From IMG/VR virus record IMGVR_UViG_3300028585_000008, positions 1 through 43,552 of that record: a stretch of 43,552 nucleotides of DNA; one strand, 5' to 3'. Under the pieces are notes generated by a model. The model was not told where the DNA came from and ran no database searches. It saw only the letters and a list, made by a program, of their open reading frames with translations. The DNA comes from a virus (taxonomy: Duplodnaviria; Caudoviricetes). Shown here piece by piece: positions 1 through 43,552 of the stretch. Position 1 is the stretch's first letter. Every line of letters begins with the position of its first letter. Made by a program: the position numbers and the translations under genes.

Positions 1-127
1 AACGCAATGACCGAACTCAATCAGAGCACTGCACTTGCCGCACCCGGTGGCTATGATCCGTTTGCCGCTTATGGCCAGGAGGCCTCGAACGCCGGCGCCT
101 TCCTGAAATTCTCCAAGGGTGAATGGC
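1..127. repeat. Terminal direct repeat, left copy (circular assembly overlap)
   Basis: 1-127 is identical to 43426-43552; 127 equals a common assembler k-mer and the repeat lies inside a CDS. Confidence 0.95.
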
Positions 128-678
128 AGTCCGGCCAGAACGCCGAGGAAGTCCCTCTCGGCCGTCGCCTCGCGGCAAACATGGATGAACTGTCGATCGG
201 ATGGATCCGCTGGGCGGACGGTAAGCCGGCAGAACGCCGGATGGGTTTGCTGGCGCAGGGCTTCAAGCCTGAGCCGCGTGACGCTCTCGGCTATTCCGAC
301 CAGGCGCTGTGGGAAAGCGATGAAGAGGGTCGCCCCAAGGATCCTTGGACGATGACCAACGAGCTGCCGCTGGCGGATCCCGGCGACGGTGAGCAGATGA
401 CGTTCGCTGCCTCGAGCAAAGGCGGCATCGGCTGCATCGGCAATCTCTGCAAGTCCTACGCCCGCGCACCGCAGCGCCGGGAAGGGCTGGTGCCGGTGAT
501 CGAACTCGGCCGCGATAGCTACATGCACCCGGTCTACAAGAAGACCTACGTGCCGATGCTCGCGATTGTCGACTGGGTCGCGAACGGCTCGGTGCCGGTG
601 CCCCAGCCGGACGGCGGTGACGAAGACGAGAAGCCGGCAGCAACCGCGAAGACCGCTGCCGGCAAGACCCGCTTCTAA
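7..678 (+). CDS. Putative phage single-stranded DNA-binding/replication accessory protein
   Basis: 223 aa directly upstream of the primase-helicase, aromatic/beta-rich core (FLKFSKGEW, IGWIRW), acidic patch near the C-terminus. True start is probably ATG at 43423 across the circular junction (MNAMTEL..., RBS AAGGA upstream). Confidence 0.55.
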   Translation: MTELNQSTALAAPGGYDPFAAYGQEASNAGAFLKFSKGEWQSGQNAEEVPLGRRLAANMDELSIGWIRWADGKPAERRMGLLAQGFKPEPRDALGYSDQALWESDEEGRPKDPWTMTNELPLADPGDGEQMTFAASSKGGIGCIGNLCKSYARAPQRREGLVPVIELGRDSYMHPVYKKTYVPMLAIVDWVANGSVPVPQPDGGDEDEKPAATAKTAAGKTRF

Positions 679-689
679 CAGACCTACCA

Positions 690-719
690 TCCCCGCCCGG
701 GTTGCAGCCTGGGCGGGGA
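690..719 (+). promoter_or_regulatory. GC-rich intergenic hairpin
   Basis: TCCCCGCCCGGG-ttgcag-CCTGGGCGGGGA, no U-tract. Confidence 0.5.
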
Positions 720-746
720 CAGCCTCACACCGACCGGGGATGGCCA

Positions 747-3332
747 GTGCGCGATCAGGACTACACCACTGCCGCTGACTTTTTGAAGCGCCTCTTTGGG
801 GAGACGCTTCATAAGGTGGAGCTGCGCGCATGCGGCAACACGCGCGATCGCGGCGCCGTATCTGTTTTCACGCGCGAACCAAACGTGTTCGATAGTTTCT
901 GCCGCAAGCATGACATGCCCGGCACCGGAACCTATTTTGGCGTCTGCACCCGCGGCGATTGGAAGAATGCCCGCGGCGAATTGTCAGGCGGCAAGGACAA
1001 TGTGGTCGAATGTCCCGCACTGTGGGTGGATATCGACTGCGCAAAGGCCGGCATCCCCGGCAAGGCTGCGCTCGACGCGCTTTCGTACCTGCCATTCCCT
1101 CCTTCTATCATCATCAACTCAGGCGGCGGTTTGCATGCATACTGGGTGCTCGAGGAAGCGCTTGATGTAAGCGACGGCCACTATGCGATGGCGGAAGCGG
1201 CGTTGCGCCAGCTCTCGCTCGTTCTCGCTGGCGATATGGCATGTGCCGAAATCGCCCGCATAATGCGGCTTCCTGGCACTGCCAATTCCAAGGATGCAAC
1301 GCGCGCCCTGAACGATGGCGAGCCGGTCACGGTCGAGATTCTCGAGGACACCGGCCGCGTTTATGACTTCGAAGCGCTGTGTGAATGGCTGGGCGAGCAG
1401 CGCGCCGTGCTGCACAGTACGGCACCTATCGCGCTGCGGCCGGTTGTCGATACCGATCCATTCGTGGCCTATGCCAAGTCAGCCGGGTATGAGCCTGCCG
1501 TCGATATAGATGCGGCGCTCGCCGCGATGGCTCACGGCGCCACGGGCGACAACTCGATCCACCAGACACAACTTCGCGTCTCGATGTCGATGATTGCTCG
1601 AGGGTACGAGGATGACGAGATCGTCGCCCGTATCCTGGCGGCGACAGAATCAGCCGCGCCCGGCGATGCAAAGTGGAACTGGGGCCGCGAAGAAGCGACA
1701 ATCCGTCAGATGGTCTCGAGCGGGCGCGGCAAGGCCGCTGTGCGTGAGGATCGGCCAGCGCGCGCGCAGCCGATGAGCAACGGCAATGCAGCGCTCAAGC
1801 TGGTGCATGACGCTGATAAGGAGCCGAAGCGTGAGGCGAAGGCGAGCGTCAAGAAAGCGAGCGCTGATAAGCCGGATGAAATTGTAATCTTGGGCGGAGC
1901 CGCACTCGCTGCTTGGCAAGACCGCTACGGGCCCATCCAGCATAGCAACGGCTTGTCGTACACGTATCGCGACGGTGTTTGGCTAGAATGGTCTGACGTT
2001 CACGATCAGATCCTGCGCATCATCATGCAGGAGGGATGCGAAAAATTGGGCATATCGCCCAAGCCTTCAGTAATCAGCGCAGCTGCAATGTATTTCCTAA
2101 ATCGGCCTGAAATGTTCGTCGATGGGGTGGTTTTCGATCAAGGCAACATCATAGTCGCCGGTGATGGGGTGCTTAACCTCGACAACATGGGGATAGAGCC
2201 GCACTCGCCAGACCATCAGGCATCGTACAAGATCGCTGCTGATCTTGATGGTAGCAAAGCTTGCCCAGCTTTCTTGAATTTTCTCGCCGCAGCGTTTGCT
2301 GATCAACCCGAAGACCAAATTGGCGGTATCATCCAGGCCATTCAAGAATGGTTTGGAACATGCCTCATTAAGCATCGCCCACGCGGACTGATGAAGGGCA
2401 TGCTTGTTTGGGGCGCCAGCCGCACTGGCAAAACACAGCTATCCGAAATCCTGCGTAGCCTTCTAGGGCCGCTGTCTACGGTTGCTACGTCTGTTGCCGA
2501 CATTGGCACCGACTTCGGTCTCCAATCACTAGTGAATGCTCGAGCATGGATTGCAGACGATGCAGTCGGTCAAGGTGAAACGCTTGACGCAGAGCGCTAC
2601 AAGAAACTCATCACCGGCGAGCAGATCGGTGCGCGGATCAAGAACAGCGGCGACAGACAGATCCGGTTCGGTCGCCCGGTCATGCTCACTATGAACAACC
2701 TGCCGCGCATCAAGGACGGCTCTCTCGCGGTTTATAATCGGTCGATGATGGTCAAGATGACCGTCGTGCGGCCTGAGGATGCGCCAGAGCCGGTAGGGTA
2801 TAACAGCATCGCCGCCAAGATCATCGCAGAAGAACTGACAGGCGTGCTGTGGTGGGCGATTGAAGGATGGAAGCGGGCATCAGCACGCGGACGGTTCGCC
2901 GAGCCGGAATGCATGCTCGAGGCGGTCCGCAGTCTACAACGCAGCAATGACGCTGTGCGGGCATGGGCGGAGGATGGCGTCATTGAAGACCCAAGCCACA
3001 AGGTAGCCAAGGCCGATCTCTTCGCCGCTTTTGCCGGGTGGTATTTCCTTGAGAACGGCGCCGGCAAGAACCCTTGGTCGCAAAACGGCTTCATCAAAGC
3101 GCTGAAGAATGTCTGTCCTACTGTCGGCGAACAGAACGCTGCGGTCCGCTACGTCACCGGCATAAAGTTGACCGAAGAAGGTGTCCAGCACTGGCAGACC
3201 GATCAGGAGCGTGACCTAAACCGCGTTGCGACAAAGACGATGGAGCCCGTCTTTATCAACCAGTCCTTCAGCTCGTCCCATGCTCAGCGCGGCCGCGCAA
3301 TCGATCTTGATGACCGGACCCCAAGGTTCTGA
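747..3332 (+). CDS. Primase-helicase (N-terminal AEP/RepB-type primase, C-terminal P4/D5-like SF3 helicase)
   Basis: LWVDIDC, NSGGGLHAYW and RIMRLPGT primase motifs; Walker A GASRTGKT, Walker B WIADD, motif C MLTMNNLP. GTG start at 747 with GGGGA RBS preferred over TTG at 702. Confidence 0.9.
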   Translation: MRDQDYTTAADFLKRLFGETLHKVELRACGNTRDRGAVSVFTREPNVFDSFCRKHDMPGTGTYFGVCTRGDWKNARGELSGGKDNVVECPALWVDIDCAKAGIPGKAALDALSYLPFPPSIIINSGGGLHAYWVLEEALDVSDGHYAMAEAALRQLSLVLAGDMACAEIARIMRLPGTANSKDATRALNDGEPVTVEILEDTGRVYDFEALCEWLGEQRAVLHSTAPIALRPVVDTDPFVAYAKSAGYEPAVDIDAALAAMAHGATGDNSIHQTQLRVSMSMIARGYEDDEIVARILAATESAAPGDAKWNWGREEATIRQMVSSGRGKAAVREDRPARAQPMSNGNAALKLVHDADKEPKREAKASVKKASADKPDEIVILGGAALAAWQDRYGPIQHSNGLSYTYRDGVWLEWSDVHDQILRIIMQEGCEKLGISPKPSVISAAAMYFLNRPEMFVDGVVFDQGNIIVAGDGVLNLDNMGIEPHSPDHQASYKIAADLDGSKACPAFLNFLAAAFADQPEDQIGGIIQAIQEWFGTCLIKHRPRGLMKGMLVWGASRTGKTQLSEILRSLLGPLSTVATSVADIGTDFGLQSLVNARAWIADDAVGQGETLDAERYKKLITGEQIGARIKNSGDRQIRFGRPVMLTMNNLPRIKDGSLAVYNRSMMVKMTVVRPEDAPEPVGYNSIAAKIIAEELTGVLWWAIEGWKRASARGRFAEPECMLEAVRSLQRSNDAVRAWAEDGVIEDPSHKVAKADLFAAFAGWYFLENGAGKNPWSQNGFIKALKNVCPTVGEQNAAVRYVTGIKLTEEGVQHWQTDQERDLNRVATKTMEPVFINQSFSSSHAQRGRAIDLDDRTPRF

Positions 3333-3333
3333 T

Positions 3334-3667
3334 GCAAGACGCAAACGCTCTTTTAGCCGTCTCGCAAAGCGTCTTGCTGGGCGTCTTGCTGTCATGGTCG
3401 CAGCACTCAGCCGCGCTGGCAAGCACACGCATCATAGTCAGCAAGACGCTTTGCGAGATCAGCAAGACGCTCAGCAAGACGCATTTTTTAGCAGATCGTC
3501 TTGCTGTTCCTGTACCGTTTGCAAGCAAAATCAATAACTTATTCATTCAGCAAGACCAGCAAGACGGGAGATTTAAATGAATAGCTCTCATGTGCGCACA
3601 CGCACACGCGCACACACACACGGATGTGGCGAACAAGCGTCGAAAAGCCGTCTTGCTCGTCTTGCTG
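3334..3667. repeat. Iteron cluster, probable replication origin
   Basis: 11 copies of (CA)GCAAGAC(GC) in both orientations at 3334, 3369, 3381, 3439, 3460, 3472, 3497, 3548, 3557, 3649, 3658; perfect 20-bp inverted repeat 3360-3379/3439-3458; directly after the primase-helicase stop. Confidence 0.8.
3529..3541 (+). promoter_or_regulatory. IHF-binding consensus within putative origin
   Basis: AATCAATAACTTA matches WATCAANNNNTTR exactly, in the AT-rich part of the iteron cluster. Confidence 0.6.
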
Positions 3668-3794
3668 ATGAGATCGTCGGATACCGAGTTGGCGATAAAT
3701 CTGGCCATCGGTATCCAGTCACAGCTCGGTTTCCGCATGGATATTTCTCGTACCATGACGGGCGCCCCCGGTGCCTTTGCTGCGGCTGCTTGAA

Positions 3795-4283
3795 ATGCCG
3801 GGAAGCGCAGTCGTGACCGACGGCGCGGTGAGCCGTTGCCTCGCGCTGGTTGGGCCGGCCGAGAGTGCGTTCCGCAGCCGCTGGCGGCTGTCCACGCTAG
3901 CCCGCGTCAATCCAGAATTGCATCAGATGCTGCTTGAGCAGATCGATCTCTACAACGCTGCTGTTGTGACCGGCACCGACAAGGAGGCTCAGATCCAAGC
4001 TGAGGCGATGGTGCGTGGTTGGCGTGCTGCCTGCGCTACGCTTGAGGGTCCAGGTCTGCCTGATGATGCCTATCTGATGGGGTTTGATCACAACACCGGC
4101 ACACGCGTCGTTGTTTCCGATCAGCTCGCGTCCGTGGCTCGCATCCAGTCTTTAGCTGGTGAGCGTGTCGTGATGGTTACGCCTGACGAGGTTGCGCGCA
4201 TGGTCGCCGGCATGGCGGTGATTGCCGAGGCAAAGCAGTTCTTCCCGGATACCGAAGTAATGTCGTTGGAGTCAGCAGCATGA
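3795..4283 (+). CDS. Hypothetical phage protein
   Basis: ORF with typical composition; stop overlaps next ATG (ATGA); start uncertain (3771/3795/3813). Confidence 0.7.
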   Translation: MPGSAVVTDGAVSRCLALVGPAESAFRSRWRLSTLARVNPELHQMLLEQIDLYNAAVVTGTDKEAQIQAEAMVRGWRAACATLEGPGLPDDAYLMGFDHNTGTRVVVSDQLASVARIQSLAGERVVMVTPDEVARMVAGMAVIAEAKQFFPDTEVMSLESAA

Positions 4284-4396
4284 CCCACCCCCTAGCCGCC
4301 CTCGGCTTCCGCTACGTCAAGCGGCAGGGCTGCACGTTTTGGACACCGGCTTGCCTTGTGCAGGCTGGGGATGAGGTTTTGGAGATTGAGGTATGA
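4280..4396 (+). CDS. Small hypothetical protein (38 aa, MTHPLAALGFRYVKRQ...), below ORF-track cutoff
   Basis: Fills the gap exactly with ATGA overlaps at both ends. Confidence 0.55.
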   Translation: MTHPLAALGFRYVKRQGCTFWTPACLVQAGDEVLEIEV

Positions 4397-4680
4397 CCCA
4401 AGATGAAACCATCATTGCGCTGTGCGATGCGCTAAATGAGTCCCGGGCGCTACGGGATTGGGAGGCTGACGCGCTCGATGCTGCGATACGACGGCAGAGC
4501 ACGGCCACGGTTCGCCCCTGTGCCTGGACCCGAGCCGAGGAAGCCGCATTGATCGCGGCACGCACCAGCGGCGTACCTTCGGCAAAAATCGCAAAGGTGC
4601 TTGGTCGGTCGATTGGTGCTATCGATATCCGCATGCATGAACTTCGTAAGCGTGGGATGGTGGAAGGGGTGGCGGCGTGA
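4393..4680 (+). CDS. HTH regulator (GcrA/Myb-like N-terminal-type HTH)
   Basis: WTRAEEAALI...SAKIAKVLGRSIGAIDIRMHEL pattern; sits just before the late operon, so a possible late regulator. Confidence 0.6.
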   Translation: MTQDETIIALCDALNESRALRDWEADALDAAIRRQSTATVRPCAWTRAEEAALIAARTSGVPSAKIAKVLGRSIGAIDIRMHELRKRGMVEGVAA

Positions 4681-5108
4681 GTGACCGCGGGCGCCCAACC
4701 GATTATCGGGATGAGTTCATAGGCCAAGCGCAAAAGCTGTGTCAGCTTGGCGCTACGGATATTGAGCTGGCGGATTTCTTTGAAGTGGATGTATCGACCA
4801 TCTATCGCTGGAAGCACGCCCATCCAGATTTTTGCGAGGCAGTCCGCGCGGGGAAGGACACGCTCGATGATCGTGTTGAGCGGTCGTTCTATAATCGGGC
4901 GGTTGGATATACATACGATGCGGTCAAGATCTTTATGCCTGCTGGCGCTGACGCACCGGTCTATGCGCCTTACCGCGAGCATGTTCCTCCGGACTCCGGC
5001 GCGGCCCTAAACTGGCTGAAAAATCGCCGTCCTGAGCATTGGCGCGACAAGACTGTGGTGGAGCATGAACTGCCCAAGGACATGAGCGAGTGGCTGGGGG
5101 AGCGCTAA
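4677..5108 (+). CDS. terS: Terminase small subunit
   Basis: GRPTDY N-terminus, HTH (ELADFFEVDVSTIYRW), WLKNRRPEHWRDK motif, upstream of TerL. Confidence 0.9.
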   Translation: MSDRGRPTDYRDEFIGQAQKLCQLGATDIELADFFEVDVSTIYRWKHAHPDFCEAVRAGKDTLDDRVERSFYNRAVGYTYDAVKIFMPAGADAPVYAPYREHVPPDSGAALNWLKNRRPEHWRDKTVVEHELPKDMSEWLGER

Positions 5109-6610
5109 GCGCCTCAGAGCGTGAGTTCATGTCCCGCATGATGGTTCGCTTTCCTGATAAGCTGTCGCGTCTCAGGGGAGGCTTCTACGACATCAAGGAC
5201 AAGCAGGGGAGGCGCGTACCTTTCCGCATGAATGAGGATCAGGAGGAGTTTATCCTGAACCGGTGGAAGCTGGATATCATCCTCAAGGCCCGGCAACGCG
5301 GCTTCACGACGGTTATCCAGCTAGATATGTTAGACGACTGCCTGTTTATATCTGATCTCTCGGCCGGTGTGATCGCGCATAATCTCGTAGATGCGAAAGC
5401 GTTCTTTCGGGACAAAATCAAATACGCCTACGACCACCTGCCATCGACGTTTCGCAAGATACGAGCGGCTGACAATGACAGCGCGGAGAGTTTGAGGTTT
5501 AACAATGGGTCTAGCATCCGGGTAGGCACGTCGCTGCGGTCAGGCACGTTGCAACGCCTGCACGTTTCTGAGTTTGGTAAGCTGTGCGCCAAATATCCTG
5601 AACGTGCCACAGAGGTCGTCACTGGCGCGTTTAATACGGTTGCGGCTGGACAGGTCATCACCGTAGAATCGACCGCAGAAGGCCGGGCTGGCGAATACCA
5701 CGATATGGTCAAGACTGCCCGCCACCTACAGGAGGAAGGCCGCACGCTAACCGACCTCGACTTCAAGTTTCACTTCTACCCTTGGTGGCGGGATGAAGGA
5801 TACGCGCTAGATGCAGATGTCGTCGAAACCGTTGAGATGGCCGATTACTTCTCAAAGCTTGAGGCATTGGGGATCACGCTCAAAAGACAGCAACGCGCCT
5901 GGTATGTGAAGAAGGCCGGGCAACAGGGCGACAAGATGAAACAGGAGTTCCCGTCAACGCCAGATGAGGCGTTCGAGGCTAGTGTTGAGGGCGCATACTT
6001 CGGCCCTCAGATGCTTAAGCTGCGCGCTGAGGGTCGGATATGTCGCATCCCTGTGCTGGACATACCGGTCTACACGTCGTGGGATTTAGGCGTCGGCGAT
6101 GCCATGACGATCTGTTTTTGGCAGGACGTTCGGATGGAACGACGGCTGATCGATTATTACGAAAATAGTGGCGAGGGCTTCAATCACTACGCCAAAGTTC
6201 TAAACGACAAGGGCTACAACTACAGCGAGCACTTCATGCCACATGATGCCGACCACCGTAGGCTGGGCAAGGACGCTAAAAGCGCTAAGCAGCACGCCGA
6301 GGAAGTCGGGATCAAGCCTGTACGCGTGGTCCCGAGGATCGCTGGCGAGCAGGATGGTATTGATGCCTCGCGCGCCTACCTACCCTCTGTGTGGATCGAT
6401 GAGAGCCGCTGCGCACGGCTGGTTGACTGCCTCGACAGCTATCGGAAGGAATGGGACGATAAGTTAAGCGTCTGGAAGGATAAGCCGCTACACGACCAGT
6501 TCAGCCACGGGTACAAAGCATTTGAGACCGCAGCGGTCCGCAAGCCGCCCGCGCCCAAGGCAGGGCCAGTTGGCAAAATCCCATCCATGGCCACAGCCTT
6601 CAGGAGGTGA
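5090..6610 (+). CDS. terL: Terminase large subunit
   Basis: Walker A LKARQRGFTT, Walker B LHVSE, motif III ESTA, nuclease WDLGVGD and C-terminal PLHDQFSH. Confidence 0.95.
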   Translation: MAGGALSASEREFMSRMMVRFPDKLSRLRGGFYDIKDKQGRRVPFRMNEDQEEFILNRWKLDIILKARQRGFTTVIQLDMLDDCLFISDLSAGVIAHNLVDAKAFFRDKIKYAYDHLPSTFRKIRAADNDSAESLRFNNGSSIRVGTSLRSGTLQRLHVSEFGKLCAKYPERATEVVTGAFNTVAAGQVITVESTAEGRAGEYHDMVKTARHLQEEGRTLTDLDFKFHFYPWWRDEGYALDADVVETVEMADYFSKLEALGITLKRQQRAWYVKKAGQQGDKMKQEFPSTPDEAFEASVEGAYFGPQMLKLRAEGRICRIPVLDIPVYTSWDLGVGDAMTICFWQDVRMERRLIDYYENSGEGFNHYAKVLNDKGYNYSEHFMPHDADHRRLGKDAKSAKQHAEEVGIKPVRVVPRIAGEQDGIDASRAYLPSVWIDESRCARLVDCLDSYRKEWDDKLSVWKDKPLHDQFSHGYKAFETAAVRKPPAPKAGPVGKIPSMATAFRR

Positions 6611-6828
6611 GTATGACTGACTTTATTCCCCACTTCTTTCGCAAGATCCGATACGATCAGTGCAACATGCGATTTGAGTGCGAGACGCATTCGGGAAGGC
6701 TTTTAGGTTTCCACGGGATGCCTGACACCATGCTCCCCAATGGCTGGCCTTTGGTTTCGATAGAGGCGCAGCTAAGCCGCACGAATGAAACTCGGCCGGA
6801 AGAATTCTACGACCTTTCCCCAGAATAG
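6607..6828 (+). CDS. Hypothetical protein
   Basis: 73 aa between TerL and portal, strong AGGAGG RBS, GTGA overlap. Confidence 0.55.
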   Translation: MSMTDFIPHFFRKIRYDQCNMRFECETHSGRLLGFHGMPDTMLPNGWPLVSIEAQLSRTNETRPEEFYDLSPE

Positions 6829-6870
6829 CAAAGATGCAGCGCCGGCGTGCGGGGGATATGAACCTGCCCC

Positions 6871-9108
6871 GTGGCAGACGATCCCCAGACCGAAACCGAG
6901 CAGCAGGACGCCGACAAGGCGGACGACAGCGACAAGCTACGTGAAGTCCACACGCTCGCCATGCAGCGCTTCGACAGCGTGGCCCTGCCCCAGCTAGAAG
7001 ACCGCGAGCTGCGGATGCGCGACCGGCGCTTTGTGGATGTGGAAGGCGCACAGTGGGAAGGCGCATGGGGCGAGCAGTTCGAGAACTCACCGCGCCCAGA
7101 ACTCGACAAGATCACCAAGAACGGTGAGAAGATCGAGAACGATTACCGACAGAACAAGGTTTCGGTCAATTTCGTGCCGATCGACGGCAAGGACCGGGAC
7201 ACCGCCGCCACGCTCAATGATATGTTCCGCGCCGACGTGCATGCGTTCAAGTCGCAGCATGCGTTCGACAACGCGTTTTCGGACGGCTGGAAGGGCGGCA
7301 TGGGTGCCTGGCGCATGTCCACAGACCTTGCGGACCCTTACGACCCCGAGAACGAGCACCAGCGCATCAATCCGGGCATCCCGATCCCCGATGCCGATCA
7401 GACGGTGTTCTTCGACGGCGCAAGCGTGCTGTACGACGCGAGCGATGCGAAGTGGGCGTTTATCGTGTCGGCAATCCCGTATGCCGATGCCAAGGACCGT
7501 TGGGGCGAGGACGTGCCCGACTTCGACACCTGCAACTTGTCGTGGCAATACGACTGGTACACTCCCGAAGTCGTCAAGATCGCTGAATATTACGTGGTCG
7601 AGGAGAAGCCCGACACGCTGATGATCTTCACGCTCGAAGCGACGGGCGAGGAGCAGCGGTATTTCGCATCTGAGCTGGACAGCGGCGATGCGAAGGCTCT
7701 GACCGACACGGGCTGGAAGAAGCGCGAGCGCAAGTGGCATCGCCGGCGCGTGCACAAATACCTGCTGTGCGGCGACGGCGTGTTGCAGGACATAGGCTAT
7801 ATCGCGGGCGATCAGATTCCGGTCGTGCCGTACTATGCGCGTCTGTCCTGGATCGATGGCGCGCCGCGAGTGCGCGGTTATGTGCGCAAGAAGATCGATG
7901 CGCAGCGCACGTTGAACACTGCTGTGGCCCACCTGACCGAAATCGACAGCTTGGCGCCGTACGAGGTTCCAATCGTCGCGGCCGAGCAGATGACGCCTGA
8001 TCTTGCCGAGGAATGGGCGCGCGGGAATATCGATCGGCATCCATTCCGGCGCATCCTCCCGTTGCGTAACGAGGATGGTTCGATCGCATCGGCTGGCCCC
8101 ATCGGCATGATAAACCCGCCGCAGGTTCCGGCCGTCACTGCGGCACGCCTGCAGTTCGCTTTCCAGATCCTGTCCGACGACGACGATAACGCTCAGCAGG
8201 TGCGGTCAAACGTGTCTGCTGACGCGATGGACATTGCTGCTGACCGGGTAGACGCGGTGTCGGGGATTTTCCTCGATAACTGGTCCCTGTCGATGCAGCG
8301 TTGCGGTGAGATCTACCGCAGCATGTGCCGAGATATTTATTACGAAAGCGACCGCGAGGTTCCTACCCGATCGCTCGACGGGCAACAGGGCATGGCGAAG
8401 CTCCAAGAGGGTACGCTTGACGAAGCCACCAGCGCTTTCCGTATCCGCAACGACCTAACGCGCGGGCACTACACCGTCGAAGCATCGGTGCAGGAATCCA
8501 CTAGCACCAAACGCCAGAAGGCCATGCGCCAGGGCTTGGAACTTGCCGCACAGTTCGTCACCGCACAGTCCCCGCAGGACGCCTTGGCTGCGCTCTACAC
8601 CGCTGCCGAGAACATGGATGGCGAAGGTATTGGCGACCTGATCGACTTCTATCGCCAGCGTTCGATCGCACTTGGGGCAACCAAGCCGACGCCTGAGGAA
8701 GAAGCCAAGATCAAGGCCGCACAGGAGGCTCAGGGCCAACAGCCCGACCCTCAGGCGATGGCGTTGCAGGCGAGCGTGCAGGAGTCCGAGAGCAAGGCGC
8801 AGCTTAACGCCGCCAGTGCAGCCGATAAGCAGGCTAGCGCGCAGCTCAAGACCGTGCAGGCGGAAACGCTGGCAAAGGCCCCAGAGGTACCGACTGGGCT
8901 CAATTCCGAGCCGACCGATCCTGTCGAGGCAGCGAGTAAGCTGGCCGGGGCAAGGCTCAAGATCGCGCAGGCCGATCATCTGTCTCAGGACATGCACCAC
9001 CAGCGCATCCGCACAGGGCATGACATCGAGATGGAGCGCCGACATCAGGACCTGGCAGAACGGCAGCAGGACCACGCAGAGAGCCAACCGGCGAAGGGTG
9101 ACGCATGA
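6871..9108 (+). CDS. Portal protein (P22-like)
   Basis: 745 aa after TerL; GAQWEG, RPELDKI, IPVVPYY motifs; long Q/A-rich helical C-terminal barrel typical of P22-type portals. Confidence 0.9.
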   Translation: MADDPQTETEQQDADKADDSDKLREVHTLAMQRFDSVALPQLEDRELRMRDRRFVDVEGAQWEGAWGEQFENSPRPELDKITKNGEKIENDYRQNKVSVNFVPIDGKDRDTAATLNDMFRADVHAFKSQHAFDNAFSDGWKGGMGAWRMSTDLADPYDPENEHQRINPGIPIPDADQTVFFDGASVLYDASDAKWAFIVSAIPYADAKDRWGEDVPDFDTCNLSWQYDWYTPEVVKIAEYYVVEEKPDTLMIFTLEATGEEQRYFASELDSGDAKALTDTGWKKRERKWHRRRVHKYLLCGDGVLQDIGYIAGDQIPVVPYYARLSWIDGAPRVRGYVRKKIDAQRTLNTAVAHLTEIDSLAPYEVPIVAAEQMTPDLAEEWARGNIDRHPFRRILPLRNEDGSIASAGPIGMINPPQVPAVTAARLQFAFQILSDDDDNAQQVRSNVSADAMDIAADRVDAVSGIFLDNWSLSMQRCGEIYRSMCRDIYYESDREVPTRSLDGQQGMAKLQEGTLDEATSAFRIRNDLTRGHYTVEASVQESTSTKRQKAMRQGLELAAQFVTAQSPQDALAALYTAAENMDGEGIGDLIDFYRQRSIALGATKPTPEEEAKIKAAQEAQGQQPDPQAMALQASVQESESKAQLNAASAADKQASAQLKTVQAETLAKAPEVPTGLNSEPTDPVEAASKLAGARLKIAQADHLSQDMHHQRIRTGHDIEMERRHQDLAERQQDHAESQPAKGDA

Positions 9109-9935
9109 CCGATCAAGAGGACATGACCGAGAACGACGACATTCTGGACCTGACCCAGGAAGCGCCCGACGACGAGCCGGAGTCCAGCGATGAAGGCGGC
9201 GAGGGCAACAGCGAGGGCGACGACTTCCGCATCGAACTCGACGGCGAGGCCGAGGAGGAAGAACCGGATCTCGTCAGAACGCTGCGGGAAAACCTGCGCG
9301 ATACACAGCGCAAGCTCAAGGGCTACGAATCCGTCAAGCCGGCGCCGATCGAGGTCGGGCCGAAGCCGACGCTCGAAGGCTGCGATTACGACGAAGAGCG
9401 CTTCGAGTCCGAGATTACCGGTTGGCATGACCGTAAGCGCAAGGCTGCGGACCAGGAGGGCGAGCAGACCCGCCAGCAGGAGGCGGAACAGGCGTCATAC
9501 CGCAAGCAGCTATCCAACTTCGAAACCAAGCTGGCGGTGATCCAGCTCGCGCCGGAGAAGAAGGAAGCCGCGGTCAAGACCGTCGTCGCCGCGCTTTCGG
9601 TGCCGCTGCAAACCGCGCTGGTCCGATACGCCAGTAACCCGGCGATGGTCGCGATTGCGCTGGGTCAGAACCCCGCCAAGCTGGCGAAGATCGCCGAGAA
9701 CGATGACCCGTTTCTGTTCATGCGGGCAATCTGGGAATTGGAGAACAAGATCGTGGTCAACCGCAAGAAACCGCCGGCCCCTGAGGCGGGCAGCATCGTT
9801 CGTTCATCGGCGTCGATGACCGATACCTCGGGCAAGACGCTCAAGAAGCTTGAGGACGAGGCGCGAAAGACCGGCGATCGTACCAAGCTGATCGACTTCA
9901 AGCGCAAGCAGAATCGGAAGGATAAGGCGGCATGA
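9105..9935 (+). CDS. Scaffolding protein
   Basis: Acidic N-terminus, KPTLEGCDYDEE motif, coiled coil, basic C-terminus; lies between portal and coat. Confidence 0.8.
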   Translation: MTDQEDMTENDDILDLTQEAPDDEPESSDEGGEGNSEGDDFRIELDGEAEEEEPDLVRTLRENLRDTQRKLKGYESVKPAPIEVGPKPTLEGCDYDEERFESEITGWHDRKRKAADQEGEQTRQQEAEQASYRKQLSNFETKLAVIQLAPEKKEAAVKTVVAALSVPLQTALVRYASNPAMVAIALGQNPAKLAKIAENDDPFLFMRAIWELENKIVVNRKKPPAPEAGSIVRSSASMTDTSGKTLKKLEDEARKTGDRTKLIDFKRKQNRKDKAA

Positions 9936-10402
9936 GCGACATTCGCCAGGAACTGGCCTCGCGCCGCATCAACCTCCGCACCCCGGATGAGGTCTCGCTG
10001 CGCTATGAAGGGCAGATCAACGACCATCCCGACCAGCGCGCCGAATATCCGCGCATGCTCTACAAGGCGACCGAGCATAAGCAGTATCAGCCGTGGGCGG
10101 ATGAACTGCACACTGGCAGCGAAGAACGCATGGTCATCAACGACTTCGGCGGCCTGCTCTGCGACACGATCGTGGTCGATGATGCGGATTCTGCCGAGAC
10201 GCTGGCATCCGAGGGATGGGACGTGACGCCTCGCGCCGCTCACGGTCTTGTGGATGGCCTAGCCAAGGCTGCGACCGCCAAGGATGAGCGTATCGCCGAA
10301 CTCGAACGGCAGCTTGCCGAGAGCGCGGCGCAGGCGGGCGAACCTGCCAAACGCGGCCCCGGGCGTCCGCCCAAGCAGGACTTGACGGGCGATATGATCT
10401 AA
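9932..10402 (+). CDS. Hypothetical head-module protein
   Basis: 156 aa, YPRMLYK motif, coiled coil and C-terminal AT-hook-like KRGPGRPPK. Confidence 0.7.
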   Translation: MSDIRQELASRRINLRTPDEVSLRYEGQINDHPDQRAEYPRMLYKATEHKQYQPWADELHTGSEERMVINDFGGLLCDTIVVDDADSAETLASEGWDVTPRAAHGLVDGLAKAATAKDERIAELERQLAESAAQAGEPAKRGPGRPPKQDLTGDMI

Positions 10403-10410
10403 CCTATACG
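10382..10410 (+). promoter_or_regulatory. Putative sigma70-type promoter for the coat gene
   Basis: TTGACG-17 bp-TATACG. Confidence 0.55.
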
Positions 10411-10426
10411 GCTAATTGCACCAACC

Positions 10427-10508
10427 AGGGCGCCTCCTGTGAATGGCAGAACGGTGCGATCGAGCGGCAACGCTCTCGCAATCATTCTGTCCATTCCGGG
10501 AGGCTCTT
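10427..10508 (+). ncRNA. Structured 5' leader (long hairpin) sequestering the coat-gene Shine-Dalgarno
   Basis: Nested pairings GCCTCC/GGAGGC, GAATGG/CCATTC, CAGAA/TTCTG, TGCGA/TCGCA and GAGCG-GCAA-CGCTC (GNRA loop). Confidence 0.7.
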
Positions 10509-11780
10509 GTGCCATCATCGTTCCCTTATCTGATCGAAGCGGCCTTCGATAAAACCATCGAAGAGTTCGAAGACGCGCTGGTTTACGCCCACGCAGCGGA
10601 GGTGATCGACCTCGGCACTGCGCAGGAGCAGGTTTACACCCGCGATCGCATCTATCTGCCGCAGCCGATGATCGGCAGCAGCTACGACGGCTTCGACCAG
10701 ACCAGCAACTTCAACGGCCTCACGCAGATGTGGGTGCCGGCGTCGGTAGGCTTCCACAAGTCCAGCCCCAAATCCTTCTCCGCGAAGGATATGCGCAACA
10801 AGATGGCGATCGACATGTACGCCAAGGAGGTCAAGGTTAAGCTTGCTTCCGACGTGAACAGCGCGATTCGCCGTCGCGTCGCCCTGGAAGGTGCCATCTT
10901 CACCAAACGCACCGTGGCCCCGACCGGCTTCGCCGACTTCGCGCTGTCGAATGCGCAGATGACCGAGATTGGCGTGCCGTCCGAAGACCGCATGCTGGCA
11001 ATCGGCGTCCGCTCGGCCATCGGCGTGATGGCGAACGTGTCGGATCGTCAGACGATGGGCGCGCTTTCGCTCAGCGCCTACGAGCGCGCGCAGATCAGCC
11101 CGAACCTTGCCGGCTACTCGGCATTCGTGGACGACCAGCCGATCCGCCTCGGCGCAGCAACCGGCGGCGCGATGACGGTAAACGGCGCCAACCAGTATTG
11201 GGAGCCGGCCGCTACGACGGTTCAGACGGACGGCACCGAGAACAACCGCGATAACCGATATGGTACGCTCGTGGTGGCTGGCGGAACGATCGCCAATGTC
11301 AAGCCGGGCGATGCGTTCACCGTCGCTGGCGTCAACTCGGTTCACATGATCTCGAAGCAGGACACGGGCCAGCTCAAGACGGCGCGTGTGATCTCGGTCA
11401 ACACGACCACCAATACGATCACCTATTCGCCGGCATTCATCTCGAACGGCGGCAATACGATCGGCGGTCGCGAGTATCAGAACGTCGCATCGACGCCGGC
11501 CAACGGCGCCGCGCTGACGTGGCTGAACACCGCCACGGCCGAACTCAATCCGTTCTGGGTCAAGGGCGCTGTCGGTCTGCTGCCCGGCACGTTCGAGGTG
11601 GAGCCTGAGGACGGCTGGTCTGTCATGCAGGCGACCACGCCGAAGCTCGGCCTTCGCATCATCTGCACCAAGCAGGGCGCGATCAACGACCTTTCGGCAA
11701 AGATCCGCTGGGACATCGACTTCGGCACGGTGCTGACGAACGGCGACTTCGCCGGCGCGGCTATGTTCAACCAGATCTGA
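10509..11780 (+). CDS. Major capsid protein (P22 coat-like)
   Basis: 423 aa from GTG 10509 with GGAGG RBS; KPGDAFTVAGVNSVHMISKQDTGQLKT insertion-domain motif and RWDIDFG C-terminus characteristic of P22-type coats. Confidence 0.92.
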   Translation: MPSSFPYLIEAAFDKTIEEFEDALVYAHAAEVIDLGTAQEQVYTRDRIYLPQPMIGSSYDGFDQTSNFNGLTQMWVPASVGFHKSSPKSFSAKDMRNKMAIDMYAKEVKVKLASDVNSAIRRRVALEGAIFTKRTVAPTGFADFALSNAQMTEIGVPSEDRMLAIGVRSAIGVMANVSDRQTMGALSLSAYERAQISPNLAGYSAFVDDQPIRLGAATGGAMTVNGANQYWEPAATTVQTDGTENNRDNRYGTLVVAGGTIANVKPGDAFTVAGVNSVHMISKQDTGQLKTARVISVNTTTNTITYSPAFISNGGNTIGGREYQNVASTPANGAALTWLNTATAELNPFWVKGAVGLLPGTFEVEPEDGWSVMQATTPKLGLRIICTKQGAINDLSAKIRWDIDFGTVLTNGDFAGAAMFNQI

Positions 11781-11793
11781 CGGAGACGACGAC

Positions 11794-12252
11794 ATGGCAA
11801 AGGCAACCGCAGACGCCGATCAGAATATTGCCAAGAACGGCCCGGAAGATCTCGCGCTGAGCGACGCCGACCGTGCCGAGGCGATGCAGGAAGGCGCCAA
11901 GGAAGATGTGAAGGAAGCGGCCAAGAACGCGCACCACGCGTTGACGGACGGTTCGCTGCCGGGTGAGCCGCCCAAGAACCCGTATCACGGCCATGACGAG
12001 ATCCAGCCTTGGGCGCACAACCTCGATCTTGGGGTGGACGCGTTCGAGAAGCTGGTCAGCGCCAAGCCGACTGACGATGGCACGACGCTGCCCGACGAGA
12101 AGGTCTATGGCCTGCTCGCGCTGGAACGCAACGGCAAGAACCGCACGCCCTACGTCAAGGCGATGATGAAGCGGCTCAAGCTCAAGGCCGACGAACTTCC
12201 GGGCGGCGGGCCTTCGTACACCAACGATCTGACTTCGATCACGGATCTGTGA
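11794..12252 (+). CDS. Hypothetical protein (likely head-associated)
   Basis: GGAG RBS, follows the coat gene, LLALERNGKNRT helical motif. Confidence 0.7.
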   Translation: MAKATADADQNIAKNGPEDLALSDADRAEAMQEGAKEDVKEAAKNAHHALTDGSLPGEPPKNPYHGHDEIQPWAHNLDLGVDAFEKLVSAKPTDDGTTLPDEKVYGLLALERNGKNRTPYVKAMMKRLKLKADELPGGGPSYTNDLTSITDL

Positions 12253-12253
12253 T

Positions 12254-12278
12254 GGAGCGGCCGGTTCGCCGGCCCTCC
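12254..12278 (+). terminator. Hairpin with TTCG loop after coat-associated gene (terminator or mRNA stabiliser)
   Basis: GGAG-c-GGCCGG-TTCG-CCGGCC-CTCC; U-tract weak. Confidence 0.5.
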
Positions 12279-12299
12279 TAGCATTTGGAGCGCTAGGGT

Positions 12300-12755
12300 A
12301 TGCCTACAGTTTACGCGCCCGGCCTCGATTATCAGGCTGGGGTTACCACCTCTGTGCCTGATCCGAACGACGCGGTTACGCCGAACAAGATTGTTCCCGT
12401 TCCGCTTGTTGCGTCAATGGCGGTCAGCGCTGCCGGTGTGGCCAATCCTGCCGGCACGCAGGCCGACCCGTCCTACACGCAGTCCGCAGCCCTGCCCGCG
12501 GGCACGGACCGCAGCGGAACGGCGGCGACGACTTCCGGCACCCTTGCCGCGGCCAACACCGCGCGCCGGGGCCTCAACATCCAGAACATCGGCGCCAACA
12601 ATATCGGCGTGAACGAGTTCGGCGGTACTGCTGCGATCGGCACCCCCGGAACCTATACGATCGTGCCCGGCGGAGCTTTCAACGTTCGGACCAATCGCGC
12701 TGTTACGGTTATCGCAGCGACTGCCGCGACCGCCTACACCGCGACGGAATTCTGA
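12300..12755 (+). CDS. Hypothetical virion protein (possible head decoration/fibre)
   Basis: A/T/G-rich beta-type sequence with RRGLNIQNIG motif, in the structural operon. Confidence 0.6.
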   Translation: MPTVYAPGLDYQAGVTTSVPDPNDAVTPNKIVPVPLVASMAVSAAGVANPAGTQADPSYTQSAALPAGTDRSGTAATTSGTLAAANTARRGLNIQNIGANNIGVNEFGGTAAIGTPGTYTIVPGGAFNVRTNRAVTVIAATAATAYTATEF

Positions 12756-12756
12756 C

Positions 12757-13299
12757 GTGGGCGAGGCTAGCAATCCGGGCATCACACCCGACCAACTCGC
12801 GCAAGCTATCGCGAACGCCGTCCAATCGCTTCCGCAGTACGTCAACACCGGTCAGTTCCAGACGGTGGCACAGCTTCTGGCGAACTATCCGGCCGGTGCG
12901 GCATATCTCGGCATGCTGGGGCGCGTCTCGGACCTATGGGGTTCGGTGCGCACCTCGATGATCTGCGAGCAGGACGGCGCAACCGGATACTACTGGCGCC
13001 CGCAGCGCACAGACTATGCGCCGGCGCAACAGTCGGTAACGGGCGGCACACTGACGCTGACACCGCTGCTGACCGCGCCGCAAATCCTTCTCGGCGGCAC
13101 CTTGCTCGGCAACATCACGGTAACGCCGTCTGCCATGAACGCATGGCCTGGCGCGCAATTCCGCGTGCAGAGCAACAGCGTTCTCGGCCTGTTCGGCATC
13201 AATATCACCGGGCTTGTCGGTGGCGGCTCCGTTCCGCTGCTGACAGGCGGCGTCAAAACGATGGTGTATCACTCGGGTTCAGGATGGGCGGCAGGATGA
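12757..13299 (+). CDS. Hypothetical virion protein
   Basis: 180 aa G/T-rich, tightly packed in the structural operon. Confidence 0.6.
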   Translation: MGEASNPGITPDQLAQAIANAVQSLPQYVNTGQFQTVAQLLANYPAGAAYLGMLGRVSDLWGSVRTSMICEQDGATGYYWRPQRTDYAPAQQSVTGGTLTLTPLLTAPQILLGGTLLGNITVTPSAMNAWPGAQFRVQSNSVLGLFGINITGLVGGGSVPLLTGGVKTMVYHSGSGWAAG

Positions 13300-13469
13300 A
13301 CATTCACGTAGGCGATAGCTTCCTTGGGTATGACGTGATCGCGACCGATGGCGACTTCGTGACGATCAAGGCGCCGAGCAACATCACCTTCTCTTTCAGC
13401 GTGTCCGGCATCCAGGGTGGTCTTAAGGCCGTTCTGTGCATGATCGGCATCGCGGGTGCCTGTGATTGA
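13296..13469 (+). CDS. Small hypothetical protein (57 aa, MNIHVGDSFLG...)
   Basis: ATGA overlap with upstream gene; 3' part of track ORF 12936-13469. Confidence 0.55.
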   Translation: MNIHVGDSFLGYDVIATDGDFVTIKAPSNITFSFSVSGIQGGLKAVLCMIGIAGACD

Positions 13470-13960
13470 TGGTCCTCGTCGCGCTCCCTTCCGGCCCGCT
13501 CAAGCGCGACCTGATCCAGCTTGCCTATGAGGAATGCGGGCAGGCCGGCTATGAGTTCGAGCTGACGCCGGAGGAATACGAAAGTGCGCTACGCTGGCTG
13601 AATGCGATGCTGTCGGAATGGCTCGACGCATTTGGCGTGGATCTCGGGTATGATTTCCCGGTGTCCGGCAAAGGCCATATCGACGATGCGAGCGGCGTTC
13701 CTGTCGGCACACAGCAGATCATAGGCCTACGTCTCGCGCTGCGGATCGCGCCCGCAATCGGCAAGGCGCTGAGTACCGAGAGCCGCAAGCAGATGGCGGA
13801 ATCGTGGTCTGCGTTGCGAACCAAGTACCAGACGACGCCAACGATGCAGTTCGGCCGCAATACCATGCGCGGCGCCGGCAACCGCTCCTTCTGGTCCACC
13901 CGAAGCCCATTCTTTCCTGTCGATGAGGGCTATGTCCCCGCAATTGAGGATCTTTCCTGA
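13469..13960 (+). CDS. Head completion / packaged-DNA stabilisation protein (P22 gp4-like)
   Basis: FELTPEEYESALRWLNAMLSEW...LGYDFP, LALRIAP and MRGAGN motifs. Confidence 0.85.
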   Translation: MVLVALPSGPLKRDLIQLAYEECGQAGYEFELTPEEYESALRWLNAMLSEWLDAFGVDLGYDFPVSGKGHIDDASGVPVGTQQIIGLRLALRIAPAIGKALSTESRKQMAESWSALRTKYQTTPTMQFGRNTMRGAGNRSFWSTRSPFFPVDEGYVPAIEDLS

Positions 13961-15723
13961 TGCCGGTTCGCCTTCTTCGTCCGTATCTGAGCCAAGCTAT
14001 CAATACGCTGTTCTGGGGTTCGGAGGATGCCTATGACACGTTACGCGCGACTGGTGGGGCAGATGACAACATCGACCGGGCATCCGACTATGCACCGCTG
14101 ACCCGTATTGTCACTAGCGCTGCAGCGAACACCTCGCGCAACGCCACGACTTACAAGATGAACTCGCTCGCTCCTCAGGTACTGACACTCAACACGTCTG
14201 GGTACTGGCCAACTGGCGGGGCCATTACGGTTGCCGCGCTCGGCGCGGGCAGCGTGACTGTCACCCCGGCTAGCGGCGTCACGATCAATGGCGACGTGCA
14301 GCCTGTCACTATCGCTGCGCAAAACAGCGAAGGCCGTCTGCTGAAGACCGGGCAGGACACGTGGGTCACGCTGGATGGGTTCACCGGGCAGATTGCGGCT
14401 GCGAATGCTGCGGCGGGCGGCGATCCGCTGGCTCGTGCATCCTCTAGAAACGGCAGGGCAACCCTGGCAGTGATCGGCGATAGCCGGGTCGCGCAAGGTA
14501 TTCAAATTATCGCCCAAAACGGCGGCATCAATAAGAAGAAGAAGCCGACGAGTTTCGCCGCTTGGTGGGAGTTCCTGAGTCGCGGGCGTATCTCAGCGCC
14601 ATCAGATTACAATTTCGGGGTTTCAGGTTCGCTCATTACCGCGTTGGCAGCACAGGTGCAGCAGGTGCTTGCGCTCAACCCACGGCCCACGCATTGCCTG
14701 ATCCTTTCGGGTACCAATTCCTTCGCCGCGAATGTGACGGCCGCAGATGGCTGGGCGCAATATGCGCCAAACATACAGGCACTTGTGGCGGCGGGTATCC
14801 GCCCGATCTGCCTCGCAGATTTGCCGAGGGCGATCGGAAGCTGGACGGCAAGCGCCGCTGCTCAATCAATTCAATTCAACCAGCTTCTTTTTCGCAATGC
14901 GCCCGCACTTGGCGCTCTCGTGGTGGACCCTGCATATCTTCTAGCGGATCCAGCTAATACGGCTGGCGATCCACTGACCGGCTATTATCAAAACAACGGG
15001 GTCACCGATAACGGAATCCACCCCGCGACGCTTGCCGACTTCCTGATCGGTCAAGCAGTCGATGGCGTTGTTAGCCCGCTCATCCAAGGGCCGCTACCCT
15101 TCGTGAGCAGCCGGGCAGACGTATACGACGCGACCAACAATCCTTTCGGGAATATCTTGGAAAGCGTCATGTCGGGTTCGTCTCTTATGCAAGGGACTGC
15201 CGGCACGAACACCACCAATGGCGGTACGGCATCGGGCACCGTAGCAAGTGGGTGGAACAACCGCACGCTGACAGGAACCGGGACATCCGTTGCCTCGATC
15301 GAAGCGCGGGCAGATGGGAAGCCCGGCAATAACCAGGTGCTTACCCTATCAAGCGCATCGGGCGTTTCGACGTATCGCTTTTCGTTTATCACCAACCCGC
15401 TGGCAGCGAGTTATTATGTGGCGGGCGACAAGCTGCAACTTGCGATTGATATGAGTGTTTCGGCGGCTACGGGCCTCGAAGGCCTGTACTTCTATGTGCA
15501 GGATTTCGACGGCACAAACCCACGCGGCGCCGGGCAGTGGGGCGATAATGCCATAATCGGCAGCAATTACTACCCGTACCCCACGGCATTCTCTGGCCGC
15601 GCTTTCACTGACCCGGCAATCATTGTCGCAAGTCCACTTAGTCTCATAATTCGCATGGAGATGCGGGTTAACAACGGCGGGGCTACGATCAAGATTGGCG
15701 GCGCAGAGTTGCGGCGGGTGTGA
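13960..15723 (+). CDS. Tail/virion appendage protein with SGNH/GDSL hydrolase domain
   Basis: Block I VIGDS, block II NFGVSG, block III LSGTN, block V DNGIHP; beta-rich C-terminal domain. Confidence 0.75.
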   Translation: MPVRLLRPYLSQAINTLFWGSEDAYDTLRATGGADDNIDRASDYAPLTRIVTSAAANTSRNATTYKMNSLAPQVLTLNTSGYWPTGGAITVAALGAGSVTVTPASGVTINGDVQPVTIAAQNSEGRLLKTGQDTWVTLDGFTGQIAAANAAAGGDPLARASSRNGRATLAVIGDSRVAQGIQIIAQNGGINKKKKPTSFAAWWEFLSRGRISAPSDYNFGVSGSLITALAAQVQQVLALNPRPTHCLILSGTNSFAANVTAADGWAQYAPNIQALVAAGIRPICLADLPRAIGSWTASAAAQSIQFNQLLFRNAPALGALVVDPAYLLADPANTAGDPLTGYYQNNGVTDNGIHPATLADFLIGQAVDGVVSPLIQGPLPFVSSRADVYDATNNPFGNILESVMSGSSLMQGTAGTNTTNGGTASGTVASGWNNRTLTGTGTSVASIEARADGKPGNNQVLTLSSASGVSTYRFSFITNPLAASYYVAGDKLQLAIDMSVSAATGLEGLYFYVQDFDGTNPRGAGQWGDNAIIGSNYYPYPTAFSGRAFTDPAIIVASPLSLIIRMEMRVNNGGATIKIGGAELRRV

Positions 15724-15756
15724 TTCATAGCAGAAACGAGCATTATTGGACAAAAC

Positions 15757-17142
15757 TTGACCGCCATCCCCCTCCTATCCGGCATCAAGGCAACCGAGGC
15801 AGGCGATTTCGCGATTGCCTATCCGATGAACCTCGAGCCTGTGCCTGCAAAAACAGGTCTGTCAGAGGGCTACGTCCGCTGCGCACCCGGCGCGACTATG
15901 TTCAGCGCTGGCCCCGGCAAGGACCGTGGCGGGATCGACTGGAACGGTACGCACTACCGGGTAATGGGAACAAAGCTCGTCAAGGTGGCGCAGAGCGGTG
16001 TCATGACGGTGATCGGCGACGTGGGCTATGGCGGGCTGTCCTCGCTCGCCTACGGGTTCGACCGGCTGGCGATCAACAGCGGTACGAGCCTATACTATTG
16101 GGATAACGTGAACCTGTCGCAGGTGACCGATAGCGATCTCGGCGCGGTCCTTGATATGCTGTGGTTCGGCGGGTTCTTCGTGACCACGGACGGCACGTCT
16201 ATCATCGTCACGCAGCTTGCCGATCCGACGCAGGTGGACCCGCTCAAATACGGATCGGCAGAGGCGGACCCCGACCCTATCCAGGCGCTTTTCAAGCTGC
16301 GGGGGGAACTATACGCGCTCGGCCGGTTCACGATCCAGCCGTATAGCAACGTGGGCGGCGCAGGCTTCCCGTTCCAGCCGAACCTTGCCGCAACCGTCCC
16401 CGTTGGTGTCGTCGGTTCACGTGCGCGGTGTGACTTCTACCAGACGCTCGCATTTGTCGGATCTGGTCGCGGAGAAGCGGCCGCGGTCTATCTGCTCGAC
16501 GGGGGTAGCGCGCTCAAGATCAGCACGCGCGCGATCGACGATGAGCTGGCGAAGGTTGCGGATCAGTCTTCGATCACCGTGGAAAGCCGCATGTCGCGCG
16601 ATGAACGGCGGTTGCTGGTGCACCTGCCCGACAAGACGCTGGTATACCTCGCCAACGCCTCGCGCATATCAGGGCAGGCCGTATGGTACATCGCGGCGTC
16701 GGGTTCGGCAGGCGACCAGCGCTATCGTTTGCAGAATGCGGTCTACGTCTACGGCAAGTGGGTCTGCGGCGACACGGCGAGCGTGAACCTCGGCATCCTT
16801 TCGGACGATGAGCCGAGCCACTTCGGCGATCCGGTCGCGTGGGAAATGCACACGCAGCTTACCTACAACGAGGGAAAGGGAGCGATCCTGCATGACATTG
16901 ATCTTGTCGGACTGCCGGGGCGCGGTGGCGAAAAGCCGGTGGCGTTCCTTTCGTTCACCGAGGACGGCGAGACATATACGCAGGAACGGGCGTGTTCCAC
17001 GGGCGTAAGGGGCGACAGGGCCAAGCGCGTGCAATGGCGCCCGCACAAGCGGTTCTCGAACTACATGGGCTGTCGCTTCCGTGGCTCGGGAACAGCGGGC
17101 TGGGCGGCATGCCAGGCTACGTTTGAGAGCCTAAATGCCTGA
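15757..17142 (+). CDS. Tail hub / packaged-DNA stabilisation protein (P22 gp10-like)
   Basis: 461 aa; YPMNLEP, YRVMGTKL, SAEADPDPI and KISTRAID motifs. Confidence 0.85.
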   Translation: MTAIPLLSGIKATEAGDFAIAYPMNLEPVPAKTGLSEGYVRCAPGATMFSAGPGKDRGGIDWNGTHYRVMGTKLVKVAQSGVMTVIGDVGYGGLSSLAYGFDRLAINSGTSLYYWDNVNLSQVTDSDLGAVLDMLWFGGFFVTTDGTSIIVTQLADPTQVDPLKYGSAEADPDPIQALFKLRGELYALGRFTIQPYSNVGGAGFPFQPNLAATVPVGVVGSRARCDFYQTLAFVGSGRGEAAAVYLLDGGSALKISTRAIDDELAKVADQSSITVESRMSRDERRLLVHLPDKTLVYLANASRISGQAVWYIAASGSAGDQRYRLQNAVYVYGKWVCGDTASVNLGILSDDEPSHFGDPVAWEMHTQLTYNEGKGAILHDIDLVGLPGRGGEKPVAFLSFTEDGETYTQERACSTGVRGDRAKRVQWRPHKRFSNYMGCRFRGSGTAGWAACQATFESLNA

Positions 17143-17632
17143 CTTCGCCACCAACCCTGCCCCGCTCACGCGCGACGATCTCTACAAGGCGTTCCCGAAC
17201 CAGCCAAAGGTCGTTCGCGCGTTCGAGCAGCTATTCCGGCTGAACGCGACGACGACGGACACGCTCACCTCTACAACGTCCGCGACAAAGGCGCTGGTGG
17301 ATGCCACGGTCGTCACGCTGTCTCCCAATGACGCCTTCTCCAACGAGCGTGTGCTTTCGGTCGATCCGCAGGCATTGACGCTGACCGATCGCGGCGCCGG
17401 GGCAGACGTGTTGCTGGCTCTGGTGAACCTCATCACCAAGACGGCAGGTAAGTCCCTGGCATTCACGCTTGCAGCCGATACGGCGCTTTCCCTGCCGGCA
17501 TCCGGACGTGTCGTCGCGCTTGCTCCCGGTGCTGTAACTTACGCCAGTGATGCCGATGCTGCGGTCGGCGGTGTCGCTGTTGGGGATATTTACCGAAAGA
17601 GCGGCGGCGTGCTTGCGTGGCGGCAGGTTTAG
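17135..17632 (+). CDS. Hypothetical tail protein (tail-needle position)
   Basis: Synteny directly after the gp10-like gene. Confidence 0.55.
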   Translation: MPDFATNPAPLTRDDLYKAFPNQPKVVRAFEQLFRLNATTTDTLTSTTSATKALVDATVVTLSPNDAFSNERVLSVDPQALTLTDRGAGADVLLALVNLITKTAGKSLAFTLAADTALSLPASGRVVALAPGAVTYASDADAAVGGVAVGDIYRKSGGVLAWRQV

Positions 17633-17701
17633 GCGTACCGTAAACAAATCGGCAGACCTATATAGCCCCTGCGCCGTGGGGCATTTTCGCGAAAGCGTAA
17701 A

Positions 17702-18121
17702 ATGGTCCGCCGAGAAGATAATCCAGAAATCCTGAATAGAATCGCAAACGATGCGGCTGTGCATCCGTTTGTCAGCCCTACCGGCGATCCGATCGACTTC
17801 TCCCCGATCCAAGGCAAACGGATGGGCGAGATTGGCGGGGTTGTCCTGTCGAATGGCGAAGATGCAGCCGCGCTATTCGAGATGACGGCGGAAGGTGTCT
17901 ATCAATCGCACGTTCTGTTCGGCCCTACATGTCGTGGGCGCAAGGCGATCGACACCGCCCGCGAGATGATCGCGTGGATGTTCGATCACAACGCCCGGAT
18001 CGTCTGGGGCGCGACGCCGCGCTGGAACAAGCCGGCCTGTCTGTTCAACCGCCTGATCGGCGCCAAGGAGATCGGCGGCGACGAATTCGAGGCGGTTTTT
18101 GAATACCGGAAAGCTGCGTAA
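17702..18121 (+). CDS. GNAT-like protein (P22 gp14 position)
   Basis: HVLFGPTCRGRKA and NKPACLFNRLIGA GNAT-like motifs; synteny before the ejection genes. Confidence 0.65.
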   Translation: MVRREDNPEILNRIANDAAVHPFVSPTGDPIDFSPIQGKRMGEIGGVVLSNGEDAAALFEMTAEGVYQSHVLFGPTCRGRKAIDTAREMIAWMFDHNARIVWGATPRWNKPACLFNRLIGAKEIGGDEFEAVFEYRKAA

Positions 18122-18765
18122 TGGCGCAGGCAGCGGTCGCAGCGGGAGCGTCTCTCCTCAGCAGCATCGCGGGGGGCAAAGGTGCGTCGAAAGCGGCGAA
18201 GACGCAAGCCGCAGCCTACCAAAAGGGCATCGACGAGCAGCATAACGAGTTTGCGACGACGCAGGCGAATTTTGCGCCATATCTTGCGGCGGGCAACGAT
18301 GCGCTTGGCTCGACGCTTGATCTTCTCGGCCTTGGCTCTAGCGGCATGCAGGGCCAGCAGTCTGCGATCGACGCGCTCAAGTCATCTCCCGCCTTCACAT
18401 CGCTGTTCCGCCAGGGCAATGACACCATCCTGCAAAACGCGAGCGCGACAGGCGGTCTGCGTGGCGGGAATACGCAAAACAGCCTTGCCAACTTCGGCTC
18501 AGACCTTCTCTCGCAGGTGATCCAGCAGCGCTTGGGCAATCTCGGCGGCTTGGTCAGCACTGGCGCAGGCGGAGTGGGCCAGCTCGGCCAGCTTGGCCAG
18601 AACAACGCCAACAGCATCTCAAGTCTGCTAGGCCAGCAGGGCAACGCAAACGCGACTGCTGCGGCCGCTCCATATTCAGCGCTGCAAGGCTTCCTGAACA
18701 GCGTCGGCGGCAATGCGAAATCAGGCAATGGCTTGGTCAGCGGTATGTCTGGGTCAGCGTGGTAG
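18121..18765 (+). CDS. Ejection / DNA transfer protein (gp7-like)
   Basis: G/A/Q-rich; PYLAAG and NASATGGLRGGNT motifs. Confidence 0.8.
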   Translation: MAQAAVAAGASLLSSIAGGKGASKAAKTQAAAYQKGIDEQHNEFATTQANFAPYLAAGNDALGSTLDLLGLGSSGMQGQQSAIDALKSSPAFTSLFRQGNDTILQNASATGGLRGGNTQNSLANFGSDLLSQVIQQRLGNLGGLVSTGAGGVGQLGQLGQNNANSISSLLGQQGNANATAAAAPYSALQGFLNSVGGNAKSGNGLVSGMSGSAW

Positions 18766-20706
18766 ATGGCCACTAGCGCTGACGCCATCATCGGTTCGCT
18801 TTTGCAGGGTACGGGCTTCGGTCGCACGTCCGGCGATGTCGCGCTGCAAAACCAGCAGATCGCCGGAAACCAGCAGCAGCTACAGCTTGGCGGCTTGCAG
18901 ATCGCCGGATTACAGCGTCAGCAGCAGCAGGACATCGCCGACAAGGCCGCCTACGACCAGTGGCAGCAAGGCTTCCTGAAAGACCCGACCGCCAATAACC
19001 TGATGACGGGAATCACCAAGTTCCCGAAGCAGTATCAGGCGCTCAAGGCTGGCTGGGATATCAAAGACGAGGCAGCGAAGACGGCTGATCTTGGCTATTT
19101 CACGCAGCTTCACGCCGCACTGGACAACGGCAAGCCCGATCTTGCGCAGAATCTGTTGCAGCAGCGGATCGACGCCGAGAAGAAGGCCGGCAAGGACACC
19201 AGCGTCGATGATAGCTATCTTGCCGCGCTGAAATCGGGTGATCCTGCCGCGCAGAAAGCGCTTCAAGCCGTCGCGCTCGCCGGGATCGGCGTCGCGGTTG
19301 GGCGTGACCAGTTCGCCAGCACGTACAAGGCTGTTGGGGGCGATCAAGGCGGCTATACCCTGACGCCAGGCGCCAAGCGGTTCGACCAGAACAACAACAT
19401 GGTCGCATCAGCGCCGGCGGCAGAATCCAACGCTCTTGAAGTTCCTGTTTTTGACGCTGACGGGCATCGTATCGGAACTAAACTCTTCGGCAACGGTGGG
19501 AAGGGAGGTGATCCAGCATCTAGCGGCACGCCTGCGTCCGGTGGAGGCGCAGGCCGGTACACGGGCGGGTGGACCCCCCGCGCCCGCAATGGCGGCGATA
19601 ATCCTGACGCGGCAGTCGATGGGAAGATAAGCGGCGCCGCGCAGTTTTTGGGCGTCGATCCGGCTGCTGACATTTCTACCATATCGCCGCTCAAAATCGC
19701 GCAGGCGATGACGCTAAGCGAGGGCGGTAAGGGGTCGCTGGCTGACCGCAATAATAACCCCGGCAATCTGCGCAACGGCGATGGGACGTACAAGAAATTC
19801 CCGACCAAGGAAGCGGGGCTTAATGCCGCTGCTGCGCTGGTCGCACGCAAGCTCAAGAATGGTCAGACGAGTGTTCAATCGCTGATCGAGGGATTGCCGG
19901 CTGGCGGTGCCAAGGGCGACCCGAATTATATCGGCCCGGTAGGTGGTTCAGCGGTAGCTGCGGAGATCAAGGCCGGAGATATCAGCACCGTTCCCCAGCA
20001 GATGCGCGCGGCTGTGCAGGCTATCGCCGATGGGCGGTCTGCGGCTCCTCGTCCCGGCACGCGAAACGGAGAAGCGCTACTCGATGCAGTGACGGCATAT
20101 GACCCGACGTTCGACGCGGCCAACGCCACCTCACGCACGAAAACGCGCAATGATTTCACGTCTGGCGCATCGGCGAAGTCCATCACAGCCATGAACACGG
20201 CTATGGGCCATCTGATGCACCTCGACGACCAAGCGCATGACCTTGGCAACTTTTCTACAATGCCCGGCCTCATCAACCCGCTTTACAACTCGATGCGATC
20301 TGCGGCGGGCAACACTGCCCTGCCCGCTTTCAATCAGACCAAGCAAGCTGCCGCCTCCGAACTCCGCAAGGTATTCGCCGGCAGTGCGGGTGGCAATCTG
20401 CATGAGCTGGAGGCGTTTGAGGCGAACTTGGATTCGTCCAAATCACCGGAGCAGTTGCACGCGGTTATCAAGAACGCCGTCGATCTGCTTAGTTCGCGCC
20501 TGACGGCTTTGCGCGATCAATATTCGCAAGGCATGGGCCGTAGCGATCAAACCCCGACATTCATCAAGCCGAGCATTGTGCGATCGGCTAAACAGCGGTT
20601 CGGCATTGACCTTGGCGACGGCGCTACCCAGCAAGCCAACGCTGCCCCGGCTGCGCCTGCGCCCGCCCCTGGCGGTTTCCGCATCTTGCGCGTGCGGCCG
20701 AAGTAA
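18766..20706 (+). CDS. Ejection protein (gp20-like) with possible muralytic domain
   Basis: Q-rich N-terminus; internal AQAMTLSEGG...RNNNPGNLR...FPTKEAGL segment. Confidence 0.65.
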   Translation: MATSADAIIGSLLQGTGFGRTSGDVALQNQQIAGNQQQLQLGGLQIAGLQRQQQQDIADKAAYDQWQQGFLKDPTANNLMTGITKFPKQYQALKAGWDIKDEAAKTADLGYFTQLHAALDNGKPDLAQNLLQQRIDAEKKAGKDTSVDDSYLAALKSGDPAAQKALQAVALAGIGVAVGRDQFASTYKAVGGDQGGYTLTPGAKRFDQNNNMVASAPAAESNALEVPVFDADGHRIGTKLFGNGGKGGDPASSGTPASGGGAGRYTGGWTPRARNGGDNPDAAVDGKISGAAQFLGVDPAADISTISPLKIAQAMTLSEGGKGSLADRNNNPGNLRNGDGTYKKFPTKEAGLNAAAALVARKLKNGQTSVQSLIEGLPAGGAKGDPNYIGPVGGSAVAAEIKAGDISTVPQQMRAAVQAIADGRSAAPRPGTRNGEALLDAVTAYDPTFDAANATSRTKTRNDFTSGASAKSITAMNTAMGHLMHLDDQAHDLGNFSTMPGLINPLYNSMRSAAGNTALPAFNQTKQAAASELRKVFAGSAGGNLHELEAFEANLDSSKSPEQLHAVIKNAVDLLSSRLTALRDQYSQGMGRSDQTPTFIKPSIVRSAKQRFGIDLGDGATQQANAAPAAPAPAPGGFRILRVRPK

Positions 20707-23219
20707 TGGCCGGTCCCGCCCCACAGATGCAGTCCGAGCCGCAGACGATGGTCTACACCGTCGATATCGGCAACGGACAGGTCGCGGACATTGAAGGCCC
20801 GCCCAACGCTACGCCGGAACAGTTGCAGCAGGCGTATGCAGGACATGTCGAGGCGCCTGCCAACGATGCTAATCCCGCAGCGCTCGACACCTCTGGCACG
20901 CAATATCAGGCGGGCTTCTCTGACGAGCTGGGCGCGCAGGCGAAGAGCAAGCTCGCGCCCGAAGACGAAGCGCATCTCGTCAGACTTCTGCGCGGCGGTC
21001 ACGACGACCTTGCGGCGCAGTTCGCTGCATCCAAGGGTTTCGACATTTCGAACGCGGCTGCGGTAAAGCAGGCGCGCGACCAGACCGGCGCGGTAAATCC
21101 GGACACGGCCTACACGCTACCGGAGATGAAAGATCTGCCGCGCGACCTCACGCAGGGCGCAGGCATGGCCGCGGCGCGCGGCATCGCCGATGTTGTGCCC
21201 GGTGTCGGCAATCTCACGGCGCTAGCCCGCACTGTTGATGCCAGCCTTGGCCTAGGTGGTGCATCGAGCAGCCGCAGCTTTGGCGATGAGTTCGCATTCC
21301 AACAGGATCTCGGCGCCGGTGCTGAGCAAGGCGATGAAGCGGACCACCCGTGGGCGCGGCTAGCCGGGCAGTTATTCGGTGGGCTAGCGATTCCCTCGGG
21401 CCTTGAAGGCGTCGGGTTGCAGGCCGGCAGCGATGTGCTGCGGGCTGGCGGCACGATGAAAGACGCGCGCGCGGCTGCGTTCGTGGCAGTGCGTAACCGG
21501 GCTGCGAAGACGGGGGGTGCATATGGAGCATTGCACGGTGGATTAGGCGCGGACAGCCCGGAAGATGCCCTCACCGGGGCCGCTACAGAAAGTACGCTAG
21601 GCGCTGTTGCAGGGGGCGTCCTACCCTATGTAGCGCCCGCTGCGGCAAAGGTAGGCGGCGCCATTACAAAGCCTCTCCGTTCTGCGGTCGATCTGGCAAC
21701 CGGCGATTTATCTCGGCGCACCCTATCGCCCGTTGCTTCCGCATTTAAGGAGGAAGGCGTGCCTGCGCTCGCCGCCGATGTGGGCGGCACGTTTTCGCGT
21801 ATGGCGACCGGTGCGGCGAATATGACACTTGGCGGGATTCCGCTAGCACAGGCTGCGGAGAAGTCCGTTGCTGCTGCGCGGGCGCTGCGTACCGGGATCG
21901 CAGATCGTATCGGCACGCCCTCGCGCGACATCGCCGGCCGCAGCGATAATCTCGGCGCAGGCCTGGCAGCGCAGCGTGGGGTCAAAGCATCCCTCGGCGC
22001 GGATAGCATTAAGCAGGGCGTCGGAGAAAAGCTATATGAGGCGATCCCGATCCAAGCTGACCACCCCGCCTCGATCAGCAACAGCAAAATGGCGCTCGCT
22101 GACCTCAACAAAGGACTCGAGAGCAACCCCGAGCTATCCAAGCTGACGCAGGACAACCGCCTGATCGGCTATGAAAACGCGCTGAAGGGGAAAACGGAGA
22201 AAGTACCGACAGGCCTGCTCGATGCGGACGGGAACGCGATGACGCGTGACGTTCAGAAGGGTGGACAGCTTGGCTGGCAGGATCTGAAAAGCTTCCGGTC
22301 TTATATCGGCGAACTCAAAGGGCGAGCAACGTTGCAGGACAGTACCTCTCAGCAGGCTTTGGGCCGGCTGTACGGTGCGCTCAGCGACGACATGAAGGCG
22401 ACGGCGCAATCGGTAAGCCCCGACGCGTTGGGTAAGTTCACGCGCGCGAATAACTATTGGCGCGGGCTTGAAGCGCGCCGGGAGCAGGTTCTGACGCCGC
22501 TTCTTGGCAAGAATATGGATTTGCAGGGCGAGGCAGCGTTCAACCGCATCCAGCAATGGGCGACTGCTGACAAGGGTGACGTGTTCGCGCTCGGTCGTGC
22601 GCTTCGCTCGATGCCGGATGAAGAAGCTAATTCAGTTCGCGCTACCATCTTCGATCGCCTCGGAAACGTCACCAAGGGCCGCAATGACGAAAGCGGCATG
22701 GTGTTCTCGCCAAACGACTTCGTGACGCATTGGAACGGCCTATCCGGTCGCGCAAAAGCGGTGCTGTTCCCCAGCTCGGATTACCGAGATTCCATTGACC
22801 GGCTGGTGACGATCGCGTCTTCGCAGAAGGGCGCGCAGCAGTTCTCCAACGTTTCCAAAACCGGCAACGCGGTAAATGGCATCGCGCTACTCACCGGGTT
22901 CTTTTCCAATCCACTAGGCACGCTGCCTGTAGCGCTCGGCCAGCTCGGGTTCGGGAAAGTGATGGCGTCCAAGCGCTTCGCCATGTGGGCGGCATCATCG
23001 CTGAATAAGCCAAACCCTTCCGCAGCGCTCGCCCATATCAATCGGCTTTCCGGAATCGCGCGCGCCGAGCCGCAGATCGCCAACGAAGTCCTGCAACTTC
23101 AGCAGCGCCTAGCGGAAGCGTTCACTCCGACACGACTGGCAGCAGATCAGAGCACCGGGGTTGGTACACCCGGCCAACCACAAGAACAGCAGCGTGAAAC
23201 GCAAGGGGCGCAGCCATGA
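20706..23219 (+). CDS. Large ejection protein (gp16-like)
   Basis: 837 aa A/G-rich helical protein with DIEGPPNATPEQ N-terminal motif, third of three ejection genes. Confidence 0.65.
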   Translation: MAGPAPQMQSEPQTMVYTVDIGNGQVADIEGPPNATPEQLQQAYAGHVEAPANDANPAALDTSGTQYQAGFSDELGAQAKSKLAPEDEAHLVRLLRGGHDDLAAQFAASKGFDISNAAAVKQARDQTGAVNPDTAYTLPEMKDLPRDLTQGAGMAAARGIADVVPGVGNLTALARTVDASLGLGGASSSRSFGDEFAFQQDLGAGAEQGDEADHPWARLAGQLFGGLAIPSGLEGVGLQAGSDVLRAGGTMKDARAAAFVAVRNRAAKTGGAYGALHGGLGADSPEDALTGAATESTLGAVAGGVLPYVAPAAAKVGGAITKPLRSAVDLATGDLSRRTLSPVASAFKEEGVPALAADVGGTFSRMATGAANMTLGGIPLAQAAEKSVAAARALRTGIADRIGTPSRDIAGRSDNLGAGLAAQRGVKASLGADSIKQGVGEKLYEAIPIQADHPASISNSKMALADLNKGLESNPELSKLTQDNRLIGYENALKGKTEKVPTGLLDADGNAMTRDVQKGGQLGWQDLKSFRSYIGELKGRATLQDSTSQQALGRLYGALSDDMKATAQSVSPDALGKFTRANNYWRGLEARREQVLTPLLGKNMDLQGEAAFNRIQQWATADKGDVFALGRALRSMPDEEANSVRATIFDRLGNVTKGRNDESGMVFSPNDFVTHWNGLSGRAKAVLFPSSDYRDSIDRLVTIASSQKGAQQFSNVSKTGNAVNGIALLTGFFSNPLGTLPVALGQLGFGKVMASKRFAMWAASSLNKPNPSAALAHINRLSGIARAEPQIANEVLQLQQRLAEAFTPTRLAADQSTGVGTPGQPQEQQRETQGAQP

Positions 23220-23244
23220 TCGCATCACACGCCGATAGCACGCT

Positions 23245-24000
23245 ATGACGAAGCTCGCCAACAACATCCCGGTATTCTACGACGGCCGCGGCGTTCCGCT
23301 GACGGGTGGCTATGTCTCCGTGGGCGCGGCAAATGGCGATCCTGAGAACGCACCGATCAACGTCTATTGGGACGAAGGTTTCACCGTTCGGGCAACGCAG
23401 CCGCTGCGCACGATCGGCGGCATGATCGTCAACGGCGTAACGCCTGCATCGGTGTTTTTCACGCAGCAGGATTATTCGGTTCGGGTGACGGACGCGAATG
23501 GCGTTCTCGTCGCCTACTCGCCTTCGGTCTATTCGGATGCCGACAGCTTCCAGACCAAGAATGATACGCTGACCGAGATAGCGGGCCAAGGGGCGACCGA
23601 TTTCGGTTTGGCCCTGCTCCTGCTGCGCGACCAGGCTGCGCTCCAGGCGGCTGTCGCTTCGTTGCCCGGCTTCACCAAAACCACGGATTTCAGCAGCGGC
23701 GTGACGGCTTCCGGATCATGGGAGCAGCGGCCTGACGGTGCCGGTGGGTACATCATCACGCAACGCGGGTTCGGCGTTCAGGATAGCACAGGCGGCACCA
23801 AAACGATCACGTTCCCGGTTCCCTTCACGGACGCATCCTCGATCGTAGCTGTGGCAAGCAACGCCTCGGGCGGTGTGCCGGCCGCGTTTCACGGCACCGG
23901 TAGCTACACGGAGACGACGATGGTGGTTGGTTCCAGCCTCGCCAACGGGTCGGCGGCGGGATCGGGCACGACATTCACCTGGCAAGCGACGGGACGCTAG
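23245..24000 (+). CDS. Tail fibre / spike adaptor protein
   Basis: N-terminal head-binding-like domain (FYDGRGVPLTGG, INVYWD, QPLRTIGG); C-terminal fibre-tip motif (ITQRG, ITFPVPFT, WQATGR). Confidence 0.75.
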   Translation: MTKLANNIPVFYDGRGVPLTGGYVSVGAANGDPENAPINVYWDEGFTVRATQPLRTIGGMIVNGVTPASVFFTQQDYSVRVTDANGVLVAYSPSVYSDADSFQTKNDTLTEIAGQGATDFGLALLLLRDQAALQAAVASLPGFTKTTDFSSGVTASGSWEQRPDGAGGYIITQRGFGVQDSTGGTKTITFPVPFTDASSIVAVASNASGGVPAAFHGTGSYTETTMVVGSSLANGSAAGSGTTFTWQATGR

Positions 24001-24801
24001 ATGGCTCGCTACAGCGACACAATCCGCGACGAGCGCACCTTGGCCCCGGTGGGCGGCGCGCAGGTATTCGTGCGCAATCAGGATGGCTCTACGCCTGTCA
24101 TTACAGCAGATGATGGAACGCCGCTGTTCGCTGCCGTTTCGGATGAATATGGCACGTTCTCGTTCAATGCGGCGCCAAACCTGTACGACCTGACAATCCG
24201 GTACAACGGTCGGGTGATCGGCGAAGAGTTCGGGGTGCCGGTTGGAGCGCCCAGCCTGCCGACCGGTTTCATCGTTGACGCGCTGGGGACCTCGCCTACG
24301 ACCGCGCCTTCGCAGCGGGCAGTCAGCGATGCCGTGACGGGCATCAACGGAACGCTAGCCGGCGTGACGACCGGGATCGCACAGGCGACTTGGAACAATG
24401 TCGGCAATTTCTCCCCCACCCTGACCCTTGGCGGTCTGGACCAAAGCCCCAGCCTCGAAAACGGGCAGATGACCGGCCACCTTGATCTCACGGCCAATCA
24501 GGCATTCATTCAGATTGCCGGCACCGCGCGCGACAAGACGGCACCGGCTGGCGGCTTCGGCGACAATGCTCGGGTCTTGCTCGAAGACCTCCCGTTCACC
24601 GCGAACGGCATCATTCCGCAGTGGTTGAAGCTTGAGCCCGGCAGCGGCTTCCCAGCCGACACGGAAGCCTATCTCGTCGGTGACACGATCGCTTTCTATC
24701 GTCCCGGTCGCGTTCCTGTGACGGCGAATGACCTTGCCGACAATTACTATATCCGCGTGACGGGAACCGTCGCCATCCTACCCCCCGAGGAAACCGCATG
24801 A
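24001..24801 (+). CDS. Putative tail fibre protein
   Basis: SDEYGTFSFNA N-terminal domain, LGTSPTTAPSQRAV fibre motif, LEDLPFTA C-terminal domain. Confidence 0.65.
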   Translation: MARYSDTIRDERTLAPVGGAQVFVRNQDGSTPVITADDGTPLFAAVSDEYGTFSFNAAPNLYDLTIRYNGRVIGEEFGVPVGAPSLPTGFIVDALGTSPTTAPSQRAVSDAVTGINGTLAGVTTGIAQATWNNVGNFSPTLTLGGLDQSPSLENGQMTGHLDLTANQAFIQIAGTARDKTAPAGGFGDNARVLLEDLPFTANGIIPQWLKLEPGSGFPADTEAYLVGDTIAFYRPGRVPVTANDLADNYYIRVTGTVAILPPEETA

Positions 24802-27059
24802 TCCGCTATCTCTTGGCGCTTCTTGCGCTCGCCCTCGCCACGCCCGCAGTCGCCGGCCCGTCGCTGGACCCGACGACGCACCCGTATATCGCGCTGGTAT
24901 CGACCAGCAAGGCGGTGTTCCGCGTCGGCGAGACCGGGAATGTGGTCATCACCCTGCGCAATGCAGGCGGGGCAACCTTCACCGGCAACGCGATCACCAC
25001 GATTTACCTCAACACGGCGATCGTCGGGCAGACCACCACGCCGGTCAGCATCGCGTCGGGCGGCTCGCCGGTCTATTCCGCGCCGTTCACGATCACCAAC
25101 GCTGGCGACCGTGGCTACCACATCGACGTGACCGTGCGGGATAGCGGCAATGCCATCGCAGACGCGGCGCCTGGCGCGATTGATGTGGAGGCATCGACCT
25201 TCTCGGCTGGATTCCCGCGCCAGTGCTGGATCGGCAAGTGGGATACCTCGATCAACGCGGCGACACTGCTCGACAGCCAGGTCGCGTGGCACTGCAACAC
25301 CGTGCAGGGCTATGCCAACTACTACCGCCCTGAACTTGCGCCGCCTCCGGGTCTCGCAACATGGCCCTCGCTCTCCAACCTGACGGTCAGCCGCGCGACG
25401 ATCACCAACGTCATCACGGCAGCGCATGCCCGCTCGATGCCGGTGCTGTTCTTCCAGGCGACGGGCGAGGCGTACAACACGTGGACCGCGCAGGCCGTGA
25501 AGCCCAAGCTCGCATGGGGGTCGTTCAACTCGGCATGCGGCAAGACGCTGGCGGGTTGCACCGAGGCGAACATGAACCGTTCGCCCGATGCTCCGGACAA
25601 TTGGACGCAATACGGCTGGCAGGCGGATCACCTCGACTTCTTCGATCCCTGCAATGCGGGCTGGCAGCAGTTCCTCATCGCCAACTCGATCCGCCCCATG
25701 CTCGCGCAGTTCCCGTTCGATGGCTGGCAGGCGGACACCGTGGGTGCGCCGTCCACGAATGGTGGCATCACCTATGACGTGAAGGGTAACCCGATCGACA
25801 CGAAGGCGTGTCTCGGCGACTTCACGACGGGTGCAGCGGCGCGGATCGGCAAGCCGGTCATCGTCAACAACGTCTCTGGCTGGGGGCTGGTCGATACCGC
25901 GTTCGCTGGTGCGCAGCCGTACCTCTACCGCGAGACGTGGAACTTCGACACGCAGTTCTACCCGGGCCTGAACGCACTGGTGGCAGGGTCCGCGTTCGGC
26001 GTGCGGCGCTACACCACGCGCCCGGTCGTCCAGCCCGCCTACATGCAGCGCAACCTTGCCGATCGCTGCACATCGGGTCAGCAAACGACGGGTTGCACGC
26101 TCAACGGCAACTCGCCCCTGCTCGCGACCGCCATGTTTGCCATCTCCGGCTCCACGCTGATGAACCACGCCGATGACGGCTGCGTGCAGACCAACGTGTT
26201 CGTGGAAGGCCAGCACCTGCCCTGCACGGCGGCGGTGATGAACAACATCCTGTCCTACAAGGCGTTCGAGGTCAGCTATCAGCACATGCTCCGCGACGCC
26301 GTTACCGACAGCACGGAAGCCTGCCTCATCACGGCCGGTGCGACCGGCAGCGGCACGGGTTCGGCGGGCCAGGTCTACGTGCTCGGCAAGAACAAGGCGG
26401 GCTTCCAGATCTGCCACCTGCTCAACCTGACGGGCGTGTCGTCAAACGACTGGACCGACCTCGAAGGCACCAAGGAGAAGCCGACGTCGCTCTCGAGCCT
26501 CACGCTCAAGATGTATTATTACGGCAATACGGTAGACCCGGCTGTCAACAAGCTGTGGTGGGCCACCCCGGACACGGCCAACGGTGCGGCCCGCACGCTC
26601 ACCTATACGACCGGCTCGGATGGCGCAGGCCGGTTCGTGACGTTCACGGTGCCGTCGCTGTCGTATTGGGACATGATCGCGCTTGAAACGAGCGCGGGCG
26701 CAAACCTGACGATCGACGGACGCCAGCCGGTGCGGGGCAACTGGTACTCGGTCGCGTCGGCGGGCATCTCGTCGGCAGGCACCTACGTCTCCGCAGCCTG
26801 TTGCAAGCGCTATGCGGGCTATCGCTCGATCCAGATCGGCGCGGCGTCCTCAACGGTCAACCTGATCTACAGCGCGGCCAAGACGGCATCGGTAACGCTG
26901 CACCTGGACGCACCAGATGGCGCGGTTCTCGGCGCCTGCTCGCTGCCGGCCGGAACCAGCCTCACGCAGGCCTGTGGGGTGCCTCCGGTCAGCGGGATGC
27001 ACGACCTGTATATCGAGTTCAATCAGCCGCTTAGCCTATTCGGCTTTTACTTTAGCTGA
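24798..27059 (+). CDS. Secreted glycoside hydrolase family 66 (dextranase-like) with C-terminal CBM6-like domain
   Basis: Signal peptide MIRYLLALLALALATPAVA; GH66 motifs AIDV...FPR, DPCNAGWQQFL, FDGWQADTVG (nucleophile Asp), VNNV, YLYRETW (acid/base Glu), PAYM, HLLNLTG, VPSLSYWDM; C-terminal LHLDAPDG...SGMHDLYIEF. Confidence 0.85.
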   Translation: MIRYLLALLALALATPAVAGPSLDPTTHPYIALVSTSKAVFRVGETGNVVITLRNAGGATFTGNAITTIYLNTAIVGQTTTPVSIASGGSPVYSAPFTITNAGDRGYHIDVTVRDSGNAIADAAPGAIDVEASTFSAGFPRQCWIGKWDTSINAATLLDSQVAWHCNTVQGYANYYRPELAPPPGLATWPSLSNLTVSRATITNVITAAHARSMPVLFFQATGEAYNTWTAQAVKPKLAWGSFNSACGKTLAGCTEANMNRSPDAPDNWTQYGWQADHLDFFDPCNAGWQQFLIANSIRPMLAQFPFDGWQADTVGAPSTNGGITYDVKGNPIDTKACLGDFTTGAAARIGKPVIVNNVSGWGLVDTAFAGAQPYLYRETWNFDTQFYPGLNALVAGSAFGVRRYTTRPVVQPAYMQRNLADRCTSGQQTTGCTLNGNSPLLATAMFAISGSTLMNHADDGCVQTNVFVEGQHLPCTAAVMNNILSYKAFEVSYQHMLRDAVTDSTEACLITAGATGSGTGSAGQVYVLGKNKAGFQICHLLNLTGVSSNDWTDLEGTKEKPTSLSSLTLKMYYYGNTVDPAVNKLWWATPDTANGAARTLTYTTGSDGAGRFVTFTVPSLSYWDMIALETSAGANLTIDGRQPVRGNWYSVASAGISSAGTYVSAACCKRYAGYRSIQIGAASSTVNLIYSAAKTASVTLHLDAPDGAVLGACSLPAGTSLTQACGVPPVSGMHDLYIEFNQPLSLFGFYFS

Positions 27060-27085
27060 CCTGTTCCACAACGAAGGAAACTGTG

Positions 27086-27196
27086 ATGATTAAACCGATG
27101 CGACGTGATGGGGAAGGTAGCGGCGGAATCCCCACCAGCCCGCCCCCGACCGGCCCGCTGAACCCGAAGCCCAAGCCCACCCCGCCGGCGAGCTGA
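27086..27196 (+). CDS. 36-aa Pro/Gly-rich peptide (MIKPMRRDGEGSGGIPTSPPPTGPLNPKPKPTPPAS), below ORF-track cutoff
   Basis: AAGGA RBS at 27074-27078; TGATG stop/start coupling to the next gene. Confidence 0.65.
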   Translation: MIKPMRRDGEGSGGIPTSPPPTGPLNPKPKPTPPAS

Positions 27197-27651
27197 TGGA
27201 TCTGTTGCCAGCCTTGTTCGGGGTCGCCTGCTGCCTGACTGTTGCGCTGGCACGTGGAGGCATGCGCCTTCTACTGTCGGTGTTGCTGGCGGAATCGTGG
27301 GCGATCTCGAATATAGGCTGGCAGTGGAACATGCTATCGTTGTTCCCGGTGCTGGATCTCGTGACCGCCTGCGTCGGGTTCGCGATGTGGCATGAGACCA
27401 AGGCCCGGTGGCTTGGCGTGTTCACGTGCATCGCTGCCAGCCAGCTTGTCTTGCATGCTATCTATGAATGGGCCGGGTTCGGTTTCCAGCACGCCTATTT
27501 GTTTCTGCTCAATGCGACCTTCGCGCTAGAGCTTTTGGTCGTATCGTGGAGGGGGATGGTGGATGCTTTCGACGCTAATGTTCGCGGCGTTCGTCGTTTT
27601 CTGGCCCGAGGTATGGGCGTTCATCCGGCGGAAGCGGTGATCCGTGGATGA
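27196..27651 (+). CDS. Multi-pass (about 5 TM) membrane protein
   Basis: Five hydrophobic segments containing polar residues (E, D, Q, H, N). Confidence 0.75.
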   Translation: MDLLPALFGVACCLTVALARGGMRLLLSVLLAESWAISNIGWQWNMLSLFPVLDLVTACVGFAMWHETKARWLGVFTCIAASQLVLHAIYEWAGFGFQHAYLFLLNATFALELLVVSWRGMVDAFDANVRGVRRFLARGMGVHPAEAVIRG

Positions 27652-28054
27652 GCTGGCGCAGATCATGTCGAAGGGCTGGACGCCCGGCGCGGTCGGCATC
27701 TGGGGCGGTCTCGCAATGGTGCTGGTCGGCTTCGGTGGCCGCGCCGTGCTGAAATGGATCAACGGTATTCCAGAGCGGCGCCGCGCTGTGAACGAAAGCC
27801 TGAGCGCCGAAGAGACCATCACCGACTCGGTATACAAAAGGATGGATGCTGAGATGACCCGGCTTGGCAAGCGCATCGAGAGTCTTGAGCAGCGTGTAGC
27901 CGAGTTAGAAGCCGAGAACCGCGGCATCATCAAGGAACGCGATAGCGCGCTGGCTGAAGTCGCGCGACTGGAAGCGGTCAACCTCGGGCGCGGCGAGTTC
28001 AAAAACGAGTTGCAGGTTCTGCAATCCGCCAAACGAATATCGGGGGCAGCATGA
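27644..28054 (+). CDS. Membrane-anchored coiled-coil protein (holin/antiholin candidate)
   Basis: One N-terminal TM plus coiled coil; immediately upstream of the endolysin. Confidence 0.6.
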   Translation: MDELAQIMSKGWTPGAVGIWGGLAMVLVGFGGRAVLKWINGIPERRRAVNESLSAEETITDSVYKRMDAEMTRLGKRIESLEQRVAELEAENRGIIKERDSALAEVARLEAVNLGRGEFKNELQVLQSAKRISGAA

Positions 28055-28641
28055 ATGCACAGTTTTTCGACCGCGCCCGCAAAGGACGCCTGCTAGGCCC
28101 GACCCTCACGCAGAGCGAGGTTGACGGGTGCACGGCTATCCTCGTTGCGCTGGAAGGCTTGCCGCTGGCTCACATCGCATACGGCCTAGCAACCGCTTAC
28201 CACGAGACGGCGCACACGATGCTGCCGATCAAGGAGAACGGTGGCCCAGCCTACTTCTTCCGCATGTACGACCCGCACGGCAACCGGCCTGATGTTGCGC
28301 GCCGGCTCGGCAACACGGAGCCCGGCGATGGCTGCCGTTATGCGGGCCGTGGCTATGTGCAGTTGACAGGCCGCGCCAACTACCAGCGCGCACAGGATGC
28401 ACTGGGGCAACCGCTGGTGAGCAATCCCGACCTCGCGATGGATCCGACCATCGCCGCTAAGGTGATGCGCCAAGGCATGAAAGCGGGATGGTTCACCGGT
28501 AAGACGTTCGCGTCATATTTGCCCGCGACCGGCGCTGCCACGATGGCGCAGTTCATGTCGGCGCGACGGATCATCAACGGGGCAGATCGCTGCGCGGATA
28601 TCGCCGCCTATGCTGCCGAGTTTCAGGACTATTTGGCATGA
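28051..28641 (+). CDS. Endolysin, GH19 (chitinase/lysozyme-like)
   Basis: LATAYHET, YAGRGYVQLTGRANY, NPDLA and ARRIING motifs. Confidence 0.9.
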   Translation: MNAQFFDRARKGRLLGPTLTQSEVDGCTAILVALEGLPLAHIAYGLATAYHETAHTMLPIKENGGPAYFFRMYDPHGNRPDVARRLGNTEPGDGCRYAGRGYVQLTGRANYQRAQDALGQPLVSNPDLAMDPTIAAKVMRQGMKAGWFTGKTFASYLPATGAATMAQFMSARRIINGADRCADIAAYAAEFQDYLA

Positions 28642-28919
28642 CAGACACCCGCCTCAACTCGCTGCTAGAGGTCGGTACGCTCGCCCTGATCGGCCTGTTC
28701 TCCGCTGTCCTCGCCGGCCTGTCGATCCGCAAGGGCGATGCCAGCGGCGCGGCTGCATGGTCCGCGATCCTGATGGCGATCATCAACACGATCAAGGAAA
28801 GCCGCTCAAGCCGCACGATTGATCGGATGGGGCAGCAGCTTGCCGCAGCTTCGCCACCTAGCGATGGGCCGGCCGGCACGCCAAGCGATCCCGTGGCTGT
28901 GAAGGAGGTAACGCCGTGA
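28638..28919 (+). CDS. Holin candidate (2 TM)
   Basis: Two hydrophobic helices and a charged C-terminal tail; between endolysin and spanins. Confidence 0.6.
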   Translation: MTDTRLNSLLEVGTLALIGLFSAVLAGLSIRKGDASGAAAWSAILMAIINTIKESRSSRTIDRMGQQLAAASPPSDGPAGTPSDPVAVKEVTP

Positions 28920-29416
28920 CAATCCTATGGCTGCTCTCAAACTGGCGCTGGCTCCTAGGCGCCATAGCAACCGCCACCCTAGCCATCCTCCTCACCACCA
29001 CCACGATCGACCGCGACCAGTGGCGCGCTACGGCTCGCAAGGCAGACGCGACGATCGCCAAGTTCACCGTCGCGCAAGATACCGCACAAAAGGCTGCACA
29101 AGCCGCCCACGACGCTCAGGAACAACGCTATAAGGATCTCGCCAATGCTGCCGACAAGGATCATGCCGCTGCGCTCGCTGATGCTGGGACTGCCACTGAT
29201 CGTTGGATCGCTGCTCACCGGGTGCCAGTCTGCCCCGCTAGTCGTGCAGCCGGCGGTTCCGTTGCCGGCACCTCGGGTAGCGGTGCCGAAAGTCCTGTCC
29301 GATCCGATCCGGCGCCCGGGATGGTTGCCGTCTCGCCCGAGTCCATCCACATCTGCACCGACAACACGCTGAGGCTTGAAGCGGCGCAGGATTGGGCGGT
29401 GGGGCTTAATCAGTAG
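28916..29416 (+). CDS. Inner-membrane spanin (Rz-like)
   Basis: N-terminal TM, Ala-rich coiled coil, last gene of the lysis cassette. Confidence 0.75.
   Translation: MTILWLLSNWRWLLGAIATATLAILLTTTTIDRDQWRATARKADATIAKFTVAQDTAQKAAQAAHDAQEQRYKDLANAADKDHAAALADAGTATDRWIAAHRVPVCPASRAAGGSVAGTSGSGAESPVRSDPAPGMVAVSPESIHICTDNTLRLEAAQDWAVGLNQ
29145..29372 (+). CDS. Outer-membrane spanin lipoprotein (Rz1-like), embedded in Rz
   Basis: +1 frame inside Rz, lipobox LLTGC (Cys codon 29223), Pro-rich mature part. Confidence 0.7.
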   Translation: MLPTRIMPLRSLMLGLPLIVGSLLTGCQSAPLVVQPAVPLPAPRVAVPKVLSDPIRRPGWLPSRPSPSTSAPTTR

Positions 29417-29621
29417 GCGGTGCGGGTAGCGGCATCCAATGCGTTGGGTTACCTCTATGATTGCAGCCCGTCATGGCGTTGTCCTGCCACCAGCCACAGT
29501 CGCTCCAAAGCGAAGAAACGATCGCCGGGTTATCGGGCCAATCACCAAGATCAGGTATAAACAGGAGTAGGTCTGTACCATCCTTCGGCGCTGTCTCAAT
29601 CGGCTGCCAAGTCAAAGTCAC
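29406..29621 (-). CDS. DUF551-family protein
   Basis: WQPIETAPKDG...PTHWMPLPAPP. Confidence 0.85.
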   Translation of the reverse strand: MTLTWQPIETAPKDGTDLLLFIPDLGDWPDNPAIVSSLWSDCGWWQDNAMTGCNHRGNPTHWMPLPAPPTD

Positions 29622-29908
29622 CTCCTCCCAGCCATAATCTGCAACTGAGCCTGATTCTGTAGCGCCGCTTCAAACCGTGCCTGATAGGGCTTGCTGTCTT
29701 CGCCCCACCCATCTTCTAGCATGGTACGAGTCAACAAAGAGGTACCGTATGCCCTGACAGTTTCCATCTCACTCGGCGTCAGAACCCTCGTATTCAGCGC
29801 CCACCACAAGTCGTCCTTTTGCTTCTGAGTGAGGCAGGCTTTCTTCGCACTCATGTAGGCAATCGCTGGTGGCGATCCTTGGTTCATTAAATCCCAGCAG
29901 AATGTCAT
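29618..29908 (-). CDS. Hypothetical protein
   Basis: Overlap-coupled member of the leftward gene array. Confidence 0.6.
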   Translation of the reverse strand: MTFCWDLMNQGSPPAIAYMSAKKACLTQKQKDDLWWALNTRVLTPSEMETVRAYGTSLLTRTMLEDGWGEDSKPYQARFEAALQNQAQLQIMAGRR

Positions 29909-29956
29909 CTCACCATCCTATCGCATCACCCCGCCAACGCCAGCAGGGTTTCGGGG

Positions 29957-30220
29957 TTAGTCGCCAGTGGCAACAATGGGCGCTTCAAGAGCCTCATCAA
30001 CCTTTTCGGCAATCGATTCGTGGAACTGAGCGATAAGGAACCGCTCGCGCTGCGCATCAAGATCGCGCCACCACATCTGCCAGATAATCGTATCAGCCGC
30101 TTCATGATCACCAGCCGCGACAAGGCGATCGACCACAGCCTTGAGGTGCACGTTGTTCAGCGCTCGGTGCTTGCTGACGGCCTGCGGTTTGTAGCCAGAA
30201 TAGACCTCGCTCGCCTTCAT
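29957..30220 (-). CDS. Hypothetical protein (MKASEVYSG...)
   Basis: AGGAG RBS, TGATG coupling. Confidence 0.6.
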   Translation of the reverse strand: MKASEVYSGYKPQAVSKHRALNNVHLKAVVDRLVAAGDHEAADTIIWQMWWRDLDAQRERFLIAQFHESIAEKVDEALEAPIVATGD

Positions 30221-30624
30221 CACATCTCCTTCCCTTGAGGTTCGAGGGCGGCTCGGGCTGTGGACCGCACATGCTCTACCCAACCGTGAGTAATACCTGG
30301 TCCGTAATCTCGGATATGTTCCAACGCCGCCCGCAACCGCAGCACTTCATCGCTGGGTGTGGCTGCGGTTGCCGATAGGGCGGCGAGAGTATCCCGCACG
30401 ATAGGAATAACTGCTCCTGCCGCCTTCTCGTAACGACGCCAAGCGCGGTGAAACAGCATGACGCGCGGTTCATCCGTGAACGGGTCTCGGTATTCCCGTC
30501 GATCGTCTTCGGGCCAGTCCCCCTCGAAATTGTGCTGGTAGAGCGTGTTAGGACTGAATCCCCGTTCAGAACAGATCGCCCGCGCCACAGCCTCCACCAG
30601 CGCCTCGTGTTGGGGGTTCGTCAT
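30220..30624 (-). CDS. Hypothetical protein (MTNPQHEALVEAVARAI...)
   Basis: ATGA coupling; VEAVARAI and ARAALE motifs common in phage early genes. Confidence 0.65.
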   Translation of the reverse strand: MTNPQHEALVEAVARAICSERGFSPNTLYQHNFEGDWPEDDRREYRDPFTDEPRVMLFHRAWRRYEKAAGAVIPIVRDTLAALSATAATPSDEVLRLRAALEHIRDYGPGITHGWVEHVRSTARAALEPQGKEM

Positions 30625-30779
30625 GGCAACATAACCCTTATGACTGTCAGGATCGGGATTGCGATGATGGCTAGGAGGACCACCAGCGCAATTAGCGAGC
30701 ACCATCCACCCGGCCCTTCGTCAGGCGAGCCGGGATCTAAACCCGGAACGCCCGCGCCTATCCCAAGCAGCTTGCTCAC
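30621..30779 (-). CDS. Small membrane protein (52 aa)
   Basis: GTGA coupling, C-terminal hydrophobic helix LIALVVLLAIIAIPIL. Confidence 0.5.
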   Translation of the reverse strand: MSKLLGIGAGVPGLDPGSPDEGPGGWCSLIALVVLLAIIAIPILTVIRVMLP

Positions 30780-30988
30780 CACTCCCCCACATCGGTTGCC
30801 GGGGCGGCGGGGAGTGGCGCTGTCCGGTCGAACATATCCTCGCCGTTGACGCGCCGTGTCTCTAAGCCGCACGCTTCGCACACGAACGCCTGCTTTTTCT
30901 CGTCCCTGTGCATCCGCATCATGGTTGAGCAGCCACCGCAGTACGGCACGTAGCCCGGCTCGCCGAGAGATGGACCGAACCGGCTCAC
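30776..30988 (-). CDS. Small Zn-ribbon protein
   Basis: CGGC...CEAC; GTGA coupling. Confidence 0.55.
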   Translation of the reverse strand: MSRFGPSLGEPGYVPYCGGCSTMMRMHRDEKKQAFVCEACGLETRRVNGEDMFDRTAPLPAAPATDVGEW

Positions 30989-31485
30989 TGTTCCCGCGCC
31001 CCATGCTGGCGGGCGAGGGCGAGCGCGTGACATGCTGCTTTCGTGTCCATGACGATAAGCTGATCACCTTGCTGGATGTAGACCATAGAGCCGACGAGGA
31101 CGTGCAGCGGTTTTAACCCGTCGTTGTCGATCTCGACGGCGTTCGGTCCTAAGCCATGCTGCTCCGAAGCATTACCGTTGAGTGCGGTATCAGCTTTCGC
31201 GATAGCACGGCCGAGACCGAAGAACGGTGCGCCTCCAAGATGCGTGCCATTGTCAGAGTTGTATTTGTCCATTGCCGTGAGAACTGAATTGGCCTTATCG
31301 CGCAGGTCTATCAACGCCTCCACCACCCCCGGCTCGGCCTCTGCCTGCCTGAGCGCTAAGGCCTCGTCGCATTCTGGAACATCGTATGTTTCCTTGAATA
31401 CCTGCCAGCCCACCTGCTGGTCATGGCTAAGATCACTACGCTTGATGACGATATAATCGCCTTCGCGCTCAACCACACTGGTCAT
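30985..31485 (-). CDS. Hypothetical protein
   Basis: 166 aa, ATGA coupling. Confidence 0.65.
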   Translation of the reverse strand: MTSVVEREGDYIVIKRSDLSHDQQVGWQVFKETYDVPECDEALALRQAEAEPGVVEALIDLRDKANSVLTAMDKYNSDNGTHLGGAPFFGLGRAIAKADTALNGNASEQHGLGPNAVEIDNDGLKPLHVLVGSMVYIQQGDQLIVMDTKAACHALALARQHGAREQ

Positions 31486-31931
31486 GATTTTGGGCCGCTA
31501 TCCGAGATGAAAGCCGCCAGACCATCGTCACAAGCGTTCAGCCGTGACGGCCTCCACGCGCGGACCACGCCCTGACCCTGTACGAACTCGTCTTGTGTCC
31601 AGCACCAGCCTGCGAACTTCCATTCGTCAACGCCGTGATTATCAAAGCCGTTGAAGCCGATGGTGCAGGCCAGCCGCGCATCGCTAAGCGGATGATCACC
31701 ATGTAGATAATCGACAACCAGTTCAACCAGCGTGTCGTCTTTTGGTGCAGTATCGATCGGCTGCCACTGTCCGGCGTGAGTTCCGAGCAACGCCAAAACG
31801 CGTTCGGCTATTTCAGCAGCATTGTTCTGCCGCTCGTTGCGCTTGTCATCACTGAGAAGCGCTGCATCATCCCAAGCATAGGGGTCGATGATCTGGGCGG
31901 CTTGCTCTAGAGCCTGTTCTGTCGGGTTCAT
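31482..31931 (-). CDS. Hypothetical protein with DUF551-like WQPIDTAPKD motif
   Basis: Motif shared with 29406-29621; ATGA coupling. Confidence 0.65.
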   Translation of the reverse strand: MNPTEQALEQAAQIIDPYAWDDAALLSDDKRNERQNNAAEIAERVLALLGTHAGQWQPIDTAPKDDTLVELVVDYLHGDHPLSDARLACTIGFNGFDNHGVDEWKFAGWCWTQDEFVQGQGVVRAWRPSRLNACDDGLAAFISDSGPKS

Positions 31932-32185
31932 TTGTTTATGTCCTTTTCGTTATCTGCCTGCCTGAGCGCGGTTACGATGGCGGATGCCTTCTCAATACTA
32001 TCCGCGACGACTAAATTCTTCCGTCGTTCAGCCGATCGCTTCATCATGGCGATCTGCTTCGGGTCTTCGGGAAGACGGCCCTCTCCGCGCAATATTTCAA
32101 GAAAGCGGTTACGCCGCGCCCATGCGTCCGGAGATATGATCCGTGCCAGCGCCTCAATCTGCGCCGCGAGGGTGGGGTCGGTCAT
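31928..32185 (-). CDS. Hypothetical protein
   Basis: ATGA coupling at both ends. Confidence 0.6.
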   Translation of the reverse strand: MTDPTLAAQIEALARIISPDAWARRNRFLEILRGEGRLPEDPKQIAMMKRSAERRKNLVVADSIEKASAIVTALRQADNEKDINK

Positions 32186-32328
32186 AGCGGGTGCCCTACA
32201 GAACCATCGTCATAGAGCGGTCGCGTACCGTTCCAGTTGATGTAGCCGATAAAGCGCCGAGGATAGCCATCAGCAGCGCTTTTCTGCGCCAACTTCCGCA
32301 CGCGATCGTTGTTCGGTTTGTTCGTCAC
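32182..32328 (-). CDS. Small hypothetical protein (48 aa), below ORF-track cutoff
   Basis: GGAG RBS; GTGA/ATGA overlaps fill the gap exactly. Confidence 0.5.
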   Translation of the reverse strand: MTNKPNNDRVRKLAQKSAADGYPRRFIGYINWNGTRPLYDDGSVGHPL

Positions 32329-32510
32329 TTCCGCTCTCCTTCCAGATATGCGCGAGCATCACACCACCCGCGATTGAATAGGCGCTCGCTCCAAGTTGCG
32401 TCACCCTTAGGTATGGGTGGGCCTGCCTCACCCCGGAGAAAGCTTTCCTCACCGCGCTCGTAAGGTGTCACACTCAACCCAGCCGCGATGGCCGCGATAT
32501 CCCCGCTCAC
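32325..32510 (-). CDS. Hypothetical protein
   Basis: GTGA coupling, AGGAG RBS. Confidence 0.55.
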   Translation of the reverse strand: MSGDIAAIAAGLSVTPYERGEESFLRGEAGPPIPKGDATWSERLFNRGWCDARAYLEGERK

Positions 32511-32860
32511 TTGGTGGGCTCCTTCGAGAGGGCGCGGAGATGTGAAGCGATACGCCGAGCGCCTTCTTCGTAACCAAGAGTAAAATCGTCCGGTGTGTCC
32601 GTCTTCCTTGCGTGGGTATCAGCCACCTCCGCAGCCGCCCGCACCCCTTCCGCACGGCCAACCTCGTAGGATGCTGCGATTGCGGCAACAGCAGCGGCAT
32701 ACGGACCATCCGGGTTGAGCGACTTCGCGCTTCGGATTAGCAACGCTACCGAGGGTTGGCCACGCATCGAATATTCATGAGCGAGCAGCTCGCGCGCCTT
32801 GTCCTCGACCCGTTGCACCTCCATGCTCTCCGCAACCGGCGTTGCATCCTTACTCATCAT
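32507..32860 (-). CDS. Hypothetical protein (MMSKDATP...)
   Basis: ATGA coupling to the upstream HAD gene. Confidence 0.6.
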   Translation of the reverse strand: MMSKDATPVAESMEVQRVEDKARELLAHEYSMRGQPSVALLIRSAKSLNPDGPYAAAVAAIAASYEVGRAEGVRAAAEVADTHARKTDTPDDFTLGYEEGARRIASHLRALSKEPTK

Positions 32861-33258
32861 GCGGGCACCTGCTTGTTCCACGGCTTGAAGGCCAGCAGCT
32901 TGTCCGTGGTGTAGTCGGCCCATGAGCCGGTAAATGTCAGCGCGCGGTCGTCGATCGTGATGAGGGCTGGCGGCTTCTCTTTTGGCCACTTGATCGCGGC
33001 GAGGATTGGGTCAGCATCACCGGCGTCCATCTCGCGATAGAAGTTCAGTTTGAGATAGAACTGCATCGCCTCAATCCCCATCGGCTGATTGCTGCGGGAT
33101 GAGAAAATCGCGACCGTGAAAACTTTCGAGGCATCCGTGATGAACCTGACAGTGCCCGGAACAATTGGGTCGGGGATCACGTCAGCACCCTTCCACCCAC
33201 TGTCATAGCCATGGATTACGCCGTCAAAGTCGAGACATAGAATAGGCTTACTCATCAT
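32857..33258 (-). CDS. HAD-superfamily phosphatase-like protein
   Basis: Motif I LCLDFDGVIH, motif II IFSSR, motif IV ITIDDRA. Confidence 0.75.
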   Translation of the reverse strand: MMSKPILCLDFDGVIHGYDSGWKGADVIPDPIVPGTVRFITDASKVFTVAIFSSRSNQPMGIEAMQFYLKLNFYREMDAGDADPILAAIKWPKEKPPALITIDDRALTFTGSWADYTTDKLLAFKPWNKQVPA

Positions 33259-33676
33259 ACGGGCCTTTGTGGTTTTGGGTGGGGGTGCTGGCGCGGAGGG
33301 CGCGTAGACCTGCCGGCATGTAGCGAGCGCGGCGAAGCGCGGCGCGAACGGCTGGCGTGTTCGGAATCGCCGGCCCCGCATTGCCGTCGATGCGGCCGGG
33401 CTCAGGTGAGACAGCGAACCTTTCGACGATCTCACACGGCACCGGGAAGCGATCGAACGCAGGCGCAGTGCCGTACCGATGCTTATGGTAGTAGCCAGGG
33501 TTCGCGTCGATCCGATCTCGGCTGTATTTGCCAGCCCACGGCAGCGGATAGGCGTATCCGGCATCCTCCGGGCGCCATAGCGTGATGTACCGATTGCGCC
33601 GGAACTCAGACCGTACGTCCACGATGTAGAACACCCGCGCCTCTTGCCCCGCCAGCGCCTCCAACTCGGGGGTCAT
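33248..33676 (-). CDS. Hypothetical protein (MTPELEALAG...)
   Basis: YITLWRPEDAGY...AGKYS aromatic core; ATGA coupling to the MTase. Confidence 0.65.
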   Translation of the reverse strand: MTPELEALAGQEARVFYIVDVRSEFRRNRYITLWRPEDAGYAYPLPWAGKYSRDRIDANPGYYHKHRYGTAPAFDRFPVPCEIVERFAVSPEPGRIDGNAGPAIPNTPAVRAALRRARYMPAGLRALRASTPTQNHKGPYDE

Positions 33677-34464
33677 GCTGCGATCCTTTCGCCGGTACCG
33701 AGCCGGGAAGCCGCAACAGCCATGCAATCAACCCGCTCGCCTTTGAACAGTTCGGTGTATTCGTTCTTTTCGATTCCGATGAACCGCCGTTGCTCGCGTT
33801 GAGCTGCAACAAGGAAGCTGCCGCTACCAAAAGCGTTATCCAGAACGAGATCACCGGGATTTGAATATGTGCGGATCAGGTATTGCCCCAGCCCGACCGG
33901 CTTCTGGGTAGAGTGCCAAACCGTTCGCTCCGGTTCGCTCTCTGCGGTCTTGAAGTAGACCACATCCGTAGGGTAGCGGCCTCCTTCGCTCCTCACATGG
34001 GATGCGGAAAAGTCACCGTAAGATCCGGTCTGCTGATCTTTCCGGACACCTTTGTCGTAGGCTGCACCCTCGCCCATTTGCGGGTTATAGGTAGGCTTTC
34101 CTGGGTAAAAAACGCACACATCCTCATGCTTCCGAAGCGGTTGCTTTTTGGCATTGAGGAAATTGGTCGCCTTCGACTTCTCCCAAACCAGCTTGTACCG
34201 GAACCAGTCTTCGTTGGAGAGGATCAGCCGAGCGGTAAATGCGCCTTGCGATGTCAGCACGATCGCGCCGGAAGGTTTGAGCAGGCGGCGGTATTCCGAC
34301 CATAGCCCCGGCAGGTCAATAACGCTGTCCCAGCGATTCTGCGTCGTGCCGTAGGGTAGGTCGCATAGGATGAGATCGACGCTGCTGCTTGGCAACGCAG
34401 GCATAACGGCTAGGCAATCGCCCTCGTAGAGCACGCCGCCTGCCACTTCCACCCGCCCGCTCAC
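33673..34464 (-). CDS. Orphan N6-adenine/N4-cytosine DNA methyltransferase (beta class)
   Basis: GDCL, catalytic motif IV DLPY, HSTQKP and SAM-binding LDNAFGSGS; GTG start coupled to upstream stop. Confidence 0.9.
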   Translation of the reverse strand: MSGRVEVAGGVLYEGDCLAVMPALPSSSVDLILCDLPYGTTQNRWDSVIDLPGLWSEYRRLLKPSGAIVLTSQGAFTARLILSNEDWFRYKLVWEKSKATNFLNAKKQPLRKHEDVCVFYPGKPTYNPQMGEGAAYDKGVRKDQQTGSYGDFSASHVRSEGGRYPTDVVYFKTAESEPERTVWHSTQKPVGLGQYLIRTYSNPGDLVLDNAFGSGSFLVAAQREQRRFIGIEKNEYTELFKGERVDCMAVAASRLGTGERIAA

Positions 34465-34646
34465 GACAGCGATCCAGCGAGAGGGGTGGAAACCACACGC
34501 CCAGCCATCCCCGGTGCCACTCCGGTGCAAAGTGCGTCGATACGCCCTTTGTTCTGTGCCCGTTCCCCGCAACCCACGGCGATAGGTGACGTATTCCTGC
34601 GCCTTACAGATGCAGGCCTTTCCCTCCGAAGGCAGGGGATGGTCAT
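34461..34646 (-). CDS. Hypothetical protein
   Basis: Bridges HNH and MTase with ATGA/GTGA overlaps; composition atypical. Confidence 0.35.
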   Translation of the reverse strand: MTIPCLRRERPASVRRRNTSPIAVGCGERAQNKGRIDALCTGVAPGMAGRVVSTPLAGSLS

Positions 34647-35212
34647 GCTGGCACCTGAGTGGTGCAGAGGCGGGCTGCATTGCGCTTCGGTGTTCCTGGC
34701 GTAGGAACCCAGCCGAGAGCAGACGATTGCGCGCGCCACATCTTTCCGGTGCGGATTTTACTCACCATAGAATGACCGATCGGCAGGCCTTGCGCGCACT
34801 GGCTGTTATCCCAGCCGCGTTGCAGACGTTCGACAACCTTAGCTAAGCCTTCTTCGGACAGCTTAGCATGGCCATTTTCCGCGCCTGATTGGCTTGCAGG
34901 GCCAGCCCATCTACCGCGTTCTTTCTTATCCTGCATGTTGTCGCCATGTGTTCCCCAGCGAAGGTGGTTGGGGTTGCAGCAAGGCGGGTTATCGCAAGAA
35001 TGCAGAGCGAAAAGCCCGATCGGGTCTTTGCCCGTCGCCAACTTCAGCGCGTATCGCGAGGCAGATCCTTTTCGGCCATACCGACCATAGCCGCCACGGG
35101 CGGTTTTCCCCTGCCAGAGCCAGCAATCATCCGCTCCGCGCACGCAAACTGTAGCCCAGAACGCCGAGTCGGCTTTGGGGTAGCTATCCGTGACTATTCC
35201 GTAGCCTGTCAT
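34643..35212 (-). CDS. HNH endonuclease with C-terminal DNA-binding domain
   Basis: DCWLWQG, GYG, ALHSCDNPPCCNPNHLRWGTHGDN, GAENGHAKL and VSKIRTGKMW motifs; GGAG RBS before ATG 35212. Confidence 0.85.
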   Translation of the reverse strand: MTGYGIVTDSYPKADSAFWATVCVRGADDCWLWQGKTARGGYGRYGRKGSASRYALKLATGKDPIGLFALHSCDNPPCCNPNHLRWGTHGDNMQDKKERGRWAGPASQSGAENGHAKLSEEGLAKVVERLQRGWDNSQCAQGLPIGHSMVSKIRTGKMWRAQSSALGWVPTPGTPKRNAARLCTTQVPA

Positions 35213-35276
35213 TCCGATTTGCTCCGATCGTGTCCGGTATGTTCCGGTTCGATGGATCTCGAATGACGCTTGGCCG

Positions 35277-35303
35277 AAAATATCCCGTGTAATCACAAGA
35301 TAT
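35277..35303 (-). terminator. Rho-independent terminator directly after the tRNA fragment
   Basis: Minus strand AUAUCUUGUG-AUUA-CACGGGAUAU hairpin (2 G-U pairs) followed by UUU. Confidence 0.6.
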
Positions 35304-35352
35304 TGGTCGGGGAGACAGGATTTGAACCTGCGACATCCTGCTCCCAAAGCAG
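35304..35352 (-). mobile_element. attP: attP core: 3' half of tRNA-Pro(TGG)
   Basis: Minus strand CTGCTTTGGGAGCAGGATGTCGCAGGTTCAAATCCTGTCTCCCCGACCA = anticodon arm (TGG), T-arm GTTCAAATC, acceptor 3' strand and CCA; abuts the integrase stop; no 5' half present. Confidence 0.9.
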
Positions 35353-36483
35353 TCATTCTATACCACCGTTTTCCGCAGTTTTTGTAGCAGTTGCGCTATC
35401 CTCTGACAATAGCGCTCCGTGATTATTCCGTGACTCCGTGTCAGCCATGATTGCGCGCAAATCGTCCTCCAGGACGTGCGCGTAACGGGATGTGGTCGCG
35501 ATATCGGTGTGACCAAGCAGCTTCTGAGCCGCCTTGAGGTTCCCGCTTGCGCGAACGATCCGGGTGGCGCTGGTATGCCGCAGGTCGTGGAAGCGAAAAT
35601 CGCTGATGCCGGCTTCCTTGAGGGCCGCGCTCCACTGGCGCTTCCAGCCCTCGGCACTGAACGGATAGCGGATACCCTTGCGCCGTGCTGGTCGGTCTGG
35701 TCGCGCCGGCGCCGGCCGCTGGCACTTGTAGGTGAAGACGAACGGGCAATCATCCAGACGCGGCCGACTCATGATGATCTCGACCATGCGGGCTGTCAGC
35801 GGGAAGACATGCCAGACGTTGCCCTTGGTATGAACGCGTGCCCTCGCTGCTGCGAGATCAACCTCGTCCCACTTCAAGCCGATCACCGCGCCGCGCCGCT
35901 GACCCGACAGGATCGCGAATTCGACCACTGCGCCAAGGTCATCTCCTAGGTGGGAAAGCAGATTGCGTTGATCGTCGGTGGACAGCTCGCGCACGCGCTC
36001 CCGCGGTTCGGCAAGCTTGAGATCCTTCCACTTGATCGCGCCGTCTGTATCGGGCTGCGGCACATCGAAGCCGCCAAGCCGAGCGTGCTTCATCACGCGC
36101 TGCAACAGGGCGATCTCTCGGTTCACGCTGGCGGGTGATACCGTCGCCCGGCGCTTGGCTACGAACGCGCGCATATCGGCCTGTTTGATGTCGTTGATGA
36201 ACTTGAGCCGGCCGATGATCGAGCAGAGATTGTCGAGCTGGTATTCCGTCGTGCCGGCGTTGTTCTCGTGCTGCCCCTTGTCGTTCCAGTACGACAGGCA
36301 GGCTGCATCGAGCGTGATGCCGGGCTTCGTGTCGTCGCCTAGCGCGACCTGGCGCTTGAGGTTGGCTTCGAAGACTTCTGCGTCTCGCTTTTTCGTGCAG
36401 CCCGTAGAGCCATGAAACCGCTGCTTGTTCCTCTGGAAATCGTACTGCCAGTAGGGCGAGCGCGGGTCTTTACGGATGGACAT
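35353..36483 (-). CDS. int: Tyrosine integrase
   Basis: SGQR (R), HTKG (K), FHDLRH (H-x-x-R), LLGH and SRY (catalytic Tyr). Confidence 0.95.
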   Translation of the reverse strand: MSIRKDPRSPYWQYDFQRNKQRFHGSTGCTKKRDAEVFEANLKRQVALGDDTKPGITLDAACLSYWNDKGQHENNAGTTEYQLDNLCSIIGRLKFINDIKQADMRAFVAKRRATVSPASVNREIALLQRVMKHARLGGFDVPQPDTDGAIKWKDLKLAEPRERVRELSTDDQRNLLSHLGDDLGAVVEFAILSGQRRGAVIGLKWDEVDLAAARARVHTKGNVWHVFPLTARMVEIIMSRPRLDDCPFVFTYKCQRPAPARPDRPARRKGIRYPFSAEGWKRQWSAALKEAGISDFRFHDLRHTSATRIVRASGNLKAAQKLLGHTDIATTSRYAHVLEDDLRAIMADTESRNNHGALLSEDSATATKTAENGGIE

Positions 36484-36662
36484 GGGTCATCTTTCCTGCG
36501 GCGGTCAGCGAGGTACGCATCGCAGTCTTCGGGGGTGTAACGGAACATGCGATCGGTGAGCGCGATATAGGCGATCTGCCCTGTCTGGCGAAGCTTGCGC
36601 AAGGTCCGCTCGCTCATGTTGAGGCGGTCTGCGGCCTCCTGCGCGGTCATGAGCGCCGTCAT
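36339..36662 (-). CDS. xis: Excisionase-like HTH protein
   Basis: LMTAQEAADRLNMSERTLRKLRQTGQI winged-HTH pattern, directly upstream of and overlapping int. Confidence 0.8.
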   Translation of the reverse strand: MTALMTAQEAADRLNMSERTLRKLRQTGQIAYIALTDRMFRYTPEDCDAYLADRRRKDDPCPSVKTRARPTGSTISRGTSSGFMALRAARKSETQKSSKPTSSARSR

Positions 36663-36844
36663 CGGATCATCCGCCCCAGCTTGGCGAGCGTCACCGGGCT
36701 GGCGTTCTCCGCGACCCAGCGGGCACGGCGGGACACTTCCTCGCTCGGGTCGGTCTCTGTCGCGCCGATCAGGGCCTCGCGGACGATGCGCGCGCGGCTG
36801 GCGAGCGTGGCGGCTGCGGTTGGGTGGGCTGCTGGGCGGGTCAT
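36659..36844 (-). CDS. Hypothetical protein
   Basis: ATGA coupling at both ends. Confidence 0.55.
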   Translation of the reverse strand: MTRPAAHPTAAATLASRARIVREALIGATETDPSEEVSRRARWVAENASPVTLAKLGRMIR

Positions 36845-36963
36845 GCGAAGTACTTCCAGAGCCAGTAGATGCAGCCGAAAAGCCCGATCACCACGTTGAT
36901 AATCTGGCACCACATGATGATGCGTAGTGTGCCGACTTCCCAAGGGCGGAAGGGCGCAGCCAT
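36841..36963 (-). CDS. Small membrane protein (40 aa)
   Basis: GAGG RBS; hydrophobic IIMWCQIINVVIGLFGCIYWLW. Confidence 0.55.
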   Translation of the reverse strand: MAAPFRPWEVGTLRIIMWCQIINVVIGLFGCIYWLWKYFA

Positions 36964-36970
36964 GCTGTCC

Positions 36971-37132
36971 TCAATTTCCACGCACCACCCCCTTCCCGAC
37001 CACCCAAAAGCTATCCCCCAGCCGCTCCCGATCGGTGCGCCGGCGCAGCTTCTCCGCCAGACAAGCGCCGACGATGGCATGATCTACGCGGAGCCAGATG
37101 TTGCGGTGCTGTAGGGTGAAGGCGGGCGTCAT
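36971..37132 (-). CDS. Hypothetical protein
   Basis: ATGA coupling, GAGG RBS. Confidence 0.45.
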   Translation of the reverse strand: MTPAFTLQHRNIWLRVDHAIVGACLAEKLRRRTDRERLGDSFWVVGKGVVRGN

Positions 37133-37548
37133 GCTGCCAGATCCTCTAGCTGCTGCTCGATGCGGCGAGTGAACGTCCAGGCGTCTTGCACCGCGAAGCC
37201 GAAGGCATCTTGCGGCGTTTCGGCTTCGGCGATGAACTGTTTCTCGGTGTTGATGTAGCAAGCGTAGCCAACGACTTCATATTCATTGGCCGTCTTGCTG
37301 CCTTCGGTGCGCTGCATGATGCGAGCGGTCGCTTTCTGCGCCGAGGCGTTCCAGCCACCATTCTCCCAAACATGCGGCTCCCACCCGCTTCCCATCTTCT
37401 CCGCCATATCTGCGGCCTCCGAGATCGCCCGATCGTAGCCCGCTTTTGTGCAGTTGCACCCACACCGGGGGGAGCAGAACACACCGCCCGGGAGATCGCG
37501 GGCGACCCACCCGTTACCTGGCTCGGGCGCCATGAGTGCAGTTGCCAT
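37129..37548 (-). CDS. Hypothetical protein (CSPRCGCNC motif)
   Basis: TGATG coupling; WEPHVWENGGW motif. Confidence 0.65.
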   Translation of the reverse strand: MATALMAPEPGNGWVARDLPGGVFCSPRCGCNCTKAGYDRAISEAADMAEKMGSGWEPHVWENGGWNASAQKATARIMQRTEGSKTANEYEVVGYACYINTEKQFIAEAETPQDAFGFAVQDAWTFTRRIEQQLEDLAA

Positions 37549-37721
37549 CACTTCGCCCCTTCGCCAGCAAGAACCGCAATCCGCCCCGTCGCCGCATCCC
37601 GCAGCGCCTGCCCCTCGTCCTCGGACAGCGCCGGCAGCGTCAGCCGCACCGCCTTGTTGATGCGCTCGGGGTCCGTGGCGACTGAGCCGCGATGCGCGAC
37701 GATGTTGGCGGGCGCGTTCAT
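37548..37721 (-). CDS. Hypothetical protein (MNAPANI...)
   Basis: ATGA coupling. Confidence 0.55.
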   Translation of the reverse strand: MNAPANIVAHRGSVATDPERINKAVRLTLPALSEDEGQALRDAATGRIAVLAGEGAK

Positions 37722-37840
37722 CCGAACACAGCCCAACCAGCGAGGCACCAAACAATCGCCAGCGTCCAAAGCAGCACCGTCAGCCACAGCGGCTCAGCGG
37801 ATGCTTCGGCGATGGTGGTGAATTTCTGGAATGGGGTCAT
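37718..37840 (-). CDS. Small membrane protein (40 aa, MTPFQKF...), below ORF-track cutoff
   Basis: ATGA overlaps at both ends, single TM. Confidence 0.55.
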   Translation of the reverse strand: MTPFQKFTTIAEASAEPLWLTVLLWTLAIVWCLAGWAVFG

Positions 37841-38166
37841 GACAGGTCACTCAGTTCGGAGGCTTCTGCGCAAAGGGATTCAAAAGCCTCATCAGTGAGC
37901 GCGGGAAGCAAGCGAATGCGGACCGGGCCGTTCAGGCCGTCGCCCTCGATAACTGCGTGCGTTCCTGCGCGCTCATCTCTACTGAGGTTGCGCCACTTCG
38001 AGACTAGGTAAGCGCCAAACATGCAGGCAGTGGGCGCGCCTCGCTGCGTCGGGCCTACTGAGAAGCCCGCGCGCTTCATGAGGCGTTTGGCAGAACTGTA
38101 TGCCTCGTGAGCCGCGCTCCCGTGGAAAACCACGAAATGCCGGCCTTGCTGTACGGTTTCGCTCAC
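37837..38166 (-). CDS. Hypothetical protein
   Basis: 109 aa, GFSVGPTQRGAP and VSKWRNLS motifs. Confidence 0.65.
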   Translation of the reverse strand: MSETVQQGRHFVVFHGSAAHEAYSSAKRLMKRAGFSVGPTQRGAPTACMFGAYLVSKWRNLSRDERAGTHAVIEGDGLNGPVRIRLLPALTDEAFESLCAEASELSDLS

Positions 38167-38333
38167 TTGCCGTTCTCCAAGATCCAGTTGTCGATCTCCT
38201 CGAACAGCGCCGCGCGCGTAGGCTCGACGAAACTGCGGCTGTCGTCCGGGCCGTCAAAGTCCGGGTGTGTTGCTTCCCACCAGCCGAGCCAGTTCTCTTC
38301 GATCAGCCAGCCGCGATGACGCTCTTTAGTCAT
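38163..38333 (-). CDS. Hypothetical protein
   Basis: WEATHPDFDG motif, ATGA coupling. Confidence 0.6.
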   Translation of the reverse strand: MTKERHRGWLIEENWLGWWEATHPDFDGPDDSRSFVEPTRAALFEEIDNWILENGK

Positions 38334-38593
38334 GCCCGCGCCCTCTCTGCTTTGATGCCATTGATGGTCCGGCGCGCGTCGGTCGCCCATTTGGCCAAGT
38401 CGCCAAAGTTTCCGGCCAGCGCGTCTTCGATGATCTCGATCAGTTCGGCGATCTGCGCGTCTGCGAGTTCGGCGATCGGCTCAGCATCAATCAAGGCAGC
38501 CGTGTAACCAATGTGATGGCCCTGCTCCCATTCTGTGGGGTCGCTGAGGCTGACGCCACCAAGCGCGTCGATCGTGCGTGCGATAGTGCTCAT
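38330..38593 (-). CDS. Hypothetical protein
   Basis: ATGA coupling. Confidence 0.6.
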   Translation of the reverse strand: MSTIARTIDALGGVSLSDPTEWEQGHHIGYTAALIDAEPIAELADAQIAELIEIIEDALAGNFGDLAKWATDARRTINGIKAERARA

Positions 38594-38838
38594 GCCACAT
38601 CCATCGCGTTGCAAGCCCGCGTCCACGTCAGCCCTGTCAGCGCATGCAGGGTCTCGCAGAACTCGGACTGCAACGCTTCCTGCCGCCCCTCTAGACGGGT
38701 CCACGCAGCATCCTCGTCTACGGTGGGATCACGCCCAACGCACTGAGCGCGCAACGTCGAGAACCACACGCCATTGATGTGCAGATCCTGCGCGATCGAG
38801 GGCAGGCTGCGGGTGATTGCTGCTGGTTGCGTGGCCAT
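38590..38838 (-). CDS. Hypothetical protein
   Basis: GGAGG RBS, TGATG coupling. Confidence 0.6.
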   Translation of the reverse strand: MATQPAAITRSLPSIAQDLHINGVWFSTLRAQCVGRDPTVDEDAAWTRLEGRQEALQSEFCETLHALTGLTWTRACNAMDVA

Positions 38839-39218
38839 CAGAACGCCTCCTCAAGATCGTCTTCGTCTTCATCTTCGACGTCATCAAAGACAGGTGCGGG
38901 CGTCAGTCGCTCGATCAAATCGTCGAGATCGCCGACCTTCCACTTGTCGCGGAACTCAACGGCAGCGGCGAGAAGGGCCTCATTGCGCGCTAGATGCGCC
39001 GCAACCTGACGATCACGTTTGTCCCACATCGCAGCCCATTTCGGATTGCTCATGGAGCAGATGCGGTGGTGAGTGACGTAGTGCCAGTCCCAATTCGCGG
39101 TTTTCTGGTAGGACAGGTATTCGCCATCAGTGATCGGCTTCTTGCAGGTGCTGCAATTCATTTCGCCGGTCGATGATGTCGCTGCATTGAGCAACTGGTG
39201 TCCGTAGGGCTGGCCCAT
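38838..39218 (-). CDS. Hypothetical protein, possible Zn-binding (CSTC...HxxC), acidic tail
   Basis: GGAGG RBS, TGATG coupling. Confidence 0.65.
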   Translation of the reverse strand: MGQPYGHQLLNAATSSTGEMNCSTCKKPITDGEYLSYQKTANWDWHYVTHHRICSMSNPKWAAMWDKRDRQVAAHLARNEALLAAAVEFRDKWKVGDLDDLIERLTPAPVFDDVEDEDEDDLEEAF

Positions 39219-39481
39219 CAGAACGCCTCCGTCGCAGGCCAAGCCGAACCCAGCCACAGAACCGGCTCATCGCTCTGCCGATCGAGGTACGAAGCCGTCA
39301 GACCGCCGCACTCGGGGCAGTAGCATACCTCTGTCGGGCGGATCGTGTCGCAGCCGCCACAGCGCCACACGTCGGGCGCGCTTGGGTCGTTGGCGTCGTA
39401 TCCGTCGCCTCGGTCCCACGTTGGTCGCAGCACTGCGCGGGTGTTCTCGGCGGCTATGTCGGGGAAGGTGGCGTGCTTCAT
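39218..39481 (-). CDS. Zn-ribbon protein
   Basis: WRCGGC...CPECGG. Confidence 0.65.
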   Translation of the reverse strand: MKHATFPDIAAENTRAVLRPTWDRGDGYDANDPSAPDVWRCGGCDTIRPTEVCYCPECGGLTASYLDRQSDEPVLWLGSAWPATEAF

Positions 39482-39705
39482 GCCTGCACCACGCGGTAGG
39501 CGAGCGCGGCATCCGCCATCGTGTAGCAGTGACGGACCTGTTCAGCCGCTGTCAGGTTGACACCGAAATTGTAGTTTGCTGCCAGCGCCTGCCCTGCGAA
39601 CCAGTCGCGCAGGGTCATGCCGGTCTGCGCGGTGTCAAACGCTACGGGGAATGCTGGGGGGTTCTGTTCCGTTGCCACGGTGCGTGATCTCTGCGGGGCG
39701 TTCAT
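39478..39705 (-). CDS. Conserved phage hypothetical protein
   Basis: PAFP...GMTLRDWFAGQAL...YTMADA motif widespread in temperate phages. Confidence 0.8.
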   Translation of the reverse strand: MNAPQRSRTVATEQNPPAFPVAFDTAQTGMTLRDWFAGQALAANYNFGVNLTAAEQVRHCYTMADAALAYRVVQA

Positions 39706-39911
39706 TCGGGTTCTCCACGCAAATCGGCGGCGCTAGGTTTATTAGCGACCCGGACAAGACGCAGTTTTGCGAGCCGTAGCGGCTCACTCTTTTCGCCAAG
39801 CCGAACGGTTAACGTTTTGCCCTCGGACCAACTTTCCAGCCTGAGTGCATCGCTGATTATGTCCAAGACATCTTCGTCGGACATGCCGGAGAAGTTGGCG
39901 GGGGCGTTCAT
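39702..39911 (-). CDS. Hypothetical protein (MNAPANF...)
   Basis: ATGA coupling. Confidence 0.6.
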   Translation of the reverse strand: MNAPANFSGMSDEDVLDIISDALRLESWSEGKTLTVRLGEKSEPLRLAKLRLVRVANKPSAADLRGEPE

Positions 39912-40219
39912 GCTGCAAGCGCCTGAACAGCAGCCTCAGCCTGGGCGAGGCGATTGCGCGCTTCTTCAAGCTCGCGGGTACGCGCCGTATGCTCGTCTGG
40001 CCACGCTGCGTTTGCTGCTACGATAGCCTTTGCCAGCGCCTCGCTCAGGCTCGTGGTGGAACTGCCAAGCTCGCATGCACCATACCGATGGAGATAGACG
40101 GTATAGCTGCCCTTGGTCATGCTCGCCGAAGCGGCGCCATGCGGCCAATGCGCTTTTACGTAGGCTGCGATCTCGGATGCGATCGCGTCAATATGCCCTG
40201 ACTGTGCCACGGCGTTCAC
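39908..40219 (-). CDS. Hypothetical protein
   Basis: GTGA coupling. Confidence 0.6.
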   Translation of the reverse strand: MNAVAQSGHIDAIASEIAAYVKAHWPHGAASASMTKGSYTVYLHRYGACELGSSTTSLSEALAKAIVAANAAWPDEHTARTRELEEARNRLAQAEAAVQALAA

Positions 40220-40425
40220 GCTGCCACCTGCACGAGCGAGCCGTTGCCGATCGCCTGCTTGAACTGCCACACGGGCAGATACGTGCCGATGCCGCTGCCG
40301 TCAGTGCGGCGAACGTCCACGCTCTTGCTGTTGCTGCGGAACTCTACGTCGTACTCGCGGCCGGCGGTCAGATAATCGAACGCGGTAACGACGGAGTAGC
40401 GGGCCTTGGAGGTGTAATGTGCCAC
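40216..40425 (-). CDS. Hypothetical protein, first gene of the leftward early operon
   Basis: AGGAG RBS, downstream of putative PL. Confidence 0.65.
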   Translation of the reverse strand: MAHYTSKARYSVVTAFDYLTAGREYDVEFRSNSKSVDVRRTDGSGIGTYLPVWQFKQAIGNGSLVQVAA

Positions 40426-40472
40426 GGTGCGTGATCTCCTGCCGAGCGAGATGTTCGCTGCGGTGTGGAGAC

Positions 40473-40525
40473 TGTTTAGATCAGCTAAACGTGGCGCGCA
40501 AGAGAAAAGTTTAGATTATCGAAAC
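40473..40525 (-). promoter_or_regulatory. PL promoter with two operators (OL)
   Basis: Minus strand TTGCGC-17-TAAACA; palindromes GTTTAG-ATCAG-CTAAAC (40474-40490) and GTTTAG-ATTAT-CGAAAC (40509-40525). Confidence 0.8.
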
Positions 40526-40530
40526 ACGGT

Positions 40531-40845
40531 TTAGCGCGCGCAAGGAAATGCTTTCATGAGAGTCGCAGCGACGAGCCCTGCGGCACCTTGATTTCTCGTT
40601 ACGGGATCGTCTCGGAGATCCTTGACAACAATATCTTCTAACTGGCCCGGCGTGACGTTCGAGGGGATGCAAACCAGCTTAGAGCCGATGCCTGCATCTT
40701 GATATGTGTTAACTAAGTCAGTGACGCCGCGAATGTAGGAAACGCATCTCCCTTGGCTGAAAAGCGTTTGATCTAGACATTGCGCATAGAGCGTATTCCC
40801 CGTGTCGAAGGCCATCCCAGATGCTAAAAGAAGTGCGATAAACAT
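40531..40845 (-). CDS. Rap1a/Tai-family immunity protein
   Basis: Short signal peptide, then TGNTLYAQC...CVSYIRGVTD...CIPSNVTPGQL..IVV...P..R...AA.LV......AFPC with four Cys. Confidence 0.8.
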   Translation of the reverse strand: MFIALLLASGMAFDTGNTLYAQCLDQTLFSQGRCVSYIRGVTDLVNTYQDAGIGSKLVCIPSNVTPGQLEDIVVKDLRDDPVTRNQGAAGLVAATLMKAFPCAR

Positions 40846-40852
40846 ATTTTTA

Positions 40853-41170
40853 TTATCCGTTAGTGCCGTCACGCTCCGGCGCCTGCTCAAACATTTTGGT
40901 ATTCTCGATCGCCTCAAGCGCGGAGGATCGCAGCCGTTTCAATGCGGCCGCATCCTCGGGGTGCATCAGCAATTCAAAAGGCGCGATGTTGAGATAGGCG
41001 GCAATTTCGTTGATTGCTTCGCGCGTATACTGCTGCTCACCTCGGATCATGAGGCTGACCCGCGCCTTGTTCCACTCCAGGTCGCGAGCAACGTCAGCCT
41101 GCTTCTTGCCGGCATAGGCAAGCCATTCCTTGAAATACCAATCATGATCCGGCGCAGCCATGCCGGACAT
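40853..41170 (-). CDS. cI: CI-like repressor (XRE HTH, no S24 peptidase domain)
   Basis: FKEWLAYAGKKQADVARDLEWNKARVSLMIRG HTH; divergent from cro and between operator pairs; start 41170 or 41161. Confidence 0.8.
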   Translation of the reverse strand: MSGMAAPDHDWYFKEWLAYAGKKQADVARDLEWNKARVSLMIRGEQQYTREAINEIAAYLNIAPFELLMHPEDAAALKRLRSSALEAIENTKMFEQAPERDGTNG

Positions 41171-41194
41171 ATACCATCCTGCGCGCCACGGGTC

Positions 41195-41247
41195 GTTTCG
41201 GCGGCCTAAACAATGCGCTTGCGAAAAACGTTTAGAATGGCTAAACA
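41195..41247 (+). promoter_or_regulatory. PR promoter with two operators (OR)
   Basis: TTGCGA-17-TAAACA (41219-41247); palindromes GTTTCG-GCGGC-CTAAAC (41195-41211) and GTTTAG-AATGG-CTAAAC (41230-41246). Confidence 0.8.
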
Positions 41248-41253
41248 TGCTGG

Positions 41254-41475
41254 ATGATGACGCTTGCAGCATATTTGGAACGACCGGGCTCCATGCAGCT
41301 TACCGAGCTGGCGAAAGCCATCGGGATTTCCAAAGGTAGACTTTCGCAGCTTCGCGATAGCCGCGAGTGGCCCCCAGCTCTGGCGCTTTCTGCCGAGAGG
41401 GCGACCAACGGGGCTTTGAGCGCATCCCTGATTTGCCCTGTTGTCGCCGAAGCCCGCCACGGGCTCGCAGCATGA
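41254..41475 (+). CDS. cro: Cro-like repressor
   Basis: LTELAKAIGISKGRLSQL HTH and AERATNGALS Cro/YdaS-like tail; divergent from cI. Confidence 0.8.
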   Translation: MMTLAAYLERPGSMQLTELAKAIGISKGRLSQLRDSREWPPALALSAERATNGALSASLICPVVAEARHGLAA

Positions 41476-41621
41476 CCAGCCCCACAGCCGCAGCGATCCT
41501 GATCGCCACCTACTTCGCCGCCCTCATCCTGCTCTGGGCGTGGGCCTTCCTCGCGCCTGTCGAGCGGGTTGAGGAGCAGATTGAATATCGTATTCATACG
41601 GAGGCTTCTAATGCTGCATAA
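41472..41621 (+). CDS. Small membrane protein
   Basis: ATGA coupling to cro; hydrophobic AILIATYFAALILLWAWAFL. Confidence 0.55.
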   Translation: MTSPTAAAILIATYFAALILLWAWAFLAPVERVEEQIEYRIHTEASNAA

Positions 41622-42069
41622 CAGCAATGTCTTACCGCGCCGGTCGCGGCCGACCAAAAAATCATACCGCAGTGCCGTAAAGCAGATCGTGCTTGCTATT
41701 CAGGCGGAGCATGGCCTCAACGATCCGGAATTAGCTGAACGGCTGGGTTGCTCGGCGCCGACGATCGCCAACGCGCGGCGCGAGAATACCAACCTCGACG
41801 GCGTGACGCTCGCAAATATTGAGTATGAGTTCGGCCCAAGCGCACTGGACCCGTTCCTTGCATTGGGCGGGTCTCGTGGTGTTCCGTTGCCGGTCATCGA
41901 CAATTCCGCGGGCTCGCCTGAGATCGCATTGCTCGATGCCCTCCGTGTCGTGTTTGCCACGACGGGCGCAGATAGCGGCGAGCGCATGCACACGCTGCGA
42001 GCCGCTCGGTCTGAGTTAGACAAGCTGATCGCTGACGGCGAAGGCTCTGGCCTGCGGGTGGTCGCATGA
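41611..42069 (+). CDS. HTH regulator (CII position)
   Basis: GGAGG RBS; LNDPELAERLGCSAPTIANAR HTH. Confidence 0.7.
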   Translation: MLHNSNVLPRRSRPTKKSYRSAVKQIVLAIQAEHGLNDPELAERLGCSAPTIANARRENTNLDGVTLANIEYEFGPSALDPFLALGGSRGVPLPVIDNSAGSPEIALLDALRVVFATTGADSGERMHTLRAARSELDKLIADGEGSGLRVVA

Positions 42070-42251
42070 AGCGCGCTGCCGTCCACCATATTCACTCTGA
42101 CCGGATCGCCCGTGCGCTTGAGAAGCAGGCGATGGTCGAGGCAGCTGCTGCGCTTGCGCCGGCAATCGCGGCACTGTCCCGCGAGCACCGGGTTACCCCT
42201 CGCACGATCGCACGCATCGCCGCTGTTCGCGCTGCTGAGGTGTCAGCATGA
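42066..42251 (+). CDS. Hypothetical protein
   Basis: ATGA coupling at both ends. Confidence 0.55.
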   Translation: MKRAAVHHIHSDRIARALEKQAMVEAAAALAPAIAALSREHRVTPRTIARIAAVRAAEVSA

Positions 42252-42637
42252 CGCACCTATTCCACGTAGACGCGCCCGCGGTAGCCGATCCGGGCGACGA
42301 GCTGGCACTACAAATCGCGCTGCGCAAGGCGATCAGCAAGACGCCGAGCGTAAAGCTGGTAGCGATCCCCAATGGCGCGCAGCGCACGACCTGGGCGGCT
42401 ATGAAAGCCAAGCAAGAAGGGATGGCCGCAGGCTTTCCGGACTGCGAGATCCTCTGGAATGGTGGTCGCGCCTATGTCGAGTTGAAGACGCGCACGGGCA
42501 CGCTCTCCGAGCAGCAGCACGTCTGGCTAAACTGGCTGACGCAGAACGGCCATTCGTGCGGTGTCTTCCGCTCGGTCGCGACGTGCCTGACTTGGCTGCA
42601 TGGCCTTGGCGCACCAGTCGCGAGGGTGACGGCATGA
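42248..42637 (+). CDS. VRR-NUC domain nuclease (resolvase-like)
   Basis: AIPNG, GFPD, YVELKTRTGTLSEQQ PD-(D/E)xK motifs. Confidence 0.85.
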   Translation: MTHLFHVDAPAVADPGDELALQIALRKAISKTPSVKLVAIPNGAQRTTWAAMKAKQEGMAAGFPDCEILWNGGRAYVELKTRTGTLSEQQHVWLNWLTQNGHSCGVFRSVATCLTWLHGLGAPVARVTA

Positions 42638-43077
42638 GCGAAGATGCTTTCGAGGCGTATGGCGAGCAAGTCGCGCCGGTTATTGCAGACCGACGCCCGA
42701 ACCGCCGTGCGAAACAGCCGTCTGCTCTCGACCTAAAGATGGAGGAAAAGGCTCGCCTGACGCGTGCTTATAAGGCCGCGAAACGCGCCGAACGTATTGA
42801 GATCCTGAAAGCCGAACCCCGGCTTCTCGACTTCATGCGTTACCTGCGCAGCGTTACGGCCGATCAGGCGGATGACCTGCTCGAGGCGGTCGCCGACAGC
42901 AAATGGCTTATGTCGGCGCCGCAGACTGTGCGCGGTTTCGCGCTCAGCCGCATTGCGCGCCGCCAGGAGAAGCTCCTGTTGATGCTCGGCATGATCCCTT
43001 TGGATGACCCGATGCCGCCCGAAACGTCCGTATTCTTTGAGGCGCAGAAGCTGCTTCGCCGAGGTGGTGCGCTGTGA
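42634..43077 (+). CDS. Hypothetical protein (MSEDAFEAYG...)
   Basis: ATGA coupling; 3' part of track ORF 42112-43077. Confidence 0.65.
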   Translation: MSEDAFEAYGEQVAPVIADRRPNRRAKQPSALDLKMEEKARLTRAYKAAKRAERIEILKAEPRLLDFMRYLRSVTADQADDLLEAVADSKWLMSAPQTVRGFALSRIARRQEKLLLMLGMIPLDDPMPPETSVFFEAQKLLRRGGAL

Positions 43078-43364
43078 GCGATCCCTTTGACGACTATGGC
43101 ATCGCTGTCACGAAGCCCGAGCGGGCGCCTGCACTGACGGGGCCGATCAAGACCCGCGCTGCTGCTCGAGCAGAATATGCCGGCATCATCGCAGAGCTTT
43201 ACGGCTGCGAGGATCAGGACACACTCGACCTGTACCTGATGACGATCGGCGAACAGCTTCTGCAGTTCGAAAACGAGATCGATTTTCTCTGGCTTGGCGA
43301 CGGCGCCGATTTCCTCGGCCTGAACCGCGAGATCGAACAAGCGAAATTACGAGTTTCGGCCTGA
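43074..43364 (+). CDS. Hypothetical protein
   Basis: GTGA coupling, GAGG RBS. Confidence 0.65.
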   Translation: MSDPFDDYGIAVTKPERAPALTGPIKTRAAARAEYAGIIAELYGCEDQDTLDLYLMTIGEQLLQFENEIDFLWLGDGADFLGLNREIEQAKLRVSA

Positions 43365-43425
43365 ACGGGCCGGAAGGCGGGCGCACATTCTGCGTCCGAA
43401 ACACAAGCAAGGAAAAGACACCATG

Positions 43426-43552
43426 AACGCAATGACCGAACTCAATCAGAGCACTGCACTTGCCGCACCCGGTGGCTATGATCCGTTTGCCGCTTATGGC
43501 CAGGAGGCCTCGAACGCCGGCGCCTTCCTGAAATTCTCCAAGGGTGAATGGC
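43426..43552. repeat. Terminal direct repeat, right copy
   Basis: Identical to 1-127. Confidence 0.95.

Follow-up and report, generated by a model that had tools for sequence, protein, structure and literature searches.

A putative two-part phage tailspike: a GH66-family enzyme with an export leader and its non-catalytic partner stub

On the accepted view, the particles of tailed phages reach completion within the cytoplasm, and their receptor-binding proteins are accordingly leaderless and mostly free of disulfides. In single-chain tailspike depolymerases such as Dettilon gp208 (PDB: 6F7K) and P22 gp9, the virion anchor, the catalytic part and the C-terminal head lie within one leaderless trimeric chain. 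A second protein docks on the fibre trimer in the case of the T-even gp38 adhesin and the Tfa proteins of P2 and Mu, but these are cytoplasmic and are not known to be glycanases. The pIII protein of filamentous phages is a Sec-exported, disulfide-bonded receptor-binding protein, but these phages assemble at the membrane without lysis. Our search of the openly accessible literature found neither a Sec-exported enzyme that docks on a tailed-phage fibre nor a characterised phage GH66 enzyme.

The GH66 endo-dextranases of T. pseudethanolicus (PDB: 5AXG, 5AXH), F. johnsoniae (PDB: 8IU8), B. thetaiotaomicron (BT3087) and S. mutans (PDB: 3VMN) have the fold, the Asp/Glu pair, the Tyr and Asn of the -1 subsite and an export leader in common with the phage enzyme described here, at 23% structural identity. 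The phage enzyme differs from them in being a late gene with a dedicated partner, in the changed Asp, His and Tyr of its -2 subsite, and in having 12 Cys in its core, compared with 3-6 in the aligned canonical enzymes. CITases and CI4Tases (PDB: 3WNK, 5X7G; Agreia CI4Tase) have the same barrel and catalytic pair, but carry a CBM35 inside the barrel; Pfam matching and alignment found no such insert in the phage enzyme, whose extra domain is C-terminal.

Phage GH66 genes are already annotated. CU5_16/CU5_17 of Lactobacillus phage phiPYB5 (annotated dextranase), whose lengths are those of the top two BFVD structural matches, also place GH66 in a phage tail module, but the protein, in which the YD motif is intact, is leaderless, fused behind a GH25 domain and spread across two ORFs, and belongs to a phage of a Gram-positive host. 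It is cited as a predicted phage dextranase in PMC5380687. PhiAX1_450 of Acetobacter phage phiAX1 (annotated CITase) is a GH66 protein that begins with a signal-like leader and is encoded in the structural operon of a temperate, P22-like phage of an alphaproteobacterium; its YD motif is changed, as in our enzyme, and it has 7 Cys. It is 29% identical to our enzyme, lacks the CBM-like domain and follows a gp4-like slot, where the preceding gene encodes a leader-bearing protein and not the stub described below; the main text of the paper describing phiAX1 does not mention it. Two gut 'phage' records, MT835882 and MT835837, also gave matches; the first is a SusC/SusD/GH66/GH31 locus and was rejected as a phage GH66. 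The annotated genes of phiPYB5 and phiAX1, and the partner stub, had been missed in the first reading of the sequence.

The window, by which we mean the whole stretch of 43,552 nucleotides analysed, is a complete, P22-like, temperate phage with integrase and repressor-like genes. Each of two runs yields the stretch as a single contig of 43.45 kb, with 0 differences, so it is no assembly artefact; either run is a possible source of the window. The features relevant to this study are as follows.

23245..24000, + strand: short fibre with a P22-type head-binding anchor and a gp53-like tip, directly 5' of the stub
24001..24801, + strand: leaderless tailspike stub (P0029), 266 aa, no Cys, translationally coupled to the enzyme gene
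24001..24276, + strand: virion anchor of the stub, residues 1-92 (37% identity to the N-terminus of a fibre from prophage G293)
24391..24789, + strand: head domain of the stub (tailspike C-terminal/fibre-head fold), residues 131-263, predicted docking platform
24798..27059, + strand: GH66-family glycoside hydrolase with predicted export (P0001), 753 aa (PF13199, fold model, sequence)
24798..24854, + strand: Sec-type leader (residues 1-19) with its predicted cleavage site behind AVA (sequence, hand-made scan, conservation in relatives)
24903..26678, + strand: residues 36-627 with 12 Cys, forming the GH66 core of Ig-like domain, barrel and C-terminal sandwich (PF13199 and Foldseek)
25314..25316, + strand: Ala173, at the position where characterised GH66 enzymes bind O3/O4 of the -2 glucose with an Asp (alignment)
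25734..25736, + strand: Asp313, nucleophile position, aligned with D312G of 5AXH (27/27 rows)
25932..25934, + strand: Glu379, acid/base position, by alignment to the acid/base Glu (27/27 rows)
26697..27056, + strand: CBM6-like jelly-roll, residues 634-753, part of the predicted docking face (Pfam, PDB match, complex model)
27196..29416, + strand: lysis module downstream, with a GH19 endolysin (28051-28641) and membrane ORFs that are holin- or spanin-like by appearance only, having no family match

The GH66 assignment proposed in the initial annotation, whose six quoted motifs are all present in ORF 24798-27059 (+), was borne out by profile and by structure. Residues 36-627 match PF13199 in one stretch covering 1-545 of the 546 model positions (E 2.3e-69; 234.9 bits, cut-off 23.7). 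The AlphaFold model (pLDDT 88) has the GH66 three-domain layout of an Ig-like N domain, a (beta/alpha)8 barrel and a C-terminal sandwich; among the Foldseek matches listed, the 17 best are all GH66, and 5AXG superimposes with TM 0.90 and rmsd 3.1. The beta-helix of classical tailspike depolymerases is absent, as the enzyme has a barrel fold, and PHROGs holds no family for either the enzyme or the stub.

The catalytic motifs that had been read from the sequence are in register with GH66, as D313 falls on the position that is changed in 5AXH, the D312G nucleophile mutant, and E379 on that of the acid/base Glu. In the clade alignment D313, E379 and N357 are kept in 27/27 rows and Y172 in 26/26, and an invariant set specific to the clade surrounds the catalytic residues. 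The suspected loss of the QxYD Asp was also confirmed: Ala stands at position 173 in 21 of 26 clade rows and Asp in 5. The glucose-binding Asp, His and Tyr of the -2 subsite correspond to A173, P178/E179 and F219, which favours the altered specificity suggested earlier and makes the proposed digestion of a plain alpha-1,6-glucan matrix doubtful; the enzyme scores 164.2 bits against a cut-off of 730 with the NCBIfam endo-dextranase equivalog NF052487. Plain dextran is probably not the substrate, given the changed -2 subsite and the location of one relative within a capsule-export operon of a host. We would give very little credence to a docked enzyme that either serves as a sugar-binding tip with little or no cutting, or acts as a plain dextranase. 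The three altered glucose-holding residues and the Asp kept in five stub-linked relatives would speak for such a reading, but the invariance of D313, E379, N357 and Y172 and of the clade-specific residues around them suggests that catalysis is under selection, with a substrate that is new. This GH66 clade, whose -2 subsite is altered, is likely to represent a new specificity.

The leader has Arg at position 3, AVA at 17-19 and no acidic residue among the first 20, and its best 9-residue hydrophobicity (3.13) was the highest among the 25 late ORFs covered by our hand-made scan. The same features are found in the 7 closest stub-linked relatives scanned, which supports the Sec-type export signal predicted by the initial annotation. 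Its remark on disulfide richness also stands on sequence grounds: the enzyme has 16 Cys, against an expectation of 2.2 based on the 14 Cys among the 4762 aa of 11 other structural ORFs (Poisson p 2e-9), and in the clade alignment 10 Cys are invariant and the pairs 509/539 and 668/669 are each lost together. It could be argued that the hydrophobic N-terminus is instead an uncleaved docking peptide or anchor with which the enzyme joins the virion in the cytoplasm, in the way that the RcGTA head fibre docks via hydrophobic residues 2-10 according to PMC7296036. We consider this very improbable, because an AxA motif follows the hydrophobic stretch in all close relatives, chromosomal relatives without a stub have a leader of the same kind, the Cys are numerous and lost in pairs, and the complex model described below docks an enzyme lacking residues 1-21. 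The RcGTA fibre had also been considered as a secreted precedent and was dropped, as residues 2-10 are found in the particle (PMC7296036).

The stub consists of a tail anchor and a head domain with no catalytic middle, so that anchor and catalytic domain are divided between two genes. Its head domain superimposes on residues 658-798 of 6F7K (Z 11.8, rmsd 2.9, 122 aligned), a placement of the fold that comes from VIA-align alone: Foldseek gave nothing at E 0.001, a PDB sequence profile search gave chance matches, tblastn against 50,697 phage records gave no match, and matches in the ESM Atlas were unnamed viral clusters. A longer, fused form of the head domain was not seen among 624 candidates, in what is a weak test. 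In related sphingomonad prophages, the slot holds one long protein where the window has a short stub and a separate enzyme: in G293 a leaderless esterase fibre of 858 aa that has the anchor of the stub, and in G067 a beta-helix tailspike. The single-chain tailspikes share with the pair the gene slot and the same likely job, and with the stub the anchor and C-terminal head, but here the catalytic part would be a separate, exported barrel enzyme.

The stub head domain lies directly 5' of the enzyme in all four phage loci with DNA, namely the window, L006 (42%), L002 (30%) and L007 (a contig-edge fragment, E 5e-4). It is retained on anchors that are unrelated to each other (P22 head-binding, T7-like tail N-terminus, carboxypeptidase-regulatory-like and unassigned). 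In L002 and L007 the pair sits among head genes. The head domain is found 5' of the enzyme in 0/3 chromosomal loci with upstream DNA (L003, L004 and L009), and is missing altogether from two whole enzyme-bearing bacterial genomes (G001 and G002); a search of 401 genomes from the same family as G001 with the stub profile turned up a single weak match at positions 19-138, outside the head domain, which was not counted. As an indirect sign of linkage, 6 of 8 stub matches, self included, have a longest contig equal in size to that of a clade enzyme. The other two have no matched enzyme, one of them being on a contig too short for both genes.

Chromosomal relatives bear on the possible target. In Novosphingobium, kpsM- and kpsE-like genes precede a 58% relative on a single strand; L003 and L008 lie in or beside capsule genes, L003 being the only capsule locus seen whole, and L004 and L009 are not capsule loci. 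Such neighbours, together with the integrase and repressor-like genes, would fit lysogenic conversion, in which the prophage enzyme, as a host capsule-locus hydrolase would, trims the lysogen's own capsule from the periplasm and alters the receptor or eases export. This seems distinctly unlikely, as the enzyme gene always follows the stub in phage loci and shares its strand with the late operon, to which it is fused by the ATGA overlap noted earlier. This overlap, which joins the enzyme start to the stop of 24001-24801, is real and recurs in L006. No promoter-like site was found on the + strand 5' of the enzyme, although the promoter and terminator scan performed at chance level and is weak for an alphaproteobacterium.

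Modelled with two stub copies and the enzyme minus residues 1-21, the enzyme-stub complex scored 0.66, while the best of 3 controls scored 0.00. The mark used for this score is reached by 116/157 solved pairs and 2/215 mismatched pairs, from a calibration that the present job does not resemble. At least 86% of the contacts are shared between runs, and the partner pLDDT is at least 90. The predicted contacts are made by two stub subunits with the outer barrel helices and the CBM-like domain of the enzyme, and the catalytic residues are outside the contact list. Because two stub copies were modelled and not three, the enzyme may occupy the vacant slot of the third subunit. In a post hoc comparison, hydrophobicity at the 35 core contact columns is higher for stub-linked rows than for the CBM-less clade (0/603 shifts as extreme), but this contrast fails against the CBM-bearing chromosomal clade (132/603). 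Conservation of the contact columns is not clearly higher in stub-linked rows against either clade (72/603 shifts for the CBM-less clade, 302/603 for the CBM-bearing chromosomal one), with 6 of 40 stub-specific columns (p 0.05); as the rows are related, these tests are not independent.

The C-terminal domain is rightly termed CBM6-like, as in the heading of the initial annotation, since its Pfam CBM_6 match (E 5e-6) scores 27.2 bits, below the cut-off of 28.9; its best PDB match is 1GMM (E 5e-5). At cleft A, where the usual CBM6 residues are Tyr, Trp and Asn, it has Ala666, a shortened loop and Ser. Having lost the usual cleft residues, the domain may serve for docking.

Three fates had been proposed for the enzyme, and docking on virions after lysis is the best supported, because the stub co-occurs with the enzyme, the pair replaces a tailspike in its slot, and the complex model passes; free release and lysogenic conversion are weaker. 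In the former, enzyme freed at lysis would strip capsule or matrix from neighbouring cells while the stub, as a fibre in its own right, binds the same capsule as its receptor, and this shared target would explain why the genes travel together. Soluble depolymerases released at lysis are known in phages (PMC5380687), and chromosomal enzymes work without any stub. The fold of the stub head is also that of fibre heads and lactococcal receptor-binding heads. We nevertheless find free release unlikely, as the complex passes in the model while its controls stay at 0.00, the coupled translation of stub and enzyme suggests that they are made in matched amounts, and the stub lacks the catalytic part that its slot-mates have. 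Fibre-head domains are able to bind receptors on their own, which does count against a docking platform, as do the small number of phage loci with DNA, the position of the pair among head genes in two of them and the two stub matches with no matched enzyme.

We therefore prefer, at a probability of roughly two in three, that a depolymerase folded in the periplasm docks on the stub at lysis and that the pair forms a two-part tailspike. Stub and enzyme would be expressed late as a coupled pair; the trimeric stub would be assembled onto the tail in the cytoplasm, while the enzyme would be exported by Sec, form its disulfides and fold in the periplasm. Once the inner membrane is breached at lysis, up to three enzymes could join each stub, each predicted by the model to bridge two stub subunits via its outer barrel helices and CBM-like domain. 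The docked enzyme would then cut the polysaccharide of the host surface by a retaining mechanism. The bond cleaved would be alpha-glucosidic, probably alpha-1,6, and would belong to the substituted capsule of a sphingomonad host and not to plain dextran.

We lean slightly towards a wider view, in which tailed phages are able to complete the structures that recognise the host after leaving the cytoplasm, by means of a swappable two-gene cassette that arms the particle only at lysis. The cassette would combine a head-domain stub on any anchor with an enzyme that is exported by Sec, locked by disulfides and shared with the capsule loci of hosts. A sugar-binding module would have been repurposed as a docking face, and a secreted bacterial glycanase could become a tailspike without having to refold for the cytoplasm. 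The pair offers a concrete two-protein test case of a post-lysis assembly step and would explain how secreted bacterial glycanases could become host-range determinants; such exported enzymes will escape depolymerase predictors that are modelled on beta-helix tailspikes. Trees bearing on the direction of transfer between host and phage, with 10 of 150 listed proteins among the outgroups, gave differing results: the stub-linked rows are basal with distant outgroups, and with closer outgroups the CBM-bearing chromosomal clade is basal and the stub rows have a support of 73.

Two overlapping genes form the subject of this analysis:

24001..24801 (+): ORF of 266 aa, here called the stub
24798..27059 (+): ORF of 753 aa, here called the enzyme, of the GH66 family

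We give a probability of about 0.65 to the reading that their products make up a two-part tailspike, in which the enzyme is exported, docks as predicted on the stub at lysis, and cuts capsule. The initial annotation had described the longer ORF as a GH66 enzyme, and the ORF and every motif quoted for it are present as stated. That the enzyme is a genuine GH66 member is supported by a Pfam match to PF13199 at residues 36-627 (E 2.3e-69) and by its predicted model (pLDDT 88, pTM 0.90), which matches the GH66 structure 5AXG with a TM of 0.90. D313 aligns with the position altered in 5AXH, a nucleophile mutant, and the acid/base Glu of GH66 has its counterpart in E379 (PMC13450635). Scoring of 7999 candidates yielded 28 proteins, namely the query, 26 relatives (49-85%) and one at 26%. 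D313, E379 and N357 are invariant in the 27-row alignment, and Y172 in 26/26.

Agreia CI4Tase binds the -2 glucose through Y161, D162, H167 and Y213, and D162 contacts its O3 and O4 (bioRxiv 10.64898/2026.08.30.748175). The loss of the QxYD Asp noted earlier in the enzyme extends to its close GH66 relatives (the clade), where 21 of 26 rows have Ala at this position; the enzyme's -2 subsite also has His changed to Pro/Glu and the second Tyr to Phe. Since the Asp, His and second Tyr are all replaced, we infer from the alignment that the enzyme is a retaining alpha-glycosidase with a -2 sugar other than plain glucose, and its specificity is likely to be new. The C-terminal domain is CBM6-like as had been claimed, although its score lies below the family cut-off, and the usual CBM6 cleft residues Tyr, Trp and Asn are all replaced. 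With D313 and E379 conserved, a non-cutting tip or a plain dextranase seems to us the least probable of the readings considered. There is no CBM35 insert in the enzyme barrel, so that identity as a CITase was ruled out. A wider set of exported proteins that combine GH66 with a CBM6-like part (P0058-P0078; 29-36% identity, several cysteine-rich) retains the YD motif. A canonical GH66 with YD and His in a sphingomonad genome (G060, L023 7910-9682) adjoins a large receptor-like gene; this is an ordinary dextran-use locus that could serve as a control.

The signal peptide proposed for the enzyme is supported by its predicted leader (basic at first, then strongly hydrophobic, then AVA); among the 25 ORFs covered by a hand-made scan, no other virion-type ORF carries one of this type. 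That this N-terminus could instead be an uncleaved docking peptide appears highly improbable beside such leader features. The 16 Cys counted previously compare with 2.2 expected, and 10 are invariant in the alignment. The pairs 509/539 and 668/669 each vanish jointly in the rows losing them, as expected of disulfides, which the paired Cys are predicted to form.

The stub gene overlaps the enzyme start codon by ATGA, and its product has no leader and no Cys. Residues 1-92 share 37% identity with the N-terminus of a leaderless 858-aa esterase tail fibre in the equivalent slot of a sphingomonad prophage (G293), and another such prophage (G067) has a beta-helix tailspike in that slot. Residues 131-263 (the head domain) are predicted to form a beta-sandwich (pLDDT 86) that matches Dettilon tailspike gp208 in its C-terminal domain (Z 11.8, rmsd 2.9, 122 aligned); further matches are to fibre heads and to a giant-virus protein (Z 11.2). 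Because an anchor-like N-terminus is joined to a tailspike-type head fold, the stub looks like a tailspike missing its catalytic middle. At least four N-termini, unrelated to one another, carry the head domain, and two of them are recognised tail anchors.

In all four phage loci for which DNA is available, a head domain gene precedes the enzyme gene: the window, L006, L002 and L007, the last as a contig-edge fragment. No head domain was found near the chromosomal enzyme genes at L003, L004 and L009, nor anywhere in the bacterial genomes G001 (Novosphingobium sp. AP12) and G002; L008 has no upstream DNA. A search with the stub gave 8 matches among 401 candidates, and six of the eight (self included) have a longest contig equal in length to that of a clade enzyme, an indirect sign that the two go together; of the others, one is on DNA too short for both genes and one has no matched enzyme. 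Portal, Mu F and DUF2213 genes are found in L002, a viral record; judged by eye, the DUF2213-type neighbour in L007 is near-identical, and the neighbours in L006 are ejection-like and tailspike-like. In L002 (3799-6956) and L007 (1-2531), the stub-enzyme cassette is surrounded by the head genes of another type of phage (portal, NUDIX-Mu F fusion, DUF2213); the cassette is therefore mobile, and there it may attach to heads.

Binding of the enzyme to the head domain is supported by a predicted complex of two head-domain copies, short of a full trimer, with the mature enzyme. The score was 0.66, and 0.00 for the best of three controls; the score mark is reached by 116/157 solved complexes and 2/215 mismatched pairs, counts that apply only roughly to a complex of this kind. 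Contact agreement between runs was at least 86% and partner pLDDT at least 90. The enzyme's predicted contacts map to outer helices of the barrel (285-295, 331-353, 363-372, 400-405) and to the CBM-like domain (654-671, 744), including the degenerate cleft loop by alignment to 1GMM, and D313, E379, Y172 and N357 are not among them. The best contacts of the stub are made by the turn 227-229, whose Gly and Asp are invariant in 9/9 rows. In the model, the enzyme may occupy the place of the absent third stub subunit. Structure matches for the enzyme or head domain included no solved complex of GH66 with a fibre head. Alignment checks on the predicted interface were mixed. Post hoc, contact columns in stub-linked rows exceeded those of the CBM-less clade in hydrophobicity (0/603 shifts as extreme), with no such contrast against the CBM-bearing chromosomal clade (132/603), and in stub-linked rows they were not clearly more conserved. 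Set beside the coupled genes and the predicted complex, export of the enzyme followed by free release at lysis is unlikely.

For the two-part tailspike, we argue that late transcription would yield stub and enzyme in coupled amounts. The stub would trimerise and attach to the tail inside the cytoplasm, while the enzyme would be exported, lose its leader and form up to eight disulfides. Breach of the inner membrane would then bring the two together, and the armed particle would cleave the capsule of the next host.

As a complete phage genome, circular and with a terminal repeat of 127 bases, the window encodes P22-type versions of portal, coat, gp4, gp10 and gp7; it also has an integrase and repressor-like genes. 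The latter genes bring up lysogenic conversion by the enzyme, which, with its gene coupled to the stub, we consider very unlikely. Among 301 genomes of the family to which Novosphingobium sp. AP12 belongs, 2 have prophages matched by the coat protein (53% and 40% identity); these prophages share a common gene order with the window and identity up to 64%. As the enzyme's named close relatives are also from sphingomonads (Sphingobium, Novosphingobium, Flavisphingomonas), the host is probably a sphingomonad. Window DNA is present in three metagenome runs, all from leaf litter, two of which may be its own source. At 33673-36483 (-) lie an integrase and, after it, an HNH endonuclease and a DNA methylase. 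At 27086-27196 (+), a proline-rich ORF of 36 codons has a ribosome-binding-like site and extends into the beginning of the gene for a 151-aa membrane protein, before the lysis genes; the order of small ORF and membrane protein is comparable in G067.

In AP12, a 58% enzyme relative lies downstream, on one strand, of KpsM-like and KpsE-like genes, whose matches score under their cut-offs, and the locus also holds glycosyltransferases, a polysaccharide export protein and an FkbM methyltransferase. A putative capsule-synthesis gene adjoins the relative at L008; L004 and L009 are not capsule loci. The clade is rare (2/401 family genomes, with canonical GH66 in one further genome). The substrate would be a substituted capsule of alpha-glucan type, made by some sphingomonads. 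The AP12 member, CBM-less and closing the kpsM/kpsE-like operon (L003 6671-11848), is a candidate periplasmic capsule-processing hydrolase. The chromosomal loci L004 and L009 have efflux and CLC chloride-channel genes in common, which lie ~3-7 kb ahead of the enzyme gene with differing intervening genes.

In the literature searched, we found phage GH66 genes on record but no characterised phage GH66, and nothing that describes an exported enzyme attaching to the fibre of a tailed phage. The GH66 of Lactobacillus phage phiPYB5, a phage whose dextranase is mentioned in PMC5380687, is leaderless, split and fused with GH25 in the tail module, whereas the window enzyme bears a leader. That of phiAX1 (29% identity) is leader-bearing and lies in the structural operon; it is absent from the available portion of the main text of PMC8566455. 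The gene transfer agent RcGTA was dropped as a precedent on parts of PMC8601537, PMC10218006 and PMC7296036. Enzyme and stub may represent a virion depolymerase variant not previously known, and the assembly route, if shown, would be new for tailed phages.

In phiAX1, a cultured Acetobacter phage, two successive structural-operon genes with signal-like leaders (L001 10954-13848; PhiAX1_440 and PhiAX1_450) encode a fibre-like 321-aa protein and GH66, whose annotated start omits the leader; here the export of virion parts could be tested. MT835882 (L026), which GenBank labels a bacteriophage, is a SusC/SusD/SusE/GH66/GH31 dextran-utilisation locus. The window carries at 13960-15723 (+), between gp4 and gp10, a leaderless GDSL/SGNH esterase-like protein of 587 aa, in the slot that holds GH66 in phiAX1. 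It is missing from that slot in G067 and G293, and could be a candidate virion capsule deacetylase acting alongside GH66.

Follow-up and report, generated by a model that had tools for sequence, protein, structure and literature searches.

In the staphylococcal agr system, the pro-peptide AgrD is paired with the membrane maturase AgrB. In Bacillus phages, the arbitrium pair AimP-AimR, whose receptor is an RRNPP/TPR protein, acts as a lysogeny switch. RI, the antiholin of phage T4, is SAR-anchored and periplasmic, and is not a peptide paired with a five-helix protein. The gene arrangement closest to that described here is HmrB-HmrC (CCNA_03325 and CCNA_03324, respectively) of the HmrABCX pathway in Caulobacter crescentus (Zappa et al., 2024; PMC11481889). 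As described in the available portions of that paper, hmrA encodes a divergent kinase with H286 and D578; HmrB is a 108-aa protein that carries H50 and H74 and is predicted to form a dimeric hairpin; and HmrC is a five-helix protein with no known domain. Deletions of hmrA, hmrB, and hmrC give the same hyper-adhesive, low-motility phenotype, and an AlphaFold2-multimer model of HmrA2-HmrC2 places HmrC on the membrane region of HmrA. HmrB was read by the authors as an atypical phosphotransfer protein, and its H50A and H74A variants fail to complement. The hmrA cluster was described as confined to the Caulobacteraceae, with a proposed role in stress sensing and phosphotransfer; those portions of the paper mention no peptide or phage role for Hmr (PMC11481889). 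In the literature searched, HmrB and HmrC appear in that paper, its preprint, and a meeting report (PMC12422006), as far as the accessible text of these sources goes. The same searches, mostly outside subscription papers, returned no description of a phage form or a peptide reading of the module.

The window, the whole stretch of 43,552 bases analysed here, is a complete virus with direct terminal repeats. Pfam and PHROG scans showed that it codes for a P22-like portal and coat, a terminase, an integrase, and a GH19 endolysin; the phage is temperate and P22-like. The best named relatives of its endolysin in genomes came from Sphingomonas and Caulobacter, and the sequencing runs containing window DNA are leaf-litter metagenomes; hence, the host is likely a bacterium of the Sphingomonadales or Caulobacterales. 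No variants were seen in three DNA runs from leaf litter, two of which may be the source; no RNA run was listed as containing the sequence. The tail region ends with a gene for a 753-aa protein (24798-27059, + strand) with a hydrophobic leader at the N-terminus, a domain of glycoside hydrolase 66 (GH66; E 2e-69), and a CBM6-like domain. A GH66 gene is unusual in a phage, and the same slot of the nearest phage relative, L001, is occupied by a tail-fibre-like gene instead. A 587-aa GDSL/SGNH esterase (13960-15723, + strand; Pfam E 1.7e-7; phrog_6102) is encoded within the P22-like head/tail block. After the GH66 stop codon (27059), the order is AAGGAA, a peptide ORF, a 151-aa ORF, a 136-aa gene, the endolysin gene, a gene for a 93-aa protein, and two spanin candidates (Table 1). 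Neither a sigma-70 promoter nor a + strand terminator was found in 26500-29800.

Table 1. Features of the peptide and membrane-protein pair and of the lysis genes that follow it in the window.
Feature	Coordinates	Strand	Basis
Ribosome-binding site AAGGAA	27074..27079	+	Sequence; 6 nt 5' of ATG 27086
Peptide ORF of 36 aa, Pro-rich and SGG-containing, located where HmrB would be	27086..27196	+	Sequence, locus comparison
151-aa five-helix membrane protein with Arg-rich C-terminal tail, distantly related to HmrC-like proteins	27196..27651	+	Profile, hhalign, AlphaFold2
136-aa coiled-coil protein with a single hydrophobic segment at its N-terminus, candidate output partner	27644..28054	+	Segment prediction; L171 homologue E 8e-10
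GH19 endolysin	28051..28641	+	PF00182 E 1.8e-8; phrog_181 E 1e-36
Likely holin of 93 aa	28638..28919	+	Two hydrophobic segments; no family match
Likely Rz-type inner spanin	28916..29416	+	Inferred from layout; no family match
Embedded Rz1-type lipoprotein spanin candidate	29145..29372	+	phrog_456 E 0.0059

A previous reading made from the letters of this DNA (the sequence-only reading) had picked out the first two ORFs of Table 1 as an unannotated pair, and its description of them was accurate. The short ORF is preceded by a ribosome-binding site (RBS), encodes a basic N-terminus and a GEGSGG stretch, and ends in a TGA that overlaps the ATG of the 151-aa ORF (TGATG). It measures 36 aa from the ATG, or 37 aa from a GTG at 27083, and the 36-aa form contains 11 Pro and no His. 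Neither ORF has a match in Pfam, PHROGs, or NCBIfam. Codon use backs the peptide ORF only weakly, with a synonymous codon score of 0.28 in frame versus -0.09 and 0.01 in the other + frames and at most 0.25 on the reverse strand. The strong evidence that the ORF is probably a real gene is its conservation: L001, whose membrane protein is 60% identical to that of the window, has, at the corresponding place, a Pro-rich, SGG-containing ORF of 33 aa preceded by an RBS. The peptide frame of L001 (2803-2897) stays open for 32 more codons upstream, from an ATG overlapping the stop of the preceding gene; therefore, a longer form of the L001 peptide is possible. A DNA pattern of the peptide had 0 matches in viral contigs. 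The sequence-only reading had also considered a leader-GG-core precursor. In double-glycine leader systems, GG is followed by a core and the system includes a C39 ABC exporter, whereas only 0-4 residues follow GG in several relatives (L033, L050, L182, and L185) and no C39 peptidase/ABC exporter was seen among the 24 window proteins scanned; the classical layout is not supported.

AlphaFold2 modelled the 151-aa protein as five consecutive membrane helices with short loops (residues 3-18, 22-43, 49-68, 71-93, and 95-139; pLDDT 94.7), as described for HmrC and in agreement with the about five helices counted earlier. The pLDDT was 75.8 with 6 sequences and 94.7 with 36 sequences including host members. 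The polar residues previously noted in the helices (D54, Q83xxxH87, Y101/N106, and E112) are all present. Among 40 family members, D54 is conserved in 38, W72 in 39, Q83 in 32, H87 in 38, Y101 in 35, and N106 in 32. The mean number of K+R is 2.35 in loop 1, 1.35 in loop 3, and 4.38 in the tail; loops 2 and 4, the most length-variable loops of the family, have 0.70 and 1.00. This charge bias suggests an N-out/C-in topology, which would place D54, Q83, H87, Y101, and N106 in the periplasmic half. A VIA fold search with the first model (pLDDT 76) returned generic helical bundles only (best Z 12.5, rmsd 2.0, 95 aligned). CREST-like hydrolases (the seven-helix HlyIII and YhhN) gave Atlas TM values of 0.57-0.67 over approximately 120 residues, below the bar for naming; the CREST-like fold has seven helices and metal-binding His motifs, and the window family has five helices and one conserved His.

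Successive protein searches yielded 6, then 10, then 21 relatives of the 151-aa protein, and its top three feature clusters in the ESM Atlas are nameless and 62-70% viral. The family is carried by 5 of 160 endolysin-anchored loci (L008, which is on the contig of L001, L024, L031, L033, and L050); thus, the module is accessory, and the lysis context of these five follows from their having been fetched through the endolysin. A profile of phage members alone reached a chromosomal protein of Caulobacter (E 1.8e-4). With 11 phage-type proteins in the profile, 1/5, 6/351, and 51/351 genomes were matched; the wider profile matched 162/401 Sphingomonadales genomes, and 3/401 sampled Alphaproteobacteria were matched in a scan that scored only 9 candidates in each genome. 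The iterated profile converged on 40 hits at E<=9e-15, the next being at 0.03, among the 17,204 ORFs of the fetched loci. As an independent test, the window clade (10 sequences) was compared by hhalign with 23 chromosomal proteins and scored 94.7% (E 6.2e-8, 113 columns) with the D, W, Q, H, Y, and N columns lined up; the control, an unrelated 4-TM lysis-cassette family, scored 0.1%. By these profile comparisons, the 151-aa protein is a remote relative of chromosomal Caulobacterales/Sphingomonadales proteins. A chromosome-only HMM found L001 at E 1e-4 and the window protein only at E 0.075. tblastn of the membrane proteins of the window, P0009, P0010, L050, and L024 against cultured phages gave no match, and pattern scans derived from the close alignments returned L001 or the window's own contig only.

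Several candidates were set aside. The profile hits in L176 and L200 are other membrane proteins and were lost on iteration. L063/L064, Pan3, and VSN-002 have Pro-rich upstream ORFs, and their membrane proteins score too poorly against the profile of the family (E 1.4 for Pan3, and L063 absent from the hits); they were left out of all counts. In the cultured phages Pan3 and VSN-002, the latter with Sphingopyxis as its host, the Pro-rich ORF is followed by a similar-looking membrane gene and then by a one-helix gene. Their ORFs (L168:1896-1985 in Pan3 and L169:1918-2004 in VSN-002) are unannotated, RBS-bearing, 28-29 aa long, and end in GG. An ORF of L034 that passed the Pro filter is the end of a 90-aa gene. 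The 4-TM family used as a control (L007, L026, L034, L038, L042, L045, L052, and L096) is unrelated to the five-helix family. It lies in the same slot before lysis genes in these 8 loci, as at L007:1041-1547 and L026:2683-3120, without such a peptide; the two members scanned match phrog_8980, and L052 has two tandem copies. In a Sphingomonas-genus locus, the gene for a 149-aa winged-helix-regulator-like protein with no Pfam match (L173:243-692, - strand) overlaps the end of the membrane gene.

The association of the peptide with the membrane gene was assessed in 17 non-host-type loci, all chosen by the membrane profile, and the motif was sought in the last 40 residues of the upstream ORF. An RBS-bearing ORF ends -4 to +20 nt from the membrane gene in 17/17 loci. 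SGG occurs in 13/17 of these ORFs versus 11/731 control ORFs, and GG in 16/17 versus 146/731, many of the control ORFs probably not being genes. After a kinship collapse to 13 groups of membrane proteins, SGG was counted by hand in 10 and GG in 12. The SGG enrichment over the controls ties the peptide to the membrane gene. The sequence-only reading had asked whether homologues consistently have a short upstream ORF; they do, in abutting position, and the ORF has a Gly-Gly motif after which Pro usually comes. The upstream ORFs range from short and Pro-rich (window, L001, and L171) up to 66-103 aa, the latter mostly with a His-bearing helix. Among 11 SGG-type loci found in genomes through the membrane gene, 4 have an endolysin match nearby (one weak, E 0.0068) and 3 have no assigned context. 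In the other 4 (L177, L181, L178, and L180), the SGG pair has the gene of an OprB porin or of a dicarboxylate symporter as its neighbour, and no regulator, phage, or lysis gene was seen within up to 3.4 kb, which argues against a lysis role.

The spacing of the two genes also fits a translational leader, in which the short ORF would deliver ribosomes to the membrane gene or stall them at polyproline and so set how much product the membrane and lysis genes yield. The TGATG overlap, the membrane gene without a clear RBS, the PPP runs of the short versions, and the -4 to +20 nt gap shared by the 17 loci are as expected of such a leader. However, the conserved element is SGG and not the Pro run. 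The upstream ORFs of L033, L050, and L182 have no PPP, the distance from SGG to the stop varies from 0 to >20 codons, and most partners in the host loci described next end approximately 50-120 nt 5' of the membrane gene. A leader function alone is a weak explanation and, in our estimate, quite improbable.

In Caulobacteraceae loci, the membrane gene follows a gene for a helical protein of approximately 110 aa, and the two lie between a divergent hybrid kinase gene and a class-V aminotransferase gene, which we take to be serC. The kinase has a TM-CHASE8-HAMP-kinase-receiver architecture and a His-Asp spacing of 289, versus 292 in HmrA. The helical partners have H74 in 30/30 cases and H50 in 0/30. 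The chromosomal cluster is likely of the hmrA-hmrB-hmrC type, an assignment based on layout, kinase architecture, and H74 of HmrB rather than on comparison with the NA1000 sequence. HmrB-like genes are found in 89/91 Caulobacter-genus genomes with 1-5 matches each; more distant copies in genomes of this genus have 30-47% identity. A further 33 host loci, mostly of Sphingomonadales, bear on the host module and not on the phage peptide. An HmrB-like gene lies upstream in 30 of them and a LuxR-HTH gene upstream in 31; in 2/33, the regulator stands directly before the membrane gene with no partner gene. Ten of the 33 (L242, L244, L248, L249, L251, L263, L264, L266, L268, and L269) have an HmrA-like kinase match within approximately 1.5 kb. 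The three LuxR regulators inspected each carry a single hydrophobic segment, at the C-terminus, and a short tail; hence, they seem to need a separate sensor. The partners in L238-L270 have a variable tail after a fixed Gly that often ends in C-P-P (Sphingomonadales) or K-P (Caulobacterales), and one position of this tail seems to alternate between Cys and Lys.

The small proteins of phage and host are harder to connect than the membrane proteins. By eye, SGG-type tails resemble the HmrB tail in a register of G-x5-6-G-x2-4-K/C-P, the columns being aligned by hhalign at P 0.27 (reversed control 0.19; pairwise HMM P approximately 1e-3). The window peptide gave P 0.81 against the HmrB HMM and nothing against either partner profile. 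Since the hhalign result is not significant and the window peptide scores nothing, the window peptide is HmrB's positional counterpart only. As far as HmrB-HmrC is described in the available text, the two systems share a five-helix protein of no named family after a small partner gene, in the same gene order. They differ in that the phage partner is a 36-aa, His-free, Pro-rich peptide, whereas HmrB is a 108-aa hairpin and its family consists of helical hairpins of approximately 110 aa with H74. The phage also lacks a kinase or LuxR regulator, and its output context is a lysis cassette: no kinase, LuxR, or HmrB match was found in the window, the best E value being 0.10 in tblastn with an HmrA-like kinase and three LuxR proteins. 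Host copies of the module thus neighbour a kinase or a LuxR membrane regulator, whereas phage copies neighbour a one-helix coiled-coil or holin-like gene. The phage pair is a real, conserved, unannotated two-gene module and likely a phage variant of the HmrB/HmrC arrangement.

If HmrB is a phosphotransfer protein, the small protein may be an intracellular partner, a His phosphotransfer hairpin in hosts, of which the phage keeps a vestigial or decoy tail on the cytoplasmic face. The predicted dimeric hairpin of HmrB and the failure of H50A and H74A to complement, as given in the accessible part of PMC11481889, favour this, as do the invariant H74 of the 30 orthologues, the helix His often retained in long SGG-type partners, and partners of which none has an evident signal peptide. 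On the other hand, H50 is absent from all 30 orthologues, and the window, L001, and L171 peptides lack His or a helix and nonetheless retain the pairing and the Gly motif; the phage has no kinase, and the conserved pocket of the membrane protein would be periplasmic. Because the 36-mer is His-free and the phage kinase-free, phosphotransfer cannot apply to the window pair, although it may hold in hosts. We consider this account improbable.

Another alternative follows from the AgrD-AgrB pair, in which a small precursor-like gene likewise adjoins a gene for a small polytopic membrane protein, and the host copies here resemble it further in having a separate membrane kinase. The five-helix protein might cut or modify the peptide at its Gly motif and export it, and the mature peptide might act on a host HmrA- or LuxR-type receptor, mimicking or jamming motility/adhesion signalling and not altering lysis timing. 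The D/H/Y/N/Q constellation, kept in 32-38 of 40 members, could be catalytic. Host partners and the long phage ones have the look of a helical leader with a fixed Gly and a short variable tail (K-P/C-P-P), and HmrA has a periplasmic domain of its own. A peptide aimed at a host receptor would also suit a window in which kinase, LuxR, and HmrB matches are missing, and SGG pairs that occur away from lysis genes. Nevertheless, H87 is replaced by Arg and Q83 by Lys throughout the L031 clade, P0010 has Asp in place of H87, and the alignment of 40 members contains no conserved Ser or Cys nucleophile. The window peptide has no amphipathic leader, and two of the 33 host loci have the membrane gene and regulator but no precursor. 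Compared with agr, AgrB was not matched by any family member scanned, the window protein has no Pfam or NCBIfam match at all, the family has no conserved Cys, the window peptide lacks an AIP-like ring motif, and the hosts are Gram-negative. We regard a maturase role as somewhat unlikely.

The link of the pair to lysis is the chain of overlaps that runs through the peptide ORF, the membrane gene, the 136-aa gene, and the endolysin gene. The membrane gene had been said to overlap a holin-like gene. The overlap, of 8 nt with the GTG of the 136-aa gene, is present, but the 136-aa product has one hydrophobic segment, a coiled coil, and no holin-family match; the 93-aa two-segment protein is likely the better holin candidate. 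A homologue of the 136-aa protein (E 8e-10) follows the same module in L171, a prophage-like locus of a Sphingomonas-genus genome, and no relative was found in viral contigs. The third genes of the window and L001 have the same build and no similarity, and that of L050 is a holin (phrog_2359). The third gene of the module is not conserved, which counts against lysis as the output. Strong late-operon expression reaches any passenger gene too, and this also counts against a role in tuning lysis.

The cassette position and basic C-terminal tail of the membrane protein would suit an ordinary extra holin or antiholin with an incidental upstream ORF, and the other 4-TM family occupies that slot in 8 loci where no such peptide is present. 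However, no holin family in Pfam, PHROGs, or NCBIfam matches the 151-aa protein, its chromosomal relatives (162/401 Sphingomonadales genomes) adjoin regulators, and SGG is strongly enriched upstream of the family. This explanation is weak, and we regard it as very improbable.

The sequence-only reading had proposed a peptide plus membrane receptor or processing module, for example one that tunes lysis timing. The pairing stands and has gained a tie to the HmrABC cluster; the lysis part is weakened by the four SGG-type pairs that adjoin transporter and not lysis genes. With rather less than even confidence, we tentatively prefer to read the pair as a captured, putative peptide-plus-sensor module that may tune lysis timing. 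The Gly-Gly/Pro peptide would be the likely signal and the five-helix protein its likely membrane sensor, with D54, Q83, H87, Y101, and N106 forming a pocket in the periplasmic half. The peptide, which has no signal sequence, would be set free by the lysis of neighbouring cells and could be read by infected neighbours. The signal would then go on to the product of the adjoining gene, a one-helix coiled-coil or holin protein, and so tune lysis timing. HmrA or a LuxR membrane regulator would serve as the output partner in hosts, and a lysis-linked membrane protein in phages. In the simplest scheme, the ligand and sensor would be constant and the output (kinase, LuxR regulator, or one-helix/holin-like gene) swappable. 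Such a ligand-sensor-output arrangement is favoured because the LuxR regulators have no sensor domain and some loci hold a sensor and regulator without a partner; the HmrA-HmrC model, as presented in the available part of its source, and the substitution of H87 and Q83 in one clade point the same way.

Two phage systems invite comparison with this preferred reading. As in arbitrium, a small-peptide gene of a phage adjoins a putative receptor gene. Distinct from arbitrium, the window peptide has no signal peptide, the putative receptor is a membrane protein and not of the RRNPP/TPR type, and the pair lies in a late lysis operon and not in a lysogeny switch. T4 RI and lysis inhibition, as covered in the accessible text of PMC11413866 and PMC6832632, share with the window pair accessory products that lie beside lysis functions and could delay lysis when neighbours are sensed; RI shows no sequence or family likeness to the pair.

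A broader proposal, which we hold to be possible but doubtful, is that HmrB-type proteins are pro-peptides and not phosphotransferases. HmrB/HmrC would then be a so far unrecognised peptide signalling system across the Caulobacterales and Sphingomonadales that their phages have captured and rewired, and a peptide released by lysis would act through the five-helix receptor to set lysis time, which would amount to communication by peptides among Gram-negative phages.

An unannotated pair in a phage lysis cassette is now linked to a genetically defined Caulobacter pathway. With its 36 aa and no His, the phage partner is a natural truncation, and it suggests that the Gly-motif tail is the conserved business end of the small protein. 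The reading of HmrB as an 'atypical HPt' can thereby be put to a direct test in a model organism. Should the peptide reading be true, there would be a peptide signal family in the Alphaproteobacteria and peptide control of lysis in Gram-negative phages.
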